64,000 nt of DNA from assembly GCA_016197205.1 (NCBI GenBank), contig JACPWG010000133.1, positions 2,777 to 66,776 of the forward strand, given 5' to 3'. The notes beneath the pieces are model-generated. The model ran no database searches. It was not told where the DNA came from and saw nothing but the letters and a program-made list of their open reading frames with translations. Both the position numbers and the translations under genes were made by a program. This DNA comes from Planctomycetota bacterium. GTDB taxonomy: Bacteria > Planctomycetota > MHYJ01 > WSZJ01 > JACPWG01. Shown here in pieces: positions 1-64,000 of this stretch. The first letter of the stretch is position 1. The number at the start of each line of letters is the position of its first letter.

Positions 1-847
1 GCCCCCGCCGGCGAGCCTTCCGACCTTCCCGCCGGAACCGTACCCGCCCCTGCCCTCGCCCGGCGCCTTGCTTCCCCCCGCGCCGTCGCTCCCGCCCGCC
101 GCCGGCGCCCAGGGCGCGCCCGCGCGCCCCGCCGCGACGCATCCGAACAGCAGCCTGGCCGTGGCCGGCCTCGTCTTCGGCCTCCTCTCGCTGCTCCTCA
201 GTTGCTGCTTCCCCTTCGCAGTCCCCGGCGGCTTCGCGGCCGTCGTCCTCGGCGTCATGGGCCTCCGCGCCATCGCGCGGCCGCCGGCGGTGCTCCAGGG
301 GCGGGGCATGGCCATCGCCGGCATCGTGCTCGGGTTCCTGGGGATGCTCGCCGGCTCCGGGGCCGCCGTGCTCTTCGTGCTCGGCGTGCGCGACCGCCAC
401 CACCCCGGGCCCTTCCGCGTGCGACCGACTCCCCCCGTCGTGCGGGTCGTCCCTGCGAGGAGCGGGGTCGAGGACGCGATCTGCCGTTCCCATCTCCTCG
501 GCCTGTGGGCGCGGGTCAAGCTGGCGAAGCAACACCTCGGGCGGTACCCGGAGAGCCTGTCCGAGCTGTGCGCGGAAGGGGGGATCGCTCCGGCCGAGCT
601 CTTGTGCCCGGCGGCCGGCGAGGGGGCCGCCGCGGGGGATCCGCCTTCGTCGTTCGTGTATGACGATCCGACCCACTCGGCGGTGGACCCCAGGCGGCTG
701 CCCGTCCTCTACGAGAGGGCGTTCCTGCACGACCCGGACTCGTCGGACCCCAACTGCGGCAAGCGGAAGTGCGTGCTTTTTTTTGACGGCCAGGTGCGCC
801 TGGTGGACGCCGCGGGCTGGGAGTCGATCGAGGAGGACAAGCACTGA
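1..847 (+). CDS. DUF4190-like membrane protein with pseudopilin/DUF1559-like C-terminal tail (5' end probably outside window)
   Basis: Frame of ORF 68-847 stays open to the window edge through Pro-rich codons. TM hairpins LAVAGLVFGLLSLLLSCCF and AIAGIVLGFLGMLAGSGAAVLFVL. Tail KCVLFFDGQVRLVD resembles the H-X9-DG pseudopilin end. Stop overlaps the next ATG (TGATG, 845-849). Confidence 0.6.
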   Translation, partial: PPPASLPTFPPEPYPPLPSPGALLPPAPSLPPAAGAQGAPARPAATHPNSSLAVAGLVFGLLSLLLSCCFPFAVPGGFAAVVLGVMGLRAIARPPAVLQGRGMAIAGIVLGFLGMLAGSGAAVLFVLGVRDRHHPGPFRVRPTPPVVRVVPARSGVEDAICRSHLLGLWARVKLAKQHLGRYPESLSELCAEGGIAPAELLCPAAGEGAAAGDPPSSFVYDDPTHSAVDPRRLPVLYERAFLHDPDSSDPNCGKRKCVLFFDGQVRLVDAAGWESIEEDKH

Positions 848-1467
848 TGCCTCTCTTCGATTTCTTCGCCCGCGCCGGTCGCGCGAAGGCCCCTCCCTCG
901 CTGGACGAAGTGCGGCGGGAGGCGGCGCGGCTGGACATCCGCGAGCACCAGTGCGTGGCCCGGATCGAGAAGCTGGAGCAGGAGAAGGAGGAGATCTTCG
1001 CCCGCGGCTCGAAGCTCAAGTCCCCGGTGCGTCGGAAGCAGCTTGCGCGGCTGTTCCGCCAGAAGAAGCTGCAGCTCGTCGACGCGGAGCGGGAGCACAT
1101 GCGGCTCTCGAAGGAGGCGATGACCCTCTCGGTCGTGCGCCGGGCGCTGGAGCGGCAGCGGGACGCGAAGGAGGGGGTGATGGGCCTCCTGTCGCGGGTG
1201 CGCGAGGAGGAGCTGGCGCGGCTCCTGGAGGACGACAAGATCACGACCGACCTCTACCTCGACAAGCTGAACCAGCTCGTCGGCGCCGCGGAGACCCCGC
1301 TGGACGACGTGTTGAAGGAGGTCGGGAAGGAAGGCATGGAGCTGATCGACATCTGGCAGCGCATGGACGAGGGGGAGATCGAGAGCGCGGAGGAGGGGAT
1401 CAAGCTGGCGGAGAAGGCGGTCAAGGAGAAGCGGGACCGCCGGCCGGAAAGCGAAGGGACGACGTAG
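847..1467 (+). CDS. Snf7/ESCRT-III-like (PspA/ESCRT-III superfamily) coiled-coil protein
   Basis: 206 aa, all-helical, with a basic N half and an acidic C half. Starts MPLFDFF; segment RKQLARLFRQKKLQLVDAEREH follows the Snf7 helix-2 pattern. High GC3. Start overlaps the upstream stop and the gene ends 3 nt before the next ATG. Confidence 0.6.
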   Translation: MPLFDFFARAGRAKAPPSLDEVRREAARLDIREHQCVARIEKLEQEKEEIFARGSKLKSPVRRKQLARLFRQKKLQLVDAEREHMRLSKEAMTLSVVRRALERQRDAKEGVMGLLSRVREEELARLLEDDKITTDLYLDKLNQLVGAAETPLDDVLKEVGKEGMELIDIWQRMDEGEIESAEEGIKLAEKAVKEKRDRRPESEGTT

Positions 1468-1470
1468 CCC

Positions 1471-2808
1471 ATGGACCTTCACGACCCGATCAAGCAGGCC
1501 CTGGCGCGGGCGAAGGAGCACGTCGACCGGCGCGAGCCGGCGAAGGCCGCGGCGGCGTACGAGAAGGCCGCGAACCTGATGGCCATCTACGCCGACCAGG
1601 CCATCGGGCGCGAGGCCGAGCTGCGCCGCAAAAAAAAGGTGCTTGAGTGGCGCGAGGTGGCCCGCCGGCTGCGGAGCGGAGAGGCCGCGCCGGAGCCGGG
1701 GGGGACGCCCGCGCGGTCGGCCGCCGCGAAATACCCGGCGCCGCGCCTCGCGTCCGCGCCCGGCTCGGCGGCGGGCGGGGGCTCGGCCGGGGAGCGCGAG
1801 CCGGCCGGCGGGGGCGGCGCGGGGGGCGAAGACGATCGGGACGACGACGCGGGCGCCGGGCCCGGCGCGACCCCGGGCGCGGGCGCGAATCCGGAGATCC
1901 GCGCGGCCGTCTCCCAGCTCATCACGTATTCGCCGCTGACCTGGGAAGACGTGGGCGGGCTCGACGAGACCAAGAACGGCATCAAGTACGCCCTCGGCAT
2001 CACCCTCGCCAAGCCCCCGGAGGGGCTGCTCCTGTCCGCTTGGACCCGCATCCTCTTTTACGGGCCGCCCGGCACGGGCAAGACGCTGCTCGCCGCCGCG
2101 ACGTCGAACGCGCTCCGCAACTCGGAGGGAGTCCCGGCCGTTTTCTTCAACGTGAAAGTCTCGTCAGTGCTGTCGAAGTACTTCGGCGAGTCGTCGAAGA
2201 TCGTCTCCGAGCTGTACGGCATGGCCCGGGATGCGTCCCCGTCCGTGATCTTCCTGGACGAGTTCGAGTCCCTGTGCGCGCGGCGCGACTCGGGCGACAC
2301 GGGCCCGGAGCGGCGCCTCCTCTCGACCCTCCTTTCCGAGCTGGACGGCCTGGAACAGAAAGGCCGGCGGGACATCTACGTCCTCACGATCGCCGCGACG
2401 AACCGCCCGTGGGACCTCGACCCCGCGATTCTCTCCCGCTTCGAAAAAAAGATCCTCATCCCGCTCCCCGACGCGGAGACGCGCCGGCGGATCCTGTTCC
2501 TGCACCTCTACAAGCGCGGCTTCCGCTCCTCGGCGAATCCCGAGATGCTGGTCCGCCTTACCGAAGGCATGAGCGGCCGGGAGATCGAGGGCTTCTGCAA
2601 GGAGGTCTCGAGCCGGATGGTGGCGGAGATGAACCGCGACCTCCCGCGCCTGGTGGACGCCGGCCTCGACGAAGTCCAGAAGTATCAGATCCGCGTCCGG
2701 GACCTCACCCCCGAGGACTTCGACCACGCCCGCGCCCGTATCCACCCCCAGACCACTCCCGAGGAGATGCGCAAGTACGTCGACTGGAGCGAGGCGCACA
2801 CGGGGTAG
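1471..2808 (+). CDS. MIT-domain AAA+ ATPase, Vps4/CdvC-like
   Basis: N-terminal three-helix MIT-like segment (aa 1-70), then an Ala/Gly/Pro linker. Walker A GPPGTGKT and Walker B IFLDEFE. Second region of homology ATNRPWDLDPAILSRFEKKILIPLPD is typical of the Vps4/spastin/katanin clade. C-terminal Vps4_C-like helix LTPEDFDHARARIHP...YVDW. Confidence 0.85.
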   Translation: MDLHDPIKQALARAKEHVDRREPAKAAAAYEKAANLMAIYADQAIGREAELRRKKKVLEWREVARRLRSGEAAPEPGGTPARSAAAKYPAPRLASAPGSAAGGGSAGEREPAGGGGAGGEDDRDDDAGAGPGATPGAGANPEIRAAVSQLITYSPLTWEDVGGLDETKNGIKYALGITLAKPPEGLLLSAWTRILFYGPPGTGKTLLAAATSNALRNSEGVPAVFFNVKVSSVLSKYFGESSKIVSELYGMARDASPSVIFLDEFESLCARRDSGDTGPERRLLSTLLSELDGLEQKGRRDIYVLTIAATNRPWDLDPAILSRFEKKILIPLPDAETRRRILFLHLYKRGFRSSANPEMLVRLTEGMSGREIEGFCKEVSSRMVAEMNRDLPRLVDAGLDEVQKYQIRVRDLTPEDFDHARARIHPQTTPEEMRKYVDWSEAHTG

Positions 2809-2828
2809 CGGCGACCGCGCAGGATCAA

Positions 2829-2861
2829 GAACCGAACCGCGACCGTAAGGGAGCGGTCTGA
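2829..2861 (+). repeat. REP-like unit GAACCGCGACCGTRAGGGAGCGGTCT
   Basis: The same roughly 30-nt motif recurs at 7950-7980, 9105-9142, 62450-62486 (reverse) and as a partial copy at 33945-33962. It contains the short stem GACCG/CGGTC. Three copies lie just after stop codons. Confidence 0.7.
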
Positions 2862-3025
2862 ATACCGCTCCACGGAAGTCGGTGACCAATAGCCGAAGGC
2901 AAGTTCGGCCGCCCGCGAGGCGCGCGAGCGAGGGGTAGTAACGGAGAACTCCGACGAGCGAGCGCAACGAAGCAGGCGGCCGAAATCGCCGAGGAAATTG
3001 GTCACCCAATGCTGTGGGGCGGTAC
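2862..3025 (+). repeat. R1 family 164-bp MITE-like element, copy a
   Basis: Near-identical copies at 33781-33944 and 58424-58587. About 29-bp imperfect terminal inverted repeats (GTACCGCTCCACGGAAGTCGGTGACCAAT vs ATTGGTCACCCAATTCTGTGGGGCGGTAC). No plausible ORF. Confidence 0.8.
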
Positions 3026-3083
3026 TAAGGGCCCGTCAAGAAACAACTCATGCCGTTCGGAAACCAGGGAGTTCCTCGGGAAA

Positions 3084-3234
3084 AGGCTCAAGGCTCAATG
3101 CTCAATTTTCAGACAATGCTCAAAGTTCAAGGCTCAGAGTCCGCAATCCCGTGCCCGGGCTGCGTTCCGTGGTGGTCATGGAGAATTGAACCTTGAGCCT
3201 TGTCTGAGTCTTGAAAACGGAGCATTGAGAATTC
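3084..3234. repeat. Long imperfect inverted repeat built from CTCAA-type short tandem words
   Basis: Left arm 3084-3139 is roughly the reverse complement of right arm 3181-3234, with a loop of about 41 nt. Locally AT-richer than the flanks. Confidence 0.6.
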
Positions 3235-3298
3235 ATGTCGCCCTCCTGCGCGTCAAAGGGGCGAGTTATTTTCTTACGGGCCCTACCCATCATCACTC

Positions 3299-3326
3299 TT
3301 GACAACCCGCCTCCATGTCGTAGGAT
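3299..3326 (+). promoter_or_regulatory. Sigma70-like promoter TTGACA-N16-TAGGAT
   Basis: TTGACAACCC -35 context is shared with the promoters at 41352, 39921 (minus) and 56378 (minus). The nearest downstream + gene starts at 3903. Confidence 0.45.
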
Positions 3327-3582
3327 AGCCGGGTGGACTTTCGCGACGCGAGAGCCTACTCTCTCTCCGGCAACGGCGGTCGCTCGAAGGCCGTGCTCCG
3401 GCGACGACGAGGCTGCGGAGCAGGACACGGGGGCCTTGCCGAAGCCATCCCCTTTTCAACGGTCGTGGGGCCCGGGCCGGCCGGCGCTCGGCGGGCGCGG
3501 TGGGTGCTGCTTGAGTAGCGCCCCACGGAGTGCGCGCGAACGGGTCCCCTCGGCGGCATAAGCCCGCGGCCCCTTTTCCCGC

Positions 3583-3837
3583 CAACAACCCGAACTGAGG
3601 CTAAACTCGACCGACGCCGGCAAATGGCTAGATGATGGCTCCGCGTCCCAGCTAGACGCGGGCGAAATTTGACTTTTTGCAATTTGAAATTCGACCCGGC
3701 CGCGTGGGGCGAATGCGAGACTCTTACACAGAGACGCGGAGACGCAGAGGCCGGGCGCTGAGTCCACCGTCCTCTACCGGCGAGGATCTCTGGCAACGCG
3801 CGGAGAGATCGGTTTTAGCTTCACTTCGGCTTGTTGT
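3583..3837 (+). repeat. R3 family ~255-bp dispersed repeat, copy a
   Basis: Aligns by eye along its whole length with 17063-17317. Ends are CAACAACCCGAA and TTCGGCTTGTTG (inverted). Contains an AT-rich core TTTTGCAATTTGAAATTCG. Confidence 0.75.
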
Positions 3838-3902
3838 CTCCCACCGCGTCCAGCGCCGTCCCCGGGACGCCCCACGCTCGCGGCTTCAGCCGCTCGAGGC
3901 AG

Positions 3903-5162
3903 ATGGCCGACAAGACCCTGCTCCTCTTGACCGATCGCACGTCCCTCGAACAGGAGGTCCGCCGCCTCCTCGCCGGGCAGCCGGGAACCGTCGTCCGGCG
4001 GGTCGGGACCGCGCTCTCCGCGCTCGAGGCCTTGCGCGGCTCCGCGATCGAGCTCGTGCTCGTGGATGCGGAGAGCGTGGGGCTGGAGGCCGTCCACCTC
4101 GGGCGCATGATGAAGTCCCCGGATGTCCCGTGGCTGAACGGGATCCCTGTCCTCCTGGTCGTGGAGCGCCAGCGCTCCGGGCTGCTCGGCCTCTGCCTTA
4201 CGGAGGCGAAATTCGACGGCGAGCTGCGCCTGCCGCTCGCGGCCGAGGAGCTGGCGGCGCGGCTGGCGGGGCCGCGCCGGCCGGTGAGCGGGCCGACCGC
4301 GGCCCAGTTCCGAGGACGGGTCCTCCTGGTCGAGGACGACGACGACACGGCCCTGACCTGGTCGCACGTCCTGGCGGGGGCCGGCTTCCGGCCTGCGCGC
4401 GCGGTGACGGGGGAGGAGGCGTTCGAAAAGATCCGCTCCGAGCGGCCGCACGTCCTCGTGGTCGACTACCGCCTCCCCGGCGGACAGGACGGCCTGTCGG
4501 TCGTTCGGTACGGACGCGAAGTGCTCCCGGCCGTCGGCATCATTGTCGTGACGGGCTTCGGCTCCGAGGAGCTCGTCGTGGAGATGATGCGCGCGGGCGT
4601 CGACGACTACATCCGCAAGCCTGTGGACATCCAGACGCTGCTCGCCGTTTGCGAGGGGGCGATGCGCCGCGGCATGTTGCGCGATCTGGCTTCCCGGCTC
4701 TTCCACCTCGAAAAGGAGATCCTCGCGGCGCACGAAGAGGTCGTGCGGACCGAGCGGCTCGCCGCCCTCGGCGAGCTCGCGCTCGCCGTGCGGCATCAAA
4801 TGAACAACGCGTTGACGGCCCTTCAAGGCAACCTCGAACTCCTCGTCCGCTGCCGGGAAGAGTTGGCGCCGCGCGCGCAGAAGCTGGCGGGGGCCGCGCA
4901 CGCCTCTTGCCAGCGCATGATCGAGGCCATGAAGCGGCTGGCCGACATCCGCGACGACCGCACGATCGAATACCTGGACGGACAGAAGATGACGGACCTG
5001 TCACTGTCCGGAGACGGGTCGGACCTCCCCCCCGCCTCGCCCCTCTTCGGCTCGCCGGCCGAGGCGCCGCCCGCAGCGGCTCCGCCCCAGGTCCCTCCCC
5101 TCGACACGCAACGACCGACCGGCGCGCCTCCGGGCGCCGCCCCCGCCGATCCCCACCCCTGA
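3903..5162 (+). CDS. Tandem response-regulator receiver domains fused to a HisKA/DHp-like domain, no HATPase domain
   Basis: ATG at 3903 (MADKTLLLL). Second REC is RVLLVEDDDD...VLVVDYRLPG...DDYIRKP. DHp-like helix ERLAALGELALAVRHQMNNALTAL. Pro-rich tail with no ATP-binding motifs. Confidence 0.8.
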   Translation: MADKTLLLLTDRTSLEQEVRRLLAGQPGTVVRRVGTALSALEALRGSAIELVLVDAESVGLEAVHLGRMMKSPDVPWLNGIPVLLVVERQRSGLLGLCLTEAKFDGELRLPLAAEELAARLAGPRRPVSGPTAAQFRGRVLLVEDDDDTALTWSHVLAGAGFRPARAVTGEEAFEKIRSERPHVLVVDYRLPGGQDGLSVVRYGREVLPAVGIIVVTGFGSEELVVEMMRAGVDDYIRKPVDIQTLLAVCEGAMRRGMLRDLASRLFHLEKEILAAHEEVVRTERLAALGELALAVRHQMNNALTALQGNLELLVRCREELAPRAQKLAGAAHASCQRMIEAMKRLADIRDDRTIEYLDGQKMTDLSLSGDGSDLPPASPLFGSPAEAPPAAAPPQVPPLDTQRPTGAPPGAAPADPHP

Positions 5163-5358
5163 CCTCCGCGGCCCGCCCGGCGGATTCCCCTCCAGTCACC
5201 CGCCCGGCTTGCCGATCTTCCGATGGAGCCCTCTCCGCGTCGTCCCGGAGAGCCAGGTCGCATTTGGGCATGGATCAAAGCCGGGTCACAGCTCGCCGTC
5301 GGCCGATCTCCGTAGGGGCACTACGTCGGCGGCGATTTGAACCATGCCCGCATTTTCC

Positions 5359-5388
5359 TTGACTTCCGTACCGGACGCTGGGTAGAGT
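5359..5388 (+). promoter_or_regulatory. Candidate promoter TTGACT-N18-TAGAGT
   Basis: Located 53 nt upstream of the 5441 ATG. An AGGAGG Shine-Dalgarno lies just before the ATG. Confidence 0.4.
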
Positions 5389-5440
5389 ACGCCCCCTTCG
5401 GGCCCCAAACGGTATGCGCCTCTAGTGGATAGGAGGGTCC

Positions 5441-6418
5441 ATGTTCCAGTTTCCCCGGTGGGCTTGGTCCACCGCGGCGCTCGCGTCCCTCTTCCTGGCC
5501 CCGTCACTTTTCGCCCAGGACGAAGCGCCCGACCGCATCGCCCAGGTCAATGACTTCTCCGGCGAGGTGAAGATCAAGAACGCCAAGACCGGCGAGCTCA
5601 AAGCCCTGGCCAAGGTGGGCTCCAAGATCAAGAACAGCGCCATCTACTCCGGCGACGAGGTGCTGACCGGCGCCGACGGCACCACGAGCATCCTCTTCCC
5701 GGACGGAAGCCTCCTGCGGGTCGACGCGCCCCAGAGCGACGTCGTGATCTCCGAGGGCGGACTCGACGAGAAGGCCCGCGTGGGCCGCGCCGCGGGCAAG
5801 ACCGTGGGCCGCAAGGTCAAGGTCCTCGCCGGCAAGATCTGGAGCGACGTGAAGCCCCAGACGTCGATCTTCACCGAATTCGAAACCCCGAGCGGCGTCG
5901 CCGCGGTGAAGGGCACGACGGTCGCCGTCAGCGTCACCGGCACGACCGCCGGCGTGCACGTGGACGGCGGTTCCGTGCTCTTCTTCAACACCGCGGTCAA
6001 CACGAATGCGACGCTGCTCTCCGGCCAGGAGATCTCCGTCAACTTCAATCCGGTGAGCGGACTCCTCAGCTTCAGCGTCGTCAACGACGCGGGCGCGCCC
6101 CTCAGCGTGGTGCTCCCCGGCGGCACCATCAACATGACGACGGGCGACGGGGTCGGCATCACCCTCAACGCGAACGGCACCTACGGCATCGCGGTGACCT
6201 CCGGGACGGTCGAAGTGACGCAGCAGGACGGCACGACCGGCACGTTCAACGCGGGCCAGTCCACGACCACGGGGACCGCCTCCGAGCAGCCCGGCGGGAC
6301 ACCCGGCTCAGACAGCGGCTCCACCCCCCCGAGCCAGGGGACGGGCGAGCCCGCCCCGGCCAAGGAACCGTCGACCCCGGCGGAGATCACGCCGAACGAC
6401 ACGAGCCCCGGCGGGTAA
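5441..6418 (+). CDS. Secreted FecR-domain protein
   Basis: Signal peptide AALASLFLAPSLFAQD. Segment GDEVLTGADGTTSILFPDGSLLRVD matches the FecR pattern. Low-complexity Thr/Gly/Pro tail. Confidence 0.7.
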   Translation: MFQFPRWAWSTAALASLFLAPSLFAQDEAPDRIAQVNDFSGEVKIKNAKTGELKALAKVGSKIKNSAIYSGDEVLTGADGTTSILFPDGSLLRVDAPQSDVVISEGGLDEKARVGRAAGKTVGRKVKVLAGKIWSDVKPQTSIFTEFETPSGVAAVKGTTVAVSVTGTTAGVHVDGGSVLFFNTAVNTNATLLSGQEISVNFNPVSGLLSFSVVNDAGAPLSVVLPGGTINMTTGDGVGITLNANGTYGIAVTSGTVEVTQQDGTTGTFNAGQSTTTGTASEQPGGTPGSDSGSTPPSQGTGEPAPAKEPSTPAEITPNDTSPGG

Positions 6419-6487
6419 ACCGCGCCTCCGCTCCGCCCAGGCTTCCGTGCATTGACCCGTCCCCGGTGACCCGGTTCGAGGCAAGAA

Positions 6488-7753
6488 GTGAAGATGGAAC
6501 GCTGGTTCGGCAAGGCCGCCCTGGCCCTCGCAGTCGCAGGGTCCCTCCTCGCAGCCCAACCCGGCAGGCTGCGCGCCGAGGACAGCCAGGACCGGCTCAT
6601 GAACCTGGGAAGCGACAAGTTCAAAATCCTTCCCACGTTCAATACCATGATCGAATACGACTCGAACATCGCACGCGCCCCGCGGGGGCGCACCGCCGAC
6701 ATGATCACCCACTTCAGCCCGGGCGTGTCCTTCACCTACGACCCGTCCCCCACCGTTTCCTGGGACGCGAACTACACGCTCCGCGGCAACGTCTTCGCCG
6801 ACAACGGCGACCAGGACTCGACCGAGCACTTCGCGGGTACCGATGCGCGCTGGAACCCGGGGCCGATGCACATCAACGTGGATGCACGCGTCGAGAAGAC
6901 CGAAAGCCCCATCGACCTCACGCGCTCCGTCGAGAACGTCGGCACCCAGTTCTCCGACCGGCTCTCCGTCGAGCAGTACTCGATGGGCATCGCCCTGGGC
7001 TTCGATCTCCACACCTTCGGCGTCGAGTTGGCCTACCACCGCGACCAGTTCAACGTCCTTCAGGGGGATTTCGCGGACTTCAACCACCACGTGGACACGT
7101 TCCTCGTCAACGGGACGTACCACCTGACCGCGAAGACCGACCTGATCGGCAACTTCACCTACTCGGACACGGAGTTTGAGCACGGCTTCAAAAACAACTA
7201 CACCGCCTGGGAGGCGACCGTGGGCGTGCGCGGCCAGGTGACCGAGAAGCTCCAGGTGCTGGCCCGCATCGGCACCCGTTCCGCCCAGTTCGATTTCGAC
7301 GAGGCCGGGGCCGTCGCGCAGAACCGCAGCCCGGACGACGAGGAGTTCTCCGACGTCGTCGCCGTGGGCTCGGCCAACTACCAGCTCACCGCGAAGGACA
7401 ACGTCGCCTTCACCTACCTCCGCGAGCAGATCAACTCGGTGCGCAGCAACTTCATCCTCGTCAACCGCGTCAGCCTCGACTGGAGCCACACCATCGACGA
7501 CAAGTGGTCCACGACCGCGGGCGGCTTCTACTCGAACGAAGACGAGTCCCTCGAGGACACCGTGCTCCTGGGACTTCCCTTTGAGGGCGCGGCCGACACG
7601 GAGAGCATCGGCCTCACCGCCGGCGCGTCCTACGCGTTCCGGAAGTGGTGGATCTTCGACCTCAACTACGCCTTCGAAGCGAAGTACTCGCGGGACAACA
7701 ATCGCCAGTTCGACGACAACCGGGTCATGGTCAGCACGACGGTCAACTTCTAG
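6488..7753 (+). CDS. Outer-membrane beta-barrel protein associated with the polysaccharide locus
   Basis: Signal peptide followed by alternating beta-strand pattern rich in Y/F/N/D/G. Ends in ...VSTTVNF (terminal Phe). GAGG lies 6 nt before the GTG start. Confidence 0.7.
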   Translation: MKMERWFGKAALALAVAGSLLAAQPGRLRAEDSQDRLMNLGSDKFKILPTFNTMIEYDSNIARAPRGRTADMITHFSPGVSFTYDPSPTVSWDANYTLRGNVFADNGDQDSTEHFAGTDARWNPGPMHINVDARVEKTESPIDLTRSVENVGTQFSDRLSVEQYSMGIALGFDLHTFGVELAYHRDQFNVLQGDFADFNHHVDTFLVNGTYHLTAKTDLIGNFTYSDTEFEHGFKNNYTAWEATVGVRGQVTEKLQVLARIGTRSAQFDFDEAGAVAQNRSPDDEEFSDVVAVGSANYQLTAKDNVAFTYLREQINSVRSNFILVNRVSLDWSHTIDDKWSTTAGGFYSNEDESLEDTVLLGLPFEGAADTESIGLTAGASYAFRKWWIFDLNYAFEAKYSRDNNRQFDDNRVMVSTTVNF

Positions 7754-7869
7754 CGTCCCCAGCGCTTCACCGGCGGCGACCCACACGAAACACCGCGGCC
7801 CGGGGGCGTCTCCCACGAGGAGGCGCCCCCGCGCCCGTTTTCGGGTCGGGGGCTGTCGGCGCAGCCGAT

Positions 7870-7980
7870 GGGAGCCACCGAAGAGACGAGCCACCGAAGA
7901 CGCCGAACACGCCGAAGGACGAAAAGAGCGCCAAGCGAGCGCAGGGCCAAACGGAACCGCGACCGTGAGGGAGCGGTCTC
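7870..7980 (+). repeat. Composite repeat (GAGCCACCGAAGAC...GGACGAAA module plus REP unit)
   Basis: The same two modules occur in reverse orientation at 62450-62542. A partial first module is at 58630-58680. Confidence 0.65.
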
Positions 7981-8157
7981 AGCGTGTCCGACGTCTCCGT
8001 CGGGTTCACTCCTGCTTGCGGTCGGCGAAGAACGGGCCACGACTTTCCGCCTGTTTCGCGAATCAGGCTCCGAGAATTCGTTCCCCCAAGACACGCCCTT
8101 CGGCCTCTGAGGCGCCGGCCAACGACCATTTCGCAAATTCGCAAGGGGTATCCTCGC

Positions 8158-9084
8158 GTGAAATCCGTGGTTTCCGTGGCGTTCCATCCCAAGCATGACG
8201 GGCACAGGAGCCCGAGCCCCCTGCGAACCCGCGCCCAACACGCCGGTGCCGCGGCGCTGCTCCTCGCCTTCGCCGGAACACTGCTCCTCGTTACGCCGGT
8301 TGCCGCCGACCCCTACGTCGTCTACCCGGGCGACACGCTGCGCATCCGCGTCGTCTCCCACGACGAGTTGGACGTCACCGCGGTCGTCCCGCCGGACGGC
8401 ATTCTCACCTTTCCGCTGATCGGCAAGCTGCACGTCGCCGGCCAGGCCCCCGAGGCCGTCGAGAAGGAGGTCCGCGACAAGCTCAATGCCGACTTCCTCG
8501 TGGACCCCGCGGTCTCCGTCGCCATCACCGCGTACGCGAAGAAATTCGTCTACCTCCTCGGCAGCATCAAGACGCCCACGCCCCACGAGCTGCCGAGCGA
8601 GCGCACGCTCTCCCTCATGCAGGTCATCAGCATGGCCGGCGGGTTCGCCTCCGATGCCGCCCGCGACCAGGTCCGCATCTTCCGCAAGAAGTCGATCTCC
8701 TCCCAGGAACGGATCACGCTCGACGTGAACACGCTCGAGATCACCGAACAAGGGCTCGTGGAGAAGGACCTCGCCGTCCTGCCCGACGACGTCGTGCTCG
8801 TCCCCGCGCTCAAGAAGGTCTACGTCCTCGGCAACGTGAACAATCCGGGGGCGTACGACATCCCCTCCGACAAGAAGCTCACCGTCACGCAGGCCATCAG
8901 CATGGCGGGCGGGTTCAACAAAGTCGCCCGTGAGAGCAAGACCAAGATCCTTCGGCAGAAGGAAGGCGGGAAGCAGGAGGTCATCGTCGTCGACATCTCC
9001 GAGATCGTCTCGGACGGCAAGCTCGACAAGGACGTGCCTCTCCTGCCCGGCGACATCGTGTACGTGCCCGAATCGATCTTCTGA
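8158..9084 (+). CDS. Polysaccharide export protein, Wza/GumB family
   Basis: Poly_export motif YVVYPGDTLRIRV...PDGILTFPLIGKLHVAGQ followed by two SLBB-like repeats. Start is uncertain; GTG 8158 chosen within ORF 7984-9084. Confidence 0.8.
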   Translation: MKSVVSVAFHPKHDGHRSPSPLRTRAQHAGAAALLLAFAGTLLLVTPVAADPYVVYPGDTLRIRVVSHDELDVTAVVPPDGILTFPLIGKLHVAGQAPEAVEKEVRDKLNADFLVDPAVSVAITAYAKKFVYLLGSIKTPTPHELPSERTLSLMQVISMAGGFASDAARDQVRIFRKKSISSQERITLDVNTLEITEQGLVEKDLAVLPDDVVLVPALKKVYVLGNVNNPGAYDIPSDKKLTVTQAISMAGGFNKVARESKTKILRQKEGGKQEVIVVDISEIVSDGKLDKDVPLLPGDIVYVPESIF

Positions 9085-9104
9085 GCGAGGCCGACGCGGC
9101 CATT

Positions 9105-9142
9105 CGGAACGGAACCGCGACCGTGACGGAGCGGTCTGAGCG
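9105..9142 (+). repeat. REP-like unit
   Basis: GGAACCGCGACCGTGACGGAGCGGTCTGAG lies 21 nt after the wza-like stop. Confidence 0.65.
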
Positions 9143-9238
9143 CGCCCTTCCGCCCCCTCCGCTTCGGCCTCGCGGCCACACTTGTTCGATCCACCAAAAC
9201 TTGCTTCCGATCACGGCCGACGGAGGGCCTCGCGACCC

Positions 9239-11362
9239 ATGGAAGAGAGCGAACTCGGCCTGCGGGATTACCTGCGGGTAGTGCTCAAGCGGCTCTGGGT
9301 GGTCGTCACCGTCGTCACGCTCTTCTTCGTGGGCGCCGCGTTCCAGACCTGGCGTACCATCCCGATGTACCGGGCCGCCTCGACGATCCTCATCGAGCGG
9401 CAGACCCCGCGGCTGACGACTCTCGACGAGCTGTACAAGTCCACGGCGGCGTCGGTCGATTTCTACTCCACCGAGATCCGGCTCATGCAGAGCCGCTCCT
9501 TCGCGGAGCGCGTGGCCGCGCGGATGGCGGCCGCCGGCAGCGGGGGCGGCGCGGCGACCGCCGGCGCGGTCCAGGGCGCGCTCCGCGTCTCGACCGTCGA
9601 AAACAGCCGGCTGCTGAGCGTCACTACCGAAGGAACCGACCCCAAGCTCATCACGGAGATCAACAACGCGGTCGTCGACGCCTACATCGAGGACGCCCTC
9701 GCGCGCCGGGTCGGGGACGTGCGCGCCCTCACCACCCAGCTCGCCAAGGAGGCCGAGGACCTGCGCAAGAAGCTCGACGACGGCGAGCGCTCCCTCCAGG
9801 AGTTCAAGGAGAAAAACAAACTCGCGACCCTCGGCGAACAGGCGAACGTCGTTTCCACGAAGCTGGACGAGCTGGCGTCGGGGGTGACGGCCGCGGAGAA
9901 GGAACGGCGCTCGCTCGACGCGACCCTCGACGCGCTCAAGCAGGTCCCCGCGGACGACCCCAAGATCCTTACCTTCCTCGAGGTGCGCGAAAACCTCGGC
10001 ATCGCCGCGCTCCGCACCGAAGAGGGGAAGCTGCAGCAGGATTGGAACGAGGCCGCGAAGAAGTACCGGCCGAAGCATCCGCGCATGATCGCGCTCCAGT
10101 CGCGGCTCGAGACCGTGCGCAAGGCGATGGTCGCCGAGGTCAAAAACGTCATCGACGGCTTGCGCGCGCGCTACGACGCGGCGCTCCGCAACGAGGAGAA
10201 GACGCGGCAGGCCTTCGAAGCCCAGTCAGGCGCCAAGCTCGCCAACGACCGGCTGGCGACCGCCTACGCCTCGCTGTCGCGCGAGGTGGAGACCACGCGC
10301 GCGCTCTACCAGAATCTCGTGAAGCGCATCCAGGAGGCGGCGGTCACGTCCTCCGTCGATGCGAACAACGTGAGCGTCGTCGATCGCGCGCTCCAGCCGA
10401 CCGTGCCTTTCCGCCCGCAGCCCGGCACGAACATGACCCTGGGGCTCGTGCTCGGCGTCGTGCTGGGCGTCGGGCTCGCCTTCCTGATCGAGCACCTCGA
10501 CAACTCGGTCAAGACGCCCGAGGACGTCGACACCGCGCTCAAGCTGCCGTACCTCGGCCACGTCCCGATGATGGAGGGGAAGTCCGACGAGAAGGACCGG
10601 GACCGCGTGGCTTTCACGGACGTGAAGAGCCACATCTCGGAGTCCTTCCGCGGGATCCGGACCGCGGTGCTCTTCTCCGCGCCGGCCGGCGAGACCGTAC
10701 GGACCGTCCTCGTGGTCAGCTCCGGCCCGCGCGAGGGAAAGACGACGACCTCGATCAACCTGGCGATCGCGATGGCGCAGGCGGGTAATCGCGTGCTGCT
10801 CATCGACGCCGACCTGCGGCGCCCGCGCATCCACAAGGCGTTCGCCGCGGACGACGCGATCGGACTTTCCAGCCTGCTCGTAGGCGAGTCCACCCTGGAG
10901 GAGGCCGCGCAGAAGACCGACGTCGAGAACCTCGCGATCATGCCGAGCGGCCCGATCCCGCCGAACCCTTCGGAGCTCCTGGGCTCGCAGCGGATGCGCG
11001 AGGTGCTCGCGCGGGCGCGGGAGCGGTTCGATCGCGTCGTGATCGACAGCCCGCCCGTGATCGCGGTGACGGACGCCTGCGTGCTGGCGCCGCTTGTCGA
11101 CGGCGTGGTGCTCGTCGTGCGCGCCGCGCACATCGGGCGGGACGTGGTGGGGCGAGGGCGCGACCTGTTGCGCGCGGTGAAGGCCCGGATCCTGGGCGTG
11201 GTCCTGAACGGGATCTCGCAGCGCCGCGGCGGCTACTACTACGGCGCGTACGACTACTCGTACTATCAGTCGGAGGACGCGGCCGGCGGCGGGGGCAAGG
11301 GCCGGTCGTCGAAGCGCTCGGGTGCGGCGGCGGCGGCGGCGGTGGACAAGGAAAAGGCGTGA
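9239..11362 (+). CDS. Polysaccharide co-polymerase / BY-kinase, Wzc/GumC-like
   Basis: Wzz-like N-terminal TM plus a long coiled-coil periplasmic domain. Walker A SSGPREGKTTT, A' LLIDADLRRP and B VVIDSPP. C-terminal tyrosine cluster GGYYYGAYDYSYYQ. Confidence 0.9.
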   Translation: MEESELGLRDYLRVVLKRLWVVVTVVTLFFVGAAFQTWRTIPMYRAASTILIERQTPRLTTLDELYKSTAASVDFYSTEIRLMQSRSFAERVAARMAAAGSGGGAATAGAVQGALRVSTVENSRLLSVTTEGTDPKLITEINNAVVDAYIEDALARRVGDVRALTTQLAKEAEDLRKKLDDGERSLQEFKEKNKLATLGEQANVVSTKLDELASGVTAAEKERRSLDATLDALKQVPADDPKILTFLEVRENLGIAALRTEEGKLQQDWNEAAKKYRPKHPRMIALQSRLETVRKAMVAEVKNVIDGLRARYDAALRNEEKTRQAFEAQSGAKLANDRLATAYASLSREVETTRALYQNLVKRIQEAAVTSSVDANNVSVVDRALQPTVPFRPQPGTNMTLGLVLGVVLGVGLAFLIEHLDNSVKTPEDVDTALKLPYLGHVPMMEGKSDEKDRDRVAFTDVKSHISESFRGIRTAVLFSAPAGETVRTVLVVSSGPREGKTTTSINLAIAMAQAGNRVLLIDADLRRPRIHKAFAADDAIGLSSLLVGESTLEEAAQKTDVENLAIMPSGPIPPNPSELLGSQRMREVLARARERFDRVVIDSPPVIAVTDACVLAPLVDGVVLVVRAAHIGRDVVGRGRDLLRAVKARILGVVLNGISQRRGGYYYGAYDYSYYQSEDAAGGGGKGRSSKRSGAAAAAAVDKEKA

Positions 11363-12117
11363 TCGACCTCCACGCGCACGTCTTGCCGGGCGTGGACGAC
11401 GGGCCGAAGGAGCCGGCGGACGCGCTCGCGATGGCGCGGAAGGCGTGGGCGGACGGCATCCGGACACAGTTCGCGACCCCGCACACGCTGAACGGCGCCT
11501 ACACCACGCCGCGTTCGCTGGTGCTGCGCAAGGTGGCGGAGCTGCGAGAGGCTCTGCGGGAGGAAGGGATCGGGCTGGAGCTGGTGCCCGGGGGGGAGGT
11601 ACACGTCCACGAGTCGATCCTCGACCTGCTCGCGTCCGGCGAGCTGCCGACGCTCGCGGATCGCGGGCGGCATCTCTTGCTGGAGTTTCCCTTCGAACGC
11701 GTGCCGGGCGTGGTCCCGGACCTTTTATTTCGGCTGCGCTTGAAGGGCGTGACCCCGGTCATCGCGCACCCGGAGCGGAACGACGAGCTGCAGTCGTCGC
11801 CGAAGGGGGTGGAGTCGCTGCTCAGGCAAGGCGCGTGGATGCAGGTGACCGGCGGGTCGTTCACGGGTGATTTCGGCACGGCCGCGCGGGACTTGGCGTT
11901 CCTGCTGCTGGATTTGGACCAGGTGCACCTCATCGGCTCGGACGCGCACGGCGTGTCGTGGCGCCCGCCGCTGCTGGCGGCCGTCCGCGACGTCATCGTC
12001 CGTCGCGCGGGGGCGGAGCGCGCGAGGCGGCTCTTCGAGGAGAACCCGCGGCGCATCCTGGAGGCGCGCCCGCGGGGGGCGGGCGGGGGCGGGATGCCCG
12101 CGGCGCCGGCGAGGTGA
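11359..12117 (+). CDS. PHP-family protein-tyrosine phosphatase, CpsB/YwqE-like
   Basis: IDLHAHVLPGVDDGP...ATPH...AHPERN metal-binding motifs. GTG start overlaps the wzc-like stop (GTGA). Confidence 0.85.
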   Translation: MIDLHAHVLPGVDDGPKEPADALAMARKAWADGIRTQFATPHTLNGAYTTPRSLVLRKVAELREALREEGIGLELVPGGEVHVHESILDLLASGELPTLADRGRHLLLEFPFERVPGVVPDLLFRLRLKGVTPVIAHPERNDELQSSPKGVESLLRQGAWMQVTGGSFTGDFGTAARDLAFLLLDLDQVHLIGSDAHGVSWRPPLLAAVRDVIVRRAGAERARRLFEENPRRILEARPRGAGGGGMPAAPAR

Positions 12118-12333
12118 GCCGTCGCCGTTCCGCATCGGTGCGGTGAGACAGACTCACATCGCGGGCGGTGCGGCGGCACGAAGACGAGCGCGGCCGGGAG
12201 AGTGGGGCGTCGAGCCCGCGTTCGAGGGCACGGCAGCGCTGTGGCCCTACCGGGGAGGGCGGGGAGTGTTCACGGCGTGCGCACTCGGACGACGCGTCAA
12301 GGACCCCGGCGAAGACCCTGCGACTTCGCAGCT

Positions 12334-12360
12334 GTAGGGGGCACGGCGCCGCCGTGCCCC
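12334..12360. repeat. R4 palindrome GTAGGGGCACGGCGCYGCCGTGCCC (single copy)
   Basis: Same palindrome at 20697-20721 and three times at 47088-47288. A degenerate copy sits near 12223-12252. Confidence 0.75.
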
Positions 12361-12473
12361 ATGCCCGCAATACGCAAAGGTTGCGAGCCTGCCTGCTGAG
12401 TTCCCGCAGCACGCGGTGCACGGCAATGCGAAGTCGCGGGCCTTGGCATCCGACTTGGGAGACGGGGCGCTTA

Positions 12474-12596
12474 GCGCCCGCGCAAGAATTACTTTACATT
12501 TCCGTGGATCGACCGATGCCTGGGGGCGCGGCCCAGAGGGCAGCGCCCCCAGGAGCCTCGAGGTCCGAATCTGCGCAGTTATTTTTGCGCGGGCGC
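12474..12596 (+). repeat. R2 family MITE-like element, copy a (shorter)
   Basis: TIRs are GCGCCCGCGCAAGAATTAC and GTTATTTTTGCGCGGGCGC, with an internal hairpin CCTGGGGGCGCGG...CCGCGCCCCCAGG. Copies at 37823-37967 (reverse) and 62111-62255. Abuts the HEAT gene stop at 12597. Confidence 0.8.
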
Positions 12597-15500
12597 TTAT
12601 CGCCCCGCGCCGCCGCCTTGGGCCGCGGACGTCTCCACCCCCTCCAGCGCTACGCGGGCCGCTTCCTGAACGGAGACGTCGGCGTCACCGGTGGCGGCGA
12701 GCAGCAGCGTTTTGAGCGCGGAGGCCTTCGGCCCCAGATTGCGCGCCGCGCTCACGGCCCAGAACCGAACGCCCGGGTCCGCATCCAGGAGGGCCTCCTG
12801 AAGCTCCTGCACGGGCGCAATGCCGATGCAGCCGAGGGCCCAAGCACTCCAATCACGTATCCAGGGATCGCTGGACCGGAGGGCGCGGCCGAGGTCGGCG
12901 GCGGCGGCGCTCGCACTCGGGCCGAGCTTCGCCAGGGTCACGACGGCCCAAAACCGGACCTCGGGTCGGGGATCCTCGATCGCCTGTCGAAGGTGGGGAA
13001 CCGTGCGGTCTCCTGCAACCTGGAGAGCATCGGAGACCGCGTATCGGACGTCCGCGTTCTCGTCCCTCATCCCGCCGAGGAGGGCCGCCAGGGCGGCATC
13101 GTCCTCGCCCGCGAAACACCCCAACGCGGAGGCCGCACCGCACCGCGCGGCCAGGGTCTCATAGTTGCCTGCCTCTTCCAGCAGGCTCGCGAGCACGGGC
13201 ACGACGCGGGCCCCGTCCTCGCGAATTCGTCCCAGCGCCACGGCGGCCTCCCCGCGCTCACCGTCTCCCGCAAACGCGTCCTCGACGATCCGCGCCAAGG
13301 CCGGGACGGCCGAGCGCGCCTGGGGCCCGATCCTGCCAAGCGCCGCGGCACAGGCCTCTCCCGCCCCGCCTTCCTCGCTCTCCAGGACCGCAACGAGCGC
13401 GTCGACGGAGTCGCCCGCGCGGGGACCGATGCGCCCCAGCGCTGCCGCGGCATAACTGCAACGGAACGGATCTCCGGACATGAGGGCTTGCACAAGCCGC
13501 GGCACCGCCTCGGCCGCCGCCTCGCCGAGCCGCCCCAGCGCGTCTGCGGCTTCGGCGGACACCCGATCGCTTTCGTCGCACAGCGCCGCCGCGAGCGGGG
13601 CAACAACGAGCCACGGCTCAGCCCCGATCATGCCGAGCGCCGCGGCAGCCGCAGCCCGCACGCGCTCGTTATCATCCCGAAGGAGTCCGACAAGGGCCGG
13701 AGCCGCGGAGGCAGCGTCCCCGCCTCGGTCCCCCAACGCGCGGATGGCGATCCCGCGCACCTCCGCGTCCTCTTCTTGCAAGCCGTGCTCGAGGGTCGCG
13801 ATCCCCACTCTTCCAGAGGCGACGGCGGCCGACAGGGCCGCGCGGCGTGCGGGCGCTTCGTCCGCACGATCGCCGAAGACCTCCAGCAGCGCGGACAGCG
13901 CGTCCTCCGACTCCACGCTGCTGGAGGCAAGGAGGCTCAGCGCCGCTTCGCGCACGCAGGTCTTCGCCGTTCGGTCCTTCGCCAGCGCGACCAAGGGACC
14001 CGCCGCCTCGAGGCCGGCCCGCTGCAGGAGTTGATACGCCCTGCGCCCAACACCTGCATTCTCGTCCGTCAGGAACGAAAGGAGGGTCTCCGCCGGGAGG
14101 AGGCCGAGCTTCGAGAGGAATTCCAGCGCCTGGATTCGCAGGGAAGGATGCGGATCGCAGAGGAGACGTTCGAGGGCCGCCCTCGTTTCGGGTGCAGCGC
14201 GGGCCACCTCGAAGAGCGTGGCCGCGGCCGAGCGGCGAACTTCCGGGTCGGGATCGTCGCACGCCGCCTTCAACGCCACGAGCACGGCCGTGGTTGCCGG
14301 GCCACCGAGGCGCCCCAGGGTGCACGCCGCCGCCGTGCGGGTCGCAGGATCGAGGTCGTGCAGAAGTTCGGCGAGGCTCGGTTCGGCCGCCTTCGCCTCC
14401 GGCCCGAGCCGCGCGAGCAAATCGAGAAGCTCGAAGCGAAGGCCGCCCTCCGCGCGCTTCAGACAGAGTGCAAGAGCGGGAACGGCCGGCAGAGCCTCGG
14501 CGCCCATCTCCGCAAGCGCCTGCACCGCCCGTTCGCAGCGCGGCGTCCGCCCGGAGCGGACCATTTCCGCAAGCGCCGGAACGGCCGACCCACCGATCTG
14601 CGAGAGCGCGGCGGAGGCGGCGGCCGTCAGGTCCACCGGCACGTCACGCGATGCAAACCCCGCCAGGGGAGCGACTCCTCCTTTTTTTTCCGCCTCCTCC
14701 GGGAGAGTCTCCAGCAGCTTCAGCAGCGCCGGCACGGCGGCGGAGCCCTTCCCCCTCATGGCGCCGAGCGCATCGATGCAGGCTTTCGCAACCAAGGGAG
14801 ACGCGCTCTGCATGCCTTTGAGCAGGTCCGGGACGACCTCGCCTGCGCCGGGGCCGATGCGGCGAAGGGACTCCGCGGCCGCAAGGGCGACCTTCTCCTC
14901 AGGATCCCGCAGCGCCTTCGCGAGCACTCGTGCGGCTGCGTCATCGCCCATGGAAAGTGCGCTCGCCGCAGCGCACCGCACTTCCGGAACGGGGTCGTCG
15001 AGCAGCTCCAAGAGCGCCGCCGGAGCGGGCGCGGCGTATGCACTCGCGCCCCGGAGCGCGTCGGCGGCGCCCCGGCGGACGATTGGGTCCGGGTGCCGGA
15101 GCAGCTCGACCACCGTCTGGGCCTCGGTCCCGCTCCTCGGGCACCAGCAGGAAAATCCCGCGACGGCCGCGGCGCGCACCGCCGCATTTTCGTCCCAGGC
15201 CGCAGCGAGCAGGGCGGGGCCGGCCTCGGCCGCCCGCCACCCAAGGTCGGTCAGGGCTTCGGCGGCCGCTGCGCGCACCGCCGGTTTCGAGTCTTTCAGC
15301 CGCTCGAGGAGCGCCGGAACGACTCGGCGCCCGAGTTGCACTACCACCTTCCGGGCGACGGCTCTCACCTCCGGGTCCGAGTCGCACAACGCTTCGAGCA
15401 CGGCCGGCGCGGCATCGCGGACCTTCGGACCCAGTTCAGCGAGGACCAGGGTCCCCGCCCGGCGCACCTGCGGGTCCGGATCGGAGAGCGCGCGCACGGC

Positions 15501-16754
15501 GGCCCTCGCGATCTCCGCGCCTCGCCGGCCCAGCCGATAGACATTCAAGTAGAACCGGCGTTCCGGCCCTCGGTCCGAGGCCGCCTCGGGGAAAGAGACC
15601 GCAAGGGCGTGCATGTCGGTCGAGTCGATGCTCCAAGCGGCGAGAGCCGCGGCCCTGCGCAGCTCGGTCGCCGTCCCGGAGTCCGCGAGCAGCGTCCGGA
15701 GCGCCGGGAGGGCCTCCGACGCCGCAGGACCCCGGCGTCCGAGGGCTTCCACGGCGGCGAGGCGCACGCCGGCTTCTGGGTCGGCAAGCGCCGCGAGCAA
15801 GCCCGTCACCACCTCAGGTCGGGAGCCGTCATTCCCGCCAAGGGCGCACGCAGCGGCCTCGCGCACCTCCCGGTCCCTGCTCCGCAACGCCTCCAGCAGA
15901 AACGGCGCGGCCGCATCGTCGCGACCGCCCCCAAGGTGACGAATCCGCGCGGCGGCGAAATGCCTCACGTCGGGGTCCGCGTCCCAGAGCACGGGGGCAA
16001 GCACCATCCGTGTGTCGTCTCCCCAACTCTGAACGTCAGCGAGGACCTCGACCGCGCACCGCCGGATGCCTGCCGCCGGATCCTTGAGCGCCCCCGCGAG
16101 CAGGCCCCGGGCGTCTTCCAGATGGCGGCCCAGGAGGCCGAGCGCGGCGACCGCGGCACGCCGGGTGTCGGGATCCTCGTCCGAAAGCGCAACTCGAAGC
16201 GCGCCGACAAGCCGCAGGGGATCTGGGCGGGAGCGGCCGGACCCCCAGCGGGAACGATGGTCGGTTCTCGCCCAACGCGCGGCCTCGGACGCGCCGAGTC
16301 GCACGAGCACCCGCGACGCACGGCGTCGCGTCTCGCCCCCGGGTGCCCGGAGCGCTTCGACCTGTGCAAGGACTTCGTCCGGGCCGACGCTCAAGAGCGC
16401 ACGGGCAGCGACCTCGCAGAGCGGGCCGTCCGCGCCGTCCAGGAGCCGAAGGAGGACCGGCAGCGCCTCTTGCGCCTCCGGCCCGATGCTCGCGAGGGCC
16501 TCCAGGGCCCGGGTTCGCGCTTCGACCGAGCGCGTCGGGTCGGCGACGACCCGCGCAAGGGAGGCGACGGCAGGGCGGCCGATGCGCTCGAGGCGCCGGG
16601 CGGCCGCGTCTCGGGCGTTGTCATCCCCCTTCTCCAGCCGTGCGACCAGTTCCTTCACCAAGGAGTCGGTCGCGGCCGACCGGTCATCCGCGAAGGCCCC
16701 GGCCATCGCTGAGAGCAGGGTGCCGGCGAGGGCGAGGTTCCGCAATGTACGCAT
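12597..16754 (-). CDS. Giant secreted HEAT-repeat (PBS-lyase HEAT-like) protein
   Basis: ATG 16754 (MRTLRNLALAGTLLSAMAGAFA signal peptide) with AAGGAG 9 nt upstream. Dozens of ~31-aa repeats of the form D..VR..A..ALG.IG..A..A.P.L...L.D. Confidence 0.85.
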   Translation of the reverse strand: MRTLRNLALAGTLLSAMAGAFADDRSAATDSLVKELVARLEKGDDNARDAAARRLERIGRPAVASLARVVADPTRSVEARTRALEALASIGPEAQEALPVLLRLLDGADGPLCEVAARALLSVGPDEVLAQVEALRAPGGETRRRASRVLVRLGASEAARWARTDHRSRWGSGRSRPDPLRLVGALRVALSDEDPDTRRAAVAALGLLGRHLEDARGLLAGALKDPAAGIRRCAVEVLADVQSWGDDTRMVLAPVLWDADPDVRHFAAARIRHLGGGRDDAAAPFLLEALRSRDREVREAAACALGGNDGSRPEVVTGLLAALADPEAGVRLAAVEALGRRGPAASEALPALRTLLADSGTATELRRAAALAAWSIDSTDMHALAVSFPEAASDRGPERRFYLNVYRLGRRGAEIARAAVRALSDPDPQVRRAGTLVLAELGPKVRDAAPAVLEALCDSDPEVRAVARKVVVQLGRRVVPALLERLKDSKPAVRAAAAEALTDLGWRAAEAGPALLAAAWDENAAVRAAAVAGFSCWCPRSGTEAQTVVELLRHPDPIVRRGAADALRGASAYAAPAPAALLELLDDPVPEVRCAAASALSMGDDAAARVLAKALRDPEEKVALAAAESLRRIGPGAGEVVPDLLKGMQSASPLVAKACIDALGAMRGKGSAAVPALLKLLETLPEEAEKKGGVAPLAGFASRDVPVDLTAAASAALSQIGGSAVPALAEMVRSGRTPRCERAVQALAEMGAEALPAVPALALCLKRAEGGLRFELLDLLARLGPEAKAAEPSLAELLHDLDPATRTAAACTLGRLGGPATTAVLVALKAACDDPDPEVRRSAAATLFEVARAAPETRAALERLLCDPHPSLRIQALEFLSKLGLLPAETLLSFLTDENAGVGRRAYQLLQRAGLEAAGPLVALAKDRTAKTCVREAALSLLASSSVESEDALSALLEVFGDRADEAPARRAALSAAVASGRVGIATLEHGLQEEDAEVRGIAIRALGDRGGDAASAAPALVGLLRDDNERVRAAAAAALGMIGAEPWLVVAPLAAALCDESDRVSAEAADALGRLGEAAAEAVPRLVQALMSGDPFRCSYAAAALGRIGPRAGDSVDALVAVLESEEGGAGEACAAALGRIGPQARSAVPALARIVEDAFAGDGERGEAAVALGRIREDGARVVPVLASLLEEAGNYETLAARCGAASALGCFAGEDDAALAALLGGMRDENADVRYAVSDALQVAGDRTVPHLRQAIEDPRPEVRFWAVVTLAKLGPSASAAAADLGRALRSSDPWIRDWSAWALGCIGIAPVQELQEALLDADPGVRFWAVSAARNLGPKASALKTLLLAATGDADVSVQEAARVALEGVETSAAQGGGAGR

Positions 16755-17062
16755 GTCCCATGGCTCCTTCGGTCGTGAACGAGCATGGCTGGAGCCGCAG
16801 CCCGTGGAGCACGGGCTGCGGGAATTCTCCCCCAAGAGCAGTGTCGCCGAGGTATTTTAACGCATGACGATTCGCCACTCCAGGGCGAGGCGGTGTGCGG
16901 CCTGTCGTCAGGGCTCTTGGCTTCGCACCCCTCCTGCGTCGATCAACCGCGGCCGCAGTGCGGAATCGCCGAGGCCGCCGTTCGTAGTTCCGCCTTCAGG
17001 CGGCGCGTTGGGCGCCAGGGCCAGCCCTTTCAAGGTGTCTGGAACCACTCTACCATTGCGAA

Positions 17063-17317
17063 ACAACGACCCGAACAAAGGCTAAACGAGACCGAGGACG
17101 GCAAGTGGCTCGATCATGGCTCCGCGTCCCAACCAGCCGCGGGCGAATTTTGAATTTTGCAATTTGAAATTCGGACCGGCCGTGTGGGTCGAATGCGGGA
17201 CTCTTACACAGAGACGCGGAGACGCAGAGGCAGGGCGCCGAGTCCACCCTCCTCTACCGGCGATCATCGCTGGCAACGCACTAAGAGATCGATCTTAGCT
17301 TCATTTCAGCTTGTTGT
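17063..17317 (+). repeat. R3 family dispersed repeat, copy b
   Basis: Collinear with 3583-3837. Lies just downstream of the cysteine desulfurase stop. Confidence 0.75.
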
Positions 17318-17350
17318 TGCGAAACGGGGCATAGGATGCCCGGGTCGGGC

Positions 17351-18550
17351 TCAAGCCTGCCCTTCGTCGCGAGCGGCGTGGCCCGGCGCTGCCACCCGCA
17401 GGCTCTTGACCGCCTCCATCACGCGCGCGATCGCGGCGTCGATCTCGGCTTCGGTGGTGAACCGCCCCAGGGAGAACCGCACGCTCCCGCGAATGCGCGC
17501 CTCGTCGCAGCCAAGGGCGCCGAGGACGTAGCTCGGCTGGGCGAGGGCGCTTGTGCAGGCCGAGCTCGAGGACACGGCCAGCTCGGGCACGCTCTCCATC
17601 AGCTCTTCGCCGTCCACGCCACCGAAGCTCAGGTTCGTCGTGCCGGCCAGCCGGGTGGCCGGGTCGCCATTGACGCGGACGTCCTCGAGGCCGGACAGGA
17701 GACCGCGTTCCAGCCGGTCCCGAAGCACGCCGATCCGTGCCTGCTCCGCGGACCCCTCCGTGCGGCACAGAGCCGCCGCGGCCCCCAGGCCCACGATTCC
17801 CGGGACATTCAGCGTCCCTGAACGAACGCCTTTCTCATGGCCGCCGCCATGCAGAAGCGCCTCCAGGCGCACGCGCGGATCGCGCCGGCGCACGTAGAGA
17901 AACCCCACGCCCTTCGGCCCGCAAAACTTGTGGGCACTTGCGCTGAGGAGGTCGATCCCCATGGCGTCCACGTCGATCGGCTCCTTGCCGAAGGATTGCG
18001 TCGCGTCGGTGTGAAAGAGGACTCCCCGCGCCTTGCAAAGCGCGCCGATCTCGCGGATCGGATGCAGCACGCCCAGCTCGTTGTTCGCGTGCATGACGGA
18101 GACCAGGAGGGTACGATCCGTGAGGGAATCGGCAAGCCGTCGGAGGTCGACATGCCCGCCGGAGTCGACCGGAAGGACGGTAACCCGGCAGCCTTTCCCC
18201 TCCAAGTACTCGGAGGGCTCGAGGACCGCGCGGTGTTCGGTGGCCACCGTGACGAGGTGGTTGCCGCGACCGGCGTAGGCCGGCGCGGCGGCCACGCCCT
18301 TCACGGCCAGATTGTCCGACTCGGTCGCGCCGCTGGTCCAGACGATCTCACGCGGGTCCGCGTTGAGGATGGCGGCGACCTGTTCGCGCGCGGCCTCGAC
18401 CGCCTTCGCGGCGTCGCAACCAAGTGCGTGATGCCGGCTCGCGGCATTCCCGAACCGGTCGCAAAAAAAAGGCAACATGGCCTCGAGGACGCGCGGGTCG
18501 ACGGGCGTGGTCGCGTTGTAATCGAGGTAGATGGGGGGAGCGTGTGTCAT
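17351..18550 (-). CDS. Cysteine desulfurase, NifS/IscS class (PLP-dependent)
   Basis: 399 aa. IYLDYNATTP, SGATESDN, PLP-lysine context SASAHKFCGPKG, and active-site loop SSSSACTS. ATG overlaps the upstream stop (ATGA at 18547-18550). Confidence 0.9.
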   Translation of the reverse strand: MTHAPPIYLDYNATTPVDPRVLEAMLPFFCDRFGNAASRHHALGCDAAKAVEAAREQVAAILNADPREIVWTSGATESDNLAVKGVAAAPAYAGRGNHLVTVATEHRAVLEPSEYLEGKGCRVTVLPVDSGGHVDLRRLADSLTDRTLLVSVMHANNELGVLHPIREIGALCKARGVLFHTDATQSFGKEPIDVDAMGIDLLSASAHKFCGPKGVGFLYVRRRDPRVRLEALLHGGGHEKGVRSGTLNVPGIVGLGAAAALCRTEGSAEQARIGVLRDRLERGLLSGLEDVRVNGDPATRLAGTTNLSFGGVDGEELMESVPELAVSSSSACTSALAQPSYVLGALGCDEARIRGSVRFSLGRFTTEAEIDAAIARVMEAVKSLRVAAPGHAARDEGQA

Positions 18551-20403
18551 GGACGTGCAGCCACCCGGCCCAGCGCGGACACCGTGAAGACCAGCGGGTA
18601 AAGGGCCTCCGAATACCAGAGGCCGGCGAAATAGAGGCCGATCGGCGTGGACGGGAAGACTGTGCCCTCGGCCGTCCGCTCGACGAGCCACCGAGCGCCG
18701 CGGGCGGCGGCCTCGCAGGCCGCCGCGTTTTCCGGCAGGCCCGCGAGCGCATCCACGGCCAGCGCGGTCTCCTCGATCGACGAAGGCACGCCCGGCGCCC
18801 CGCCGAAGCCGCCCTCCGCCCCTTGCGCCGCGACCAGCCAGGCCACTGCGCGTTCGATCGAGCGGCGCCATGCGACGCGCAGCTCGGCGCGCGCCGGCGC
18901 GAGGGCCGCGCACTTCAACACCCGCGCGGTCCCGTACACGGGATTCGCCTGCCCCGGCGCACGCTGGTTTCCGAACCAGAGCGGGATCCACGCGCCGTCC
19001 GCGCGCTGCGTCTCGACGAGGTAGACGAGGGCGCGGTCGCGCGCCCTGTCGAGCCGCGCGCCAAGAGCGGCCGGCAGCTCCGTGACCCACGCGCTCCAGG
19101 CGCGCACCGCGTGCGCCGTGAGGTCCGGGCTGCTCCGATCGAAGGGGAGCTTCCCCCACCCCCGACAAAAGGTGGGGATCCCGCCGTCCCGGTTTTGCAG
19201 TCCGAGGAGCCACTCCGCGCCCGCGGCGGCCGCGCCGCGCACCTCCTCGCCGCCCCCGAGAACCGACAGTGCCAAGAGCGCGCCGGGCGTGTCGTCCGCG
19301 TCGGGCACCCCGCCCGGCAGATCCGTCCACGCCCAACCGCCGGGGGCGGCGCCGGTGTAGACGTGCTCCGACCGGGTCTGCTGCCGAAGCAGCCAAACCC
19401 GGATCACCCGCCGTTCGTCCTCCGACAGCGTTGCTTCCAGCCGGCCGCCAACGGCGAGCGCCTGCACGGACAGGGTCGTGACCCAGGTGGCAAGGTTCAC
19501 GTCGATCGGCCAGCTCCCGTCCTCGCGTACGCCCGCCGCAAGGAACGCCACGCCCCTTCGCGCCACGGGGTGGCCCGCCTCGCCGCCGGCCGCCAGTCCC
19601 ATCGTCACGAAGCTCGTGAGCGGCGTCGCCTCGAGAAAGCCGCCCGACGAGGGTTGGATGGCCTCCAGCACGCGGAGCGTTCTCTTCCGCGCAAGCGCAC
19701 GCGCGAGCCGCGCGATCGGGTTGCGCGTGGGGCAGTGGCGGTGATGGACCTGACCGAGCGCGATGAGCGCCGGCAGGGCGTAGCTCACCACGGGCAGGCC
19801 GAGCCACCGGAACCACGAGCGGGGAACCGCGGCCAACTCGAAGGGGAGTCGCGGGATGCGGTCCCACGCGCCGCGGCCCTCGCCGAAGCGACCGGCCAGC
19901 GCGCACAGCGTGAGAATGGGCACGGAAAACGTGCGGTCCACGCCATACCGACGTCCGATAACGCCCGCCAGCGAACCTGCGGTCAATTCGCCGACCTCGC
20001 GACGGAGCCAAGCCTCCGTTCGGGCGAAAGCGGCCGAAGCCTCGCCGCGCTCAGCGTGCATCCCCAGCGCGGCCCACGCAAGCGTCGTCGTGCTCACGTT
20101 GCTGGGGCTGTCGAGCGTGTCGCCGAAGCCGCCGTCCCCATTCTGATGGGCGACGAGCCAGCCGAGTCCCCCGCCGACGAGGCGCGCGATGTCGTCGCCT
20201 CCTGCCCCGCCCTGGCGGCGCACCAACTCCAGCGCCACGATCGCCGTCGCGGTCGAGAGCGCGCTCGACGACAGCCGCCCCTCCCAATGACCGCCCCCCG
20301 CCACACGCGCCGTGAGAAGCCGGTTCCGTGCGTTGTAGAGCGTTCGCTCGATCGCCTTGCGAGCTTCCGCCGTACGGCTCGACTGCGCTAGGGTCCCTGG
20401 CAC
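18547..20403 (-). CDS. Squalene-hopene cyclase family class II terpene cyclase (divergent)
   Basis: 618 aa. DXDD-type motif VPDADDTPGA. Several QW-like repeats (QNGDGGFG, QNRDGGIP, TQRADGAW, AQGAEGGFGG). Collinear by eye with A. acidocaldarius SHC. GTG start with AGGGAG upstream. Confidence 0.85.
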   Translation of the reverse strand: MPGTLAQSSRTAEARKAIERTLYNARNRLLTARVAGGGHWEGRLSSSALSTATAIVALELVRRQGGAGGDDIARLVGGGLGWLVAHQNGDGGFGDTLDSPSNVSTTTLAWAALGMHAERGEASAAFARTEAWLRREVGELTAGSLAGVIGRRYGVDRTFSVPILTLCALAGRFGEGRGAWDRIPRLPFELAAVPRSWFRWLGLPVVSYALPALIALGQVHHRHCPTRNPIARLARALARKRTLRVLEAIQPSSGGFLEATPLTSFVTMGLAAGGEAGHPVARRGVAFLAAGVREDGSWPIDVNLATWVTTLSVQALAVGGRLEATLSEDERRVIRVWLLRQQTRSEHVYTGAAPGGWAWTDLPGGVPDADDTPGALLALSVLGGGEEVRGAAAAGAEWLLGLQNRDGGIPTFCRGWGKLPFDRSSPDLTAHAVRAWSAWVTELPAALGARLDRARDRALVYLVETQRADGAWIPLWFGNQRAPGQANPVYGTARVLKCAALAPARAELRVAWRRSIERAVAWLVAAQGAEGGFGGAPGVPSSIEETALAVDALAGLPENAAACEAAARGARWLVERTAEGTVFPSTPIGLYFAGLWYSEALYPLVFTVSALGRVAARP

Positions 20404-20696
20404 GGGACTCCCTGTTTTTCCACCACCAGTATCGAACAGGAACTTCTCCCCCGGCGTAACACCAAAAAGTGTCCGTGGTGATCAGCCCTTTTGCCCACAT
20501 CGGCGAAGAGGAGGTTCTATCGACTGAAAATCCTCTGCGCCTCCGCGTCTCTGTGTTTCGTTCCCCCCAATCTCAGGCCACGGGTATCCACTTTATTCAA
20601 TTGGGGTTCTTGATCCGGCCTCCGGCCTCGCGATTTCCGTCATGTCTCAAATTGCCGCCGACGTCGCGCCCGGCCGACCCGGACGTTTCGCTTCGT

Positions 20697-20721
20697 GGGC
20701 ACGGCAGCGCCGTGCCCCTAC
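20697..20721. repeat. R4 palindrome (single copy)
   Basis: GGGCACGGCAGCGCCGTGCCCCTAC in the 370-nt gap upstream of the cyclase gene. Confidence 0.7.
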
Positions 20722-20773
20722 GAATTCCACCCATCGCCGAGTGCCACCCAAAATTGAACCCTGCCAGACTTCC

Positions 20774-21652
20774 TCACACCAAGCTCAGGTGCCCCAGCGC
20801 CAGCAACCCATAGTACGTGTACTCGCAGTCCGGCTCCTCGTCCGCCCACGTCCCGCAAAACCCTCTTCCCGTCCAGAGCGTGTCCACGAAATCGAGCGCG
20901 GCCTCCCGCAAATGACCGACCGGCACGTGCAGCCCGGCCAGCGAGTGGAGCGCGGTCGCCGTGGAGAGCAGGTCCGGGATGGGCGTCTCTTTCGCAGCCG
21001 CGAACCCGCCCTCGGGCCGCGCGCGCGCCAGCAGCCAGTCGCCGGCGCGCGGCGGGACCGGGGCGCCCAGGTTGCGAAGCGCGGTGACGGCCCCGGCGGT
21101 CGTGGGCGTGGTCCCGACACGAATGCCCGGCCGGTTCGCGAACGACCCGTCCTCGAGCTGAAGCGCGGCGAGCGAACCGGCGAGCGCCACGGGCTCCGCG
21201 GGCCCGACGCCGAGGTCCTGCAGCGCGCCCAGCGCCAGGAAGCCGTGGTAGGCCGTCCCGTGGCGCGCGCCCGGCGCCGGCGCGTACCCGCCGTCCGCGG
21301 CACGGCAGCGCTCGATCCGCTCCGCCAGTCGCCGCGCGGTCTCAGCACCTCCGGCTCCCCCACCGCCTGCGCGAGGCAGCGCGGCGCGGCAGCGCGCGAG
21401 GCACGCCAGATGAACGAGGTCCAGCCCCTCCCCGTCACCGAAGCCGTCGAGGTAAGGGCGGAGCTTCGCGAAGGGGGGCTCGTGCTGAAAGGCCACGAGC
21501 CCCTCGATGCCGAACACCGTGTAGTAGAGATCGCTCTCCCCCGCCCGGTCCTTGACCCCGCCCTCCTCGCTCCACTGCCCGTGCAGGTACTCGACGACGC
21601 GCTCAGCGGCTGCCGAGAGGAGCTTCGGCGCCAGCCGCGCGACTTGCAGCAT
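20774..21652 (-). CDS. Prenyltransferase/squalene-oxidase repeat protein (protein prenyltransferase beta-subunit-like alpha-alpha toroid)
   Basis: Five or six repeats of the type DGGYAPAPG, EDGSFANRPG, PEGGFAAAKE and GRGFCGTW. Start ambiguous: ATG 21652 has GAGG 6 nt upstream, ATG 21664 is also possible. Either start overlaps the upstream gene by at least 50 nt. Confidence 0.75.
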   Translation of the reverse strand: MLQVARLAPKLLSAAAERVVEYLHGQWSEEGGVKDRAGESDLYYTVFGIEGLVAFQHEPPFAKLRPYLDGFGDGEGLDLVHLACLARCRAALPRAGGGGAGGAETARRLAERIERCRAADGGYAPAPGARHGTAYHGFLALGALQDLGVGPAEPVALAGSLAALQLEDGSFANRPGIRVGTTPTTAGAVTALRNLGAPVPPRAGDWLLARARPEGGFAAAKETPIPDLLSTATALHSLAGLHVPVGHLREAALDFVDTLWTGRGFCGTWADEEPDCEYTYYGLLALGHLSLV

Positions 21653-23414
21653 TTCGAGCCTCATACTCACTGCAATATCCTTCGAGCAGGCGCTCACCGA
21701 AGATCTTGCCGACCACGCGGCGCAACAGTCCCTTCAGCGTCGCGTTCGAGAGGAAGCGCAGGCTCCGGATCGCTTCCTCTTTGTAGGCCTCCAGCAGGTC
21801 GTCGGCCTTCTCAAGAACGCCGCGCGCGTCGAGGATGCGCCGCAGCTCGCCGGCGACTTCCGCGTACCGGCGCTCGCCGCGAAACAAGGCGCCCACCAGC
21901 TCCCGCTCCGCGTCCCCCTCGGCCCGCTTGTGCGCGATGGCGAGGACCAGGGACGGGCGCAGGTCCTCAAGGTCGTTCGAGTCCCCCTCGCCACCGTAGT
22001 CCTCCACGTCGTCGCGGATCTGGTAGGCGATCCCCAACGCCTCGCTGTACTTTCGGAGGACGTCGTGCGTCGCGTCGTCCGCGCCCCCGAGGAAGGCGCC
22101 GAGCCGGAGCGCGACTTCGAACGCGGGCGCGGTCTTTTTGCGGAAGATGTCGAGGACCTCCATCGAACCGAGCGGCCCGGGCGCGCGCGCCCAGAGCAAC
22201 TCCTGCCCCTGACCGCGGCTGAGCGTGACGTGCCCGGCCGCCGCGACCCGCAGCATCTCGACCCGCACGCCCGCATCGACCGAAAGTTCGCCGAGCAGCC
22301 GGTAGCCCTCGCCCAGCAGGAAGTCTCCGACGTTCAGCGCCACGGGCACGCCGACCTCCGCATGGAGGGTCCGCTCCCCGTAGCGCGTCTCGTCGCCGTC
22401 CTCGATGTCGTCGTGCACGAGCGAAGCCTTGTGGAAGCACTCGACCGCGACGGCGAGCTTGCGCAGGTCCGGCGACGCCGCCGGCGACTCCTCGCAGCGT
22501 CCGCGCCACAGCGACAGGTACGCGCACGTGGCGAGGTACGGCCGCCACCTCTTGCCGGCCTTGGCCAGCCAGTCGCGTGCGAGCCGCGCGGTGTCGTCCC
22601 CGGGCTCGCCGAGCAGCTCTGCCAGGCGGTCCTTTTCAAACCAGCCCTGCACCTCGCTTTTCAAGGCGTCGAGGTCCAGCCGGTAGGCCTTGTCCTCGGA
22701 GGTCAGATGGATGACGTCCCAGACCCAGTCCAGGTCCACGGTCGTGTTGATGCAATCGTCCTGGAGGAGCGGAATCGCCATGCCGGGGATCGCCGCGGCT
22801 TCCATGTGGGGAAAGCACTTCTCGAGCACGTTGATGCAACTCACGCCGACGACCGCCTCGATCTTCCCGGTCTCGATCATCTGCCGGACGATGGCCGAGC
22901 CCTCGGCAACGAGGACCGCGTAGCCCAGCCGCTCCGCCTCGACGGTGAGGTCCTGGATGGAGCAGAGGCCGCACTCCTTGCAGAGCAGGCCGAACTCATC
23001 GAAGGGGGCGGGACACTTGTCCTCGACGCGCAGGCACTTCGGGAGGAGGAGCAGCCGGCGGTCGTACGGGATCCGCGCGAGCGTGTCGCGCCAGGCCCAA
23101 TTCGAGACCAGGATCGCCGCGTAGTTCTGATACTTGCGGTCGAGACCGAGTTCGTCGAGCACCCGCGCGGAGTGCTCGCGCAGCTCCTGCATCGTGAGCG
23201 GAGGCACCGCGCCCGACCGACGGACGTGTTCCGCCGCGGCGCGTTGGAGGCGGACGCGGTCGCGCTTGTCGTCCGGGATGTTCGACTGGGCCCGCCGGTA
23301 GCGCTGCTTCGGGACCCGCGGCGGGAGCGCGAGCGGCGCGCCCGTGCCGAAGAAGCCCGGCGCGGGCGGCGCGGCGGCGGCCTTCTCGGAACTTTTCGAT
23401 GGCTCCTGGTTCAC
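21603..23414 (-). CDS. DUF116-like Cys-rich domain fused to trans-polyprenyl diphosphate synthase
   Basis: N half carries LLLLPKCLRVEDKCPAPFDEFGLLCKECGLCSI (DUF116-like). C half carries FARM LVHDDIEDGD with small residues at -4/-5, and SARM IRDDVED. GTG 23414 abuts the upstream stop (TAGTG); start uncertain. Confidence 0.8.
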   Translation of the reverse strand: MNQEPSKSSEKAAAAPPAPGFFGTGAPLALPPRVPKQRYRRAQSNIPDDKRDRVRLQRAAAEHVRRSGAVPPLTMQELREHSARVLDELGLDRKYQNYAAILVSNWAWRDTLARIPYDRRLLLLPKCLRVEDKCPAPFDEFGLLCKECGLCSIQDLTVEAERLGYAVLVAEGSAIVRQMIETGKIEAVVGVSCINVLEKCFPHMEAAAIPGMAIPLLQDDCINTTVDLDWVWDVIHLTSEDKAYRLDLDALKSEVQGWFEKDRLAELLGEPGDDTARLARDWLAKAGKRWRPYLATCAYLSLWRGRCEESPAASPDLRKLAVAVECFHKASLVHDDIEDGDETRYGERTLHAEVGVPVALNVGDFLLGEGYRLLGELSVDAGVRVEMLRVAAAGHVTLSRGQGQELLWARAPGPLGSMEVLDIFRKKTAPAFEVALRLGAFLGGADDATHDVLRKYSEALGIAYQIRDDVEDYGGEGDSNDLEDLRPSLVLAIAHKRAEGDAERELVGALFRGERRYAEVAGELRRILDARGVLEKADDLLEAYKEEAIRSLRFLSNATLKGLLRRVVGKIFGERLLEGYCSEYEARNAASRAAGAEAPLGSR

Positions 23415-24607
23415 TACGTGTACGCTCCAAACCCGAAGAACCAGTTTTTTTTCGCAAAACGATAGGCCCAGTTTTCCTCCGGCAGCTCGTGTCCCGGGTT
23501 GTGCTGGCTCGGCCGTGAGCTCATGGCCGCCAGCTCCGGGAGGGCCGTGCGCCGGAGCGTGGTGTCGCGGGCGCCGTGACGCGTCACGACCTCCCGGAGG
23601 AGGTCCGGTCGTTCCAGCACGATGCACCCGCGCGTGGCCTTGGCCGCCGTCTTGCGGAAGTCCTCAAGGAGGCGCGAGCCGGTCATCGTCTGGAAGATGT
23701 CCCCGCCGTTGTCATGGATGGTCTCGGTGGCGAACTGGACGATCGGACAGGGCTCGACGTCGCCGAACGGGCTGATGTGGTGGCTGATCCCGGTCGCGGC
23801 CGGGCAGAGGGCCTGCCCCTCGTCGTCGTAGTAGGCGTCGACGATGCCGATCGGCTTGCGGTTTCGCATGTCGAGGACGAACCGCCGGAGCTGGAGCACC
23901 TGGTCGGGACGCAGCGCGAGGTCGGGATTCGGCGAGGGGCCCACCGGCCGGTAGGTGTGGAACCAGGTGTAGTGCACGCCGAGTTCGAGGAGCCGGTCGA
24001 TCCAGGATTCGCGGACGAGGTCGTCGAAATTGCTCTGGCAGACGCTCGTGGCGACGCCGGTGATGAGGCGATGTCGGAGGCTCGCCTCCAGGCCGGCAAG
24101 CGTCCGGCCGAGGACCCCCTTCCGGCCGCGTCGGACGTCGCTCACCGCCTCGCTCCCCTCGATGCTGATGAGGGGCGTGGCGTTGCCCACGCGTCGCAGG
24201 TCGGCGGCGACGGAGTCGGTGATATAGTGGCCGTTCGTGAAGATCTGGAAGTAGCAATCGGTGTGGGCGCGGAGGATGCGGAGCAGCTCCGGGTGAAGGA
24301 AGGGCTCGCCCCCGAGGATGCCGAAGAAACTGTTCCCGTGCCGCTTCGCATTGCGCAACAGTCGGTCCATGTCCGCGAACTTGATCACCGCCTGCGGCCG
24401 ATCCACGTCCACCCAGCAGCCCTGGCAACGGAGGTTGCACCCGTTCGTGATCGAGATGTAGAGGAAGGGGGGGAAGGTCTTCCCTTCTTTGAGCCGCGCC
24501 TTGAAGCGCTGGACGGAGAGCATCCCCTTGAAGCCGAAGTTGTAGGCGATTTTCCAGAGCAACCGCGGCTCGCTAGAGCGGTACATGCGCCAGGCGAGCT
24601 GCCCCAT
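23414..24607 (-). CDS. Radical SAM enzyme with SPASM/twitch-like C-terminal Cys motif
   Basis: 397 aa. CNLRCQGC is a CX3CX2C motif. GGEPF. Later CPAATGISHHISPFGDVEPCP. Amphipathic N-terminus. Confidence 0.85.
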   Translation of the reverse strand: MGQLAWRMYRSSEPRLLWKIAYNFGFKGMLSVQRFKARLKEGKTFPPFLYISITNGCNLRCQGCWVDVDRPQAVIKFADMDRLLRNAKRHGNSFFGILGGEPFLHPELLRILRAHTDCYFQIFTNGHYITDSVAADLRRVGNATPLISIEGSEAVSDVRRGRKGVLGRTLAGLEASLRHRLITGVATSVCQSNFDDLVRESWIDRLLELGVHYTWFHTYRPVGPSPNPDLALRPDQVLQLRRFVLDMRNRKPIGIVDAYYDDEGQALCPAATGISHHISPFGDVEPCPIVQFATETIHDNGGDIFQTMTGSRLLEDFRKTAAKATRGCIVLERPDLLREVVTRHGARDTTLRRTALPELAAMSSRPSQHNPGHELPEENWAYRFAKKNWFFGFGAYT

Positions 24608-24617
24608 GACGCGCGAG

Positions 24618-24777
24618 AAATCCCAAATCCCAAATCCCAAATCCCAAAGACGCTTCACCGGACGGTGCGATACGGTGTGCGAGTGTCCACTCACAACGCG
24701 CGGACTGGGCCCGGCCACGTCGACGCAGGCGACGTCGTCGTCCGTTTTGGGATTTGGGATTTGGGATTTGGGATTTT
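24618..24777. repeat. Inverted (GGGATTT)4 heptamer arrays flanking a ~96-nt loop
   Basis: CCCAAAT x4 at 24618-24648 and GGGATTT x4 at 24745-24777. Each arm fits G3N4G3N4G3N4G3. Lies in the intercistronic gap, 11 nt upstream of the radical SAM ATG. Confidence 0.85.
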
Positions 24778-24783
24778 GCAGCA

Positions 24784-25674
24784 TCAGATCCCCCATTCCT
24801 CCGGCGACGGCCCCGCCGCCGGTCGAGTGTCCTTCACGGTCTGCGAGCGCGCCTGGCGCGCGGCGAGTTTGGAACGGGCGCGTTCGGCCCGGGCCTGGAT
24901 GTCCTCCACGCTCGGGAGGCTCATGAGGACCTCGTCCGGGATGTCGAGGCCCTTTTGCAACTCTTTCAAGCAGCGCTTGCGTTCGAGGAGCGCGCGCGAC
25001 TCGTCCCGCTCCGTGGAAAAGCGCTTGCGGGCATCCTGCGTCCGGGAGCGCAACGACGCGTAAAGGTCGCCGCCGAGGAGGGCGGAGATGTCGACCTTCA
25101 TCGCCTCCCTGCGGATATCTTCCTGCCGGACCACGTCGCCGTTGATGGGCCCGCTCCGGTATTTCGGAAACAGGATGGCGACCTCCGGACAGACGCGCGA
25201 GCACGCCGGGCAATCGGTCTTGCAATTGGACGAGTTTTGGACCGCGATCCGACTCTCCGAGTCCACGCCGTAGACGTCGAACAGGCAAAACGTGAGGCAT
25301 TGCATGCAATTCGTACAACGCTGATAGTCGATCACGGGGAACCAGGGCTTCCACTCGCCGGGCTTGCGCGCGCCGCTGCGGTCACGGACTTCGCGGGCGA
25401 CGGCCAGGATCTGCTCGGGGCTCAGCGTGGTGACGTCGCGGGCCTGCACCTCTCCCTGCATCGGCGGGGGCGAACCGCCGTCGAAGCGGCCGAGGACGAG
25501 GACGGGCGCGGCGTCGGCGCGCGCCACTTGCCCACCTTGGGCGGGGCGGCTCACCTCGAAGCCGTGCTCGAGCAGCGACGAGACCGTCCGGAAGCGCTCG
25601 TCGGCGGGGAGCGGAGCGCTGCCCGGTCCTTCGTAGAGCACCACGCGCAAATTCACGCCGTCCGTTCGACTCAC
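24784..25674 (-). CDS. 2x[4Fe-4S] ferredoxin-domain protein with N-terminal alpha/beta domain and helical tail
   Basis: CTNCMQCLTFC and CKTDCPACSRVCP cluster motifs. GTG start overlaps the upstream stop (GTGA at 25671-25674). Confidence 0.75.
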   Translation of the reverse strand: MSRTDGVNLRVVLYEGPGSAPLPADERFRTVSSLLEHGFEVSRPAQGGQVARADAAPVLVLGRFDGGSPPPMQGEVQARDVTTLSPEQILAVAREVRDRSGARKPGEWKPWFPVIDYQRCTNCMQCLTFCLFDVYGVDSESRIAVQNSSNCKTDCPACSRVCPEVAILFPKYRSGPINGDVVRQEDIRREAMKVDISALLGGDLYASLRSRTQDARKRFSTERDESRALLERKRCLKELQKGLDIPDEVLMSLPSVEDIQARAERARSKLAARQARSQTVKDTRPAAGPSPEEWGI

Positions 25675-26084
25675 GCCGTCCCCTCCTGCGGTACGAGGGA
25701 GGAGTGGGCCGCGGAGTCGGGCAGCAGCTTGGCGAGCACCGCGTCGGCGGTTTGCGTGCGCATGTTGAGCACCTCGACGCCCGCTTCGGGGAGCGGCGCG
25801 CCCGCGGCATGGAAGAGCCACCTGACCGCGCGCGGGTAGCAGGCCGCGATCCGGACCGGGCCGGAGCCGACGAGGGTCTTGAGCGCGGGGTCCTTCCGCG
25901 CCGACAAGTCACAGAGGTCCGCGACGGCGTCGAAGGCCGCCCCGGACTCGCACAGCCGGCGGAGCACGCCCTGCTTCACCTCGGGCGGGACGACCTTCGC
26001 GTAGGTGCAGTTGCAGTAGAGGATGCGACCGCCGGTCGCAGGAACGGCCGAAGTCGCAACGCGGTCACCTGTCGGTTCGCTCAC
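25671..26084 (-). CDS. Small conserved-Cys hypothetical protein
   Basis: 137 aa with ILYCNCTYAKVVP and IAACYPRAV. GTG start overlaps the upstream stop (GTGA at 26081-26084). High GC3. Confidence 0.6.
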   Translation of the reverse strand: MSEPTGDRVATSAVPATGGRILYCNCTYAKVVPPEVKQGVLRRLCESGAAFDAVADLCDLSARKDPALKTLVGSGPVRIAACYPRAVRWLFHAAGAPLPEAGVEVLNMRTQTADAVLAKLLPDSAAHSSLVPQEGTA

Positions 26085-27235
26085 GCGGGCTCTCCGCTCA
26101 TGCGATGGGTGGGGACGGGTCGCCCGGGCCGGAAGCACTCCTGGTGCTCGACCGTCACCCGGAGGCCGCGTGCTGCGCGTCCCAGCTCCGCCAAGGCCGC
26201 CTCGGTCACGACGCTCAGAAACTCAGGCTCGGCCTCGGCGCGCAGGTTGAGCACGAGGACGCCGCGGTCCACGCGATCGAAGAGCGACTCCCGAAGGTCG
26301 GGCTCGGCGTCGCTCCGAACCAAGCTGACGGCGGCGAGCGTTCCGGCTGCATCCTCGGCGTCGAGCGTCAGTTTGAGGTGCGCGATTTCGACAGCGCGCG
26401 CCGCGATCCGGTCGCGGAGGTCGCGTGCGAGGCGAAGCAGGGTCTCGTTCGCGTCGAACGGCTCCGCGCTCTCGATGCGCACCGTAGCGTTCAGCCAGCC
26501 GAGGAGCGCCTCGCCCTCGGCGTACTGGTCATAGTCCAACTCGAGGTCGGCGTCCCGGCGCGGCTGCGACTCGAGGACGAACGAGAACCAGGGCTCGAGT
26601 CCGGCGCCGTCCAGCGCGGAGGCGACGAAGACCTCGGCCCGCGGAAAGTGCTCGCGGATCGCGGACACGAGGCTGTCCCGGAGCGGCGCGGCGAGCTGGT
26701 CGCTCTTGTTGACCACGATGGCGTCCGCTTCCTCGAGCTGCTTCCTGTAGACGTACACGACCTTTTCGGAGAAGGCGCGGCCGGTCTGCTCCAGCCCCAG
26801 GACGCGGGCCGCGCGCTGCGGGTCGACCAGGACGCTGAGGGGGGCGATGTCGAACCGGTCGCCGTAGATCCGCCGCAACGGATAGGAAACGGTGGCGACG
26901 AGGTCGGTGCAGCTTCCGACCGGCTCCGCCACGAAGACGTCGGGCCGGCTTTCGAGCGTGAGCTTGCGGGCCGCATCGAGGAGGGAGTTGAACCGGCAGC
27001 AGAAGCAACCGCCGGCGATCTCCTCGACGCGGAAGCCCTTGGCGCGGAGGAGGGCGGTGTCCACGAGGCCGCGGCTCTGGTCGTTGGAGATGAGGCCGAC
27101 GCGCCGCCCCCGGTCGGTCAGGAACCGCGCGAGCCGGGCGACCGCGGTGGTCTTGCCGGCCCCGAGGAATCCGCCGACCATGAGGTAGCGTGCGCGCGTC
27201 CCGTCCGGTGCATGCGCCTGTGCCGGTTGCGTCAT
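26081..27235 (-). CDS. CobW/COG0523-type G3E P-loop GTPase (metallochaperone family)
   Basis: 384 aa. Walker A GGFLGAGKTT, GGCFCC metal motif, NKSD specificity motif, and a CobW_C-like C-terminal domain. Confidence 0.85.
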   Translation of the reverse strand: MTQPAQAHAPDGTRARYLMVGGFLGAGKTTAVARLARFLTDRGRRVGLISNDQSRGLVDTALLRAKGFRVEEIAGGCFCCRFNSLLDAARKLTLESRPDVFVAEPVGSCTDLVATVSYPLRRIYGDRFDIAPLSVLVDPQRAARVLGLEQTGRAFSEKVVYVYRKQLEEADAIVVNKSDQLAAPLRDSLVSAIREHFPRAEVFVASALDGAGLEPWFSFVLESQPRRDADLELDYDQYAEGEALLGWLNATVRIESAEPFDANETLLRLARDLRDRIAARAVEIAHLKLTLDAEDAAGTLAAVSLVRSDAEPDLRESLFDRVDRGVLVLNLRAEAEPEFLSVVTEAALAELGRAARGLRVTVEHQECFRPGRPVPTHRMSGEPA

Positions 27236-27265
27236 GCCGAGTGACCAGAATGCAGGCGGCGAGCC

Positions 27266-27667
27266 TTGAGGAAGAAGCTTGGGAGTCGTCGCCCTCGGCG
27301 ACGGCGGCACATGATAACAGCCGTTGGCGTCCGGCTCAAGGGGCATTCCGAGCGCGGGCGCGCGGAGACCGGCCGGCTCGACGGTCGCGTCCTCACGGGC
27401 CCGGAGGACACGCTCTGCGTGCTGGAGGTCGCGGACAGCTCCCTCGGGTACGATCGCACGCGAAAGCTTGAAGTCTATGCCCGCGCAGGCACCCCTCAGT
27501 ACGTCATCGTCAATCTCGTCGACAACCGGCTGGAGATCTTCGAAGAGCCCGTCCCCGCGGAAGGCCGGTATGGGCGTACCCTGAGTCTCGAACCCGAGGC
27601 GTCCCTCTCGCTCCATGTCGGCGCGGGCAACCACCTCGAGCTTTCCGTGCGAGCCATCCTGCCGTGA
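27266..27667 (+). pseudogene. Uma2/DUF820 endonuclease remnant (C-terminal part only)
   Basis: LCVLEVADSSLGYDRTRKLEVYARAGTPQYVIVNLVDNRLEIF matches the Uma2 C-terminal core. The N-terminal ~100 aa of the family are absent and replaced by Arg-rich junk. Confidence 0.5.
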
Positions 27668-27988
27668 AACGGCCCCGGCACTTCCGGGAAAGTGACGCGC
27701 GAACCGCGCGACTCGACCACCACAGCCCGAAGAAGGCATGGATCCGCGACAGGCGACTCTGCTCCGGGTCGCTCCGCCTCCGCGTGGTCGCTTCCTTCGC
27801 GCGGTAGCGCTCCGACCTCACCCGGCTCACACGCTCCACAACGCTCGGCTGCGTGCGCAAGAACTCGTGGACCTGCGCCTTCCCGATCACGACCCGTTCG
27901 CTCTCCTCCGGTCCACCGCAGCGCGACAGGTGGGCAGCCGCGGCCTGCCCGAGGAGACTGCCGCCTCTCGACAGGCCGGTACGGCGGG

Positions 27989-28453
27989 TCAGGCGCCGGC
28001 CGGGTCGTGCCGCTTCCCGATCATCTTGTCGATGGTCGCGTCCAGGACCGCGACGTAGCCGTCCATGTCGAGACAGCCCGCGCCCGGGCTGCCGCGGACC
28101 GCGTACAGCCACCCGCGTTCGTAGGGGTCGGTCTGCACGAGCTTGATCGCGGAGTCGAGCGCGGGGTTGCCGCCTTCGAAAAGCCCGGCCAGCGGCGCGA
28201 ACAGGTCGGTCACCGCCTTGAAGCCCTCGCTCCAGCCGAGGATCTGCCCGGTCTCGAGCCGCGCCCCGGGCTTCACCTCGAACCCGACCTCGACGACCTC
28301 GCCGAGCATCCGGGTGGCGAACCGGGTGAAGCCGACGCGCCAGAGGTCCCCGTCCACGCGCCGCAGCCAGTGGTGTCCGGCCGTATAGAGGCGGTCCCCG
28401 GTGAGGCGGGTGGAGAAGCGCGAGCGCTTGTAGTGGAGTGCCTCGGCGCCCAT
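27989..28453 (-). CDS. Glycine-cleavage H-protein-like lipoyl-carrier family protein
   Basis: 154 aa. YTAGHHWLR...WRVGFTRFATRMLGEVVEV...GWSEGFKAVTDLFAPLAG...DPYERGWLY follows the GcvH pattern, including the candidate lipoyl Lys. Confidence 0.8.
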   Translation of the reverse strand: MGAEALHYKRSRFSTRLTGDRLYTAGHHWLRRVDGDLWRVGFTRFATRMLGEVVEVGFEVKPGARLETGQILGWSEGFKAVTDLFAPLAGLFEGGNPALDSAIKLVQTDPYERGWLYAVRGSPGAGCLDMDGYVAVLDATIDKMIGKRHDPAGA

Positions 28454-28798
28454 CGTTTTCCTGATCGGAATCGGCTCGGGGGAAACTCGTCGGCTGTGAA
28501 CGGCCCGACTGCGCGGCACGTTTCGCGGCGCACGCGGGGCCGAGTGCATGCACGGGGTCGCGCCGCAAGGACCGCACGCCGCATCGGCGCCCACATGATA
28601 ACAGCCGGCGTGCTCGCTCTCCAAGGGCATTCCCGGCACGCGGCGTTTTGGGTTCGGTCTTGCTCCCGGCCGTCAAAGGGAATAGAATCGCCGTCACGGT
28701 TCACCGGGGAGGCACGGAGGAAAGGATGCCTCGCGGATGACTTTCGACCGCTTTACGAGCACACGGTCCTCCGAGAGCAAGGGTGTCGGCTCTTTTTC

Positions 28799-28863
28799 TG
28801 ACAGGATCACAGGATCAACGGGATACGGCATCGGAAGATCCTGTTGATCCTGTTATCCTGTCA
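28799..28863. repeat. Hairpin with AGGATCA heptamer arms
   Basis: TGACAGGATCACAGGATCAACGGGAT ... GATCCTGTTGATCCTGTTATCCTGTCA. T-run on the 5' side and A-run on the 3' side. Confidence 0.8.
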
Positions 28864-29056
28864 AAAAAAAGAGTTGCAAGCTTCTTGAATCGGGGTGTCA
28901 GTCGGTCCGTGCCTCCTCCGGAACTTCGTGCCTCCATGGTGATACGCACCTTCCCATGAACGGCTACGAATCGCCAAAGCGATCCGAGCAGGTCGGGCCC
29001 TGGCGCGACGTCACTCGGCAGCGGCGGAACCGGATCCCGCACTTCTCCATGCCAGG

Positions 29057-29293
29057 TTGTGGACGGAAACCATCGTGGGCCAGGCTTCGCTGTGCATGAG
29101 CGTCGTGGTCTCCTCCATCGGCGCCGGCGTCTGCCTGTATGGTCGGCGGCAACGCCGCGGTCTCCACCTCCTGGTCGGCTTCGTGCTCTGTTTCTACCCC
29201 TACTTCGTGGAAAGCGCGCCGGCGATGGGGCTCATCGGAGCCGGGCTTTTGGGCATTCTCTGGCTGGGCCCGCGCCTGGGCGTTGACTTTTAG
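29057..29293 (+). CDS. Small two-TM membrane protein
   Basis: 78-aa ORF with two hydrophobic spans. Start uncertain (TTG 29057, GTG 29075 or ATG 29096). Confidence 0.45.
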   Translation: MWTETIVGQASLCMSVVVSSIGAGVCLYGRRQRRGLHLLVGFVLCFYPYFVESAPAMGLIGAGLLGILWLGPRLGVDF

Positions 29294-29533
29294 GCGCATC
29301 CGGCGGAGCCCCGCGAGTGCGGGCACTCGAGCGCGGCGGCACCCGCGGCCGGAGGCGTCACGCTCGGCGAGCACCGGGCGAACGACCGGCAGCCCCGCTT
29401 TCGCTCGAAGCATCGGTATTCTCCGCCGCGCCCCCGGGAGCTCGCTTCACCCAGGACGGTCTCACTGCTTCGCGCGCGCGGCCGGCCGGCCGCCACCGTC
29501 TCTCTCCACCTCCGCCATCGAACGGGTCTCCTC

Positions 29534-30520
29534 GTGCTCTTCACGCCGGGCCAGGCCATCCCCACGCTCCTCTTCGTCACGCTGGTGGGCACCGTCTTCG
29601 TGCTTCAGTTCGGCGCATGGGGAAGTGCCCTCACACGCCGGCTCCTTCGGCTTCCAGCCCCGCCGCCGCCCCCACGCTGGGTCGTTGTCCTCGGCCGGGT
29701 GCGACGGCCGCTGTTCTGGGTCGGAACGGTCTGCATCCTCTACGGTTGGCTCGTGGAGCCACGGTGGGTGCAGGTCACGCACCACGAGGTCGCGATCCGC
29801 GGAGCCGACGCGGCGACCGACCCTCGACTCCGTATCTTCCACCTCAGCGACCTCCACTGCGAGGCGAAGCGTGGCCCCTGGGCGGAGGCGGTGGTCGCCG
29901 CGGCGCGCGAGGCCGCGCCCGATCTGGCTGTCCTCACGGGCGACTATCTGAATGTCGTGAACGTCACGCCCACCGCGGGCAGCCTCCCCGGCATCGTGGA
30001 TGACCTGCTGCGAGCGCTCCCGCCGTCCACACCGGTCCTCGCGGTCCGCGGGAATTTCGACATTTGGGGTCGCGCTCTCGAAGTTCTCCGCGAACGTGGC
30101 ATTCGCGTGCTCGACAACGACGTCGAGGCGCTCACCCTGCGCGGGGTACCGGTCGACGTGGCGGGGCTCCGCGTGTTCGATGAGGCAAAGCCGCTTGCGC
30201 TCGCCGCGCGCTTCCGGCCGGGCGCGTTGACGGTCTTCCTCCACCACATGCCCGACTTTCTCCCGGAGGCGGCGGAGACCGGGGCGGATCTCTACCTGTG
30301 CGGACACACGCACGGAGGACAGGTTCGCCTCCCTCTCTACGGGGCGCTGCTCACGCTCTCGCGGTACGGCAAACGGTTCGAGATGGGGGAATACCGGGTG
30401 GGCGGGACCTGGGCCTACGTGAACCGCGGCCTCGGGCTGGAGCCCTGGCCCGCGCCCCAGGTGCGCTTCCTTTGCCGCCCCGAAGTCGCGATCATCGACG
30501 TCCTCGTGAAGCGACCGTAG
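29534..30520 (+). CDS. Membrane-anchored metallophosphoesterase (YaeI-like)
   Basis: N-terminal TM segments. LSDLH, TGDY, RGNFD and CGHTHGGQ calcineurin-like motifs. Confidence 0.85.
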   Translation: MLFTPGQAIPTLLFVTLVGTVFVLQFGAWGSALTRRLLRLPAPPPPPRWVVVLGRVRRPLFWVGTVCILYGWLVEPRWVQVTHHEVAIRGADAATDPRLRIFHLSDLHCEAKRGPWAEAVVAAAREAAPDLAVLTGDYLNVVNVTPTAGSLPGIVDDLLRALPPSTPVLAVRGNFDIWGRALEVLRERGIRVLDNDVEALTLRGVPVDVAGLRVFDEAKPLALAARFRPGALTVFLHHMPDFLPEAAETGADLYLCGHTHGGQVRLPLYGALLTLSRYGKRFEMGEYRVGGTWAYVNRGLGLEPWPAPQVRFLCRPEVAIIDVLVKRP

Positions 30521-30554
30521 CCGGGACGGAACCGTTCAGCGGTAGGCGCGTTTC

Positions 30555-30650
30555 ACCACGGAGGCACGGAGACACGGAGGATACACGGAGAGAACGGGGA
30601 ACCGAAAGAAAGCCCTCCGTGAAGTCTCCGTGCCTCCGTGTCTCCGTGGT
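30555..30650. repeat. Hairpin with CACGGAG-type heptamer arms
   Basis: ACCACGGAGGCACGGAGACACGGAGG ... CTCCGTGCCTCCGTGTCTCCGTGGT. Related words occur at 3725-3750, 17205-17230 and 20535-20560. Confidence 0.8.
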
Positions 30651-31147
30651 AAGATGGCCCTGCCAGGGAACGGTTACGCCGGGACGACCGTACCGCGCAG
30701 GAGGCTCTCGCGACAGCCCGGGCACTTCCAATGTAGGTCGCCGTTCGGGTGCAGGGCGGAAGCCCCGCCCTTTCAAGGTGGCTGGAACCACTCAACCGTT
30801 GCGGAGCGGGGCATAGGACGCTCGAGCGCCTGAGGTCGTGCACTTCCCAGTGTTTTTCTCACCCGACCACGAGGTCGACTCAGGTTGCAGAGTCAAGTGA
30901 GTAGGCAACCTACGGCCGGCCGAGGGGCGGAACAGCCCCCTTTGAAAGGGCAGGGCGTAAGCCCTGCACCACAATCGCCGAAGGGAGCCGGCCGAGAGTC
31001 GGCGGTCTTGCATCCATCTTTTCGCCGGGCTTCTGCACTCCACCGTCGGCTCGAGGGGTCTGGAGTTTCGCGGATCGCGAACAGCCTCCCCACCGGACAC
31101 GCTGGTTCTCTTGCACTCGCCGCACCCGCCTCTTCCTGTCAGCGCCC

Positions 31148-31176
31148 TTGACACCACGCGCCACCGCTGGTATCCT
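31148..31176 (+). promoter_or_regulatory. Candidate promoter TTGACA-N17-TATCCT
   Basis: Located 67 nt upstream of the 31243 ATG. Confidence 0.4.
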
Positions 31177-31242
31177 CCGCCCCCTTTGGAATCCTGCCGA
31201 GGACGCCCCGCCGGGGCGCCAGGCTCATCGGTTGCGCGGAGG

Positions 31243-33183
31243 ATGGAGTCGATGCGAGGAATGCGGAGCGTCTGGTTCTGGCTCATACCGGTCTGTCTGG
31301 TCGTCGACGCGGCGGCGACCGCGCGCCCGGCCGCGGCTCAGGAGCTCGCGGGCATCTACGCCGTCAGCGGCACCGAGGCCGGAAAGGGCGCCTACGCCGG
31401 CACGGCCGAGCTGCGCTGGACCGGCGCGAGCTACGCCTTCGTCCGCACGATCACCTACTCGACCTATCTCTTCCAGGGCTTCAAGGTCGCCGCCGCCTGG
31501 GAAGGCAGTGCCTCCGGAGGCGCCACCGCGCCCGGCCTGACGGTGACCGTCCCGCTCCGCCGCATGGGCTGGATCACCGCGGCCGCGGGCATCACCCGCA
31601 CCGCGGCCGACGCGACGCCCGACATCGTCACCGGCCACTTCAGCGGTTCGCCCCTCGCCGGCTCCTTCGGCGGTCCGGGCCTCTCCGCGACCGAGACCTG
31701 GAGCTACGTCTCGGCCCCGGGCCCCGCGCCCCACTTCGCCCAGGACGTCACCCGCACGCCCCTCCACGGCGACCTGCCCTCGTCGGTCAAAGCCGCGCTC
31801 TTCGCGCTCTACCACTCCTACCACACGCTCTCGGCGATCGCGCCCTACCTCTCGCGACCCGAGTTCCAGGCGGCCATCCACTACAACGTCATCGATCACA
31901 CCGATTTCGCCTTCCTCCGCTCCCATCCCGACACGATCCGCGTGCTCGACGCCGTGCTCGATCCGATCAACCTGCTCGAGGCCCGGGTCCGCTCCGACGC
32001 CTACCGCGACACGCTCGCGGCGAAGGCCGCGGCGCTTGACGCCGAGGCGCCCTCCTACGTGAATGCGCTCGGCGTGCTCGCCGAATGGAAGACGATGTCG
32101 ACCGGCGCGCTCGACGGTCTCGGGGACGCCGCGCTCTGGGGCGGCTGCTACATCGCCAGCCAGGCCTGCCGCTACTTGGTCACCGGCGACCCCGCGGCCC
32201 TCGCCAACGTGGAGCATGGCCTCGACGGCCACCTGCTCCTCGTCGACATCCCCGGCGTCCCCGGCGTGTTCGCCCGCGCCGCCAAGCCGGCCGACGGGCC
32301 GCTCACCGGCACCTGGCTCGCCGGGACCGGCGCCTTCGCGGGCATCCACTGGCTCCCGCGACACAACAACGACATGCTGAAGGGCCTCATGTACGGCTTC
32401 CTGTGGGCCTACGAGGCGCTCCCCGCCGGCCACCCGAAACGCGAGGCGATCCGCACGCGCGTCCGCACGATGTGCGCCCACTCCGACCTGGTCCGGGACG
32501 GCGAGATGAACGAGGCGCTCTGGAATCGCATGGCGGCCTACATGACCGGCGAGGCGAGCTTCCACGACCGCTACCGCGCGCTGATGCGCAAGCCGAAGAA
32601 TTTCGCCTGGGTGCTCGCGGGGAACGGCGCGATGGGCGACCCGTCGATCGCCGACTGGAGCGGCAACCACCTCCACACGGTGCACCAGATCACGATCGGC
32701 CTGCTCGCGGGCAAGCCGCCGCTCGACCCGTATGCCGGCATCCATCGGCTGGGCTTCCGCAACGCCTGGCTGCGCGTGCGCCGCGACCGCCCCGCGCTCC
32801 TCACGCTCGCCTACAAGGGCCTCGGCGGCTTCACGGTCAAGCCCGACGACGCGAGCTGGTTCGAGGACGCCCGGTGGTTCCTGCGGGAGATGCCGGAGGT
32901 GCGGGCGAGCTACCCCGTGGACCACACGCTGCGCGGCGACTGGTGCTACAGCCCCTTCCCCTCCCTGCCGTGGAAGGGGGACTGGATGACCAACGAAGGG
33001 CGGCGCGAAGGTCTCTTCGCCTACTCCCCCTTCCAGCGCCCGGTGTCCGGCTATGAATGGAAGGACGCGCCCATCCGCTACCGAGGCGGCGGCGCCGGCG
33101 ACGCGATGCACAACCACGGCGTGGACTATCTGCACGCCTATTGGCTCGGCCGCAAGCTCGGCGTGATCGCGCCTACGGAGTAG
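31243..33183 (+). CDS. Secreted hypothetical protein (~645 aa), possibly alpha/alpha-toroid fold
   Basis: Signal peptide MRSVWFWLIPVCLVVDAAATARPAAAQ. High GC3 throughout. I recognise no motif. Confidence 0.75.
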   Translation: MESMRGMRSVWFWLIPVCLVVDAAATARPAAAQELAGIYAVSGTEAGKGAYAGTAELRWTGASYAFVRTITYSTYLFQGFKVAAAWEGSASGGATAPGLTVTVPLRRMGWITAAAGITRTAADATPDIVTGHFSGSPLAGSFGGPGLSATETWSYVSAPGPAPHFAQDVTRTPLHGDLPSSVKAALFALYHSYHTLSAIAPYLSRPEFQAAIHYNVIDHTDFAFLRSHPDTIRVLDAVLDPINLLEARVRSDAYRDTLAAKAAALDAEAPSYVNALGVLAEWKTMSTGALDGLGDAALWGGCYIASQACRYLVTGDPAALANVEHGLDGHLLLVDIPGVPGVFARAAKPADGPLTGTWLAGTGAFAGIHWLPRHNNDMLKGLMYGFLWAYEALPAGHPKREAIRTRVRTMCAHSDLVRDGEMNEALWNRMAAYMTGEASFHDRYRALMRKPKNFAWVLAGNGAMGDPSIADWSGNHLHTVHQITIGLLAGKPPLDPYAGIHRLGFRNAWLRVRRDRPALLTLAYKGLGGFTVKPDDASWFEDARWFLREMPEVRASYPVDHTLRGDWCYSPFPSLPWKGDWMTNEGRREGLFAYSPFQRPVSGYEWKDAPIRYRGGGAGDAMHNHGVDYLHAYWLGRKLGVIAPTE

Positions 33184-33272
33184 ACGGGCACGGCGGCCCT
33201 CGCCGGCATTCGAGTCGCGCGGACGACTGGAGTACCACCTTGTCCGTACAAAGCGAGCAGCCGCGGCTACGT

Positions 33273-33605
33273 TCAGGGGCGGCGGCGTTTATGGCTCCCG
33301 TGCCGATCGCCGAACGGACGCATGGCCAGTGCTACTCTGTCGAGGATGCGAGCCACTTGCCTCATGTCGCGCGACGATTCGGCGCGGCCTCCGCCCGTTT
33401 CTTGTCGCAACTCCTCCGCCTTTCGCCGCGACGCTTCCCTCACTCTCCGCCACGCCTCCACTTTTGCGATCCGCTTTTCCACTCGTGCGATCCGTGCGTC
33501 GAGCTTGCGGAGGTGCGCCTTCGTGCCCTTGTTCTCCAGCCGGACCTCCCTCAACATCGCACGTAGCGCGGTCGTCCCATCGCCCTTGCCGCGCGGTCGC
33601 GTCAT
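33273..33605 (-). CDS. Possible small coiled-coil protein
   Basis: 110-aa ORF (LRKLDARIARVEKRIAKVEAW). GC3 is visibly lower than in neighbouring genes, so coding status is doubtful. Confidence 0.3.
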   Translation of the reverse strand: MTRPRGKGDGTTALRAMLREVRLENKGTKAHLRKLDARIARVEKRIAKVEAWRRVREASRRKAEELRQETGGGRAESSRDMRQVARILDRVALAMRPFGDRHGSHKRRRP

Positions 33606-33780
33606 GGGGGAGTCTCCGTCCGGTCCTGGAGGTTCAGTCGTCTCCTGACATTCTACCGAAGCTGGGGGCACCGACACAAGCGGCGAGCTGGACTCCTTCG
33701 CATCGCTCCCTGGCGGTGGCGCGCGGGGAGGCGAGATCGAATCCCAGGACGACGAAGGGCACTCCCAGGCCGCTCCCTCA

Positions 33781-33944
33781 GTACCGCTCCACGGAAGTCG
33801 GTGACCAATAGCCGAAGGCAAGTTCGGCCGCCCGCGAGGCGCGCGAGCGAGGCGTAGTAACGGAGAACTACGGCGAGCGAGCGCAACGAAGCAGGCGGCC
33901 GAAATCGCCGAGGAAATTGGTCACCCAATTCTGTGGGGCGGTAC
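33781..33944 (+). repeat. R1 family MITE-like element, copy b
   Basis: Collinear with 2862-3025 and 58424-58587. Followed by a reversed partial REP unit. Confidence 0.8.
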
Positions 33945-34062
33945 TCAGGGTCGCGGTTCGGACTTCAATTGCCCGAGGTCGTTGGCCAGGGGGACGCGAC
34001 TCTCCAAACGACCCTGCGCTTGAGTTCAGCGAACTGAGTGACCCATCGAGGCGTCCCCTCCC

Positions 34063-35820
34063 GTGAACTCGCCAACCACCGCCACCGGCGCCGCCACCGC
34101 GACCGCCCCCCCTGCGGCGCTCGTCGCGCGCCTTCTCCTGGGCTGTCTCGTCGTGCAGGCCGCCTGGATGGCGTGGGCGTGGAGCGACCTCCAGGCGCCG
34201 CTTGCCCCGGATGACCACGGCTGGAACCTCTACGCGTTCTGGCGGGTCGCGGAGGGGGAGGCGCCCTATCGCGATTTCGGCTGGAGCTACGGCCCGCTCA
34301 TGCCGTATCTCTACGCTGCTGCCTTTCGTCTCTTTGGCTTCAAGATCACCACCGTCCTCGCCACGCACGGCGCGCTGCTCGGGCTCGCGGCGGTCCTCGG
34401 CTATGCGCTGGCTCGGCGCGTCGCCTCGCCGGGCTGGAGTTTTCTGGCCGGGACGGCGCTCCTCTCGATCGGGCTGCCGTTCCACGCGTATGTCCACGTG
34501 GGCACGATGCCCCTGCTCCTCGGGTCGATGCTCGCCTTCCTGCGCTGGCTGGAGGACTCGCCTCGTCGGGCACGCTGGCTGGCGCTCGCCTGCGCGCTCC
34601 AGGTCCTGCAGGCCGGCGTCCTCTGGACCCTGGCCGGTTCCTCCGCCGCTGCGCTGACGCTCGCCGCGTTCCTGGTCGAGTTCCACGCGGGCCGCGCCCC
34701 CGGAGGCGCGCTCGCGCCGCCGCCCGTCTCCGACGCTCGGCGACTGGCGCGCGCGACGGGCGTCGCGTGCTGCTTCGGTCTCGCGTGGGCGCTCGGGACG
34801 ATCCTCCTGTATGCGCCGTTGCTTGTCGGCGTTCCCGCCGGGCACTTGCGTCACTGTTTCGGCATTCACGGGGGGGAGATCCCGAAGCAAGGGCTTCCCT
34901 TCTATCACCTGTTCTCGGTCCCGCTCGGCGTCTGGGACCACTTCGCCGCGCCCGCAGACGCTGCGCCTCCGTGGTCCTGGATTCTACATCGCGACCGACT
35001 CACCGCCTTTCTTGGGCTGCTGACGGGCGTGGCCGGACTCGCGGCCACGTTGCGCCTCCTGCTCACCCGCGCTCCGGCCGGTGCCCGCGCGCTCGCGCTC
35101 ACGACGCTTTTTCTCGTCGGGCTTCTCACCAGCCACCAGTACCTCTGGCAGGGCGCGCCCTACTCCCTCTTCTGGGGCCCCTCGTGCGCCATCCTGCCTT
35201 TCGCCGCCTGCCTCGGTGAAACGGCCTCCGCCTACGTCCTGCGCCGCGTGCCGGTCGACCTGCGCCCGCGGCTACGCGCCGTCGCGGCCCTCGCGGCGGG
35301 GGTGGCGGCGCTCGCCGCGACGCTGGTCTGGCGCCAGACCCTCCCCGTCGTCGAGCAGCGGCGCGAATCCCTGCTCCGACTCGACCGCGGCCGCGTCTAC
35401 GGCGGCGGCCCGGCGCTGAATCGCGTGCTGGAGGGGGTGGTCGGGTCCGTGCGCGCTCTCACCGCGCCCGGCGAGAAGATCGCCGTCTTCCCCTACGCCC
35501 CCATCTATCCCTACCTCGCCGACCGACCGAGCGCGGTCTACCATCAGCAGTTGTCGCAGGTGGGCGACCTGACGCCCGAGGAGGAACGCGCCGTCATCGA
35601 CGCCCTCGAGAGCGCCCACGTGCGCGTGGTGCTCCTGACCAACCAAGCCAGCATGGCGCGGGGCGTGGAGGACCTCTTCGGCCGCGACTACGCGCTGGAG
35701 CTGGCGGCCTACCTCGCCACGCACTTCGAGCCGGTCGAACAATTCGGCGACGGGCCGTGGACGCCCACGCGCGCGTGGGTGGCCGGGCATCAAGTGATGG
35801 TGCTGCGGCGGCGGGAGTAG
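34063..35820 (+). CDS. Polytopic membrane protein, GT-C-fold glycosyltransferase-like, paralog 1
   Basis: About 11 TM spans. First loop APDDHGWNLYAFWRVAEGEAPYRDFGWSYGPLMPY has an acidic DD motif as in ArnT/PMT-type enzymes. Soluble C-terminal domain. Confidence 0.7.
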   Translation: MNSPTTATGAATATAPPAALVARLLLGCLVVQAAWMAWAWSDLQAPLAPDDHGWNLYAFWRVAEGEAPYRDFGWSYGPLMPYLYAAAFRLFGFKITTVLATHGALLGLAAVLGYALARRVASPGWSFLAGTALLSIGLPFHAYVHVGTMPLLLGSMLAFLRWLEDSPRRARWLALACALQVLQAGVLWTLAGSSAAALTLAAFLVEFHAGRAPGGALAPPPVSDARRLARATGVACCFGLAWALGTILLYAPLLVGVPAGHLRHCFGIHGGEIPKQGLPFYHLFSVPLGVWDHFAAPADAAPPWSWILHRDRLTAFLGLLTGVAGLAATLRLLLTRAPAGARALALTTLFLVGLLTSHQYLWQGAPYSLFWGPSCAILPFAACLGETASAYVLRRVPVDLRPRLRAVAALAAGVAALAATLVWRQTLPVVEQRRESLLRLDRGRVYGGGPALNRVLEGVVGSVRALTAPGEKIAVFPYAPIYPYLADRPSAVYHQQLSQVGDLTPEEERAVIDALESAHVRVVLLTNQASMARGVEDLFGRDYALELAAYLATHFEPVEQFGDGPWTPTRAWVAGHQVMVLRRRE

Positions 35821-36105
35821 CCGCCCCTTCCCGGCCGCTGGGCGGGCGGCACAGGCGCAGCGAACGAAGCATGGCCGTCCGCGCGACCGAGTGCAGCCCC
35901 TCCCCCCCCCATCCGCTTGCCATGCGGGTCCGGCGCTGCTATCATCGGCGGACCCGATCGTTCGGCTCGACCGAGGTGCTCATGTCTTCACCTATCCCCG
36001 CGCGCGCCAACCTCCCCCGCGTGGGGCAGGGGACCTCCGCGCGAATTTCGCGCGGCGCGACTCAACCCGGCAAGCGGCTCGCGGAGAGCGGGAGAAGAGC
36101 CAGGC

Positions 36106-37791
36106 GTGAGCACTGAAGGGCTGACGCGTACCCTGCCGCGGCTGCTGGTCGCGCTGCTCGTCCTCCAGGGCGGGTGGATGGCCTGGGCGTGGAGCGACTA
36201 CCAGACGGTGCTGGCGCCGGACGACCACGGGTGGAACCTGTACGCGTTCTGGCGCGTAGCCGAAGGCGAGATGCCCTACCGGGATTTTGCCTGGAGTTAC
36301 GGCCCTGTGATGCCCTATTTCTATGCCTTGGGCTTCAAGCTTGCCGGCGTCCGCATCCCGACGGTGCTCGCCCTCCACGGAGGGGTGCTCGCGCTCGGTT
36401 CGCTGCTGCTGTACTTCGTCGCGCGGCGCGTGGCCGGACCGGGGTTGAGTTTCCTCGCGGGCGCGGTGGTCCCTTCGATCGGCCTCGTCGTCCACTCCTA
36501 CAACCACGCCGGGATCGTCCCCCTCCTGCTCGGCGCGCTTCTGGCCTTCCTGCGGTCGCTCGAGGACCCGCGGCGGCGCGTGCGCTGGCTCGCACTCGCG
36601 GCGGGACTCGAGGTGCTCGCCGCGGGCGTCCTGGCGAGCATGGCGGCCGCCTCGATGGCGGCGCTCTGCCTCTCCGCCCTCCTGGTCGAGTTGTACTCCA
36701 ACTCCATTCCGGGAGCGGGGTCCGCGGCGCGCCTGCGACGCGGCGTCCAGGTCTCGGTGGGCCTGGGGCTGGCGTGGCTCGCCGGCACGGTGCTCCTCTA
36801 CTACGCCGTGCTTCGCGGCGTGCCCGGCCCCCATTTGCGCCACTGCTTCGGGATTCACGGCGGCGAAATCCCGTACATGGGGAACCCGCTCTGGTCCATG
36901 GCCCATGTGTGGGCGGGCCTTTGGAGGCTGGCGACCGACCCGGCGCACGCCCCGACCTGGTGGTGGGTCGTAAATCGCGAACGGGTCATGGCCGGGCTGC
37001 TGCCGATCGCGGCGCTCGGGGGGGGACTCGTGACGCTCCGGCTCTGCTTGCGCCGGCGGGTCGCGGATCCGCGCGGCCTCGCCGTTCTCACGCTCTTCCT
37101 GGTGACCGCGTTCACGAGCCACCAGTTCCTCTGGACCGGCGGGGCCTACACGCTGCTCTGGGGTCCTGCCTGCGGCATCCTCCCGCTGACGGCTTGGCTG
37201 TTCGAGGCCGGGCTTGCGCGCTGCCTGCCGTCCGACGAGCGGGGGAAGAAGCTGCGGCTGCTTGGCACACTCCTCTTCGCGGCGGCGTGCGCGCTCGCCA
37301 CAGGGCTCTTCCGACAAATCGTCCCGAGCAGCCCGCAGGACCGGAGCCTCTACCTCCCCCTCGAGCGCGCCCGCGTGCACGGAGGCAATCGAGAGCTCGA
37401 CAAGGTGCTGGAGGACGTGACCCGCTACCTGGAGGCGGAGACGGCCCCCGGCGAGGCGGTCGCCGTCTTCCCCTACGCGCCGCTCTACCTGTATCTCGCG
37501 GCGCGCCCGAGCGCGGTCTACCACCTCCAGACGCTGCTCCCGGGCGACCTCACGGACGAGGACGAACGGTCCATCATCGCGGCGATCGAGGCCCGGCACG
37601 TGCGGGTGGTGCTCTTCACGAACAAGGTCACGGCGCTGCCGGAGCGGTTCGGCGAGGACTTCGGGCTGGCGATCACCTCGTACCTGGCGGAGCGCTTCGC
37701 GCCGGTGGCGCAATTCGGCGACGGCCCGTGGCGGCCGGCCAGCGACTGGGTGGAGGGACATCAGGTGCTGGTGTTGCGGAGGCGGGAGTGA
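36106..37791 (+). CDS. Polytopic membrane protein, GT-C-fold glycosyltransferase-like, paralog 2
   Basis: Collinear with the preceding gene (APDDHGWNLYAFWRVAEGEMPYRDFAWSYGPVMPY ... QFGDGPW...GHQVLVLRRRE). GTG 36106 chosen within ORF 35917-37791. Confidence 0.7.
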   Translation: MSTEGLTRTLPRLLVALLVLQGGWMAWAWSDYQTVLAPDDHGWNLYAFWRVAEGEMPYRDFAWSYGPVMPYFYALGFKLAGVRIPTVLALHGGVLALGSLLLYFVARRVAGPGLSFLAGAVVPSIGLVVHSYNHAGIVPLLLGALLAFLRSLEDPRRRVRWLALAAGLEVLAAGVLASMAAASMAALCLSALLVELYSNSIPGAGSAARLRRGVQVSVGLGLAWLAGTVLLYYAVLRGVPGPHLRHCFGIHGGEIPYMGNPLWSMAHVWAGLWRLATDPAHAPTWWWVVNRERVMAGLLPIAALGGGLVTLRLCLRRRVADPRGLAVLTLFLVTAFTSHQFLWTGGAYTLLWGPACGILPLTAWLFEAGLARCLPSDERGKKLRLLGTLLFAAACALATGLFRQIVPSSPQDRSLYLPLERARVHGGNRELDKVLEDVTRYLEAETAPGEAVAVFPYAPLYLYLAARPSAVYHLQTLLPGDLTDEDERSIIAAIEARHVRVVLFTNKVTALPERFGEDFGLAITSYLAERFAPVAQFGDGPWRPASDWVEGHQVLVLRRRE

Positions 37792-37822
37792 GCGGCCGAG
37801 GCCGGCCTCTTCGCGCGGCTTG

Positions 37823-37967
37823 GCGCACGCGCAAAAATAATTGCGCAGATTCGGACATCGAGGCTGCTGGGGGCGCGGCCCTCCGGGCCGCGCTGCGCGG
37901 GCCGGAGGCCCGCGCCCCCAGGCAACGGTCGATCCACGAAAATGTAAAGTAATTCTTGCGCGGGCGC
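37823..37967 (-). repeat. R2 family MITE-like element, copy b
   Basis: Reverse complement of the 62111-62255 copy, nearly base for base. Confidence 0.8.
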
Positions 37968-38099
37968 TTGGCGCCGCCCGGAAATCTGTTGAATTCTCGC
38001 GGGCCGACGGCTAGGATTCCGCCCCTTCGGGCGCGGGCGCGCCGGCGACGGGCCGGTGCGCCGCGGCCGGGACAGAAGCAATTCTCACCGGAGGTCGAA

Positions 38100-38654
38100 A
38101 TGAAGCAGTTCCTGTTGGCCGCCGCGTTTCTCGCGTCCACTGCGCTCACCGTCGCGGCGGAGGAAACGAAGAACACCTGGGCCGCCTTCAAGCCGGGCTC
38201 GTGGTCGGTGGTGAAGATGAAGACGGTCTCGGAGATGCAGGGGCAGAAGACCGAGTCGAGCAGCGAGACGAAGACGACGCTGCTGGAGATCACGGCCACC
38301 GAGGTGGTCCTCGAGGTCGAGAGCGAGACCACGTCGGTGGTCGCCGGACAAGCATACAAGTCGCCCAAGACCAAGAGCACGATGAAGCAGCCCCTGAAGT
38401 ACGAAGGGACCGCCCAACCCGCCGATCCGGCGGCCCCGAAGCCGGAGACGGGAGAGGAAGAGGTCTCGGTGGGAGGGAAGAAGGTGAAGTGCAAGTGGTC
38501 GAAGCTCTCGTTCGAGGCCGCGGGGAACAAGACGACCTCGAAGTCGACCTACAGCGACGAGGTTCCGGGTTCGATGGTAAAGATGGAATCCAAGACCGAG
38601 GGCACGGTCAAGAGCGAAACGACGATGGAGCTGACGGCCTTCGAGGCGAAGTAG
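38100..38654 (+). CDS. Secreted Lys/Thr/Glu/Ser-rich hypothetical protein
   Basis: GGAGG lies 6 nt upstream of the ATG. Signal peptide MKQFLLAAAFLASTALTVAA. High GC3. Confidence 0.8.
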   Translation: MKQFLLAAAFLASTALTVAAEETKNTWAAFKPGSWSVVKMKTVSEMQGQKTESSSETKTTLLEITATEVVLEVESETTSVVAGQAYKSPKTKSTMKQPLKYEGTAQPADPAAPKPETGEEEVSVGGKKVKCKWSKLSFEAAGNKTTSKSTYSDEVPGSMVKMESKTEGTVKSETTMELTAFEAK

Positions 38655-38863
38655 GCCCGGGCCCAACGCGGGTCGCCGCAATCGAACTCGGGCGCGGGTG
38701 CCACGCCCGCGGCACCCCTCACCCCGACCCTCTCCCCTGCAAGGGGAGAGGGTGGCTATCGTCCTGCAAAGGTGCGCTCGCCGCGCAAAGGTTGCAGGGC
38801 AAGAACATCCCGCGGGAGCGCAGGGCGTTCCCCTCCCGCGCACAGCCGGCGCAGCGCGTTCCT

Positions 38864-38905
38864 GGAAGAGCGGTTCCCTCGCGGAGCCGCTCTTCCTTTT
38901 TTTTT
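38864..38905 (+). terminator. Rho-independent terminator
   Basis: Stem GGAAGAGCGG / CCGCTCTTCC, 13-nt loop, followed by nine T. Confidence 0.8.
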
Positions 38906-38933
38906 GGGGGAGGCGCCGTGGCTTGGAAAAGGA

Positions 38934-38976
38934 ATGCCCCGCGGGGAGTGGTGGGAACCCCGCGGGGCATTTTTCC
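38934..38976. terminator. Second hairpin terminator, possibly bidirectional
   Basis: Stem ATGCCCCGCGGGG / CCCCGCGGGGCAT followed by TTTT on the + strand. On the minus strand it is followed by TCCTTTTCC, 59 nt after the 39034 gene end. Confidence 0.6.
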
Positions 38977-39033
38977 ATGACGGAAGCAGAACGATTGCGA
39001 GGGGAAGTCCGAGGGAGGACTTCGCCGGAGCTC

Positions 39034-39222
39034 TTACGGGTTCTGAGGCTGGGCGGGGGTCTGGGTGGCGGCGTGGCCGTAGTACTGGCCGGAGCAGGGG
39101 CAGGCGACCAGGCCGAGGCGGTAGGCGCCGGCGAAGAGGCCGGACCCGACGGCGGCGGTGAGGCCGATGATGGCGGCGATCTTCTTGGCTCCGGTGAGCT
39201 TGGCGCAGCAAGGACCGACCAT
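39034..39222 (-). CDS. Small Cys-containing membrane protein (62 aa)
   Basis: GGAGG lies 7 nt upstream of the ATG. MVGPCCAKL...one TM...LVACPCSG. Last gene of the SdpR-like operon. Confidence 0.55.
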   Translation of the reverse strand: MVGPCCAKLTGAKKIAAIIGLTAAVGSGLFAGAYRLGLVACPCSGQYYGHAATQTPAQPQNP

Positions 39223-39361
39223 GGGAATTCCTCCAGAAAAAAGGGGGTGTTCTTCAGCGGCTCGACACCAGGGGGCTGAGACTCTCGTCTCCGGCCGCGC
39301 GAGGTCCGGCGCGGTGCGGGACCCAGGCGCGGCATTGTATCAGGATCGCCGCGAAAATTCG

Positions 39362-39448
39362 CTAGCGAACGTACTCGACGAGGACGAGGCCGAGGATGGC
39401 GATGAAACCGAAGACCAGGGCGGCGACGGTGGTGACGGCGGCGATCAT
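39362..39448 (-). CDS. Unlisted 28-aa hydrophobic peptide MIAAVTTVAALVFGFIAILGLVLVEYVR
   Basis: Below the ORF-track size cutoff. AAGGAG lies 6 nt upstream of the ATG. Almost every codon ends in G/C, like genuine genes here. Confidence 0.4.
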   Translation of the reverse strand: MIAAVTTVAALVFGFIAILGLVLVEYVR

Positions 39449-39554
39449 GGTTGGCTCCTTTTGACGTTTCGGCACTTCTACAATTGGCTAGTTAGGCAAC
39501 CATCTAACAGTTCGGCCCACGAAAAGGGGCCTTCCTGCGACGTGCGGTTGGCCC

Positions 39555-39836
39555 CTACTTGCAGCACTTCAACGTGAGCTTGGCGAGATACCCGAGCCAG
39601 CACTCGTGGATGTTCTCGGGGATCAGGGTGTAGATGATGTTCTGGCCTTCGCGACGTTCCTGGACGAACTCCGCATCCTTCAGGATGCTCAGGTGGTGCG
39701 AGATGGACGGCTTCGACATTTTGAACTGGTCAGCGATCTGACCCGCGTTCATGTCCCCGTCCTTCAAGAGTTCGAGGATCCGGCGTCGGGTCCCATCCGC
39801 GAGGGCCTTGAAGGCCTTTCCGAGGTTGTTCGCCAT
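39555..39836 (-). CDS. ArsR/SmtB-family repressor, SdpR-like
   Basis: LADGTRRRILELL...MSKPSISHHLSILKDAEFVQERREGQNIIYTL. C-terminal KCCK. ATG 39836 chosen within ORF 39555-39884. Confidence 0.85.
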   Translation of the reverse strand: MANNLGKAFKALADGTRRRILELLKDGDMNAGQIADQFKMSKPSISHHLSILKDAEFVQERREGQNIIYTLIPENIHECWLGYLAKLTLKCCK

Positions 39837-39892
39837 CGGTTGTCCCTCGCGTCCTTCGTCCGTTCGTTCGTTTGTTTCTTCCAACGCGGGGA

Positions 39893-39921
39893 ATTCTATC
39901 CTGGGAAGGGGGGGTTGTCAA
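39893..39921 (-). promoter_or_regulatory. Promoter TTGACA-N17-TAGAAT (minus strand)
   Basis: Reverse complement reads TTGACAACCCCCCCTTCCCAGGATAGAAT, about 55 nt upstream of the repressor ATG. Confidence 0.6.
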
Positions 39922-40233
39922 GCGGATTATTCGAAAATTGTCTAATTATGCAAGCGTCTCTCAAGGGCAGGGAAAACGGGACGCATAGAAATACTGCGTA
40001 GGCGATCACAAGACATTTACCGCAAACAGATTGCGTGCGTGTCGAGGGTCGCTTGGCAACAGAGGGACGACGCAGCTACGAACCGTGGAGACGAGGATAT
40101 GCTGACGATTTTCGATCAACCGAGGCTCCTCGGGGCTCCAGACCCATGCCCCAGCACGAGCTCGGGCGGCCTGCTCTTGACAGGGAACGACGCTTCGTGC
40201 TGAAATCGCCGCCACAACCCGGAGGATGCCTCG

Positions 40234-41292
40234 ATGAGCCCCCCAACCCACGAAACGGCAGCCGCGGACGCGCACACGGACGGCCCCGATGCTTCCGCGG
40301 GGCGATCGTACGCCATTTCCCCTGCCCGCCGCCGGCTCTTCGTCCTCGTCCTCTCCGCCTTTTGGCTCGTCGTATTCGCAGTCCTTGGCCTCCTCCTTCA
40401 TCGCAAGCTGCACCCGTCGTTTCCCGTCACGCGGAACGTGACCTGCCGACCCCGCCCGCTGGGGCAGCAGGATCCCGCGCTCGGCTGGCGGGTCTTCCCC
40501 GGCGACTTCGAGTTCGAGGCCGCCGCGGTCGGCGCGGACGCCCCGCCCCTGCGCGTCGCGTGCCGCATCGACCCGGACGGGCATCGCGTCACCTCCGCCG
40601 ATCCCGCCCGCTACTTGGGAAAGCCCGAGGTCTGGATCTTCGGCTGCTCCTTTTCGTGGGGCTGGCTCCTGCCCGACGAGGCCACGTTCCCCTGGCTTCT
40701 CCAGGAGCGCCTCCCCGACTGTCGCGTCACGAACCTGGCCGCCAGCGGGTACGGCAACCTGCACGCCCTGCTCCAACTCCGACTGCTCGCGGACCAGGCG
40801 CGGCCGATGCCTCGGGTCGCCGTGTTCGCCTACTGCGCTTTCCACCAGGAGAGGAACAGCTTCACGCCGACCTGGCGGGGCGCGTTTTTCGGAGGCTCGA
40901 CCGTCCCCCACGAACAGCGGGACCTGCTCTATCCGAAGGGCGTGCTCGACGAACAGGGCCGCCTCTCCGTGCGCATGGTCCACGTCTTCTCGGGGCCGGC
41001 GGCCGACGCGCCGCGCGAGGAGCAGGAGGCAGTCACGCGCGCGATCTTCGACGAGCTCGCTCTCCTCTGCAACGAACGACACGTCCGCCCCGTGTTGGCC
41101 GTGCAGCAGGCCTCGCTGGAAGATCCGGTGGTCGCGCGGTGTCGCGAACGCGGCTTCGAGGTCGTGGACCTCAACCTCGATCTGACACGGCCGGAGTACA
41201 GCCTCCGGCCCTACGATCCCTCCCACCCCAACGCGGCGGCCCACCTCGCGTACGCCGAGCGCCTTCTACCGGCCATCGAGCGCTTGCGGTAG
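40234..41292 (+). CDS. Membrane-anchored SGNH/GDSL-like hydrolase
   Basis: N-terminal TM. Block I-like IFGCSFSWG and block V-like DPSHPN. Confidence 0.6.
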   Translation: MSPPTHETAAADAHTDGPDASAGRSYAISPARRRLFVLVLSAFWLVVFAVLGLLLHRKLHPSFPVTRNVTCRPRPLGQQDPALGWRVFPGDFEFEAAAVGADAPPLRVACRIDPDGHRVTSADPARYLGKPEVWIFGCSFSWGWLLPDEATFPWLLQERLPDCRVTNLAASGYGNLHALLQLRLLADQARPMPRVAVFAYCAFHQERNSFTPTWRGAFFGGSTVPHEQRDLLYPKGVLDEQGRLSVRMVHVFSGPAADAPREEQEAVTRAIFDELALLCNERHVRPVLAVQQASLEDPVVARCRERGFEVVDLNLDLTRPEYSLRPYDPSHPNAAAHLAYAERLLPAIERLR

Positions 41293-41351
41293 GGAAACGC
41301 CTCCCCCCGCGGCCCCCGTCGGCTCCTCTTCCGCGGCTCCCCGGAATTGCG

Positions 41352-41380
41352 TTGACAACCCTTTGCGGGCGGATTAGAAT
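41352..41380 (+). promoter_or_regulatory. Promoter TTGACA-N17-TAGAAT of the thiolase operon
   Basis: Near-consensus hexamers 86 nt upstream of the ATG at 41466. Confidence 0.65.
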
Positions 41381-41388
41381 CCGGCTCA

Positions 41389-41417
41389 TGACGCACCGCG
41401 TTAGACGCACTGCGTCA
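41389..41417. promoter_or_regulatory. Two abutting 15-bp palindromic operators TGACGCAnTGCGTYA
   Basis: TGACGCACCGCGTTA plus AGACGCACTGCGTCA lie immediately downstream of the -10. The same motif occurs at 53642-53682 and 56354-56368. Confidence 0.6.
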
Positions 41418-41465
41418 AATCGCGGCTCGCCCGACCCTTTCCCCCTCACTGCGGAGGTCCCCTCC

Positions 41466-42656
41466 ATGGCCGCTCGCATCGCCATCGTCGACGGCGTTCG
41501 CACCCCCATCGGCACCCTCGGCGGCGCGCTCCGCGACCTCTCCGCCCAGCGGCTCGGCGAGCTCGTCGTTCGCGACCTCCTCCGGCGCACCAACCTCGCC
41601 CCGGCCTCCGTCGAAGAGGTCATCTTCGGCTGTTGCGCCCAGTCCAGCGACGCCCCCAACATCGCCCGAGTCATCGCCCTCAAGGCCGGCGTCCCCAAGG
41701 AAGTCCCGGCGCAAACCGTCATGCGCAATTGCGCCTCCGGCATTCAGGCCCTCGTCACCGCCGCCCACAACGTCCTCGCCGGCGACGCGGACGTCCAGCT
41801 CGTCGGCGGCGCCGAGTCCATGTCCTCCGCCCCCTACCTCAACCGCGACCTCCGGTTCGGCCGCAAGCTCAAAAACTCCGAAATGATCGACTCCCTCTGG
41901 GAAGGCCTCACCGATCCGGTCTGCAACCTGATCATGGGCCGCACCGCCGAGAACCTCGCCGAGGAATTCTCGCTCGGCCGCGAAGAGCAGGACCGCTACG
42001 CCGTCGAAAGCCACAAGAAGGCCTTCAAGGCCACGCGCGAAGGCAAGCTCAAAGAGGAAATCGTCCACGTCGAGGTCCCGAAGCGCGTCGCCGGCCGCGA
42101 GGTCGCCCCGGAGCTGGTCGCCCAGGACGAGGGGCCGAACGTCGCCCTCAACCTCCAGACCCTCGCGCTCTACCCCACGATCTTCAAGGAGAGCGGCAGC
42201 GTCACCCCCGGCAACTCCTGCCCCATCTCCGACGGCGCCGCCGCCGTCCTCCTCATGTCCGAGGAGAAGGCGCGCGCCCTCGGCTACAACCCCCTCGGCT
42301 ACCTCAAGTCGTGGGCCTTCGCCGGGCTCGAGCCCGAGCGCATGGGCATGGGCCCCTGCTACGCCTCCCCCAAAGCCCTCAAAAAGGCCGGCCTCGCCCT
42401 CGGCGACATCCAGCTCATCGAAGTCAACGAGGCCTTCGCCTCCCAGACCCTCGCCTGCGAACGACAGATGGGCTGGAAGCGCGAAATCGTCAACGTCAAC
42501 GGCGGGGCCATCGCCCTCGGCCACCCCGTCGGCATGACCGGCATCCGCCTCGTCCTCACCCTCCTCAAGGAAATGAAGCGACGCCAGCTCAAGTTCGGCC
42601 TCGCCACCCTCTGCGTCGGCGGCGGACAGGGCGCGGCCGTCGTCGTCGAACGCTGA
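41466..42656 (+). CDS. Acetyl-CoA acetyltransferase (thiolase II)
   Basis: 396 aa. Active-site contexts VMRNCASGIQA, NEAFASQ, GGAIALGHPVG and CVGGGQG. Confidence 0.95.
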   Translation: MAARIAIVDGVRTPIGTLGGALRDLSAQRLGELVVRDLLRRTNLAPASVEEVIFGCCAQSSDAPNIARVIALKAGVPKEVPAQTVMRNCASGIQALVTAAHNVLAGDADVQLVGGAESMSSAPYLNRDLRFGRKLKNSEMIDSLWEGLTDPVCNLIMGRTAENLAEEFSLGREEQDRYAVESHKKAFKATREGKLKEEIVHVEVPKRVAGREVAPELVAQDEGPNVALNLQTLALYPTIFKESGSVTPGNSCPISDGAAAVLLMSEEKARALGYNPLGYLKSWAFAGLEPERMGMGPCYASPKALKKAGLALGDIQLIEVNEAFASQTLACERQMGWKREIVNVNGGAIALGHPVGMTGIRLVLTLLKEMKRRQLKFGLATLCVGGGQGAAVVVER

Positions 42657-42732
42657 CCGCCCCCGGTCATCGGCGCCTCGGCGCCACGCCCCCTTCGCGC
42701 CCTCGAAAAAAAGAGCAAGACAAGGAGACACG

Positions 42733-43944
42733 ATGTTCATCTACAAGGCCGGCGTGGTCGGCGCAGGGCTCATGGGCTCCGGCATCGCCCAGGTCATCTC
42801 CTTCTCCGGCCTGCCCGTCGTCCTCAAGGACGTGTCCAAGGAGTTCGTCGACAAGGGGCTCGCCGCCGCCCGCAAGGTCTACGAGGCCCGCGTCAAAAAA
42901 GGCAAGATGTCCGCCGAGGAGCTGGAGCAGAAAATGGCCCTCATCACCGGCTCCACCTCCTGGGACGACTTCAGCGACGTCGACATCGTCATCGAGGCCG
43001 TACCCGAGGACCTCGCCCTCAAGAAGGAGATCTTCGCGGCCCTCGACCGCGTCTGCCCCGAGCACGCGATCCTCGCCACCAACACGTCCGCGCTCTCCGT
43101 CTCCGCGATCGCCTCCGCCACGAAGAGGCCCGACAAGGTCGTCGGCATCCACTTCTTCTACCCCGCCCCCGTCATGAAGCTCATCGAGGTTATCCCCGGG
43201 CTCGAGACCTCGCCGGAAACGATGGAGTCCTCGCTGTCCTTCTCCGAATCGCTCCGCAAAATCGCGGTCAAGGTCAAGGAGTGCGACGGCTTCCTCGTCA
43301 ACCGGCTCCTCATGCCGTACTTGAACGAGGCGGTCTACGCCCTCGCCGAAGGCTCGGCCACCGCCAAGGAAATCGACGACGCGATGGTCGCCTTCGGCAT
43401 GCCCATGGGTCCCTTCACCCTCGCCGACAACCTCGGCCTCGACACCTGCTACCACGTCGGCAACATCCTCCACGAGGCCTACGGCGAGCGCGCGAAGGCC
43501 TCCCCGCTCATGAACAAGCTCTTCGCCGCGAGGTGCTACGGCACCAAGACCGGTTGCGGCTTCTACGTCTACGACGACCGCGAGAGCCCGCTCCCACGCT
43601 TCCTCGACGAGGTCCGCAAGGAGACCGGCGTGACGCGCGGGTCGTTCACCCCCGAGCGCCTGATCTACCCGATGATCAACGAAGCGGCCTTCTGCCTCGA
43701 AGAGAACGTCGCGACGCCCACCGACATCGACGTGTCGATGCTCGCCGGCACGGGCTTCCCCCAAGCCAAGGGGGGCCTCCTCCGGTACGCGGACACGGTC
43801 GGCGTCGACGCGGTGCTGGCCGGCCTGCTCGAGTTCCGCTCGCGCTACGGCGCGCGCTTCTGGCCCTGCCCGCTGCTCCGCCGGATGGTCGGCGCCGGCC
43901 ACGTGGGCGCGAAGGGGAAGAAAGGGTTCTTCGATACGCTGTAG
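42733..43944 (+). CDS. 3-hydroxyacyl-CoA dehydrogenase (NAD-binding domain plus two C-terminal domains)
   Basis: Rossmann motif GVVGAGLMGSGIAQV. Segments NTSALSV and FFYPAPVMKLIEV. Duplicated 3HCDH_C-like domain. Confidence 0.95.
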   Translation: MFIYKAGVVGAGLMGSGIAQVISFSGLPVVLKDVSKEFVDKGLAAARKVYEARVKKGKMSAEELEQKMALITGSTSWDDFSDVDIVIEAVPEDLALKKEIFAALDRVCPEHAILATNTSALSVSAIASATKRPDKVVGIHFFYPAPVMKLIEVIPGLETSPETMESSLSFSESLRKIAVKVKECDGFLVNRLLMPYLNEAVYALAEGSATAKEIDDAMVAFGMPMGPFTLADNLGLDTCYHVGNILHEAYGERAKASPLMNKLFAARCYGTKTGCGFYVYDDRESPLPRFLDEVRKETGVTRGSFTPERLIYPMINEAAFCLEENVATPTDIDVSMLAGTGFPQAKGGLLRYADTVGVDAVLAGLLEFRSRYGARFWPCPLLRRMVGAGHVGAKGKKGFFDTL

Positions 43945-44008
43945 GTCGAACGACGCGTGCGAGAAGAGCGCCGAAGTCCGGGCGGGCGACACCCGCGGGT
44001 TCCTTTCG

Positions 44009-44152
44009 CATTGCTGATTGACGATTGCCGATTGCTGATTGGGGAGCGACAGAACGCGCTGCGCGGCTGCGACAACCAGGCCTCGCGCGCAAACATCGCT
44101 CCCCAACTCGCAACCATCCGTCGTTCGTCGTCCATCAGCGATCCGCAATCAG
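44009..44152. repeat. Hairpin with ATTGCTG heptamer arms
   Basis: Left arm ATTGCTGATTGACGATTGCCGATTGCTGATTGGGG and a degenerate complementary right arm. Inner stem TGGGGAGCGA / TCGCTCCCCA. Confidence 0.7.
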
Positions 44153-44154
44153 AA

Positions 44155-44287
44155 ATGGGTGTGGCTACTTTTCGACGACAGCGCCCAGACCGCCTGAAGG
44201 CGGTACTACGAACAGTAGGTTCCGAGAGCAGCACCCACTGTTTGTAGTACCCCCTTCAGGGGGCCTACGAAAAGTAGCCACACCCAT
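44155..44287. repeat. 133-bp near-palindrome with nested sub-hairpins
   Basis: Outer arms AATGGGTGTGGCTACTTTTCG / CGAAAAGTAGCCACACCCAT. Inner stems ACCGCC-TGAA-GGCGGT, GTACTACGAACAGT / ACTGTTTGTAGTAC and CCCC-TTCA-GGGG. Part of it recurs at 16982-17010. Confidence 0.8.
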
Positions 44288-44349
44288 CAGCAATCGGCGT
44301 CTTCCGCTCCGACCCGAACGTCCGCGGCATCATCCTCACCGGCGAAGGG

Positions 44350-44958
44350 ATGATGTTCTGCGCCGGCGCGGACCTCAAGGAGATCATGAAGATCCAGAAC
44401 GCCAACCAGGCGCTCGAGGTCGTCCGCAAGGGGCATGAGTTCTGCCTGGAAATCGAGGCGATGAAGCTCCCGGTCATCGCGGCGATCAACGGCCCCTGCC
44501 TCGGCGGCGGCAACGAGCTGGCCATGGCCTGCCACATCCGCGTGGCGAGCGACAAGGCCCGGTTCGGCCAGCCGGAGATCAATTTCGGCCTCATCCCGGG
44601 CCTCGGCGGCAGCCAGCGCCTGCCCCGCCTCGTCGGCCGCGCAAAGGCCCTCGAGCTGCTCCTCACCGGCGACATGCTCTCCGCCCAGGAGGCGAAGGCG
44701 CTCGGGCTCGTCAACCAGGTCGTCCCCGAGCAGATGCTCCTCAAGACCGCGACCGGGATCGCAAAAAAAATCGCCGCCAAGGGGAAGGTCGCCGTCGGCG
44801 CCATCCTCGACGCGGTTAACCGCGGCATGGCCGTCCCGATCAAGGACGCGCTTGCGATCGAAAGCGAGCTCTTCGGCAAGATCTGCGAGACCGAGGACAT
44901 GAAGGAAGGCGTCTCGGCCTTCGTGGAGAAACGACAGCCCAAGTTCAAGGACCGGTAG
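44350..44958 (+). CDS. Enoyl-CoA hydratase/crotonase, N-terminally truncated (possible pseudogene)
   Basis: FCAGADLKE oxyanion motif, catalytic Glu contexts GQPEINFGLIPGLGGSQRL and SAQEAKALGLV. The in-frame crotonase sequence (AIGVFRSDPNVRGIILTGEG) runs back only to a TAG at 44275 inside the repeat. About 45 N-terminal residues of the fold are missing. Confidence 0.75.
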   Translation: MMFCAGADLKEIMKIQNANQALEVVRKGHEFCLEIEAMKLPVIAAINGPCLGGGNELAMACHIRVASDKARFGQPEINFGLIPGLGGSQRLPRLVGRAKALELLLTGDMLSAQEAKALGLVNQVVPEQMLLKTATGIAKKIAAKGKVAVGAILDAVNRGMAVPIKDALAIESELFGKICETEDMKEGVSAFVEKRQPKFKDR

Positions 44959-45009
44959 CGCCAGGCTGGTAACGACTCGAGCGTCTTCCTCCGTCCCCCA
45001 CAGGGAGTC

Positions 45010-46170
45010 GTGCCCATGGACTTCACCTTCACCGAAGAACAGCAGATGCTCCGCGAGATGGTCCGGGACTTTGTGAACCAGGAGGTGAAGCCCCGGGCGG
45101 CCCAGATCGACCGGGAGGAGAAGATCCCGAACGAGCTGCTCCGGCAGGCGGCCGAGCTGGGGCTCTTCGGCGTCTCGTTCCCCGAGGAGTACGGCGGCGC
45201 AGGGGCCGGCAAGATCGGCTACTGCATCGCCGTCGAGGAGCTGGCCCACGGGTGCAACTCCCTCACCACGACCATCGGCGCCAGCCAGTCGATCGGCGCG
45301 ATGGCGATCTACCTGGACGGCAGCGAGGAGCAGAAGCAGCGGTACCTGGTCCCGCTCGCGAAAGGCGAGAAGCTCGGCGCCTTCTGCCTTTCCGAGTCGA
45401 ACGCGGGCTCGGACCCGGCCGCAATGTCGACGACCGCGGTCAAGCAGGGGGACCACTACGTCCTGAACGGCAGCAAGAACTTCATCACGAACGGCGTCCG
45501 CGCGGACGTGCTGATCGTCTTCGCGATCACCGATAAGGCCCTGCGCGCGCACGGCGGCACGACCGCGTTCATCCTGGAGCGCGAGTATCCCGGCATTCGC
45601 GTCGGCAAGGTCGAGGACAAGATGGGCCTCCGGGGTTCGGACACCGCGAGTTTGTTTTTCGAAGACGTGCGCGTCCCGGCCTCCAACGTCCTGGGGCAGC
45701 TCGGCAAGGGCTTCGTGACCGCGATGAAATGCCTCGACATGGGCCGGCTCACGCTGGGGGCCGGCTGTCTCGGCATGGCGAAGGAGATGCTGGATCTGTC
45801 CGTGGCGTACGCGAAGGAGCGGGTGCAGTTCGGCGAGCCGATCGCGACGAAGCAGGCGGTGCAGTTCATGCTGGCCGAGATGGCGATGCGGATCTACGCG
45901 ATGGAAAGCCTCGTGTATCGCACGGCGTGGGCGCACGAGAACGGGCAAAAGATCTCGCGCGAGAGCGCGATCGTGAAGTGCTTCTGCACGGAGGCGGCGG
46001 AGAAGGTCGTGGACCTGGCCCTCCAGATCCACGGCGGGATGGGCTACATGAAGGAGCTGCCGATCGAGCGGGCGTACCGCGATGCGCGAATCAACCGGAT
46101 CTTCGAGGGGACGAACGAGATCCAGCGGCTCGTGATCGCGCTCGACGTGATCAAGAAGGGGCGCTATTAG
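45010..46170 (+). CDS. Acyl-CoA dehydrogenase (short/medium chain type)
   Basis: MDFTFTEEQQMLRE start (ATG 45016 is an alternative). GAFCLSESNAGSD; C-terminal YRDARINRIFEGTNEIQR with the catalytic Glu. Confidence 0.95.
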   Translation: MPMDFTFTEEQQMLREMVRDFVNQEVKPRAAQIDREEKIPNELLRQAAELGLFGVSFPEEYGGAGAGKIGYCIAVEELAHGCNSLTTTIGASQSIGAMAIYLDGSEEQKQRYLVPLAKGEKLGAFCLSESNAGSDPAAMSTTAVKQGDHYVLNGSKNFITNGVRADVLIVFAITDKALRAHGGTTAFILEREYPGIRVGKVEDKMGLRGSDTASLFFEDVRVPASNVLGQLGKGFVTAMKCLDMGRLTLGAGCLGMAKEMLDLSVAYAKERVQFGEPIATKQAVQFMLAEMAMRIYAMESLVYRTAWAHENGQKISRESAIVKCFCTEAAEKVVDLALQIHGGMGYMKELPIERAYRDARINRIFEGTNEIQRLVIALDVIKKGRY

Positions 46171-46189
46171 AGCTTTCTGGAATCGAACA

Positions 46190-46262
46190 CCACGAAAACC
46201 ACAGATTTCACAGATTTTTCGGGATTTCACAGATTACGAATCTGGGAAATCTGTGGTTCCGT
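46190..46262. repeat. Hairpin with CACAGATTT word arms
   Basis: AACCACAGATTTCACAGATTT ... GAAATCTGTGGTT, between the ACAD and etfB genes. Confidence 0.7.
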
Positions 46263-46356
46263 TTGGGTTTCGGGCGCGAGCGCCGAGTTGGCGATTGCTG
46301 ATCGACCGAGCCACGCACGCGAGCCGTGCCGCATCGATGAGCCGGGTGAGCGGACG

Positions 46357-47091
46357 ATGAACATCCTGGTCTGCGTCAAGGCGGTCCTGGACCTTTCGAA
46401 CGTGAGCGTATCGAGGGGGCAGGGGAAGATCTTCGAAAAGGGCAAGCGGCTGCTGAACCCGTTCGACGAGCACGCGGTGGAGCTGGCGCTGCAACTCCGG
46501 CAGGCCGCGGCGGGCACGGTGACCGCGCTGACCGTGGGGGAGGGTCGGGACGAGGACGCGCTCCGGAAGGCGCTCGCGATGGGCGTGGACCGGGCGGTGT
46601 TCGTGAAGGGTCCGGAGCTGGACGGCAGCGACCATGGCGTGCGGGCGCGGGTGATCGCCAAGGCGATGTCGGCGTTGGTCGCGGCGCCGGGCGGCGCGCC
46701 CTTCGAGCTGGTGCTCTGCGGCGAGCGATCGCCCGAGCACGGCGGCGGGCAGGTCGGGCCGGCGCTGGCGGAGGCCTTGGGCCGGCCGCAGGTCTACCGG
46801 GGCCTCCGGGTCCGGCTCGACGCCGGCCAGGTCGTCGCGGCCGTGCGCACCGACGACGGCGAGTCGGAGGTCCGCGTGCCGCTGCCCGCGCTCGTGGTCG
46901 TGGACGCCGCCGCGAACCACCCGCGCATCCCGAAGGCGCTGGACATCATGAAGGCGGTGAAGCGGGAGGTCCGCATCCTCGCGTGCGTGGAGCTGGGCCT
47001 CAGTCCGGAAGACGTCGGCGTAGCGGGCTCGCGCCTCCGCCTCGCGCGATTCGAGATCCCGGAGGTGAAGGAAGACGCCGCAATGGCGTAG
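46357..47091 (+). CDS. etfB: Electron transfer flavoprotein beta subunit
   Basis: MNILVCVKAVLD...NPFDEHAVELAL...VLCGERS follows the EtfB pattern. Its stop codon TAG lies inside the first R4 palindrome. Confidence 0.9.
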   Translation: MNILVCVKAVLDLSNVSVSRGQGKIFEKGKRLLNPFDEHAVELALQLRQAAAGTVTALTVGEGRDEDALRKALAMGVDRAVFVKGPELDGSDHGVRARVIAKAMSALVAAPGGAPFELVLCGERSPEHGGGQVGPALAEALGRPQVYRGLRVRLDAGQVVAAVRTDDGESEVRVPLPALVVVDAAANHPRIPKALDIMKAVKREVRILACVELGLSPEDVGVAGSRLRLARFEIPEVKEDAAMA

Positions 47092-47288
47092 GGGCACGGC
47101 GCTGCCGTGCCCGCCGATCCCGCAACTGGCGGGCGCATCGCGACACCATGCCCGCCAACCCCGCACCCCGTAGGGGCACGGCGTTGCCGTGCCCAGCGAT
47201 CCCGCGACCCGCGCGCGCCCGGCGCGGCCGTGCCCGACCCACGCGCGCCGTAGGGGCACGGCGCTGCCGTGCCCAACGATTTCGCGAC
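47088..47288. repeat. Three ~38-bp R4 palindromic repeats at ~81-bp spacing (CRISPR-like geometry, not called CRISPR)
   Basis: Units start at 47088, 47170 and 47250. Core is GTAGGGGCACGGCGYTGCCGTGCCC followed by a RCGATYYCGCRAC tail. Two spacers of about 43 nt. Confidence 0.8.
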
Positions 47289-47343
47289 TCGCTGACGCCC
47301 GGCCCCGCCGGGGGCTCGTCGGCCGAAAGCCCGTGGAGACGCC

Positions 47344-48156
47344 ATGGAGATCCGCATCCTCGAAGAGACGTGCACCGGTTGCGAGCTGTGCATCCCCTCC
47401 TGCCCGTTCGGGGCGCTCACGATGGAGGACCGGCTCCCCGGGGCGCCGCCGCCGCCGCCCGACAGCGTGACCGCCAAGGTCGCGCGCGTGTGGGAAAGCT
47501 GCGTCGATTGCGACCTGTGCCTCCCCGTCTGCCCGCCCGTCGCCATCCTCCACGACCGCCCGGAAGGGACCGCCGCCGTGCCCTCCACTCCTGGGTCCGG
47601 CATCCTGGTCGCCGGCGACCTCGGCCCGACCGGCCTCCGCCCCTCCACGCGCCGCGTGCTCCGACGCGCGCGCGAGCTGGCGAACACCCTCGGCTGCTTC
47701 CTCACGTGCCTCCTCACGCCGCGCGTGGACCCGGGCACGGCGTGCAAGGACGCGATCGCCTGCGGCGCCGACCGCGTGCTCCTCGTGGACGCCACGGACA
47801 CGAACCCGGAGGACGGCCTCGGACTGCCGGCCCTCCTCGCCCCCATCCTCGCCAAGGAGCAACCCGAAATCGTCCTCTTCCCGGACTCGATCCGGGCGGC
47901 CGCACTCGCGCCCCGCCTCGCCGAGCGCCTTGGCGCCGGCCTTGCCTCCCCCTGCCACGAGGTGGACCTGGACCTGTCGACGCGCCAGCTCCTTCAGCGC
48001 GTGCCGCTCTTCAAAGGGCTCGGCCTGGGCGAGCTGGTCTGCGCCGCCACGCGCCCCCAGATGGCCGTGCTCCGCACCCACCAGCTCCCCGATCCCATGC
48101 CCGACGGTTCCCGCGACGGGGAAATCGTCCAGTGGAATTTGAGAGCTGAGATTTGA
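47344..48156 (+). CDS. etfA: Ferredoxin-domain-fused electron transfer flavoprotein alpha subunit, C-terminal FAD domain missing
   Basis: CTGCELCIPSCP and CVDCDLCLPVCP motifs, then the EtfA N-domain up to RPQMAVLR. The ORF stops inside the heptamer hairpin. The ~130-aa FAD-binding domain is absent. Confidence 0.75.
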   Translation: MEIRILEETCTGCELCIPSCPFGALTMEDRLPGAPPPPPDSVTAKVARVWESCVDCDLCLPVCPPVAILHDRPEGTAAVPSTPGSGILVAGDLGPTGLRPSTRRVLRRARELANTLGCFLTCLLTPRVDPGTACKDAIACGADRVLLVDATDTNPEDGLGLPALLAPILAKEQPEIVLFPDSIRAAALAPRLAERLGAGLASPCHEVDLDLSTRQLLQRVPLFKGLGLGELVCAATRPQMAVLRTHQLPDPMPDGSRDGEIVQWNLRAEI

Positions 48157-48260
48157 GAATTGAGATTTGACCGCGAGTCCGCTACAATGCGCTAGCTCCG
48201 GTTCCGCCCCAGCCCCACCGCTGCCCGGAAATCTCAATTCTCAATTCAGAATTCTCAAAT
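48135..48260. repeat. Hairpin with GAGATTT/GAGAATT heptamer arms
   Basis: The left arm contains the etfA stop and the right arm contains the ATG of the next gene. Loop of about 60 nt. Confidence 0.8.
48160..48188 (+). promoter_or_regulatory. Candidate promoter TTGAGA-N17-TACAAT embedded in the hairpin element
   Basis: The -35 lies in the left arm and the -10 in the loop, 71 nt upstream of the ATG at 48259. Confidence 0.45.
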
Positions 48261-49218
48261 GAAAAACACCGTCCTCGTCACCGGCTGCTCGACCTTCCTC
48301 GCGCGCCGCCTCTGCGCCGTCCTCCTCGGCGACTCCGCCTGCAAGGGCATCGTCGCGCTCGCCGCCGCGCGCACCGAGGTCAAGCTCCCACGCACCCGCA
48401 CCCACCACGTCGACTACCGGGGCGCGGACTTTCCGGCCTTCCTGAAAAAACAAAAGGTCGACGTGGTCTACCACCTCGACTTCGCGCCCGCCCGCCGCTC
48501 CAACGAGGAGCTGTTCGAACGAAACGTCCTCGGCACGATGCACTTGCTGTCGTCCTGCGCGGAGGCCGGCGTGAAGAAAGTGGTCCTGGCCAGCTCGACG
48601 TGGGTGTACGGCGCGCTCCACGACAACCCGACCTATCTCGCCGAGCGCCGTCCGCTCCGCGCGCGCCCGTATCTCCAGTATCTGAAGGACCAGGTCGACA
48701 TCGAGCGCTACGCGGCGGAATTCCGCGCCGGGAACCCCGAGATCGTGGTCACCGTCCTCCGCTTCGCCCCGCTCGTCGGCCCCTCGGCCGACGGACCGAT
48801 CATGCAGTACCTCGCCCTGCCGCTCGCCCCGGTCCTCCTCGGCTTCGAACCGCTCCTCCAGGTGCTGCACGAGGAGGACGCGGTCCAGGCGCTGCATCGC
48901 GCCCTCCACGTCGATTGCCGCGGCGCCGTCAACATCGCCCCGGACGGCGTCCTCCCACTCCATAAGCTGCTGCGCATGGCGGGCGTGCAGTCCGCGCCCA
49001 TCCTCCACCCGCTCGCCGAGGCCGCCTCCTCCTGGCTGCGCGGCTTCCCCCTCGTCGAAAAGGTCCCGCTCGAGGTGAACTACCTCAAGTACTGCTGCAT
49101 GGGCGACACCACGCGCATGCGTGAGGAGTTCGGCTTCTCGCCCGAGCGCTCCGGCCCGCAGGCCCTGAAGGCCGCCGTCGAGGCGAAGGCGGTCAAGGCG
49201 GCGACGGTCGCGGTGTAA
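48259..49218 (+). CDS. NAD-dependent epimerase/dehydratase family (extended SDR) protein with degenerate glycine motif
   Basis: VLVTGCSTFLARRL replaces GxxGxxG. Length and the SST...Y...K layout are typical of the family. Confidence 0.8.
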   Translation: MKNTVLVTGCSTFLARRLCAVLLGDSACKGIVALAAARTEVKLPRTRTHHVDYRGADFPAFLKKQKVDVVYHLDFAPARRSNEELFERNVLGTMHLLSSCAEAGVKKVVLASSTWVYGALHDNPTYLAERRPLRARPYLQYLKDQVDIERYAAEFRAGNPEIVVTVLRFAPLVGPSADGPIMQYLALPLAPVLLGFEPLLQVLHEEDAVQALHRALHVDCRGAVNIAPDGVLPLHKLLRMAGVQSAPILHPLAEAASSWLRGFPLVEKVPLEVNYLKYCCMGDTTRMREEFGFSPERSGPQALKAAVEAKAVKAATVAV

Positions 49219-49316
49219 CGGCGCGAGGGGGCGACAGACAACGCGAGCGCCCGAGGCCTCGCGACTCCGGGCGCCCGCGCTGCACGCTCAGGTCCTGCCG
49301 CCCGCCCCCCTCCGCG

Positions 49317-50324
49317 TCACTCCTTCTTGTGGCACGACCGCTTCGCCCAGTCGCTGTCCGGGTACGTGCTCACCAGGCGGCCCCACGCGTCCTTGAACCC
49401 GGCGTCGTCGCCGCCGAGCGCGCGAGAAACCCCTTCGAAGTAGAGCGCCTCCGGAGCCAGTTCCGTCTTCGCGAACTGCTTCGCGATCTGGCCGTACACG
49501 ATCGCCGCGCCTTTGAAGTTCTTCTTCGGATTCATCTCCCGATTCGCCGAGGCCAGGGCCAGCCGGCCGCGCAGGTCCGCGGCCTTCTGCTTGTCGAGCG
49601 CGTCCAGCTTGACGACCCAGTCCTTGCACGCTTTCTGGTCGTCCTCCACGATCGCGATCCAGCTCAACCCGAAGAGCGCGGTCGTGGTCTTCCCCTTCGC
49701 GTTCTTCGGATCGGCCTGGACGATGGCCTGGAACGCGGCCTTCGCTTCCTTCACCTTCCCCTCGTTCCGGCACAGCTCCCCCAGCTCGGCCTGCCCGTCG
49801 ACGTCCGTGGGCGCGGCCTTCGTCAGTTCCGCGATCCGCTTGTGGCCGTCCACGCCCTGCTGGAGCTCCGCGAGGAGGTCGGCGGCGGCGCGGTAGCCCG
49901 TGATCATGCGCAGCACCGTCACCTTGCCGTCCGCCTCGAACAGCATGACGATCAGGGTCGGCGACCAGAGCACCTCGAGCTTCTCCGCCATTTCCTTCTT
50001 CTCTTTGAGGTCGAAGCGGACCGGGACGACCTTTTCGCCGAAGAACTTGACCACGTCCGCGTTGGCGAAGGTGTCCGCGTCCAGCTTCGAGCAGGCCGCG
50101 GAGCCCGCGGAGACGAACTGGATGACGACCAGCTTTCCTTGTGCCTTCGCCTCGGCGCCGGCCGCCGCAAGGTCGTTTTTCCAGACGATCCCGGGGGCCG
50201 CCGCGGGCGAGGCGTCCTCCGCGTGCGCCGACGCGGGGAAGGCCGCCGCCGCGAGCGCCAGCAGCAGGAGCGAGAGCGGAACCGATCGGGTGCGTGTCAC
50301 GAGAAGCTCCTTTTTTTTCAGCAA
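49317..50324 (-). CDS. Secreted thioredoxin-fold (DUF255/Thioredoxin_7-like, no CxxC) plus TPR-like protein
   Basis: Signal peptide. KLVVIQFVSAGSAACSKLD lies in place of the CxxC. Helical repeat C-terminal half. Confidence 0.7.
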   Translation of the reverse strand: MLKKKELLVTRTRSVPLSLLLLALAAAAFPASAHAEDASPAAAPGIVWKNDLAAAGAEAKAQGKLVVIQFVSAGSAACSKLDADTFANADVVKFFGEKVVPVRFDLKEKKEMAEKLEVLWSPTLIVMLFEADGKVTVLRMITGYRAAADLLAELQQGVDGHKRIAELTKAAPTDVDGQAELGELCRNEGKVKEAKAAFQAIVQADPKNAKGKTTTALFGLSWIAIVEDDQKACKDWVVKLDALDKQKAADLRGRLALASANREMNPKKNFKGAAIVYGQIAKQFAKTELAPEALYFEGVSRALGGDDAGFKDAWGRLVSTYPDSDWAKRSCHKKE

Positions 50325-50519
50325 AGGGAGACCGCGGGCGGGGGGCCGCCTGCGGCGCGACCGAGGGGGCGGATTCTATACCGGGCTTCCGACCCCTGTC
50401 AAGGCAACTGCTCCGGCGTCGGGACCGGAGCCGAAAACCGCTTTTCTTCGGCGGGCGGGGATGCTAGAATCCGCTGGCTCCAGGTTCCACTCCCTTCCAA
50501 CGCCTCGAAGCGAGGGACT

Positions 50520-51923
50520 ATGCCCCGAAAGGAACGCGCCGCGCCCGATTCGGCCGCCCGCGCCCCGCACCGCTGCCTCGCCGGCTCCGCCTCGGGCGCC
50601 CCGTGCCGCGGGCGCGCCGCGCGCGGCTCCCAGTACTGCCGCCGGCACGCGTCCCTCGGCAACGGCTCGAACGGGGCGGACGCCGCGGACCTGACCGACG
50701 AGGATGAGATCGACCACAGCCAGGCCGCGGTCGAGGCCGCCGCGGCCCGCGTGGCCGCGGCGATGGCCGGCGCGGCCGCCGGGGGAGGCGGGCGCGCACG
50801 CCGCGAGCCGCCGCGTGAAGCGCCGCGTCACGACGAGAAGCCCCTCTCCGCGAAGGCCGAGGCCGCGCTGCGCGACCAGGTCGAGCGGATCGTCCGCGAG
50901 ACGCTGAAGCAGCTCCCGATCTCGCGCCTCTTTCCCGGCCTCTCCCCCGGCGGACTCATTTCCGCCTTCCGCGAAAACGTCAAGCGGTTCGCGCCCGACG
51001 ACCGCGCCGACCTGCTCTCGACCTTTCGCGACCTCCTCGGCAAACAGCGCGAGGCGCTCACCGCGGAGTCGCTCCAAGGGCTCTGGCAGATCCTCCAGTC
51101 GTTCGTCTCGGGGGCGAAGGACACGCTCGAGCGCCGCGTGCGCGGGGACTACGAGGTCGACGAGTACGGCCTGGACGAGGAGTTCCTCGACCTCTGCCGC
51201 CCGCTTTTCAAATTCCTCTATCGCTACTACTGGCGCGTCGAGACCACCGGCGTCGAAAACGTCCCCGGCCAGGGCCGCGCGCTCATCGTCGCCAACCACT
51301 CCGGCGTCCTCCCCTGGGACGGCGCGATGGTCGCCGCCGCCATCCAGGAGGAGCACCCCGAGCCCCGCTACCTGCGCACCTTGTACCTGGACTGGTTCAC
51401 GCAGTTGCCCTTCGTCTCGACGCTGCTCACGCGCACGGGCCAGGTCCTGGCCTGCCCGGAAAACGGCGAGCGGCTGCTCGGCCAGGACCGCCTGGTCGCG
51501 GTCTTCCCGGAGGGGCTGAAGGGCGTGGGCAAGCTCTTCCGCGACCGCTACCGCGTGGCGCGCTTCGGGCGGGGGGGGTTCGTGAAGATCGCGGTCCGCA
51601 CCGGCGCGCCCATCATCCCGGTTTCGGTGGTCGGAGCGGAGGAGATCCACCCGACCCTCTTCCGCGCGGAGCTGCTGGCCAAACTGCTCGGATTTCCGTT
51701 CTTCCCGATCACGCCGACCTTCCCCATGCTCGGGCTGCTCGGCGTGATCCCGCTGCCGACCAAGTGGTACATCCATTTCGGCGAGCCGATCGAGACGAAG
51801 CATCTGAAGCCGCGCGACGCGGACAACTTCGTGAAGGTCGACGGCCTGGCGAACCGCGTGCGGGACACGATCCAGGGAAAGATCAACGACCTGCTGGAAA
51901 AGCGACCGGGCCTGTTCCGGTGA
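50520..51923 (+). CDS. Lysophospholipid/glycerol-phosphate acyltransferase (PlsC/LPLAT) family protein with long N-terminal extension
   Basis: ALIVANHSGVLPWDG, VFPEG and APIIPV motifs. N-terminal Cys/Arg-rich segment plus a helical region of about 230 aa. Confidence 0.85.
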   Translation: MPRKERAAPDSAARAPHRCLAGSASGAPCRGRAARGSQYCRRHASLGNGSNGADAADLTDEDEIDHSQAAVEAAAARVAAAMAGAAAGGGGRARREPPREAPRHDEKPLSAKAEAALRDQVERIVRETLKQLPISRLFPGLSPGGLISAFRENVKRFAPDDRADLLSTFRDLLGKQREALTAESLQGLWQILQSFVSGAKDTLERRVRGDYEVDEYGLDEEFLDLCRPLFKFLYRYYWRVETTGVENVPGQGRALIVANHSGVLPWDGAMVAAAIQEEHPEPRYLRTLYLDWFTQLPFVSTLLTRTGQVLACPENGERLLGQDRLVAVFPEGLKGVGKLFRDRYRVARFGRGGFVKIAVRTGAPIIPVSVVGAEEIHPTLFRAELLAKLLGFPFFPITPTFPMLGLLGVIPLPTKWYIHFGEPIETKHLKPRDADNFVKVDGLANRVRDTIQGKINDLLEKRPGLFR

Positions 51924-51931
51924 GAGGGACG

Positions 51932-52351
51932 ATGGCGAACGACGCGCTGCCGGTTTCGATGGGGACGGCCGAGGGTCTATACGCGGCGCTGAAGCCGGTG
52001 TTCGAGGAGCTGATCCGGGCCGGGGAGGGCGTGGAGCTGGCGTCGCAGGCGAAGCTGATCATCCGGTTCAAGTTCAGCGCGCCGGAGGCGGAGCTGGTGC
52101 TGAACTGCCGGAAGAAGCCGGTGGAGCTGGGGTGCGGCGCGTCGCAGGTGCGGTCAAACCTGGACCTCGTGATGCCGGCGGCGACGCTGCACGGGATCCT
52201 GACCGGGCGGACGAAGCTCGCGGACGCGGTGAAGTCGGGGGGGCTGAAGGCGAAGGGGGAGGTGCTGCGGCTGCCGCGGCTGTCGCCGGTGCTCGACGCG
52301 GCGGCGAAGCTCTACACGGCGCGCCTGGCGGCGGGTGGCGAACCCAAGTAG
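51932..52351 (+). CDS. SCP2 sterol/lipid-carrier domain protein
   Basis: 139 aa. LIIRFKFSAPEAELVLNC...LDLVMPAATLHGILTGRTKLADAVKSGGLKAKGE follows the SCP2 pattern. Confidence 0.8.
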   Translation: MANDALPVSMGTAEGLYAALKPVFEELIRAGEGVELASQAKLIIRFKFSAPEAELVLNCRKKPVELGCGASQVRSNLDLVMPAATLHGILTGRTKLADAVKSGGLKAKGEVLRLPRLSPVLDAAAKLYTARLAAGGEPK

Positions 52352-52378
52352 CGGCGGGGCGGGGCGGGGCGCGTGCGG

Positions 52379-53053
52379 CTACTGCTTGTCGCCGCTCGGT
52401 CTACCCTCGTTTGCCGCGGCATTCGGCTTGGCGCCGCGCCCGCGGCGCTTGCGCGCCCGACTCGCGCGAGGACCCTGCGCTTCGAGCGCGGCCATGCGTT
52501 CCTCGAGGTGCTCGACGAGGCGGGTGAGCTTGCGCAGGTCGGCCGGGGCGGGGAGATCGAGGCGGGCGAAGCCCGCCTGGACGCGTGCGGAGATGAGGGC
52601 TTCGATCTTTTCCCAGTTGACGTGGACCTGCTCGGCCAGCGCGTGGCGGAGCGCGTCCACCTGTTCCTTCCCGAGCTGGCCGGCCTCGACCAGCCGGGCG
52701 ACGGCCTCCTCGAGGCGGACGCCCATGCCGCCGTCCTCGGTGGCGAACCACCCGCCGACGACCTTGCGCGCGTAGTCGACGAGCTGCCGGCCGCCGCGCT
52801 GGATGATGTCGGTGAGGACGGAGCGCGGGAGGGAGGACTCGTGTTTTTTTTCCTGCTCGAGCAGGATGTTCGAGAGGGTGACGGTCGTGAGGTCCTCGCC
52901 GGTCTCATGGTCGATGACGCGGACGTCCTGCCCGTCGCGCACACGGTCCTCGATCTGGTCGAGGGTGATGTACCGCTTGGCGCCGGTGTCGTAGAGCTTG
53001 CGGTTCGGATAGCGCTTGATGATCAGGGGCTCGGAGGCGGCCGGCTCGGGCAT
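52379..53053 (-). CDS. phaR: PHA synthesis repressor PhaR with C-terminal phasin-like coiled coil
   Basis: LIIKRYPNRKLYDTGAKRYITLDQIEDRVRDGQDVRVIDHETGEDLT is the PHB_acc_N signature. Confidence 0.9.
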   Translation of the reverse strand: MPEPAASEPLIIKRYPNRKLYDTGAKRYITLDQIEDRVRDGQDVRVIDHETGEDLTTVTLSNILLEQEKKHESSLPRSVLTDIIQRGGRQLVDYARKVVGGWFATEDGGMGVRLEEAVARLVEAGQLGKEQVDALRHALAEQVHVNWEKIEALISARVQAGFARLDLPAPADLRKLTRLVEHLEERMAALEAQGPRASRARKRRGRGAKPNAAANEGRPSGDKQ

Positions 53054-53165
53054 GGGCTTCCTCGCTTCGATCCGTACGTGGCGGGTCCCGGGCGGCGGCC
53101 CCGGGGTGCGAGGCGGCGCGGCGCGTGGGCGACGGCCCGGCGCGCCGCGCCGCGTGTTCGGCGAA

Positions 53166-53534
53166 CTACTTGGCCGCGGACTTCTTGACGAGCTTGTCGA
53201 GCTTCTCGTTCAGCTCTTCGATGCGCTGGGCGAGCGTGGCGACGTCGGACTTGGTCGGGATGTGCATCTTGTGGAAGATGCGCTCGATCCGGTTGTCCAG
53301 GGCGCCCGTGAGCTTGCCGGCGCCGTCCTTGGCGGCCTTCTTCTGGCGGCTGAGCAGGTCGGCGAGAAGCTGCTTGCCGTCCTTCTCCGCGATCTCGCCC
53401 TTGGCGACCAGGCGGCTGATGAAGGTCTCGTACTCCTCCTGCGCGACGGCGACGGCGCCGACGCCGGCGAGGACGATCCGACGGAGCTGGCCGGTCCAGG
53501 TCTTCGACGTGCCGTTCACGGTTTCCTTGTTCAT
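53166..53534 (-). CDS. PHA granule-associated protein (phasin, TIGR01837-like)
   Basis: 122 aa helical protein. IPTKSDVATLAQRIEELNEKLDKL motif. Confidence 0.8.
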   Translation of the reverse strand: MNKETVNGTSKTWTGQLRRIVLAGVGAVAVAQEEYETFISRLVAKGEIAEKDGKQLLADLLSRQKKAAKDGAGKLTGALDNRIERIFHKMHIPTKSDVATLAQRIEELNEKLDKLVKKSAAK

Positions 53535-53641
53535 GGCTCGATCTCCTTCTTGACAGCCCTACCGGGCCCCCGGGTTCCGGAGGGCCCCTGGCGCGGCGCG
53601 CCGCCCGTCCGCCGCCGTCACCGGCGACCTGACGTGCTTCA

Positions 53642-53692
53642 TGACGCACTGCATCATGGCCGTATCATAACGCACTGCGTCATGACTGTCAA
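53642..53692 (-). promoter_or_regulatory. Promoter TTGACA-N17-TATGAT (minus) with two TGAYGCAnTGCGTYA operators
   Basis: Minus strand reads TTGACAGTCATGACGCAGTGCGTTATGAT...TGATGCAGTGCGTCA. One operator fills the spacer and -10; the second covers the predicted start site. Confidence 0.65.
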
Positions 53693-53731
53693 GCGGAATC
53701 TTTCAACTCAGGTATTCACCGTAGACGCGCC

Positions 53732-54160
53732 CTACTCGGCGAGCGCCCCGTAGCCCTTCTCGCGCAGGAACACCGGATAGAGCGCGTAGGCCGGCCGGAT
53801 CGCCGGCAGGAGGGCCAGCAGTTTCGGGATCGGGCCCCGCGCCTTGATCTCGCCTTTCGTCAGCGCGAAGAGCAGGTTCACGCGTCCCAGCCAGAACCGG
53901 TGCGCGACGTCGGCGGACATCTCCATCTCCACGGTCGGGGTCAGCCCGCCGTCCCCGCGCATCCAGGCCACGAAGCAGTCCGGCTCCGCCGGCTTGTCCA
54001 CGCAGTTGATCGTGATGACCGCGTCCGGGTCGCGATACTTGAAACGGATGAGCAGCTTCGCGTTCGCCAGCGTCCCCCCGATCTTCGGGTCGCGCCGCAG
54101 CACGTCGAAGAGCCCGCCGATGCACTCGTACAGGTGCTCGGCGTCACGGAAGACTCCCAT
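53732..54160 (-). CDS. SCP2 domain protein (second copy)
   Basis: 142 aa. LLIRFKYRDPDAVITINC...MSADVAHRFWLGRVNLLFALTKGEIKARG. Confidence 0.8.
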   Translation of the reverse strand: MGVFRDAEHLYECIGGLFDVLRRDPKIGGTLANAKLLIRFKYRDPDAVITINCVDKPAEPDCFVAWMRGDGGLTPTVEMEMSADVAHRFWLGRVNLLFALTKGEIKARGPIPKLLALLPAIRPAYALYPVFLREKGYGALAE

Positions 54161-54334
54161 CGGTCGTTCCCTTCGTTGGGATTGCTGATGGTCGATGGCT
54201 GAATGCTGATGGACCGCCCAGCCCTCGGTTGCTGGTCCGGGTAGCGCCGGAGAACGGTTCGAACGCCATCCCGGTTTTGTCCTTTTCGACGACGGTTGGC
54301 CGCGTACCACCCGCGCACGCGCCCGGCTTCCCCG

Positions 54335-55048
54335 TCACCGCCCTTTGGGATTTGGGCTTTGGGCTTTGGGATTTCGCGCCGCAGCGCCGTTCCCTCCCCC
54401 CGCCTTCGCCCGCCGATGCGCCGCGTCCAGCTTTTTCGGATAGTCGCGCCAGATCCGGTCCAGCCGCGTCAGCTCCCGCTCCATCACCGCCGAGTGGAAC
54501 GGCTCGAGGTTGTCCACGGTACGGAACGTGTCGTACCCCTCCTGCATGAAGTCCGCGAGCTGCGTCGCGCCTTTCAGCTTGGCCACCATCCGCACCAGGC
54601 GCAACACGAAGCCCATGGACCGCCAGCGGCTCATCTTGTGAAAGTACGCCATCGTCTCGCCCAGGAGCTCGATCTGCCGTTTCCGGTCGTCGTAGTTGTC
54701 GGGCAGCCGGTAGGCCAACTCGTACTGCTCCCGCGTGAACTCTTCCCCCACCTCCAGCCGCTCGAGCTGCTCGACGACCAGGTCGTCCAGGCGATCCGTC
54801 AGATCGTTCGCCGCGACCAGCTTGCCGAGCTGCTCCACCACTTCCCCCGGCAGCTTGTCCTGGAAGTACTGGTACAGCTTCTTGAAATCCTCGTCCCGCT
54901 TCGCCTTGTCCCCGGTCGAGTAGAGCTTGTCGAAAAAAAACGCCCCCATCACCCCGTAGAACTCGTCGTTCATGAAGTCGCGATAGGTCTCCTTGAGCCG
55001 CTCGATCTGGTGGAGAATGAGCGCCTCTTTCAGCTTTTTCGACGACAT
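54335..55048 (-). CDS. Helical hypothetical protein (FFFDKLY motif)
   Basis: 237 aa, high GC3. The last ~12 codons (NPKAQSPNPKGR) are encoded by the GGGMTTT heptamer array. Confidence 0.8.
   Translation of the reverse strand: MSSKKLKEALILHQIERLKETYRDFMNDEFYGVMGAFFFDKLYSTGDKAKRDEDFKKLYQYFQDKLPGEVVEQLGKLVAANDLTDRLDDLVVEQLERLEVGEEFTREQYELAYRLPDNYDDRKRQIELLGETMAYFHKMSRWRSMGFVLRLVRMVAKLKGATQLADFMQEGYDTFRTVDNLEPFHSAVMERELTRLDRIWRDYPKKLDAAHRRAKAGGGNGAAARNPKAQSPNPKGR
54343..54375. repeat. (GGGMTTT)4 heptamer array, single arm
   Basis: CTTTGGGATTTGGGCTTTGGGCTTTGGGATTTCG has four GGG tracts with 4-nt spacers. Confidence 0.8.
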
Positions 55049-55065
55049 GCTCGCTGTCCGTTCGC

Positions 55066-56223
55066 TCAGTACGCCTCGCGGAGCAGGCCGAGGAGATCCT
55101 CCTCGGCGGCCTCGCGCGGGTTGTAGAACATCGACCCGTCACACATCGCCGCCTGGGCGACCGCGGGGAGGTCCGCCTCCGGCACGTGCCAGTCCCGCAG
55201 CCTCGGCGGGATCCCGCAATCGACCACGAGCTGCCGGATCCGCGCCACGATCCTCTCGACCTTCGCTTCCGGCGTCCCCGCGCCCGACACCCCCAAGGCC
55301 TCCGCGTACAAGTCCGTCTTCCCCGGGCAGGTCGGCAGGTTGAAGCGCGCGCCGAGCGGCAGCAGGATCGCGTTCGCGACGCCGTGCGGCACGCCGTGCA
55401 GGCCGCCGAGCGCGTGCGCCATCGCGTGCACGCAACAGACGCCCGCGTTCGAGAACGCCGCGCCGGCCATCGTGGCCGCCACGACCATCCGGCCGCGCAC
55501 GCCGAGGTCGCTCCCCTCCTGCACCGCGCGCACGACGTTTTCCGCCAGCATGCGCATCGCCAGGAAACCGATCGCGTCCGTCATCGGCGTCCCGCCCGCG
55601 GAGAAGCAGGCCTCCACCGCGTGCGTGAGCGCGTCCATCCCGGTCGCCGCGGTCAGGCGCGGCGGCATCGAGACGGTCAGCTCCGGGTCCAGGAGCGCGG
55701 TGGCGGAGGGGAGGTGGGGGCTGACGAACGTGACCTTCTGGTGCGACTCGTTGTCCTTGATCACCGCGAAGCGCGAAACCTCGCTCCCGGTCCCCGCCGT
55801 CGTCGGGATCGACACGAGCGGCCACAGCGGGCCCGGGATGACGTTCACGCCCTGGTGGTCGAGCAGCTTCCCCCCCGCCCCGAGCAGGACGTTCATCGCC
55901 TTCGCCGTGTCCATGACGCTGCCGCCGCCGAGCGCGACGAGGGAGTCGGCGCCGGCCGCCCGCGCCAGCTCCGCGCCCCGCTCCACCGCCAGCACGTCCG
56001 AGTCGCGCGGCGTCTCGTCGTACACGCCCGCGACCTCCACGCCGCTTCCCGCCAGCCGCCCCAGCACGCGCTCGACGACGCCCGCCTCCCGGAGCGGCCG
56101 GTCGGTGATCACGAACGGGCGCTTCCGGCTCAGCTTGCCCAGCTCGTCGGCCAGCAAACCCGCGGCGCCGTTCTGGAAGACGATCCGGGTGGGGAGCTGG
56201 AATTCGAAGAACTCGGGCAACAT
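55066..56223 (-). CDS. Iron-containing (group III) alcohol dehydrogenase
   Basis: GGGSVMDTAK, PTTAGTGSE and His-rich metal site HAMAHALGGLHGVPHG. ATG 56223 has a GGAG upstream; ATG 56244 is an alternative. Confidence 0.9.
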   Translation of the reverse strand: MLPEFFEFQLPTRIVFQNGAAGLLADELGKLSRKRPFVITDRPLREAGVVERVLGRLAGSGVEVAGVYDETPRDSDVLAVERGAELARAAGADSLVALGGGSVMDTAKAMNVLLGAGGKLLDHQGVNVIPGPLWPLVSIPTTAGTGSEVSRFAVIKDNESHQKVTFVSPHLPSATALLDPELTVSMPPRLTAATGMDALTHAVEACFSAGGTPMTDAIGFLAMRMLAENVVRAVQEGSDLGVRGRMVVAATMAGAAFSNAGVCCVHAMAHALGGLHGVPHGVANAILLPLGARFNLPTCPGKTDLYAEALGVSGAGTPEAKVERIVARIRQLVVDCGIPPRLRDWHVPEADLPAVAQAAMCDGSMFYNPREAAEEDLLGLLREAY

Positions 56224-56263
56224 GCCGGGACTCTCCCCTACCATGAAGACGTGCGAGCGGCAT

Positions 56264-56298
56264 CCGGCGTCCGGCGTCCGGCGTCCGGCGTCCGGCGT
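56264..56298. repeat. Tandem (CCGGCGT)5 heptamer repeat
   Basis: Five perfect units in the predicted 5' leader of the ADH gene. Confidence 0.9.
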
Positions 56299-56349
56299 CC
56301 GAGAGCCCCGCTTGGGGGGGGGAAGGCCGCGCCGTAATGAATATTCGTT

Positions 56350-56378
56350 CTAATAACGCAGTGCGTCAGGGTTGTCAA
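56350..56378 (-). promoter_or_regulatory. Promoter TTGACA-N17-TATTAG (minus) with operator TGACGCACTGCGTTA in the spacer
   Basis: Minus strand reads TTGACAACCCTGACGCACTGCGTTATTAG. Same layout as the phasin promoter. Confidence 0.6.
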
Positions 56379-56501
56379 TATTTTTTTAGACAGCCCCGCC
56401 GGGCGAATGCTAGACTCGCCTTCGACTCGGCGTCGACGTCGAGGTTCTCTCCTTCCCGCCCGCGGGAACTCCGCGGCGCGCACGGCCGGAGGTTCGTTTT
56501 C

Positions 56502-57401
56502 ATGCCTCACATCGACATCCGAGGGGTCTCGCTCCATTACGAAGACGCCGGGCAGGGGCCCGTCGTGCTCTTCGTCCATGGCTGGGCGGCCTCCTGGAAA
56601 TTCTGGCGCTCCGCCGCGGCCCTGCTCGCTCCGCGCTTCCGCACGATCAGCGTCGACCTCGCGGGCTTCTGCGGCTCGGCGAAGCCCGCGGGCGCGGCCC
56701 ACTACACCATCGAGGCGCAGGCCGTCCGGCTCCGCGGGCTCCTCGACGCCCTGGAAATCCCCAAAGTCCACCTCGTCGGCCATTCCATGGGCAGCATGAT
56801 CTCCGCCGTCTTCGCGGTCTGCTTTCCGCACCGGCTGCACAGCCTCACGCTCGTCAACGGACCGGTCGAGGGGCCCACCTGCCTCTTCCCGAAGTCCCGC
56901 CTGCTCGTGCTCCCCGGCGTGCGCCGGCTGATGTTCACGCTCGCGCGCATCCGGCCCATCCGGCGCTGGGTGGCCAAGGACTTCACCCACGCCTGCCCCC
57001 TCCCCGACGAGCTCGTCGACGACATCATCGACACGACCTTCGAATCGGCCTTCGCCTCGCTCGACTCGATGATCGCCACGAACGTCGCGCCGCGGCTCGC
57101 GGAGATCGCCTGCCCCACGCTCGTCGTGTATACGGACCGCGACCTCGTGATCCGCGCGCGGCAATCCGAGCTGGCCCGCGAGCGCGTGGCCGGCGCTCGT
57201 TCCGGCTACGTCGCCGACGCCGGGCACTGCCCGATGATCGAGCGGCCCGCGGTCTTCGAAAAGTACCTCCAGAACTTCCTGTCGTCCGTCCCGTCCGTAC
57301 CCCCGACCGCCGCCGCGTCCGGAACCGCTTCCGCCGAGTCGTCCGCGGCGACGGGCGGCGCGAATCGCGCCGAGGCGGTGGCGGCGCCGAGGCCACGGTG
57401 A
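56502..57401 (+). CDS. Alpha/beta hydrolase
   Basis: VLFVHGW and the nucleophile elbow GHSMGS. GGAGG lies upstream of the ATG. Confidence 0.85.
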   Translation: MPHIDIRGVSLHYEDAGQGPVVLFVHGWAASWKFWRSAAALLAPRFRTISVDLAGFCGSAKPAGAAHYTIEAQAVRLRGLLDALEIPKVHLVGHSMGSMISAVFAVCFPHRLHSLTLVNGPVEGPTCLFPKSRLLVLPGVRRLMFTLARIRPIRRWVAKDFTHACPLPDELVDDIIDTTFESAFASLDSMIATNVAPRLAEIACPTLVVYTDRDLVIRARQSELARERVAGARSGYVADAGHCPMIERPAVFEKYLQNFLSSVPSVPPTAAASGTASAESSAATGGANRAEAVAAPRPR

Positions 57402-58423
57402 GCCCGCTCCCGCCGGCGCCGGCGTCGCCGCGAACGTCCCCGACCGCGCGCGGCTCCCGTTGCCACGGCGTTTTCCGGCGCGGACCCTCCCCTGCCCGAC
57501 GGTTTCTCGCTTGCTGGGTCGCCTTCATGCTGCTCGTGCCCTCCTACGTCGCCGCCGCGGCGCCCTCGACCTGGCGGCAGCGCCAGCGCGAGCTAGGGGT
57601 CGCGAAGACCGTCGCCGTCGGTCCCCTGGAGGTCCACTACCTCGAGCGCGGCTCCGGGCCCGCGATCGTCTTTCTGCACGGGTACGGCGGCTCGGCCTTC
57701 GACTGGCGCCATCAGCTCGAACCCTTCGCGGCCGCGGGCTTCCGCGCCCTCGCCCTCGACCTGAAGGGGGCGGGGTACACGAGCCGGCCGCCCGACGGCC
57801 GATACGCGGTCGAGGACCAGGTGGAGCTGGTGCTCGGTTTCCTCGAGGCGCTGGGCATTCAGCGCGCGCACTTCGTCGGCAACTCCTACGGCGGCGGTAT
57901 CACGCTCGCCCTCGCGCTCCTCCACCCCGAACGCGCGGACAAGCTCGTCCTTCTCGACTCGATGAGCTACCGCCAGCGCTTCCCGCTTTTCGTCGCCACG
58001 ATGCTGCACCCCGTGCTCGCGCGCCTCTCCGCGGCCCTCGTACCGGACGCACTGCAAGTTCGCTACGTGCTCCACCTGGGCTACTGCGAGCCCCGCAAGA
58101 TCCCGCGCGAGGTGGTGAGGGAGTACGTCCACGATCTCCGCATCCCCGGGAATCGGGAAGCGCTCGGCTGGATGGCGCGGCAGCTCTTGCCGGCGGACAT
58201 CGAGGAGCGGGAGCGGGCGATCGCCACCGTGAGGAAGCCGACGCTCATCCTCTGGGGGGACCACGACCGGATCATCCCGATCGCGAACGGCGAGCGGTTG
58301 CACCGCGACATCCGGGGCTCGCGCTACGTCGTGCTTGAGAAGTGCGGGCACATGCCGAACCAGGAAAAGCCGGAGGTGGTGAACCCGCTGATCGTGGAGT
58401 TCCTCCGGGGCGACGGCCTCTGA
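57398..58423 (+). CDS. Alpha/beta hydrolase with N-terminal signal/TM
   Basis: IVFLHGYGGS, GNSYGG and C-terminal CGHMP. GTG start overlaps the upstream stop (GTGA). Confidence 0.85.
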   Translation: MSPLPPAPASPRTSPTARGSRCHGVFRRGPSPARRFLACWVAFMLLVPSYVAAAAPSTWRQRQRELGVAKTVAVGPLEVHYLERGSGPAIVFLHGYGGSAFDWRHQLEPFAAAGFRALALDLKGAGYTSRPPDGRYAVEDQVELVLGFLEALGIQRAHFVGNSYGGGITLALALLHPERADKLVLLDSMSYRQRFPLFVATMLHPVLARLSAALVPDALQVRYVLHLGYCEPRKIPREVVREYVHDLRIPGNREALGWMARQLLPADIEERERAIATVRKPTLILWGDHDRIIPIANGERLHRDIRGSRYVVLEKCGHMPNQEKPEVVNPLIVEFLRGDGL

Positions 58424-58587
58424 GTACCGCTCCACGGAAGTCGGTGACCAATAGGCAAAGGCAAGTTTGGCCGCCCGCTAGGCGCGCGAGCGAGGCGTAG
58501 TAACGGAGAACTACGGCGAGCGAGCGCAACGACGCGGGCGGCCAAAATCGCCGAGAAAATCGGTCACCCAATTGCGTGGGGCGGTAC
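58424..58587 (+). repeat. R1 family MITE-like element, copy c
   Basis: Begins the base after the hydrolase stop codon. Confidence 0.8.
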
Positions 58588-58749
58588 GGAGGCGAGGGGA
58601 GGGCCGCCGGAGGTTGGGCTGCGGCCAAACGGGAACCGAAAGGACGAGCCACCGAAAACGCTGAAGCCGCCGAACGTCTTCGATCCCTGTTCGTGGAATT
58701 TGAAGTTTGCCGGTCTCTTGTTACGCGTCCGATAAAGAAGTAGGGAGCC

Positions 58750-59655
58750 ATGCTCGATCCGGCGCTGACGCAGTTCCTGGACTATCTGTCGGTGGAGTGC
58801 GGACTCGCGGCGAACACGCGGCTCGCGTACGAGAGTGATCTGCGCGCGGTGGAGCGGTTTCTCGACGGTCGCGGCCGGGGACCGGTGGGACCGGGTCAAG
58901 TGACGCCGGAGGACGTGATCCGGCACTTGGAGGCGGAGAGAAGGCGCGGGCAGGCCCCCAACTCCGTCTCACGGGCCCTGGTCGCCACCAAGATGTTCTT
59001 CCGCTTCTGCGTGACCGAGCGCCTGATTCCCTCCGATCCGACGTCCTTCCACGAGTCGCCGCGCATGTGGCGGCACTTGCCGGACGTGCTCGGGCTCCCG
59101 GAGGTCGAGACCCTCATCGAGGCCACCGACCCTTCGACCGCGGTCGGCCTCCGGGATCGCGCCATCCTGGAGATGCTCTACGCGACCGGCGCGCGGGCCT
59201 CGGAGGTCGCGTCGCTCTCCTTTCCGAACCTGCACCTCGCGGAAGGCTACGTCCGGCTGTTCGGAAAGGGTTCGCGCGAGCGAATCGTGCCGGTCGGCAG
59301 GCGGGCACGGGAGGCGGTGGAGGCGTACGTGCGGGACGGCCGGCCGGGGCTCGCACGGGACGCTGCCGGCAAGGCGGGGGACGCGGTTTTCCTTTCGCGC
59401 CGTGGCGGCGCGATCACCCGCAACACGATCTGGCGGGTCGTCGAGCGCGCGGCCCGCGTCGGCGGCCTGCGGGCGGGCGTGCACCCGCACATCCTCCGAC
59501 ACTCCTTCGCCACCCACCTCCTCGAGCACGGCGCCGACCTGCGCCACGTCCAGGAGCTCCTGGGCCACGCGAGCGTCGCGACGACGCAGCTCTACACGCA
59601 CGTGGACCGGGAGCGGCTCAAGTCGATCCACCGGAAGTTCCATCCCCGGTCGTGA
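58750..59655 (+). CDS. xerD: Tyrosine recombinase XerD/XerC
   Basis: RDRAILEMLYATGARASE, HPHILRHSFATHLLEHGADLRHVQELLGHASVATTQLYTHV with the catalytic R..HxxR..Y. Confidence 0.85.
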   Translation: MLDPALTQFLDYLSVECGLAANTRLAYESDLRAVERFLDGRGRGPVGPGQVTPEDVIRHLEAERRRGQAPNSVSRALVATKMFFRFCVTERLIPSDPTSFHESPRMWRHLPDVLGLPEVETLIEATDPSTAVGLRDRAILEMLYATGARASEVASLSFPNLHLAEGYVRLFGKGSRERIVPVGRRAREAVEAYVRDGRPGLARDAAGKAGDAVFLSRRGGAITRNTIWRVVERAARVGGLRAGVHPHILRHSFATHLLEHGADLRHVQELLGHASVATTQLYTHVDRERLKSIHRKFHPRS

Positions 59656-59728
59656 CGGCGAGCGAAGGGCAGTGCGCCACGGGGCTCCAGCGACCCCGCA
59701 CCGTGATCGGTACTTCGGCCGTCGGAAC

Positions 59729-60925
59729 CTACTTCCCCCCGCCGGCCTTCGCTCCCCCGGCGTCCTTCCCGCCGGCGTCCGGCGGCTTCGGCGTCTCACC
59801 CGGCTTCAGGCCCTCCGGCGCCGCCGCGGGCTTCGGCGAACGCGGCAGCGCGGACGCCCACTTGTACCACGCCGCCAGCTCGTCCTTCGGGTTCGGCGGC
59901 AGGTCGTGGGCGATCGGGTACTCCTTGTACAACAGCGACACGCCCGCCCCTTCCGCGTCCGCCTTCGCCTGCCGCGCCTGCGGCAGGAACTTCGCATCCT
60001 TCTCGCCCGCGAAGAGCGCCACCCCAAGGCCCGCCGCCTTCGCTCCGACCAGCGCATCCTTCATCCGCTCCGAGCTGTAGTCCCCGCACATCGACAGCAC
60101 GCCCGCGAAGGTCTCCGGCGTGTGCAGCGCGACTTGCAGCGCCGTCGTCCCGCCCAGCGAGAAGCCCGCCAGATACACGTGCGTCTCGTCCACCTCGTAG
60201 TCGTCCTGCACCTTCGAGATGACCTCGATGAAAAGGTCCGGGCTCGAGCCTTCCCAGGAGAAGCCCGCCCCGGGGACCGCGTGCGGCCCCTGCGGACAAG
60301 CCACCATGACGCCCGCCGATTCCGCCAGCTCGCGCCACAGGTTCGCGAAGACCTTCGACTCGCCGCCGTTGCCGTGCAATGCGACGATGAGCGGGGTCGG
60401 CTTCGTCTTGTCGATCATTTTGGGCACCACCAGCTCGTACTGCAGCTCGCCGGGCGGCGCGGTGTCGGCCACGGCCGCCTTCAGGCCCGCCAGCGCGTCT
60501 TGGTAGCCCTTTTCCGTGCGGATCGCATCGAGGTCCGTGTCCTTCTCGATGTGCTCGACGTCCAGGAAGCCCTTCTCGACGGACTTCCGCAGCCACTCGA
60601 TCGCCTCCGGCTTCTTCCCGAGACGCGCGTAGCAGCATGCGATGTTGTAGTACGAGGTCGGGTCGTCCGGCGCGGCCTCGATCGCCTTCTTGAAGGAGGC
60701 GATCCCCTCCTCGAACTGTCCCTTGTCGATGGCGTCCATGCCCGCCTGGAAGTTCGTGTCGAAGGCCTTTTCCCGGGCGTCGCCGCCGGCGGCGCCGCCT
60801 CCCGCGCCCCCGCCGCCGTCCGCGGGCGCCTGGGCGAAAAGGGGGAGCGCGCAGGCCAGAAAGAGCGCCGGCAGCAGCAGCGAAACGGATCGAATACGCG
60901 GCATCGGGCGAACTCCTTTTTTCAT
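59729..60925 (-). CDS. Secreted TPR plus carboxylesterase/phospholipase-type alpha/beta hydrolase
   Basis: Signal peptide, TPR segment YYNIACCYARLGK, then LIVALHGNGG and GFSLGG. Confidence 0.8.
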   Translation of the reverse strand: MKKGVRPMPRIRSVSLLLPALFLACALPLFAQAPADGGGGAGGGAAGGDAREKAFDTNFQAGMDAIDKGQFEEGIASFKKAIEAAPDDPTSYYNIACCYARLGKKPEAIEWLRKSVEKGFLDVEHIEKDTDLDAIRTEKGYQDALAGLKAAVADTAPPGELQYELVVPKMIDKTKPTPLIVALHGNGGESKVFANLWRELAESAGVMVACPQGPHAVPGAGFSWEGSSPDLFIEVISKVQDDYEVDETHVYLAGFSLGGTTALQVALHTPETFAGVLSMCGDYSSERMKDALVGAKAAGLGVALFAGEKDAKFLPQARQAKADAEGAGVSLLYKEYPIAHDLPPNPKDELAAWYKWASALPRSPKPAAAPEGLKPGETPKPPDAGGKDAGGAKAGGGK

Positions 60926-62094
60926 TTCAGGCTCTCGACGTTGCCGTTCTTGAGCACCGTCAGAAAGACGTGATCCGAACCCTGGTTATCCTTGGCGTCG
61001 AACTCCAACTCGAAGCCGCCGAGGTCATACTTTCCGGAGTGGCGCACCGTCTGGAGGAAAGCGGCGCGCGTCGGCTCCCCTTCCATGCGGGAGAGCGTCT
61101 CGCACACCAGCCGCGCCGCGAGGTAGCCCTCCAGGGCCACCGGGCCGATGTCGGCCTCCTTCCCCGCCTTGCGCATGTCTTCCTGAAACTCCTTGACGAG
61201 GGGAAGCGCGGGCTCGCTCGGATCGGGCACGACCTGCGAGACCACGACCCCTTCCCCCATGCAACCCAGCTCACAGCAAAGATCGCCGGCCCCGGTGAAG
61301 GAGTACGCGAGATACCGCGTCCCCTGGAACGCCTCGTTCATCCGCGCGGCCTTCACGAACGTGGCCAGCGGACGATAGGTGCCGACCATGACCACGGCCT
61401 CGGGCTTCGCCTCCGCGATCCGATTGATACCCTCCGCGATCGCAATGGTGTTCCGAGGGAAGTTCCCGGTCGCCACCAGCTCGAGCTTGCGTCGGCCGAG
61501 CGCCGCCCGAATCGCCGCGAGGCCCGCCTCCCCGAACGAATCGCTCTGGTACAGGCAGGCAACCCGCTGGAGTTCCGAGCGGTCCACCAGGAAGCGCGCC
61601 ATCTCCTCCCCCTCCTGGTCGTAGCTCGCCCGCAGGTTCACGACGAACTCCTGGCCGGCTTCGCGCAGGAAATTGGCGCCGGTAAGCGGGGCGACAAAGG
61701 GAACGCGGTCCTTGGTGCAAAGGGGCAAGGCGACCTGCGACGTCGGCGTGCCCACTTCCCCCACGAGCGCGAACACGCGGTCATCGTGAATGAGCCGCTC
61801 GGTGTTGACCTCGGCCTTCTTGGGCTCGTAGGCGTCATCGTAGGTCACCAGCTCGAGCCGCCGGCGTCGGATGCCTCCGGCCTGATTCACGCGCTGGAAA
61901 TAGGCGAGCAACCCGCTCCGCATGCGAAGCCCGAGACCGGCCGACGGACCGGTCAGGGCGCAGGACTGGCCGAGGAGGAGCTGCTCTGCCGTGACGCCGT
62001 CCTCCGCGCGGGCCGCAGGCGCAATGCCGAGCGCGAGGAGAAACAGGAGGAGCGTCGCTGGGGGCCAGGCGTTGGCTCGGAAACCATGGAGCAT
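60922..62094 (-). CDS. ABC transporter periplasmic substrate-binding protein (Leu/Ile/Val-binding type I fold)
   Basis: Signal peptide. Collinear by eye with LivJ/K-type substrate-binding proteins. Its stop overlaps the next ATG (ATGA). Confidence 0.8.
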   Translation of the reverse strand: MLHGFRANAWPPATLLLFLLALGIAPAARAEDGVTAEQLLLGQSCALTGPSAGLGLRMRSGLLAYFQRVNQAGGIRRRRLELVTYDDAYEPKKAEVNTERLIHDDRVFALVGEVGTPTSQVALPLCTKDRVPFVAPLTGANFLREAGQEFVVNLRASYDQEGEEMARFLVDRSELQRVACLYQSDSFGEAGLAAIRAALGRRKLELVATGNFPRNTIAIAEGINRIAEAKPEAVVMVGTYRPLATFVKAARMNEAFQGTRYLAYSFTGAGDLCCELGCMGEGVVVSQVVPDPSEPALPLVKEFQEDMRKAGKEADIGPVALEGYLAARLVCETLSRMEGEPTRAAFLQTVRHSGKYDLGGFELEFDAKDNQGSDHVFLTVLKNGNVESLK

Positions 62095-62110
62095 CCGGCG
62101 TCTCCGCTTT

Positions 62111-62255
62111 GCGCCCGCGCAAGAATTACTTTACATTTTCGTGGATCGACCGATGCCTGGGGGCGCGGGCCGCCGGCCCGCGCAGCGCGGCCCAGAGGGC
62201 CGCGCCCCCAGGAGCCTCGATGTCCGAGTCTGCGCAGTTATTTTTGCGCGGGCGC
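62111..62255 (+). repeat. R2 family MITE-like element, copy c
   Basis: Starts 17 nt upstream of the ATG of the substrate-binding protein gene. Confidence 0.8.
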
Positions 62256-62449
62256 TTTGCGACTCGGCAGGCCTGACGCGAGCAACCGCGGCCACTACCT
62301 GCCTGGGTCGCGGCCCTCGGATGTTCGTAAGCTGTGAAATCGTCGCTGCTCGGTGTCACGACCGCGCGGGAGCTTTTGCTGCTTCGGCAACGGATTTTCC
62401 CCTGCGGGCAATCGGTTGCGAGCCCGAACCCGAGGGAACCGAAGGACGC

Positions 62450-62542
62450 GCTGAGACCGCTCCCTCACGGTCGCGGTTCGGATCGGCTGTACCGGTCGAT
62501 TCGCAAGCGTTTCGTCCTTCGGTGTCTTCGGTGGCTCGTCCC
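62450..62542 (-). repeat. Composite repeat (REP unit plus GAGCCACCGAAGAC module), reverse orientation
   Basis: Reverse complement of the 7870-7980 arrangement. Confidence 0.65.
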
Positions 62543-62610
62543 TTGGGTTGCGGCCGGCGGCTGCGCTGGGAAGTCCGTGGTTGCCGTGGTGCTCGATCCA
62601 CTCGCGAGCC

Positions 62611-64000
62611 TCACTTCACCGGCACGACCACGCGAAACCCGACGTCGGGGCCGCGCGCGTACGACGGCAACCAGAAACGCGCCGCGGACCGGGCGAAGAG
62701 CGCGCCGTAGTTCCAGGCCCCGCCGCGAAGCACGCGGTTGTCCCCGACCGTGGGCGCGGCGTCCTCCGAGGGGCCGAGGTCCGCGTACGCGGTCTCGGCG
62801 TACCCGTCCTCGCACCATTCCCAGACGTTGCCGTGCAGGTCGTACAGGCCCCAGACGTTCGGCGCGAAGGTGCCGACCGGCACGGTCCGGTTGCGGAACT
62901 CGCCGCGCGGCGCCGCGCCGTAGACGTACTGGCCGTGGACGTTCGCTTCCCTCGAGCTCAACGTGGCGCCGGTGGAAAAAGGCGTCGTGGTCCCGGCCCG
63001 ACAGGCGTACTCGAATTGCGCCTCGGTCGGCAGCCGCACCTCGCGACCCGTCGTCCGGCCGAGCTTGAGGCAGAAGCCCTTGGCCTCGTCCCACGAGACG
63101 TTTTCCACGGGCGACATGGGGTCCTTGAAGCGGCTCGGGTTCGAGCCCATCACGCGGGACCATTGCGTCTGCGTGACTTCGTACCTGCCCATGTAAAAGG
63201 CATGCGAAATCGTGACCTCGCGAAGCGGCTCTTCATCGAGCGAACGCCCGAGCTCGTCGACCGGGCTCCCCATGGCCAGCTTGCCCGCGGGCACCCAGGC
63301 GAGGGGAATGCTCACGCCGCTGCCGAGGTCGAGCGCGAGCTCTTTCGCCGCCTCGGGTCCCTGCCCCGCGGTCGGAAGCCCGGGCGCCACCGGCGCAGGG
63401 TGCGTAGGCGGTTTCGCCTCGTGCGTCGAGCTCGGCCGCATCGCCAGGTACACGCCCCCTGCGGCGAGCAAGGCGACCGCCGCGGGCAGCAGCGCCACCG
63501 GCACGCGTCGCGCCGCGGGCGCGTACACGGCCCCCGGCATGGGCGTAGGGGCGGCGAGCGGGCCGGGCCCAGGCGCGGCGGAAACGGCGGGCAAGGGCGT
63601 GGCAACGGCGGCCCCGGCGGCGGGCGCCACCCGACCGGAGGCCGACGCCGGCGCCGGGCTCGTTCCGGAGCTCATCGGCAGCGGGCCGCGACCCAGCTCC
63701 GCGTCCAGCGTCGTGACATCCACTTGCCCCTTCCCGACCTCTTGGGCCTCGACCAGCGCGTGGATCTCCTGCACGGCCTGCACGTGGGTGTCCGGGTGGG
63801 CTCGCAGGGCGTTCGCCGCGACCTTCAAGGCCGCGAGCAGCGCGTGTGCGTCCACGAACCGCTGCTTCGGCTCCTTGGACAAGCAACGGTCGAGGAGGGC
63901 GACCGTGAGGTCCGAGACGTCGGGCCGGACCTCGCGGAGGGGCTGGGGGGGCTGGTGCAGCGTGGCCAGGATCGTCTGCATCGCCGTGCTCCCGTGGAAC
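62611..64000 (-). CDS. Ser/Thr protein kinase (C-lobe only in window) - TM - formylglycine-generating-enzyme (FGE/SUMF1) domain fusion, 5' partial
   Basis: The kinase tail CLSKEPKQRF continues past the window end. Pro/Ala linker and TM ALLPAAVALLAAGGVYLA. FGE motifs RLPTEAQFEYACRAG and GLYDLHGNVWEWCED. Confidence 0.85.
   Translation of the reverse strand, partial: FHGSTAMQTILATLHQPPQPLREVRPDVSDLTVALLDRCLSKEPKQRFVDAHALLAALKVAANALRAHPDTHVQAVQEIHALVEAQEVGKGQVDVTTLDAELGRGPLPMSSGTSPAPASASGRVAPAAGAAVATPLPAVSAAPGPGPLAAPTPMPGAVYAPAARRVPVALLPAAVALLAAGGVYLAMRPSSTHEAKPPTHPAPVAPGLPTAGQGPEAAKELALDLGSGVSIPLAWVPAGKLAMGSPVDELGRSLDEEPLREVTISHAFYMGRYEVTQTQWSRVMGSNPSRFKDPMSPVENVSWDEAKGFCLKLGRTTGREVRLPTEAQFEYACRAGTTTPFSTGATLSSREANVHGQYVYGAAPRGEFRNRTVPVGTFAPNVWGLYDLHGNVWEWCEDGYAETAYADLGPSEDAAPTVGDNRVLRGGAWNYGALFARSAARFWLPSYARGPDVGFRVVVPVK

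Follow-up and report, generated by a model that had tools for sequence, protein, structure and literature searches.

Can a bacterium carry the paired machinery of ESCRT-III and Vps4? The literature places such pairs in archaea and eukaryotes only (PMC10936438; PMC7619361). The usual, accepted relatives of ESCRT-III in bacteria are PspA and Vipp1 (PMC8281802), and these are not known to use an ATPase of the Vps4 clade (PMC7619361). Three genes at the start of a 64,000-nucleotide stretch of a Planctomycetota contig (hereafter the window) raise the question, and the original prediction for them was a Cdv-like membrane-remodelling module. In our reading, which we hold at a probability of roughly 0.6, genes 2 and 3 are the central partners of an ESCRT-III/Vps4-like system for membrane remodelling in bacteria. 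That part of the proposal most likely stands; orthology of the ATPase to CdvC and a CdvA-like role for gene 1 do not.

All three reading frames lie on the forward strand (Table 1). Genes 1 and 2 overlap at their stop and start codons, as translationally coupled genes typically do, and may be coupled in this way; between the stop codon of gene 2 (1465-1467) and the ATG of gene 3 (1471) lies the spacer CCC (1468-1470). This packing is as predicted. The unit is not limited to three genes, as had been assumed, and belongs to a larger cluster that the window edge truncates: the first 106 residues of gene 1 and a paralogue of gene 2 (E3a) lie just upstream of it. Downstream of gene 3, a GC-rich hairpin repeat, present four times in the window, is a possible marker of where the transcription unit ends.

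Table 1. Features of the locus (window coordinates).
Feature	Position	Strand	Remarks
Gene 1, cut by window edge	1..847	+	C-terminal 281 residues of a 387-aa membrane protein
Gene 1 hydrophobic segments, probably transmembrane	155..388	+	nt 155-211, 233-274, 308-388; Kyte-Doolittle scan
TGATG	845..849	+	gene 1 stop overlaps gene 2 start
Gene 2 (E3b), 206 aa	847..1467	+	ESCRT-III-like coiled-coil protein; family absent from Pfam
Gene 2 N-terminal motif MPLFDFFARAGRAK	847..888	+	hydrophobic then basic
Gene 2 hairpin-tip region GSKLKSPVRRKQLARLF	1006..1056	+	between two long helices; aligned to CHMP alpha1/alpha2 turn
Gene 2 conserved C-terminal segment IWQRMDEGEIESAEEGIKLAEKAVKEK	1351..1431	+	'(D/E)..h..G(L/I)K..h' helix
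Gene 3 (AAA1), 445 aa	1471..2808	+	MIT-AAA ATPase, Vps4/katanin/spastin ("meiotic") clade
MIT-like three-helix bundle, residues 1-70	1471..1680	+	helices 4-19, 23-42, 47-69; predicted from model
Low-complexity Ala/Gly/Pro/Asp linker, MIT to AAA core	1681..1920	+	about 40 residues longer than in orthologues
Walker A GPPGTGKT	2062..2085	+	from sequence
Pore loop 1 SKYFGESSK	2173..2199	+	cf. Vps4 SKWMGESEK, katanin SKYRGESEK
Walker B VIFLDEFE	2245..2268	+	from sequence
Second region of homology AATNRPWDLDPAILSRFEKKILIPLPD	2392..2472	+	meiotic-clade type (no RPGRFD); residues 308-334
Vps4_C-like C-terminal helix region, LTPEDF...HPQTTPEEMRKYVDWSEAH	2704..2799	+	PF09336, below cut-off
24-nt GC-rich hairpin repeat	2835..2858	+	27 nt past gene 3 stop

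Gene 1 does not start at position 68, because its frame is open to base 2 and an independent public contig of 3.9 kb (L005), which overlaps the window over 2860 nt with 0 mismatches, encodes the full 387-aa protein; the window covers residues 107-387. A Pfam search identifies DUF4190 (PF13828, E 1.8e-11). Read from its N terminus, which lies outside the window, the complete protein shows a Cys4 Zn-ribbon-like motif (also outside), then a Pro-rich linker, the DUF4190 hydrophobic region, and a C-terminal domain that ends in ...KRKCVLFFDGQVRLVD; a Zn ribbon and a pseudopilin-like C-terminal domain are our reading of the sequence only. Its three hydrophobic stretches could form 3-4 transmembrane helices. 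The DUF4190 match and these stretches agree with the membrane protein that had been predicted. A CdvA-like adaptor is rejected: gene 1 is a Zn-ribbon/DUF4190 membrane protein with nothing in common with CdvA among the features tested.

Gene 3 encodes an MIT-domain AAA ATPase of the Vps4/katanin/spastin clade. Its AAA core matches PF00004 (E 1e-34), both Walker motifs are intact, and the pore loop is aromatic. In a neighbour-joining tree (200 bootstraps), the gene 3 family groups with Vps4, CdvC, katanin, spastin, and ATAD1 at 100% bootstrap, and p97 D1/D2, PAN, and FtsH fall outside; within the meiotic clade, it shows no specific grouping with Vps4/CdvC. The second region of homology is present as predicted, with S-R (LSRF, a single Arg) where Vps4, CdvC, spastin, and katanin have R-R, and S-R (or A-R) is conserved across the family, Chloroflexota-type loci included. 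Against the NCBIfam CdvC model, gene 3 scores 152 bits, where the cut-off is 650. On this score, the single Arg, and the lack of grouping with either, orthology to CdvC or Vps4 is rejected.

Of the three Vps4 modules originally predicted, the AAA core is confirmed, the MIT fold is backed by structural modelling, and the Vps4_C domain stays below threshold (PF09336, 15.7 bits versus a cut-off of 21.3); precomputed annotation assigns PF09336 to about a dozen among the 120 gene 3 orthologues listed. Pfam finds no MIT match in gene 3. The model of the N-terminal domain (pLDDT 86; above 90 over residues 1-70) confidently predicts an MIT fold, with TM-scores of 0.58-0.84 (mostly 0.65-0.84; rmsd 1.4-2 A for matches at 0.7-0.84) to the MIT domains of MITD1, VPS4A/B, yeast Vps4, katanin p60, NRBF2, and CdvC. 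About 35 of its best 50 PDB matches are MIT domains, with Foldseek probabilities of up to 1.00 (0.93-1.00 for most). Together with the meiotic-clade AAA core and the C-terminal helix, this fold supports a modular build like that of Vps4.

Gene 2 founds a new family, here named E3, of 24 clusters and 242 representatives. As predicted, the protein is all-helical in its AlphaFold2 model (pLDDT 71), with a basic N half (net charge +10) and an acidic C half (-11). The model contains a long hairpin, and its helices (residues 4-11, 19-56, 60-109, 111-116, 120-128, 134-147, 152-175, and 181-197) follow the order alpha0, hairpin, alpha4, alpha5, alpha6. The N-terminal motif is a candidate membrane-insertion helix (alpha0), and hhalign sets the family's LF motif onto the N-terminal 'LFG' of CHMPs. 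The hairpin tip holds invariant residues G54, K58, S59, R62, R63, L66, A67, and R68. The C-terminal helix is common to E3b, E3a, and the Snf7-like family of related loci; since its spacing resembles MIM1, it is a candidate MIT-binding motif. An ESCRT-III-like architecture (helix order, charge asymmetry, N-terminal LF motif, MIM1-like tail) is supported; homology to ESCRT-III is not proven.

Sequence searches of gene 2 against Pfam, NCBIfam, and the PDB returned no family or PDB match at all, and neither gene 2 nor its close family matched Snf7 (PF03357) or PspA_IM30 (PF04012). Narrow-profile hhalign comparisons of E3 with CHMP/Snf7, PspA/Vipp1, and the neighbouring Snf7-like family were null. 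The only positive profile result, a modest one, came from a broad family profile, homologous to E3a/E3b (P 2e-31), which aligned collinearly over 133 columns (P 6e-5, probability 65%) with a small CHMP/Snf7 reference of six sequences validated by Pfam only. Even the best of 122 controls scored about 100-fold worse (best of 120 shuffles, 0.008; two reversed alignments, 0.012 and 0.022), and the match pairs the N-terminal LF motif, the hairpin-tip Gly, and the alpha4 'mDl..L' with their CHMP counterparts. In the same test, the known homology of PspA and CHMP scores worse (P 1.4e-3), so that a true but remote member can be expected to score weakly. The top PDB fold matches of the gene 2 model are mostly ESCRT-III, none of them significant (Foldseek E >= 0.45; TM-scores 0.2-0.5), in a list that also holds spectrin, SNARE, designed helical bundles, and axonemal coiled coils. 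The predicted Snf7/CHMP likeness of gene 2 is thus carried by architecture and the broad profile, and finds no echo in direct Pfam, NCBIfam, or narrow-profile tests.

The pair is conserved well beyond this genome. An E3 gene lies directly upstream of an AAA1-type ATPase in 51 of 54 testable loci, a recurrence that makes the pairing more than chance, and the two gene types neighbour each other in almost every locus with either one; gene 1 is not conserved at the same position in the related loci surveyed. In most relatives, the cluster encodes two more coiled-coil proteins, one a second E3 paralogue and the other a third, related protein, as well as a Pfam-Snf7-matching protein, whose gene lies downstream of the ATPase in 45 of 60 loci and has no counterpart in this window. 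Twelve of 17 members of this Snf7-like family match PF03357 (best E 2.3e-6), and its hhalign probability against CHMPs is 89%. Many related loci encode, besides AAA1, a different MIT-like AAA (AAA2) and a conserved protein, B279; in the A616 family, encoded upstream in related loci, 5 of 14 members match SPFH/Band_7. Long contigs, reaching 198 kb, carry the cluster in 19 species-level metagenome-assembled genomes (MAGs) of Planctomycetota from different studies, and it is also present in one Chloroflexota MAG. The closest relatives are all Planctomycetota MAGs, and operon GC (71.4%) lies inside the window range (65.6-72.8%), in keeping with the bacterial host context originally proposed.

The explanation that competes best holds that gene 3 is a Vps4/katanin-clade unfoldase and gene 2 a coiled-coil protein unrelated to ESCRT-III, serving the ATPase as adaptor or substrate; it could be, for instance, a filament of cytoskeletal or scaffold type that the ATPase severs or recycles. 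The ESCRT-III likeness would then have arisen by convergence, as it might in any helical hairpin with charged halves. Katanin and spastin, which are meiotic-clade ATPases, act on non-ESCRT polymers. The missing direct sequence link of gene 2 to Snf7 or PspA, its mixed and non-significant fold matches, and the lack of hhalign signal either way between E3 and the true Snf7-like family also suit this explanation. Against it stand the control-beating CHMP/Snf7 match with its three aligned landmarks, the still weaker score of the accepted PspA-CHMP homology, the C-terminal motif common to gene 2 and the Snf7-like neighbour, and the presence of E3 and a Pfam-Snf7-matching gene in one operon in most lineages. 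We consider it unlikely, at perhaps one chance in a few.

Alternatively, gene 2 could be a divergent PspA that coats and stabilises damaged membrane in an envelope-stress system, and the ATPase might act as its regulator, in the manner of PspF or of the two-domain AAA+ proteins encoded beside some PspA genes. Like gene 2, PspA and Vipp1 are bacterial proteins of about 200-220 aa, helical hairpins with an N-terminal amphipathic helix that presumably act on the cytoplasmic membrane from its inner side; on our reading of the sequence, the alpha0-like motif of gene 2 resembles MGIFSRF / MGLFDRL. PspA-AAA+ associations are on record (Ravi et al. 2024, PMC11237479), and SPFH proteins, matched by part of the A616 family, are known PspA partners (PMC10936438). 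However, gene 2 lacks a PF04012 match, hhalign against PspA+Vipp1 is null for the narrow and the broad E3 profile alike (P 0.15-0.26), and the weak profile signal that exists favours Snf7/CHMP. The partner genes differ too: gene 3 is an MIT-bearing meiotic-clade enzyme, not a PspF-type sigma-54 activator, and PspB/C, LiaF, and Toastrack partners were not seen in the surveyed loci. This makes a PspA-type system improbable.

Still less credible is an anti-phage or conflict system built around an IetA/IteA-like AAA ATPase, with the coiled-coil protein as sensor or effector. Gene 3 does match PADLOC IetA models (E 5e-33) and NCBIfam IteA (104 bits), and Ser/Thr kinase genes border some distant loci. 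These matches span the generic AAA core only, at 104 bits versus a 510-bit cut-off; there is no IetS protease partner, and no other cluster protein matches PADLOC. The cluster is syntenic and vertically conserved in many MAG species, not patchy or island-like, and the GC content of the operon is unremarkable. A wrong assembly or binning of archaeal DNA with a bacterial contig, which the described confinement of such pairs would favour, is effectively refuted by the GC content, the identical L005 assembly, the 19 Planctomycetota MAG species, and the lack of a close archaeal homologue among the top matches of gene 2 or gene 3.

The ESCRT-III/Vps4-like pair can be set beside several known systems. 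Archaeal Cdv and other archaeal ESCRT-III/Vps4 operons (Makarova et al. 2024, PMC10936438) also combine small ESCRT-III-type coiled-coil genes, often several paralogues, with a single-ring MIT-AAA; CdvC likewise lacks the eukaryotic beta-domain, and SPFH-like and membrane proteins lie near some systems. The present locus differs in its bacterial host, in a gene 2 that lacks a winged-helix extension and any detectable membership of the Snf7/CdvB family, in the absence of CdvA, in the CdvC score and S-R dipeptide of gene 3, and in the AAA2 and B279 of many relatives, which have no Cdv counterpart. Eukaryotic ESCRT-III (Snf7/CHMP) shares the predicted alpha0/hairpin/alpha4-5 order, the charged halves, the N-terminal LF(G) motif, the C-terminal amphipathic helix with MIM1-like spacing, and a partner ATPase with an MIT domain and a K(W/Y)xGES pore loop. 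Unlike it, gene 2 has no PF03357 match, its weak profile-profile signal comes via distant family members only, and ESCRT-0/I/II, Vta1, and the Vps4 beta-domain are absent here. Katanin and spastin, microtubule-severing ATPases of the meiotic clade, give gene 3 its best single-domain PDB scores (katanin p60, 152 bits; spastin, 143 bits), in alignments that reach residues 439-441, and they have an MIT-type N-terminal domain and a C-terminal helix. Unlike gene 3, they are eukaryotic, and no tubulin-type substrate is evident here, where the partner is an ESCRT-III-like coiled coil.

The view that the known bacterial relatives do without Vps4 calls for some qualification: MIT+Vps4-like ATPases have already been reported in bacteria, Planctomycetes included, with snf7 replaced (Ravi et al. 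2024, PMC11237479, supplement). Those operons ('MIT+Vps4-like AAA -> TPR+TM', e.g., ACB74714.1 of Opitutus; supplementary text 2.2) share the membrane-proximal context. There a TPR-6TM protein reportedly displaces snf7, whereas here an ESCRT-III-like gene precedes the ATPase and, in relatives, a Snf7-family gene follows it. The TPR-linked ATPase is probably the AAA2 of related loci, not gene 3.

In the mechanism that we propose, gene 2, with E3a, would polymerise on the cytoplasmic face of the inner membrane, which it would contact through its N-terminal hydrophobic/basic motif and basic hairpin. The MIT domain of an AAA1 hexamer would dock onto the conserved C-terminal '..G(L/I)K..' helix, and the ATPase would draw subunits into and through its pore, thereby remodelling or recycling the polymer. 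Gene 1 may be a lineage-specific membrane partner or cargo. Candidate processes served by the module are membrane repair, vesicle or invagination formation, and division. A pairing of a divergent ESCRT-III-like protein with an adjacent Vps4-type "disassembly" ATPase, so far regarded as a membrane-cutting machine of archaea and eukaryotes, is conserved across dozens of bacterial genomes.

Gene 2 of the window, which encodes the small protein E3b of the E3 coiled-coil family, and gene 3, which encodes an ATPase that we call AAA1, form a pair that recurs well beyond this contig. Genomic context is the strongest evidence for the nature of this pair. We surveyed 76 loci with an AAA1-type gene, metagenome loci added. 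An E3 gene lies immediately 5' of AAA1 in 51 of the 54 testable loci, which bears out the pairing of genes 2 and 3 in the original prediction, and the association reaches loci where AAA1 is only 41% identical. A Snf7-like gene is found 3' of AAA1 in 45 of 60 loci. The common order across 19 loci from Planctomycetota metagenome-assembled genomes (MAGs) is A616-B279-C236cc-E3a-E3b-(TM protein)-AAA1-Snf7-like-(AAA2-Y210-TPR), where E3a is a paralogue of E3b and AAA2 is a second ATPase. One MAG labelled Chloroflexota carries B279-like - E3 - AAA1 - Snf7-like - AAA2 - beta-propeller. Finally, one group of loci consists of B279 - E3 - AAA1 only, without the Snf7-like gene. The window resembles this group: a search of the region after gene 3 (2700-3900) and of the rest of the 64 kb gave neither a Snf7-like gene nor a remnant.

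Members of the Snf7-like family that accompanies the pair are 196-211 aa long, and the Pfam Snf7 model matches 12 of 17 (best E 2.3e-6); comparison of the family with the CHMPs by hhalign gives a probability of 89%. The family comprises >900 clusters, and most of the 120 listed carry PF03357. NCBI applies the name 'Snf7 family protein' to some of these neighbours. The Snf7-like protein begins MGIFKSKEE and ends in a tail that resembles MIM1, a motif bound by MIT domains (D..I..GLK..I).

The original prediction described a unit of three genes. The tight packing stands, with an overlap of stop and start codons at one junction and a short spacing at the other (see the table), but the extent does not. 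The frame of gene 1 is open to base 2 and is cut by the window edge; a public 3.9-kb contig (L005), which agrees with the window at every base of a 2860-nt overlap, gives a full-length product of 387 aa. On the same contig, the gene for E3a, here 205 aa, lies at 61-675 and adjoins gene 1 upstream, outside the window. Since gene 1 is cut and E3a lies beyond the edge, the unit exceeds three genes and the operon is truncated by the window. This copy of E3a is without the C-terminal G-L-K motif that is present in most E3a orthologues.

Coordinates of the genes and elements in the window and in related loci (L001, L002, L025, L028, and L029 are related loci)
Feature	Location	Strand	Remarks
Gene 1 (end)	window 847	+	stop overlaps the gene 2 ATG (TGATG, 845-849)
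Gene 2 (E3b)	window 847..1467	+	206 aa
Gene 3 (AAA1)	window 1471..2808	+	445 aa; starts 3 nt past the gene 2 stop
24-nt GC-rich repeat AACCGCGACCGTAAGGGAGCGGTC	window 2835-2858, 7955-7978, 9113-9136	+	
24-nt GC-rich repeat AACCGCGACCGTAAGGGAGCGGTC	window 62455-62478	-	
A616 family	L001 1896-3746		~610 aa; first gene of the cluster
B279 family	L001 3749-4588; L028 59-1294; L029 4712-5965		precedes E3 in almost all loci
C236cc family	L001 4597-5307		coiled coil, 217-236 aa; E3-related via the broad profile
Snf7-like gene	L001 8114-8716; L002 8518-9114; L028 3489-4124		after AAA1 in most relatives
AAA2	L001 9451-10605; L025 3770-4882; L028 4146-5288		MIT-like N-terminus
Kinase genes	L025 4955-6796; L028 7982-8094; L029 1-850, 2598-4370		

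Gene 3 is an MIT-AAA ATPase of the Vps4/katanin/spastin clade. Pfam detects the AAA domain (E 1e-34), and the NCBIfam models for PAN, Cdc48, and CdvC score near-equally, at ~150-160 bits, all far under their cut-offs. Gene 3 was compared with ten reference AAA domains; two were checked by Pfam, and the katanin score agrees with the PDB search. The top scores belong to katanin, spastin, and Vps4, with katanin slightly above Vps4, and the katanin and spastin alignments extend to the C-terminus. In a neighbour-joining tree (a distance method; 200 bootstraps, these ten references only), AAA1 groups with Vps4, CdvC, katanin, spastin, and ATAD1 at 100% bootstrap, and p97 D1/D2, PAN, FtsH, and AAA2 fall outside the group. 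The second region of homology (SRH), AATNRPWDLDPAILSRFEKKILIPLPD, carries 'NRPW...RFEKK' and is without RPGRFD, and the pore loop is SKYFGESSK. Tree, SRH, and pore loop agree with the earlier placement of the core in this so-called meiotic clade. Resolution inside the clade is another matter: the reference-only group there has 23% support. With this figure, and with a score of 152 bits against the 650-bit cut-off of the CdvC equivalog, we reject gene 3 as an orthologue of CdvC or Vps4.

Two further features characterize the core. The SRH of gene 3 holds a single arginine finger (LSRF), with Ser in place of the first Arg; S-R or A-R is kept across the AAA1 family, Chloroflexota-type loci included, and every meiotic reference reads R-R. 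Gene 3 has a short C-terminal region, as do CdvC, katanin, and spastin, whereas eukaryotic Vps4 has a beta-domain insertion; this Vta1-binding insertion is absent from the gene 3 lid according to the sequence reading and alignment lengths. At the Vps4_C-like end that had been claimed for gene 3, PF09336 reaches 15.7 bits, below its 21.3-bit cut-off, and katanin and spastin align with the motif 'P.TT.EEM.KY..W' at their C-termini. Precomputed annotation places PF09336 on about a dozen of 120 listed AAA1 orthologues.

The N-terminal MIT domain of the original prediction emerges from structure rather than sequence. Pfam did not detect MIT on gene 3, and among the N-termini of 19 AAA1 orthologues PF04212 matched 1 (E 0.084) and TPR_2 matched 10. 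Since the Pfam result was essentially negative, the MIT fold was examined by modelling. Residues 1-70, modelled from a 23-sequence alignment, have a pLDDT above 90 throughout, and Foldseek matches of this model in the PDB are mostly MIT domains, with probability up to 1.00. They include MITD1, VPS4A/B, yeast Vps4, katanin p60, NRBF2, calpain-7, chitin synthase, and Sulfolobus CdvC, at TM 0.58-0.84 (mostly 0.65-0.84) and rmsd 1.4-3.0 A (mostly 1.4-2.1 A). On the modelled structure, the N-terminal domain is an MIT fold that the Pfam MIT model misses.

Gene 2 is very divergent. Its product has no Pfam match at E <= 1, neither to Snf7 nor to PspA_IM30, and is thus rejected as a PF03357 member at the Pfam gathering score; searches of NCBIfam and of PDB sequences, with the single sequence and with profiles against PDB, gave no family match and no ESCRT-III entry. 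The Pfam Snf7 model matches 1 of 58 distant E3 members (E 0.0035). A word search for the E3 family returns 24 clusters, all labelled Planctomycetota or unlabelled and metagenomic, and an exhaustive profile search returns 242 representatives. By hhalign, a narrow profile of E3a and E3b compared with CHMP/Snf7 gives P 0.11, and a comparison of the narrow profile with the neighbouring Snf7-like family is null. The sole PDB-sequence match of the gene 2 profiles is influenza HA2, residues 94-174 (E 0.015-0.1), over window 1351-1467, about residues 118-202 of gene 2. This match, with the pattern LLE..., ...W.K.D...ES...G, is probably a chance likeness of helical segments.

Beside these null results stands an alternative: gene 2 would encode a coiled coil that is not homologous to ESCRT-III and serves as the substrate of a katanin-like unfoldase. 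We consider this account the less probable one, and the broader comparisons bear on it. A broad E3 profile, built from 57 aligned distant members, shows clear homology to E3a/E3b (P 2e-31) and to C236cc (P 7.5e-11). Against CHMP/Snf7, represented by a small reference of six sequences validated by Pfam, hhalign gives P 6e-5 and a probability of 65%, with 133 columns in collinear alignment. In it, the N-terminal LF(G), the hairpin-tip Gly, and the alpha4 'mDl..L' motif coincide. None of the controls, namely 60 column shuffles, 60 block shuffles, and 2 reversals, fell under P 0.008. The accepted homology of PspA and CHMP reaches only P 1.4e-3 in the same set-up; the test is therefore of low power, and a weak positive carries some weight.

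The AlphaFold2 model of gene 2 is all-helical (pLDDT 71), with a short helix at 4-11, a long hairpin at 19-56 and 60-109, and five shorter predicted helices at 111-116, 120-128, 134-147, 152-175, and 181-197. Its top Foldseek matches in the PDB are mostly of the ESCRT-III superfamily, namely Snf7, CHMP1B, CHMP2A/3, CdvB/B2, Asgard ESCRT-IIIB, Vipp1, and PspA, none of them significant (E 0.45-3.7, TM 0.2-0.5). The basic N half and acidic C half that had been noticed in gene 2 are present, with net charges of +10 and -11; mean values are +8.7 and -12.6 for the E3 family and +11.5 and -16.1 for the neighbouring Snf7-like family. The motif '(D/E)..h..G(L/I)K..h' occurs in a C-terminal helix of 19 of 19 E3b, 15 of 18 E3a, and 17 of 17 Snf7-like proteins. 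Its hydrophobic spacing equals that of MIM1, and its presence in all 3 groups suggests, at the level of sequence, a common docking site for MIT domains. In sum, the Snf7-like reading of gene 2 gains from the charged halves and from the pairing with the ATPase but finds no Pfam Snf7 match, and its profile signal is weak. The architecture is ESCRT-III-like and homology to ESCRT-III is weakly supported; from these comparisons, gene 2 is a likely member of the superfamily.

Other explanations fare worse. A PspA-type stress system is unlikely: gene 2 is without a match to PspA/Vipp1 (PF04012) in Pfam, E3 profiles against PspA plus Vipp1 give P 0.15-0.26 by hhalign, and the type of ATPase does not fit. 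We also regard a defence system as unlikely, given that the similarity returned by PADLOC is generic to AAA proteins only. Archaeal contamination or a chimeric contig is ruled out by composition, by the identical independent contig L005, and by recurrence in bacterial MAGs, in keeping with the bacterial origin first argued for the locus.

Gene 1 does not fill the role of CdvA-like adaptor that had been proposed for it. CdvA combines a PRC-barrel-like N domain with a helical region and, at the C-terminus, a peptide that binds CdvB. The gene 1 product matches only DUF4190 in Pfam and is an integral membrane protein with three hydrophobic stretches, a Zn-ribbon-like N-terminus, a Pro-rich linker, and a C-terminal domain. 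It is found at this position in none of the 19 related genome loci, and we reject the CdvA assignment. Related operons have other small membrane proteins instead, either TM165 or a 77-aa Zn-ribbon-TM protein. Thus, a membrane partner recurs, and it is non-orthologous between lineages.

The ~1 kb past the operon (2809-3830), where relatives carry the Snf7-like gene, is without a convincing gene or a Snf7-like remnant and includes a lower-GC stretch. It has one sigma-70-like promoter match, at 3299-3326. Rfam gave nothing on this gap, and a terminator scan gave nothing at the operon end. The 24-nt repeat, with four copies in the window against none expected by chance, has its first copy 27 nt past the stop of the ATPase gene. 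It holds a small hairpin, GACCG...CGGTC, and from its sequence looks like an intergenic element of REP or terminator type.

Several families flank the pair in related loci. In A616, an N-terminal SPFH/Band_7 domain is detected in 5 of 14 members (best E 2.4e-4) and PQQ/WD40-type beta-propellers in 5 of 14. PspA and some archaeal ESCRT loci are known to have SPFH proteins as partners. B279 has an N-terminal HTH_17 and a Cys-rich segment in Chloroflexota-type loci and is otherwise without a Pfam match. The Lys/Glu-rich tail of C236cc ends in a conserved acidic PE(I/V)xFEE or EEEELE. Several distant E3-AAA loci are flanked by genes for Ser/Thr protein kinases, and the kinase encoded in L025 and L029 also has an FGE-sulfatase-type region (PF03781 in L029, by sequence reading in L025). 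AAA2 usually lies 3' of the Snf7-like gene, often with a TPR protein next. It has an SRH of the Cdc48/PAN type (RPGRLD), the pore loop NKWVGESEK, and a Vps4_C score of 22.3 bits, and could be what Ravi et al. 2024 describe as a bacterial 'VPS4-like + TPR' ATPase.

In the literature, a Vps4-like regulator 'appears absent in bacteria' (PMC7619361), and a 2025 review describes a Vps4-like ATPase as apparently missing from bacteria. Ravi et al. 2024 report that MIT+Vps4-like ATPases were transferred to bacteria, Planctomycetes included, where snf7 was displaced by a TPR-6TM protein; some bacterial associations of PspA/Snf7 with AAA+ proteins are also mentioned (PMC11237479). The present loci differ: an E3 gene precedes the ATPase, and a Snf7-family gene follows in most lineages. 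We found no published description of the E3-AAA1 cluster in the literature searched. What is new is that a Vps4-clade MIT-AAA ATPase nearly always comes after a protein of a new ESCRT-III-like family, in many Planctomycetota and one Chloroflexota MAG. The observation behind the original prediction is confirmed, and its interpretation as a Cdv-like module is supported in part. The description that fits the module best is a bacterial ESCRT-III/Vps4-like system in which the ESCRT-III-type subunit comes from a very divergent new family.

Of this system, the window contains no more than the E3b-AAA1 core, together with a lineage-specific membrane protein. With a probability of roughly one in five, the wider cluster would be an undescribed and complete multi-subunit ESCRT-like machine for reverse-topology scission or shaping, in Planctomycetota and at least some Chloroflexota. 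Such a machine would combine 3-4 ESCRT-III-type paralogues (E3a, E3b, C236cc, and the Snf7-family protein) with two distinct MIT-AAA ATPases, the SPFH/beta-propeller protein, and the B279 partner. Planctomycetes are known for FtsZ-independent division and for membrane invaginations, and the machine might serve either. Its origin could be ancient and not a recent transfer from archaea, which would change the supposed origin of Vps4 and of its partnership with ESCRT-III. The system is of high interest because it runs counter to a current generalisation and can be tested directly in vitro; two or three proteins are few enough for reconstitution. If the mechanism holds, bacteria would possess an ESCRT-type machine that remodels membranes at the expense of ATP, ideas on where the ESCRT-III/Vps4 partnership arose would have to be revisited, and the unexplained FtsZ-less division and membrane invaginations of planctomycetes would gain a concrete candidate.
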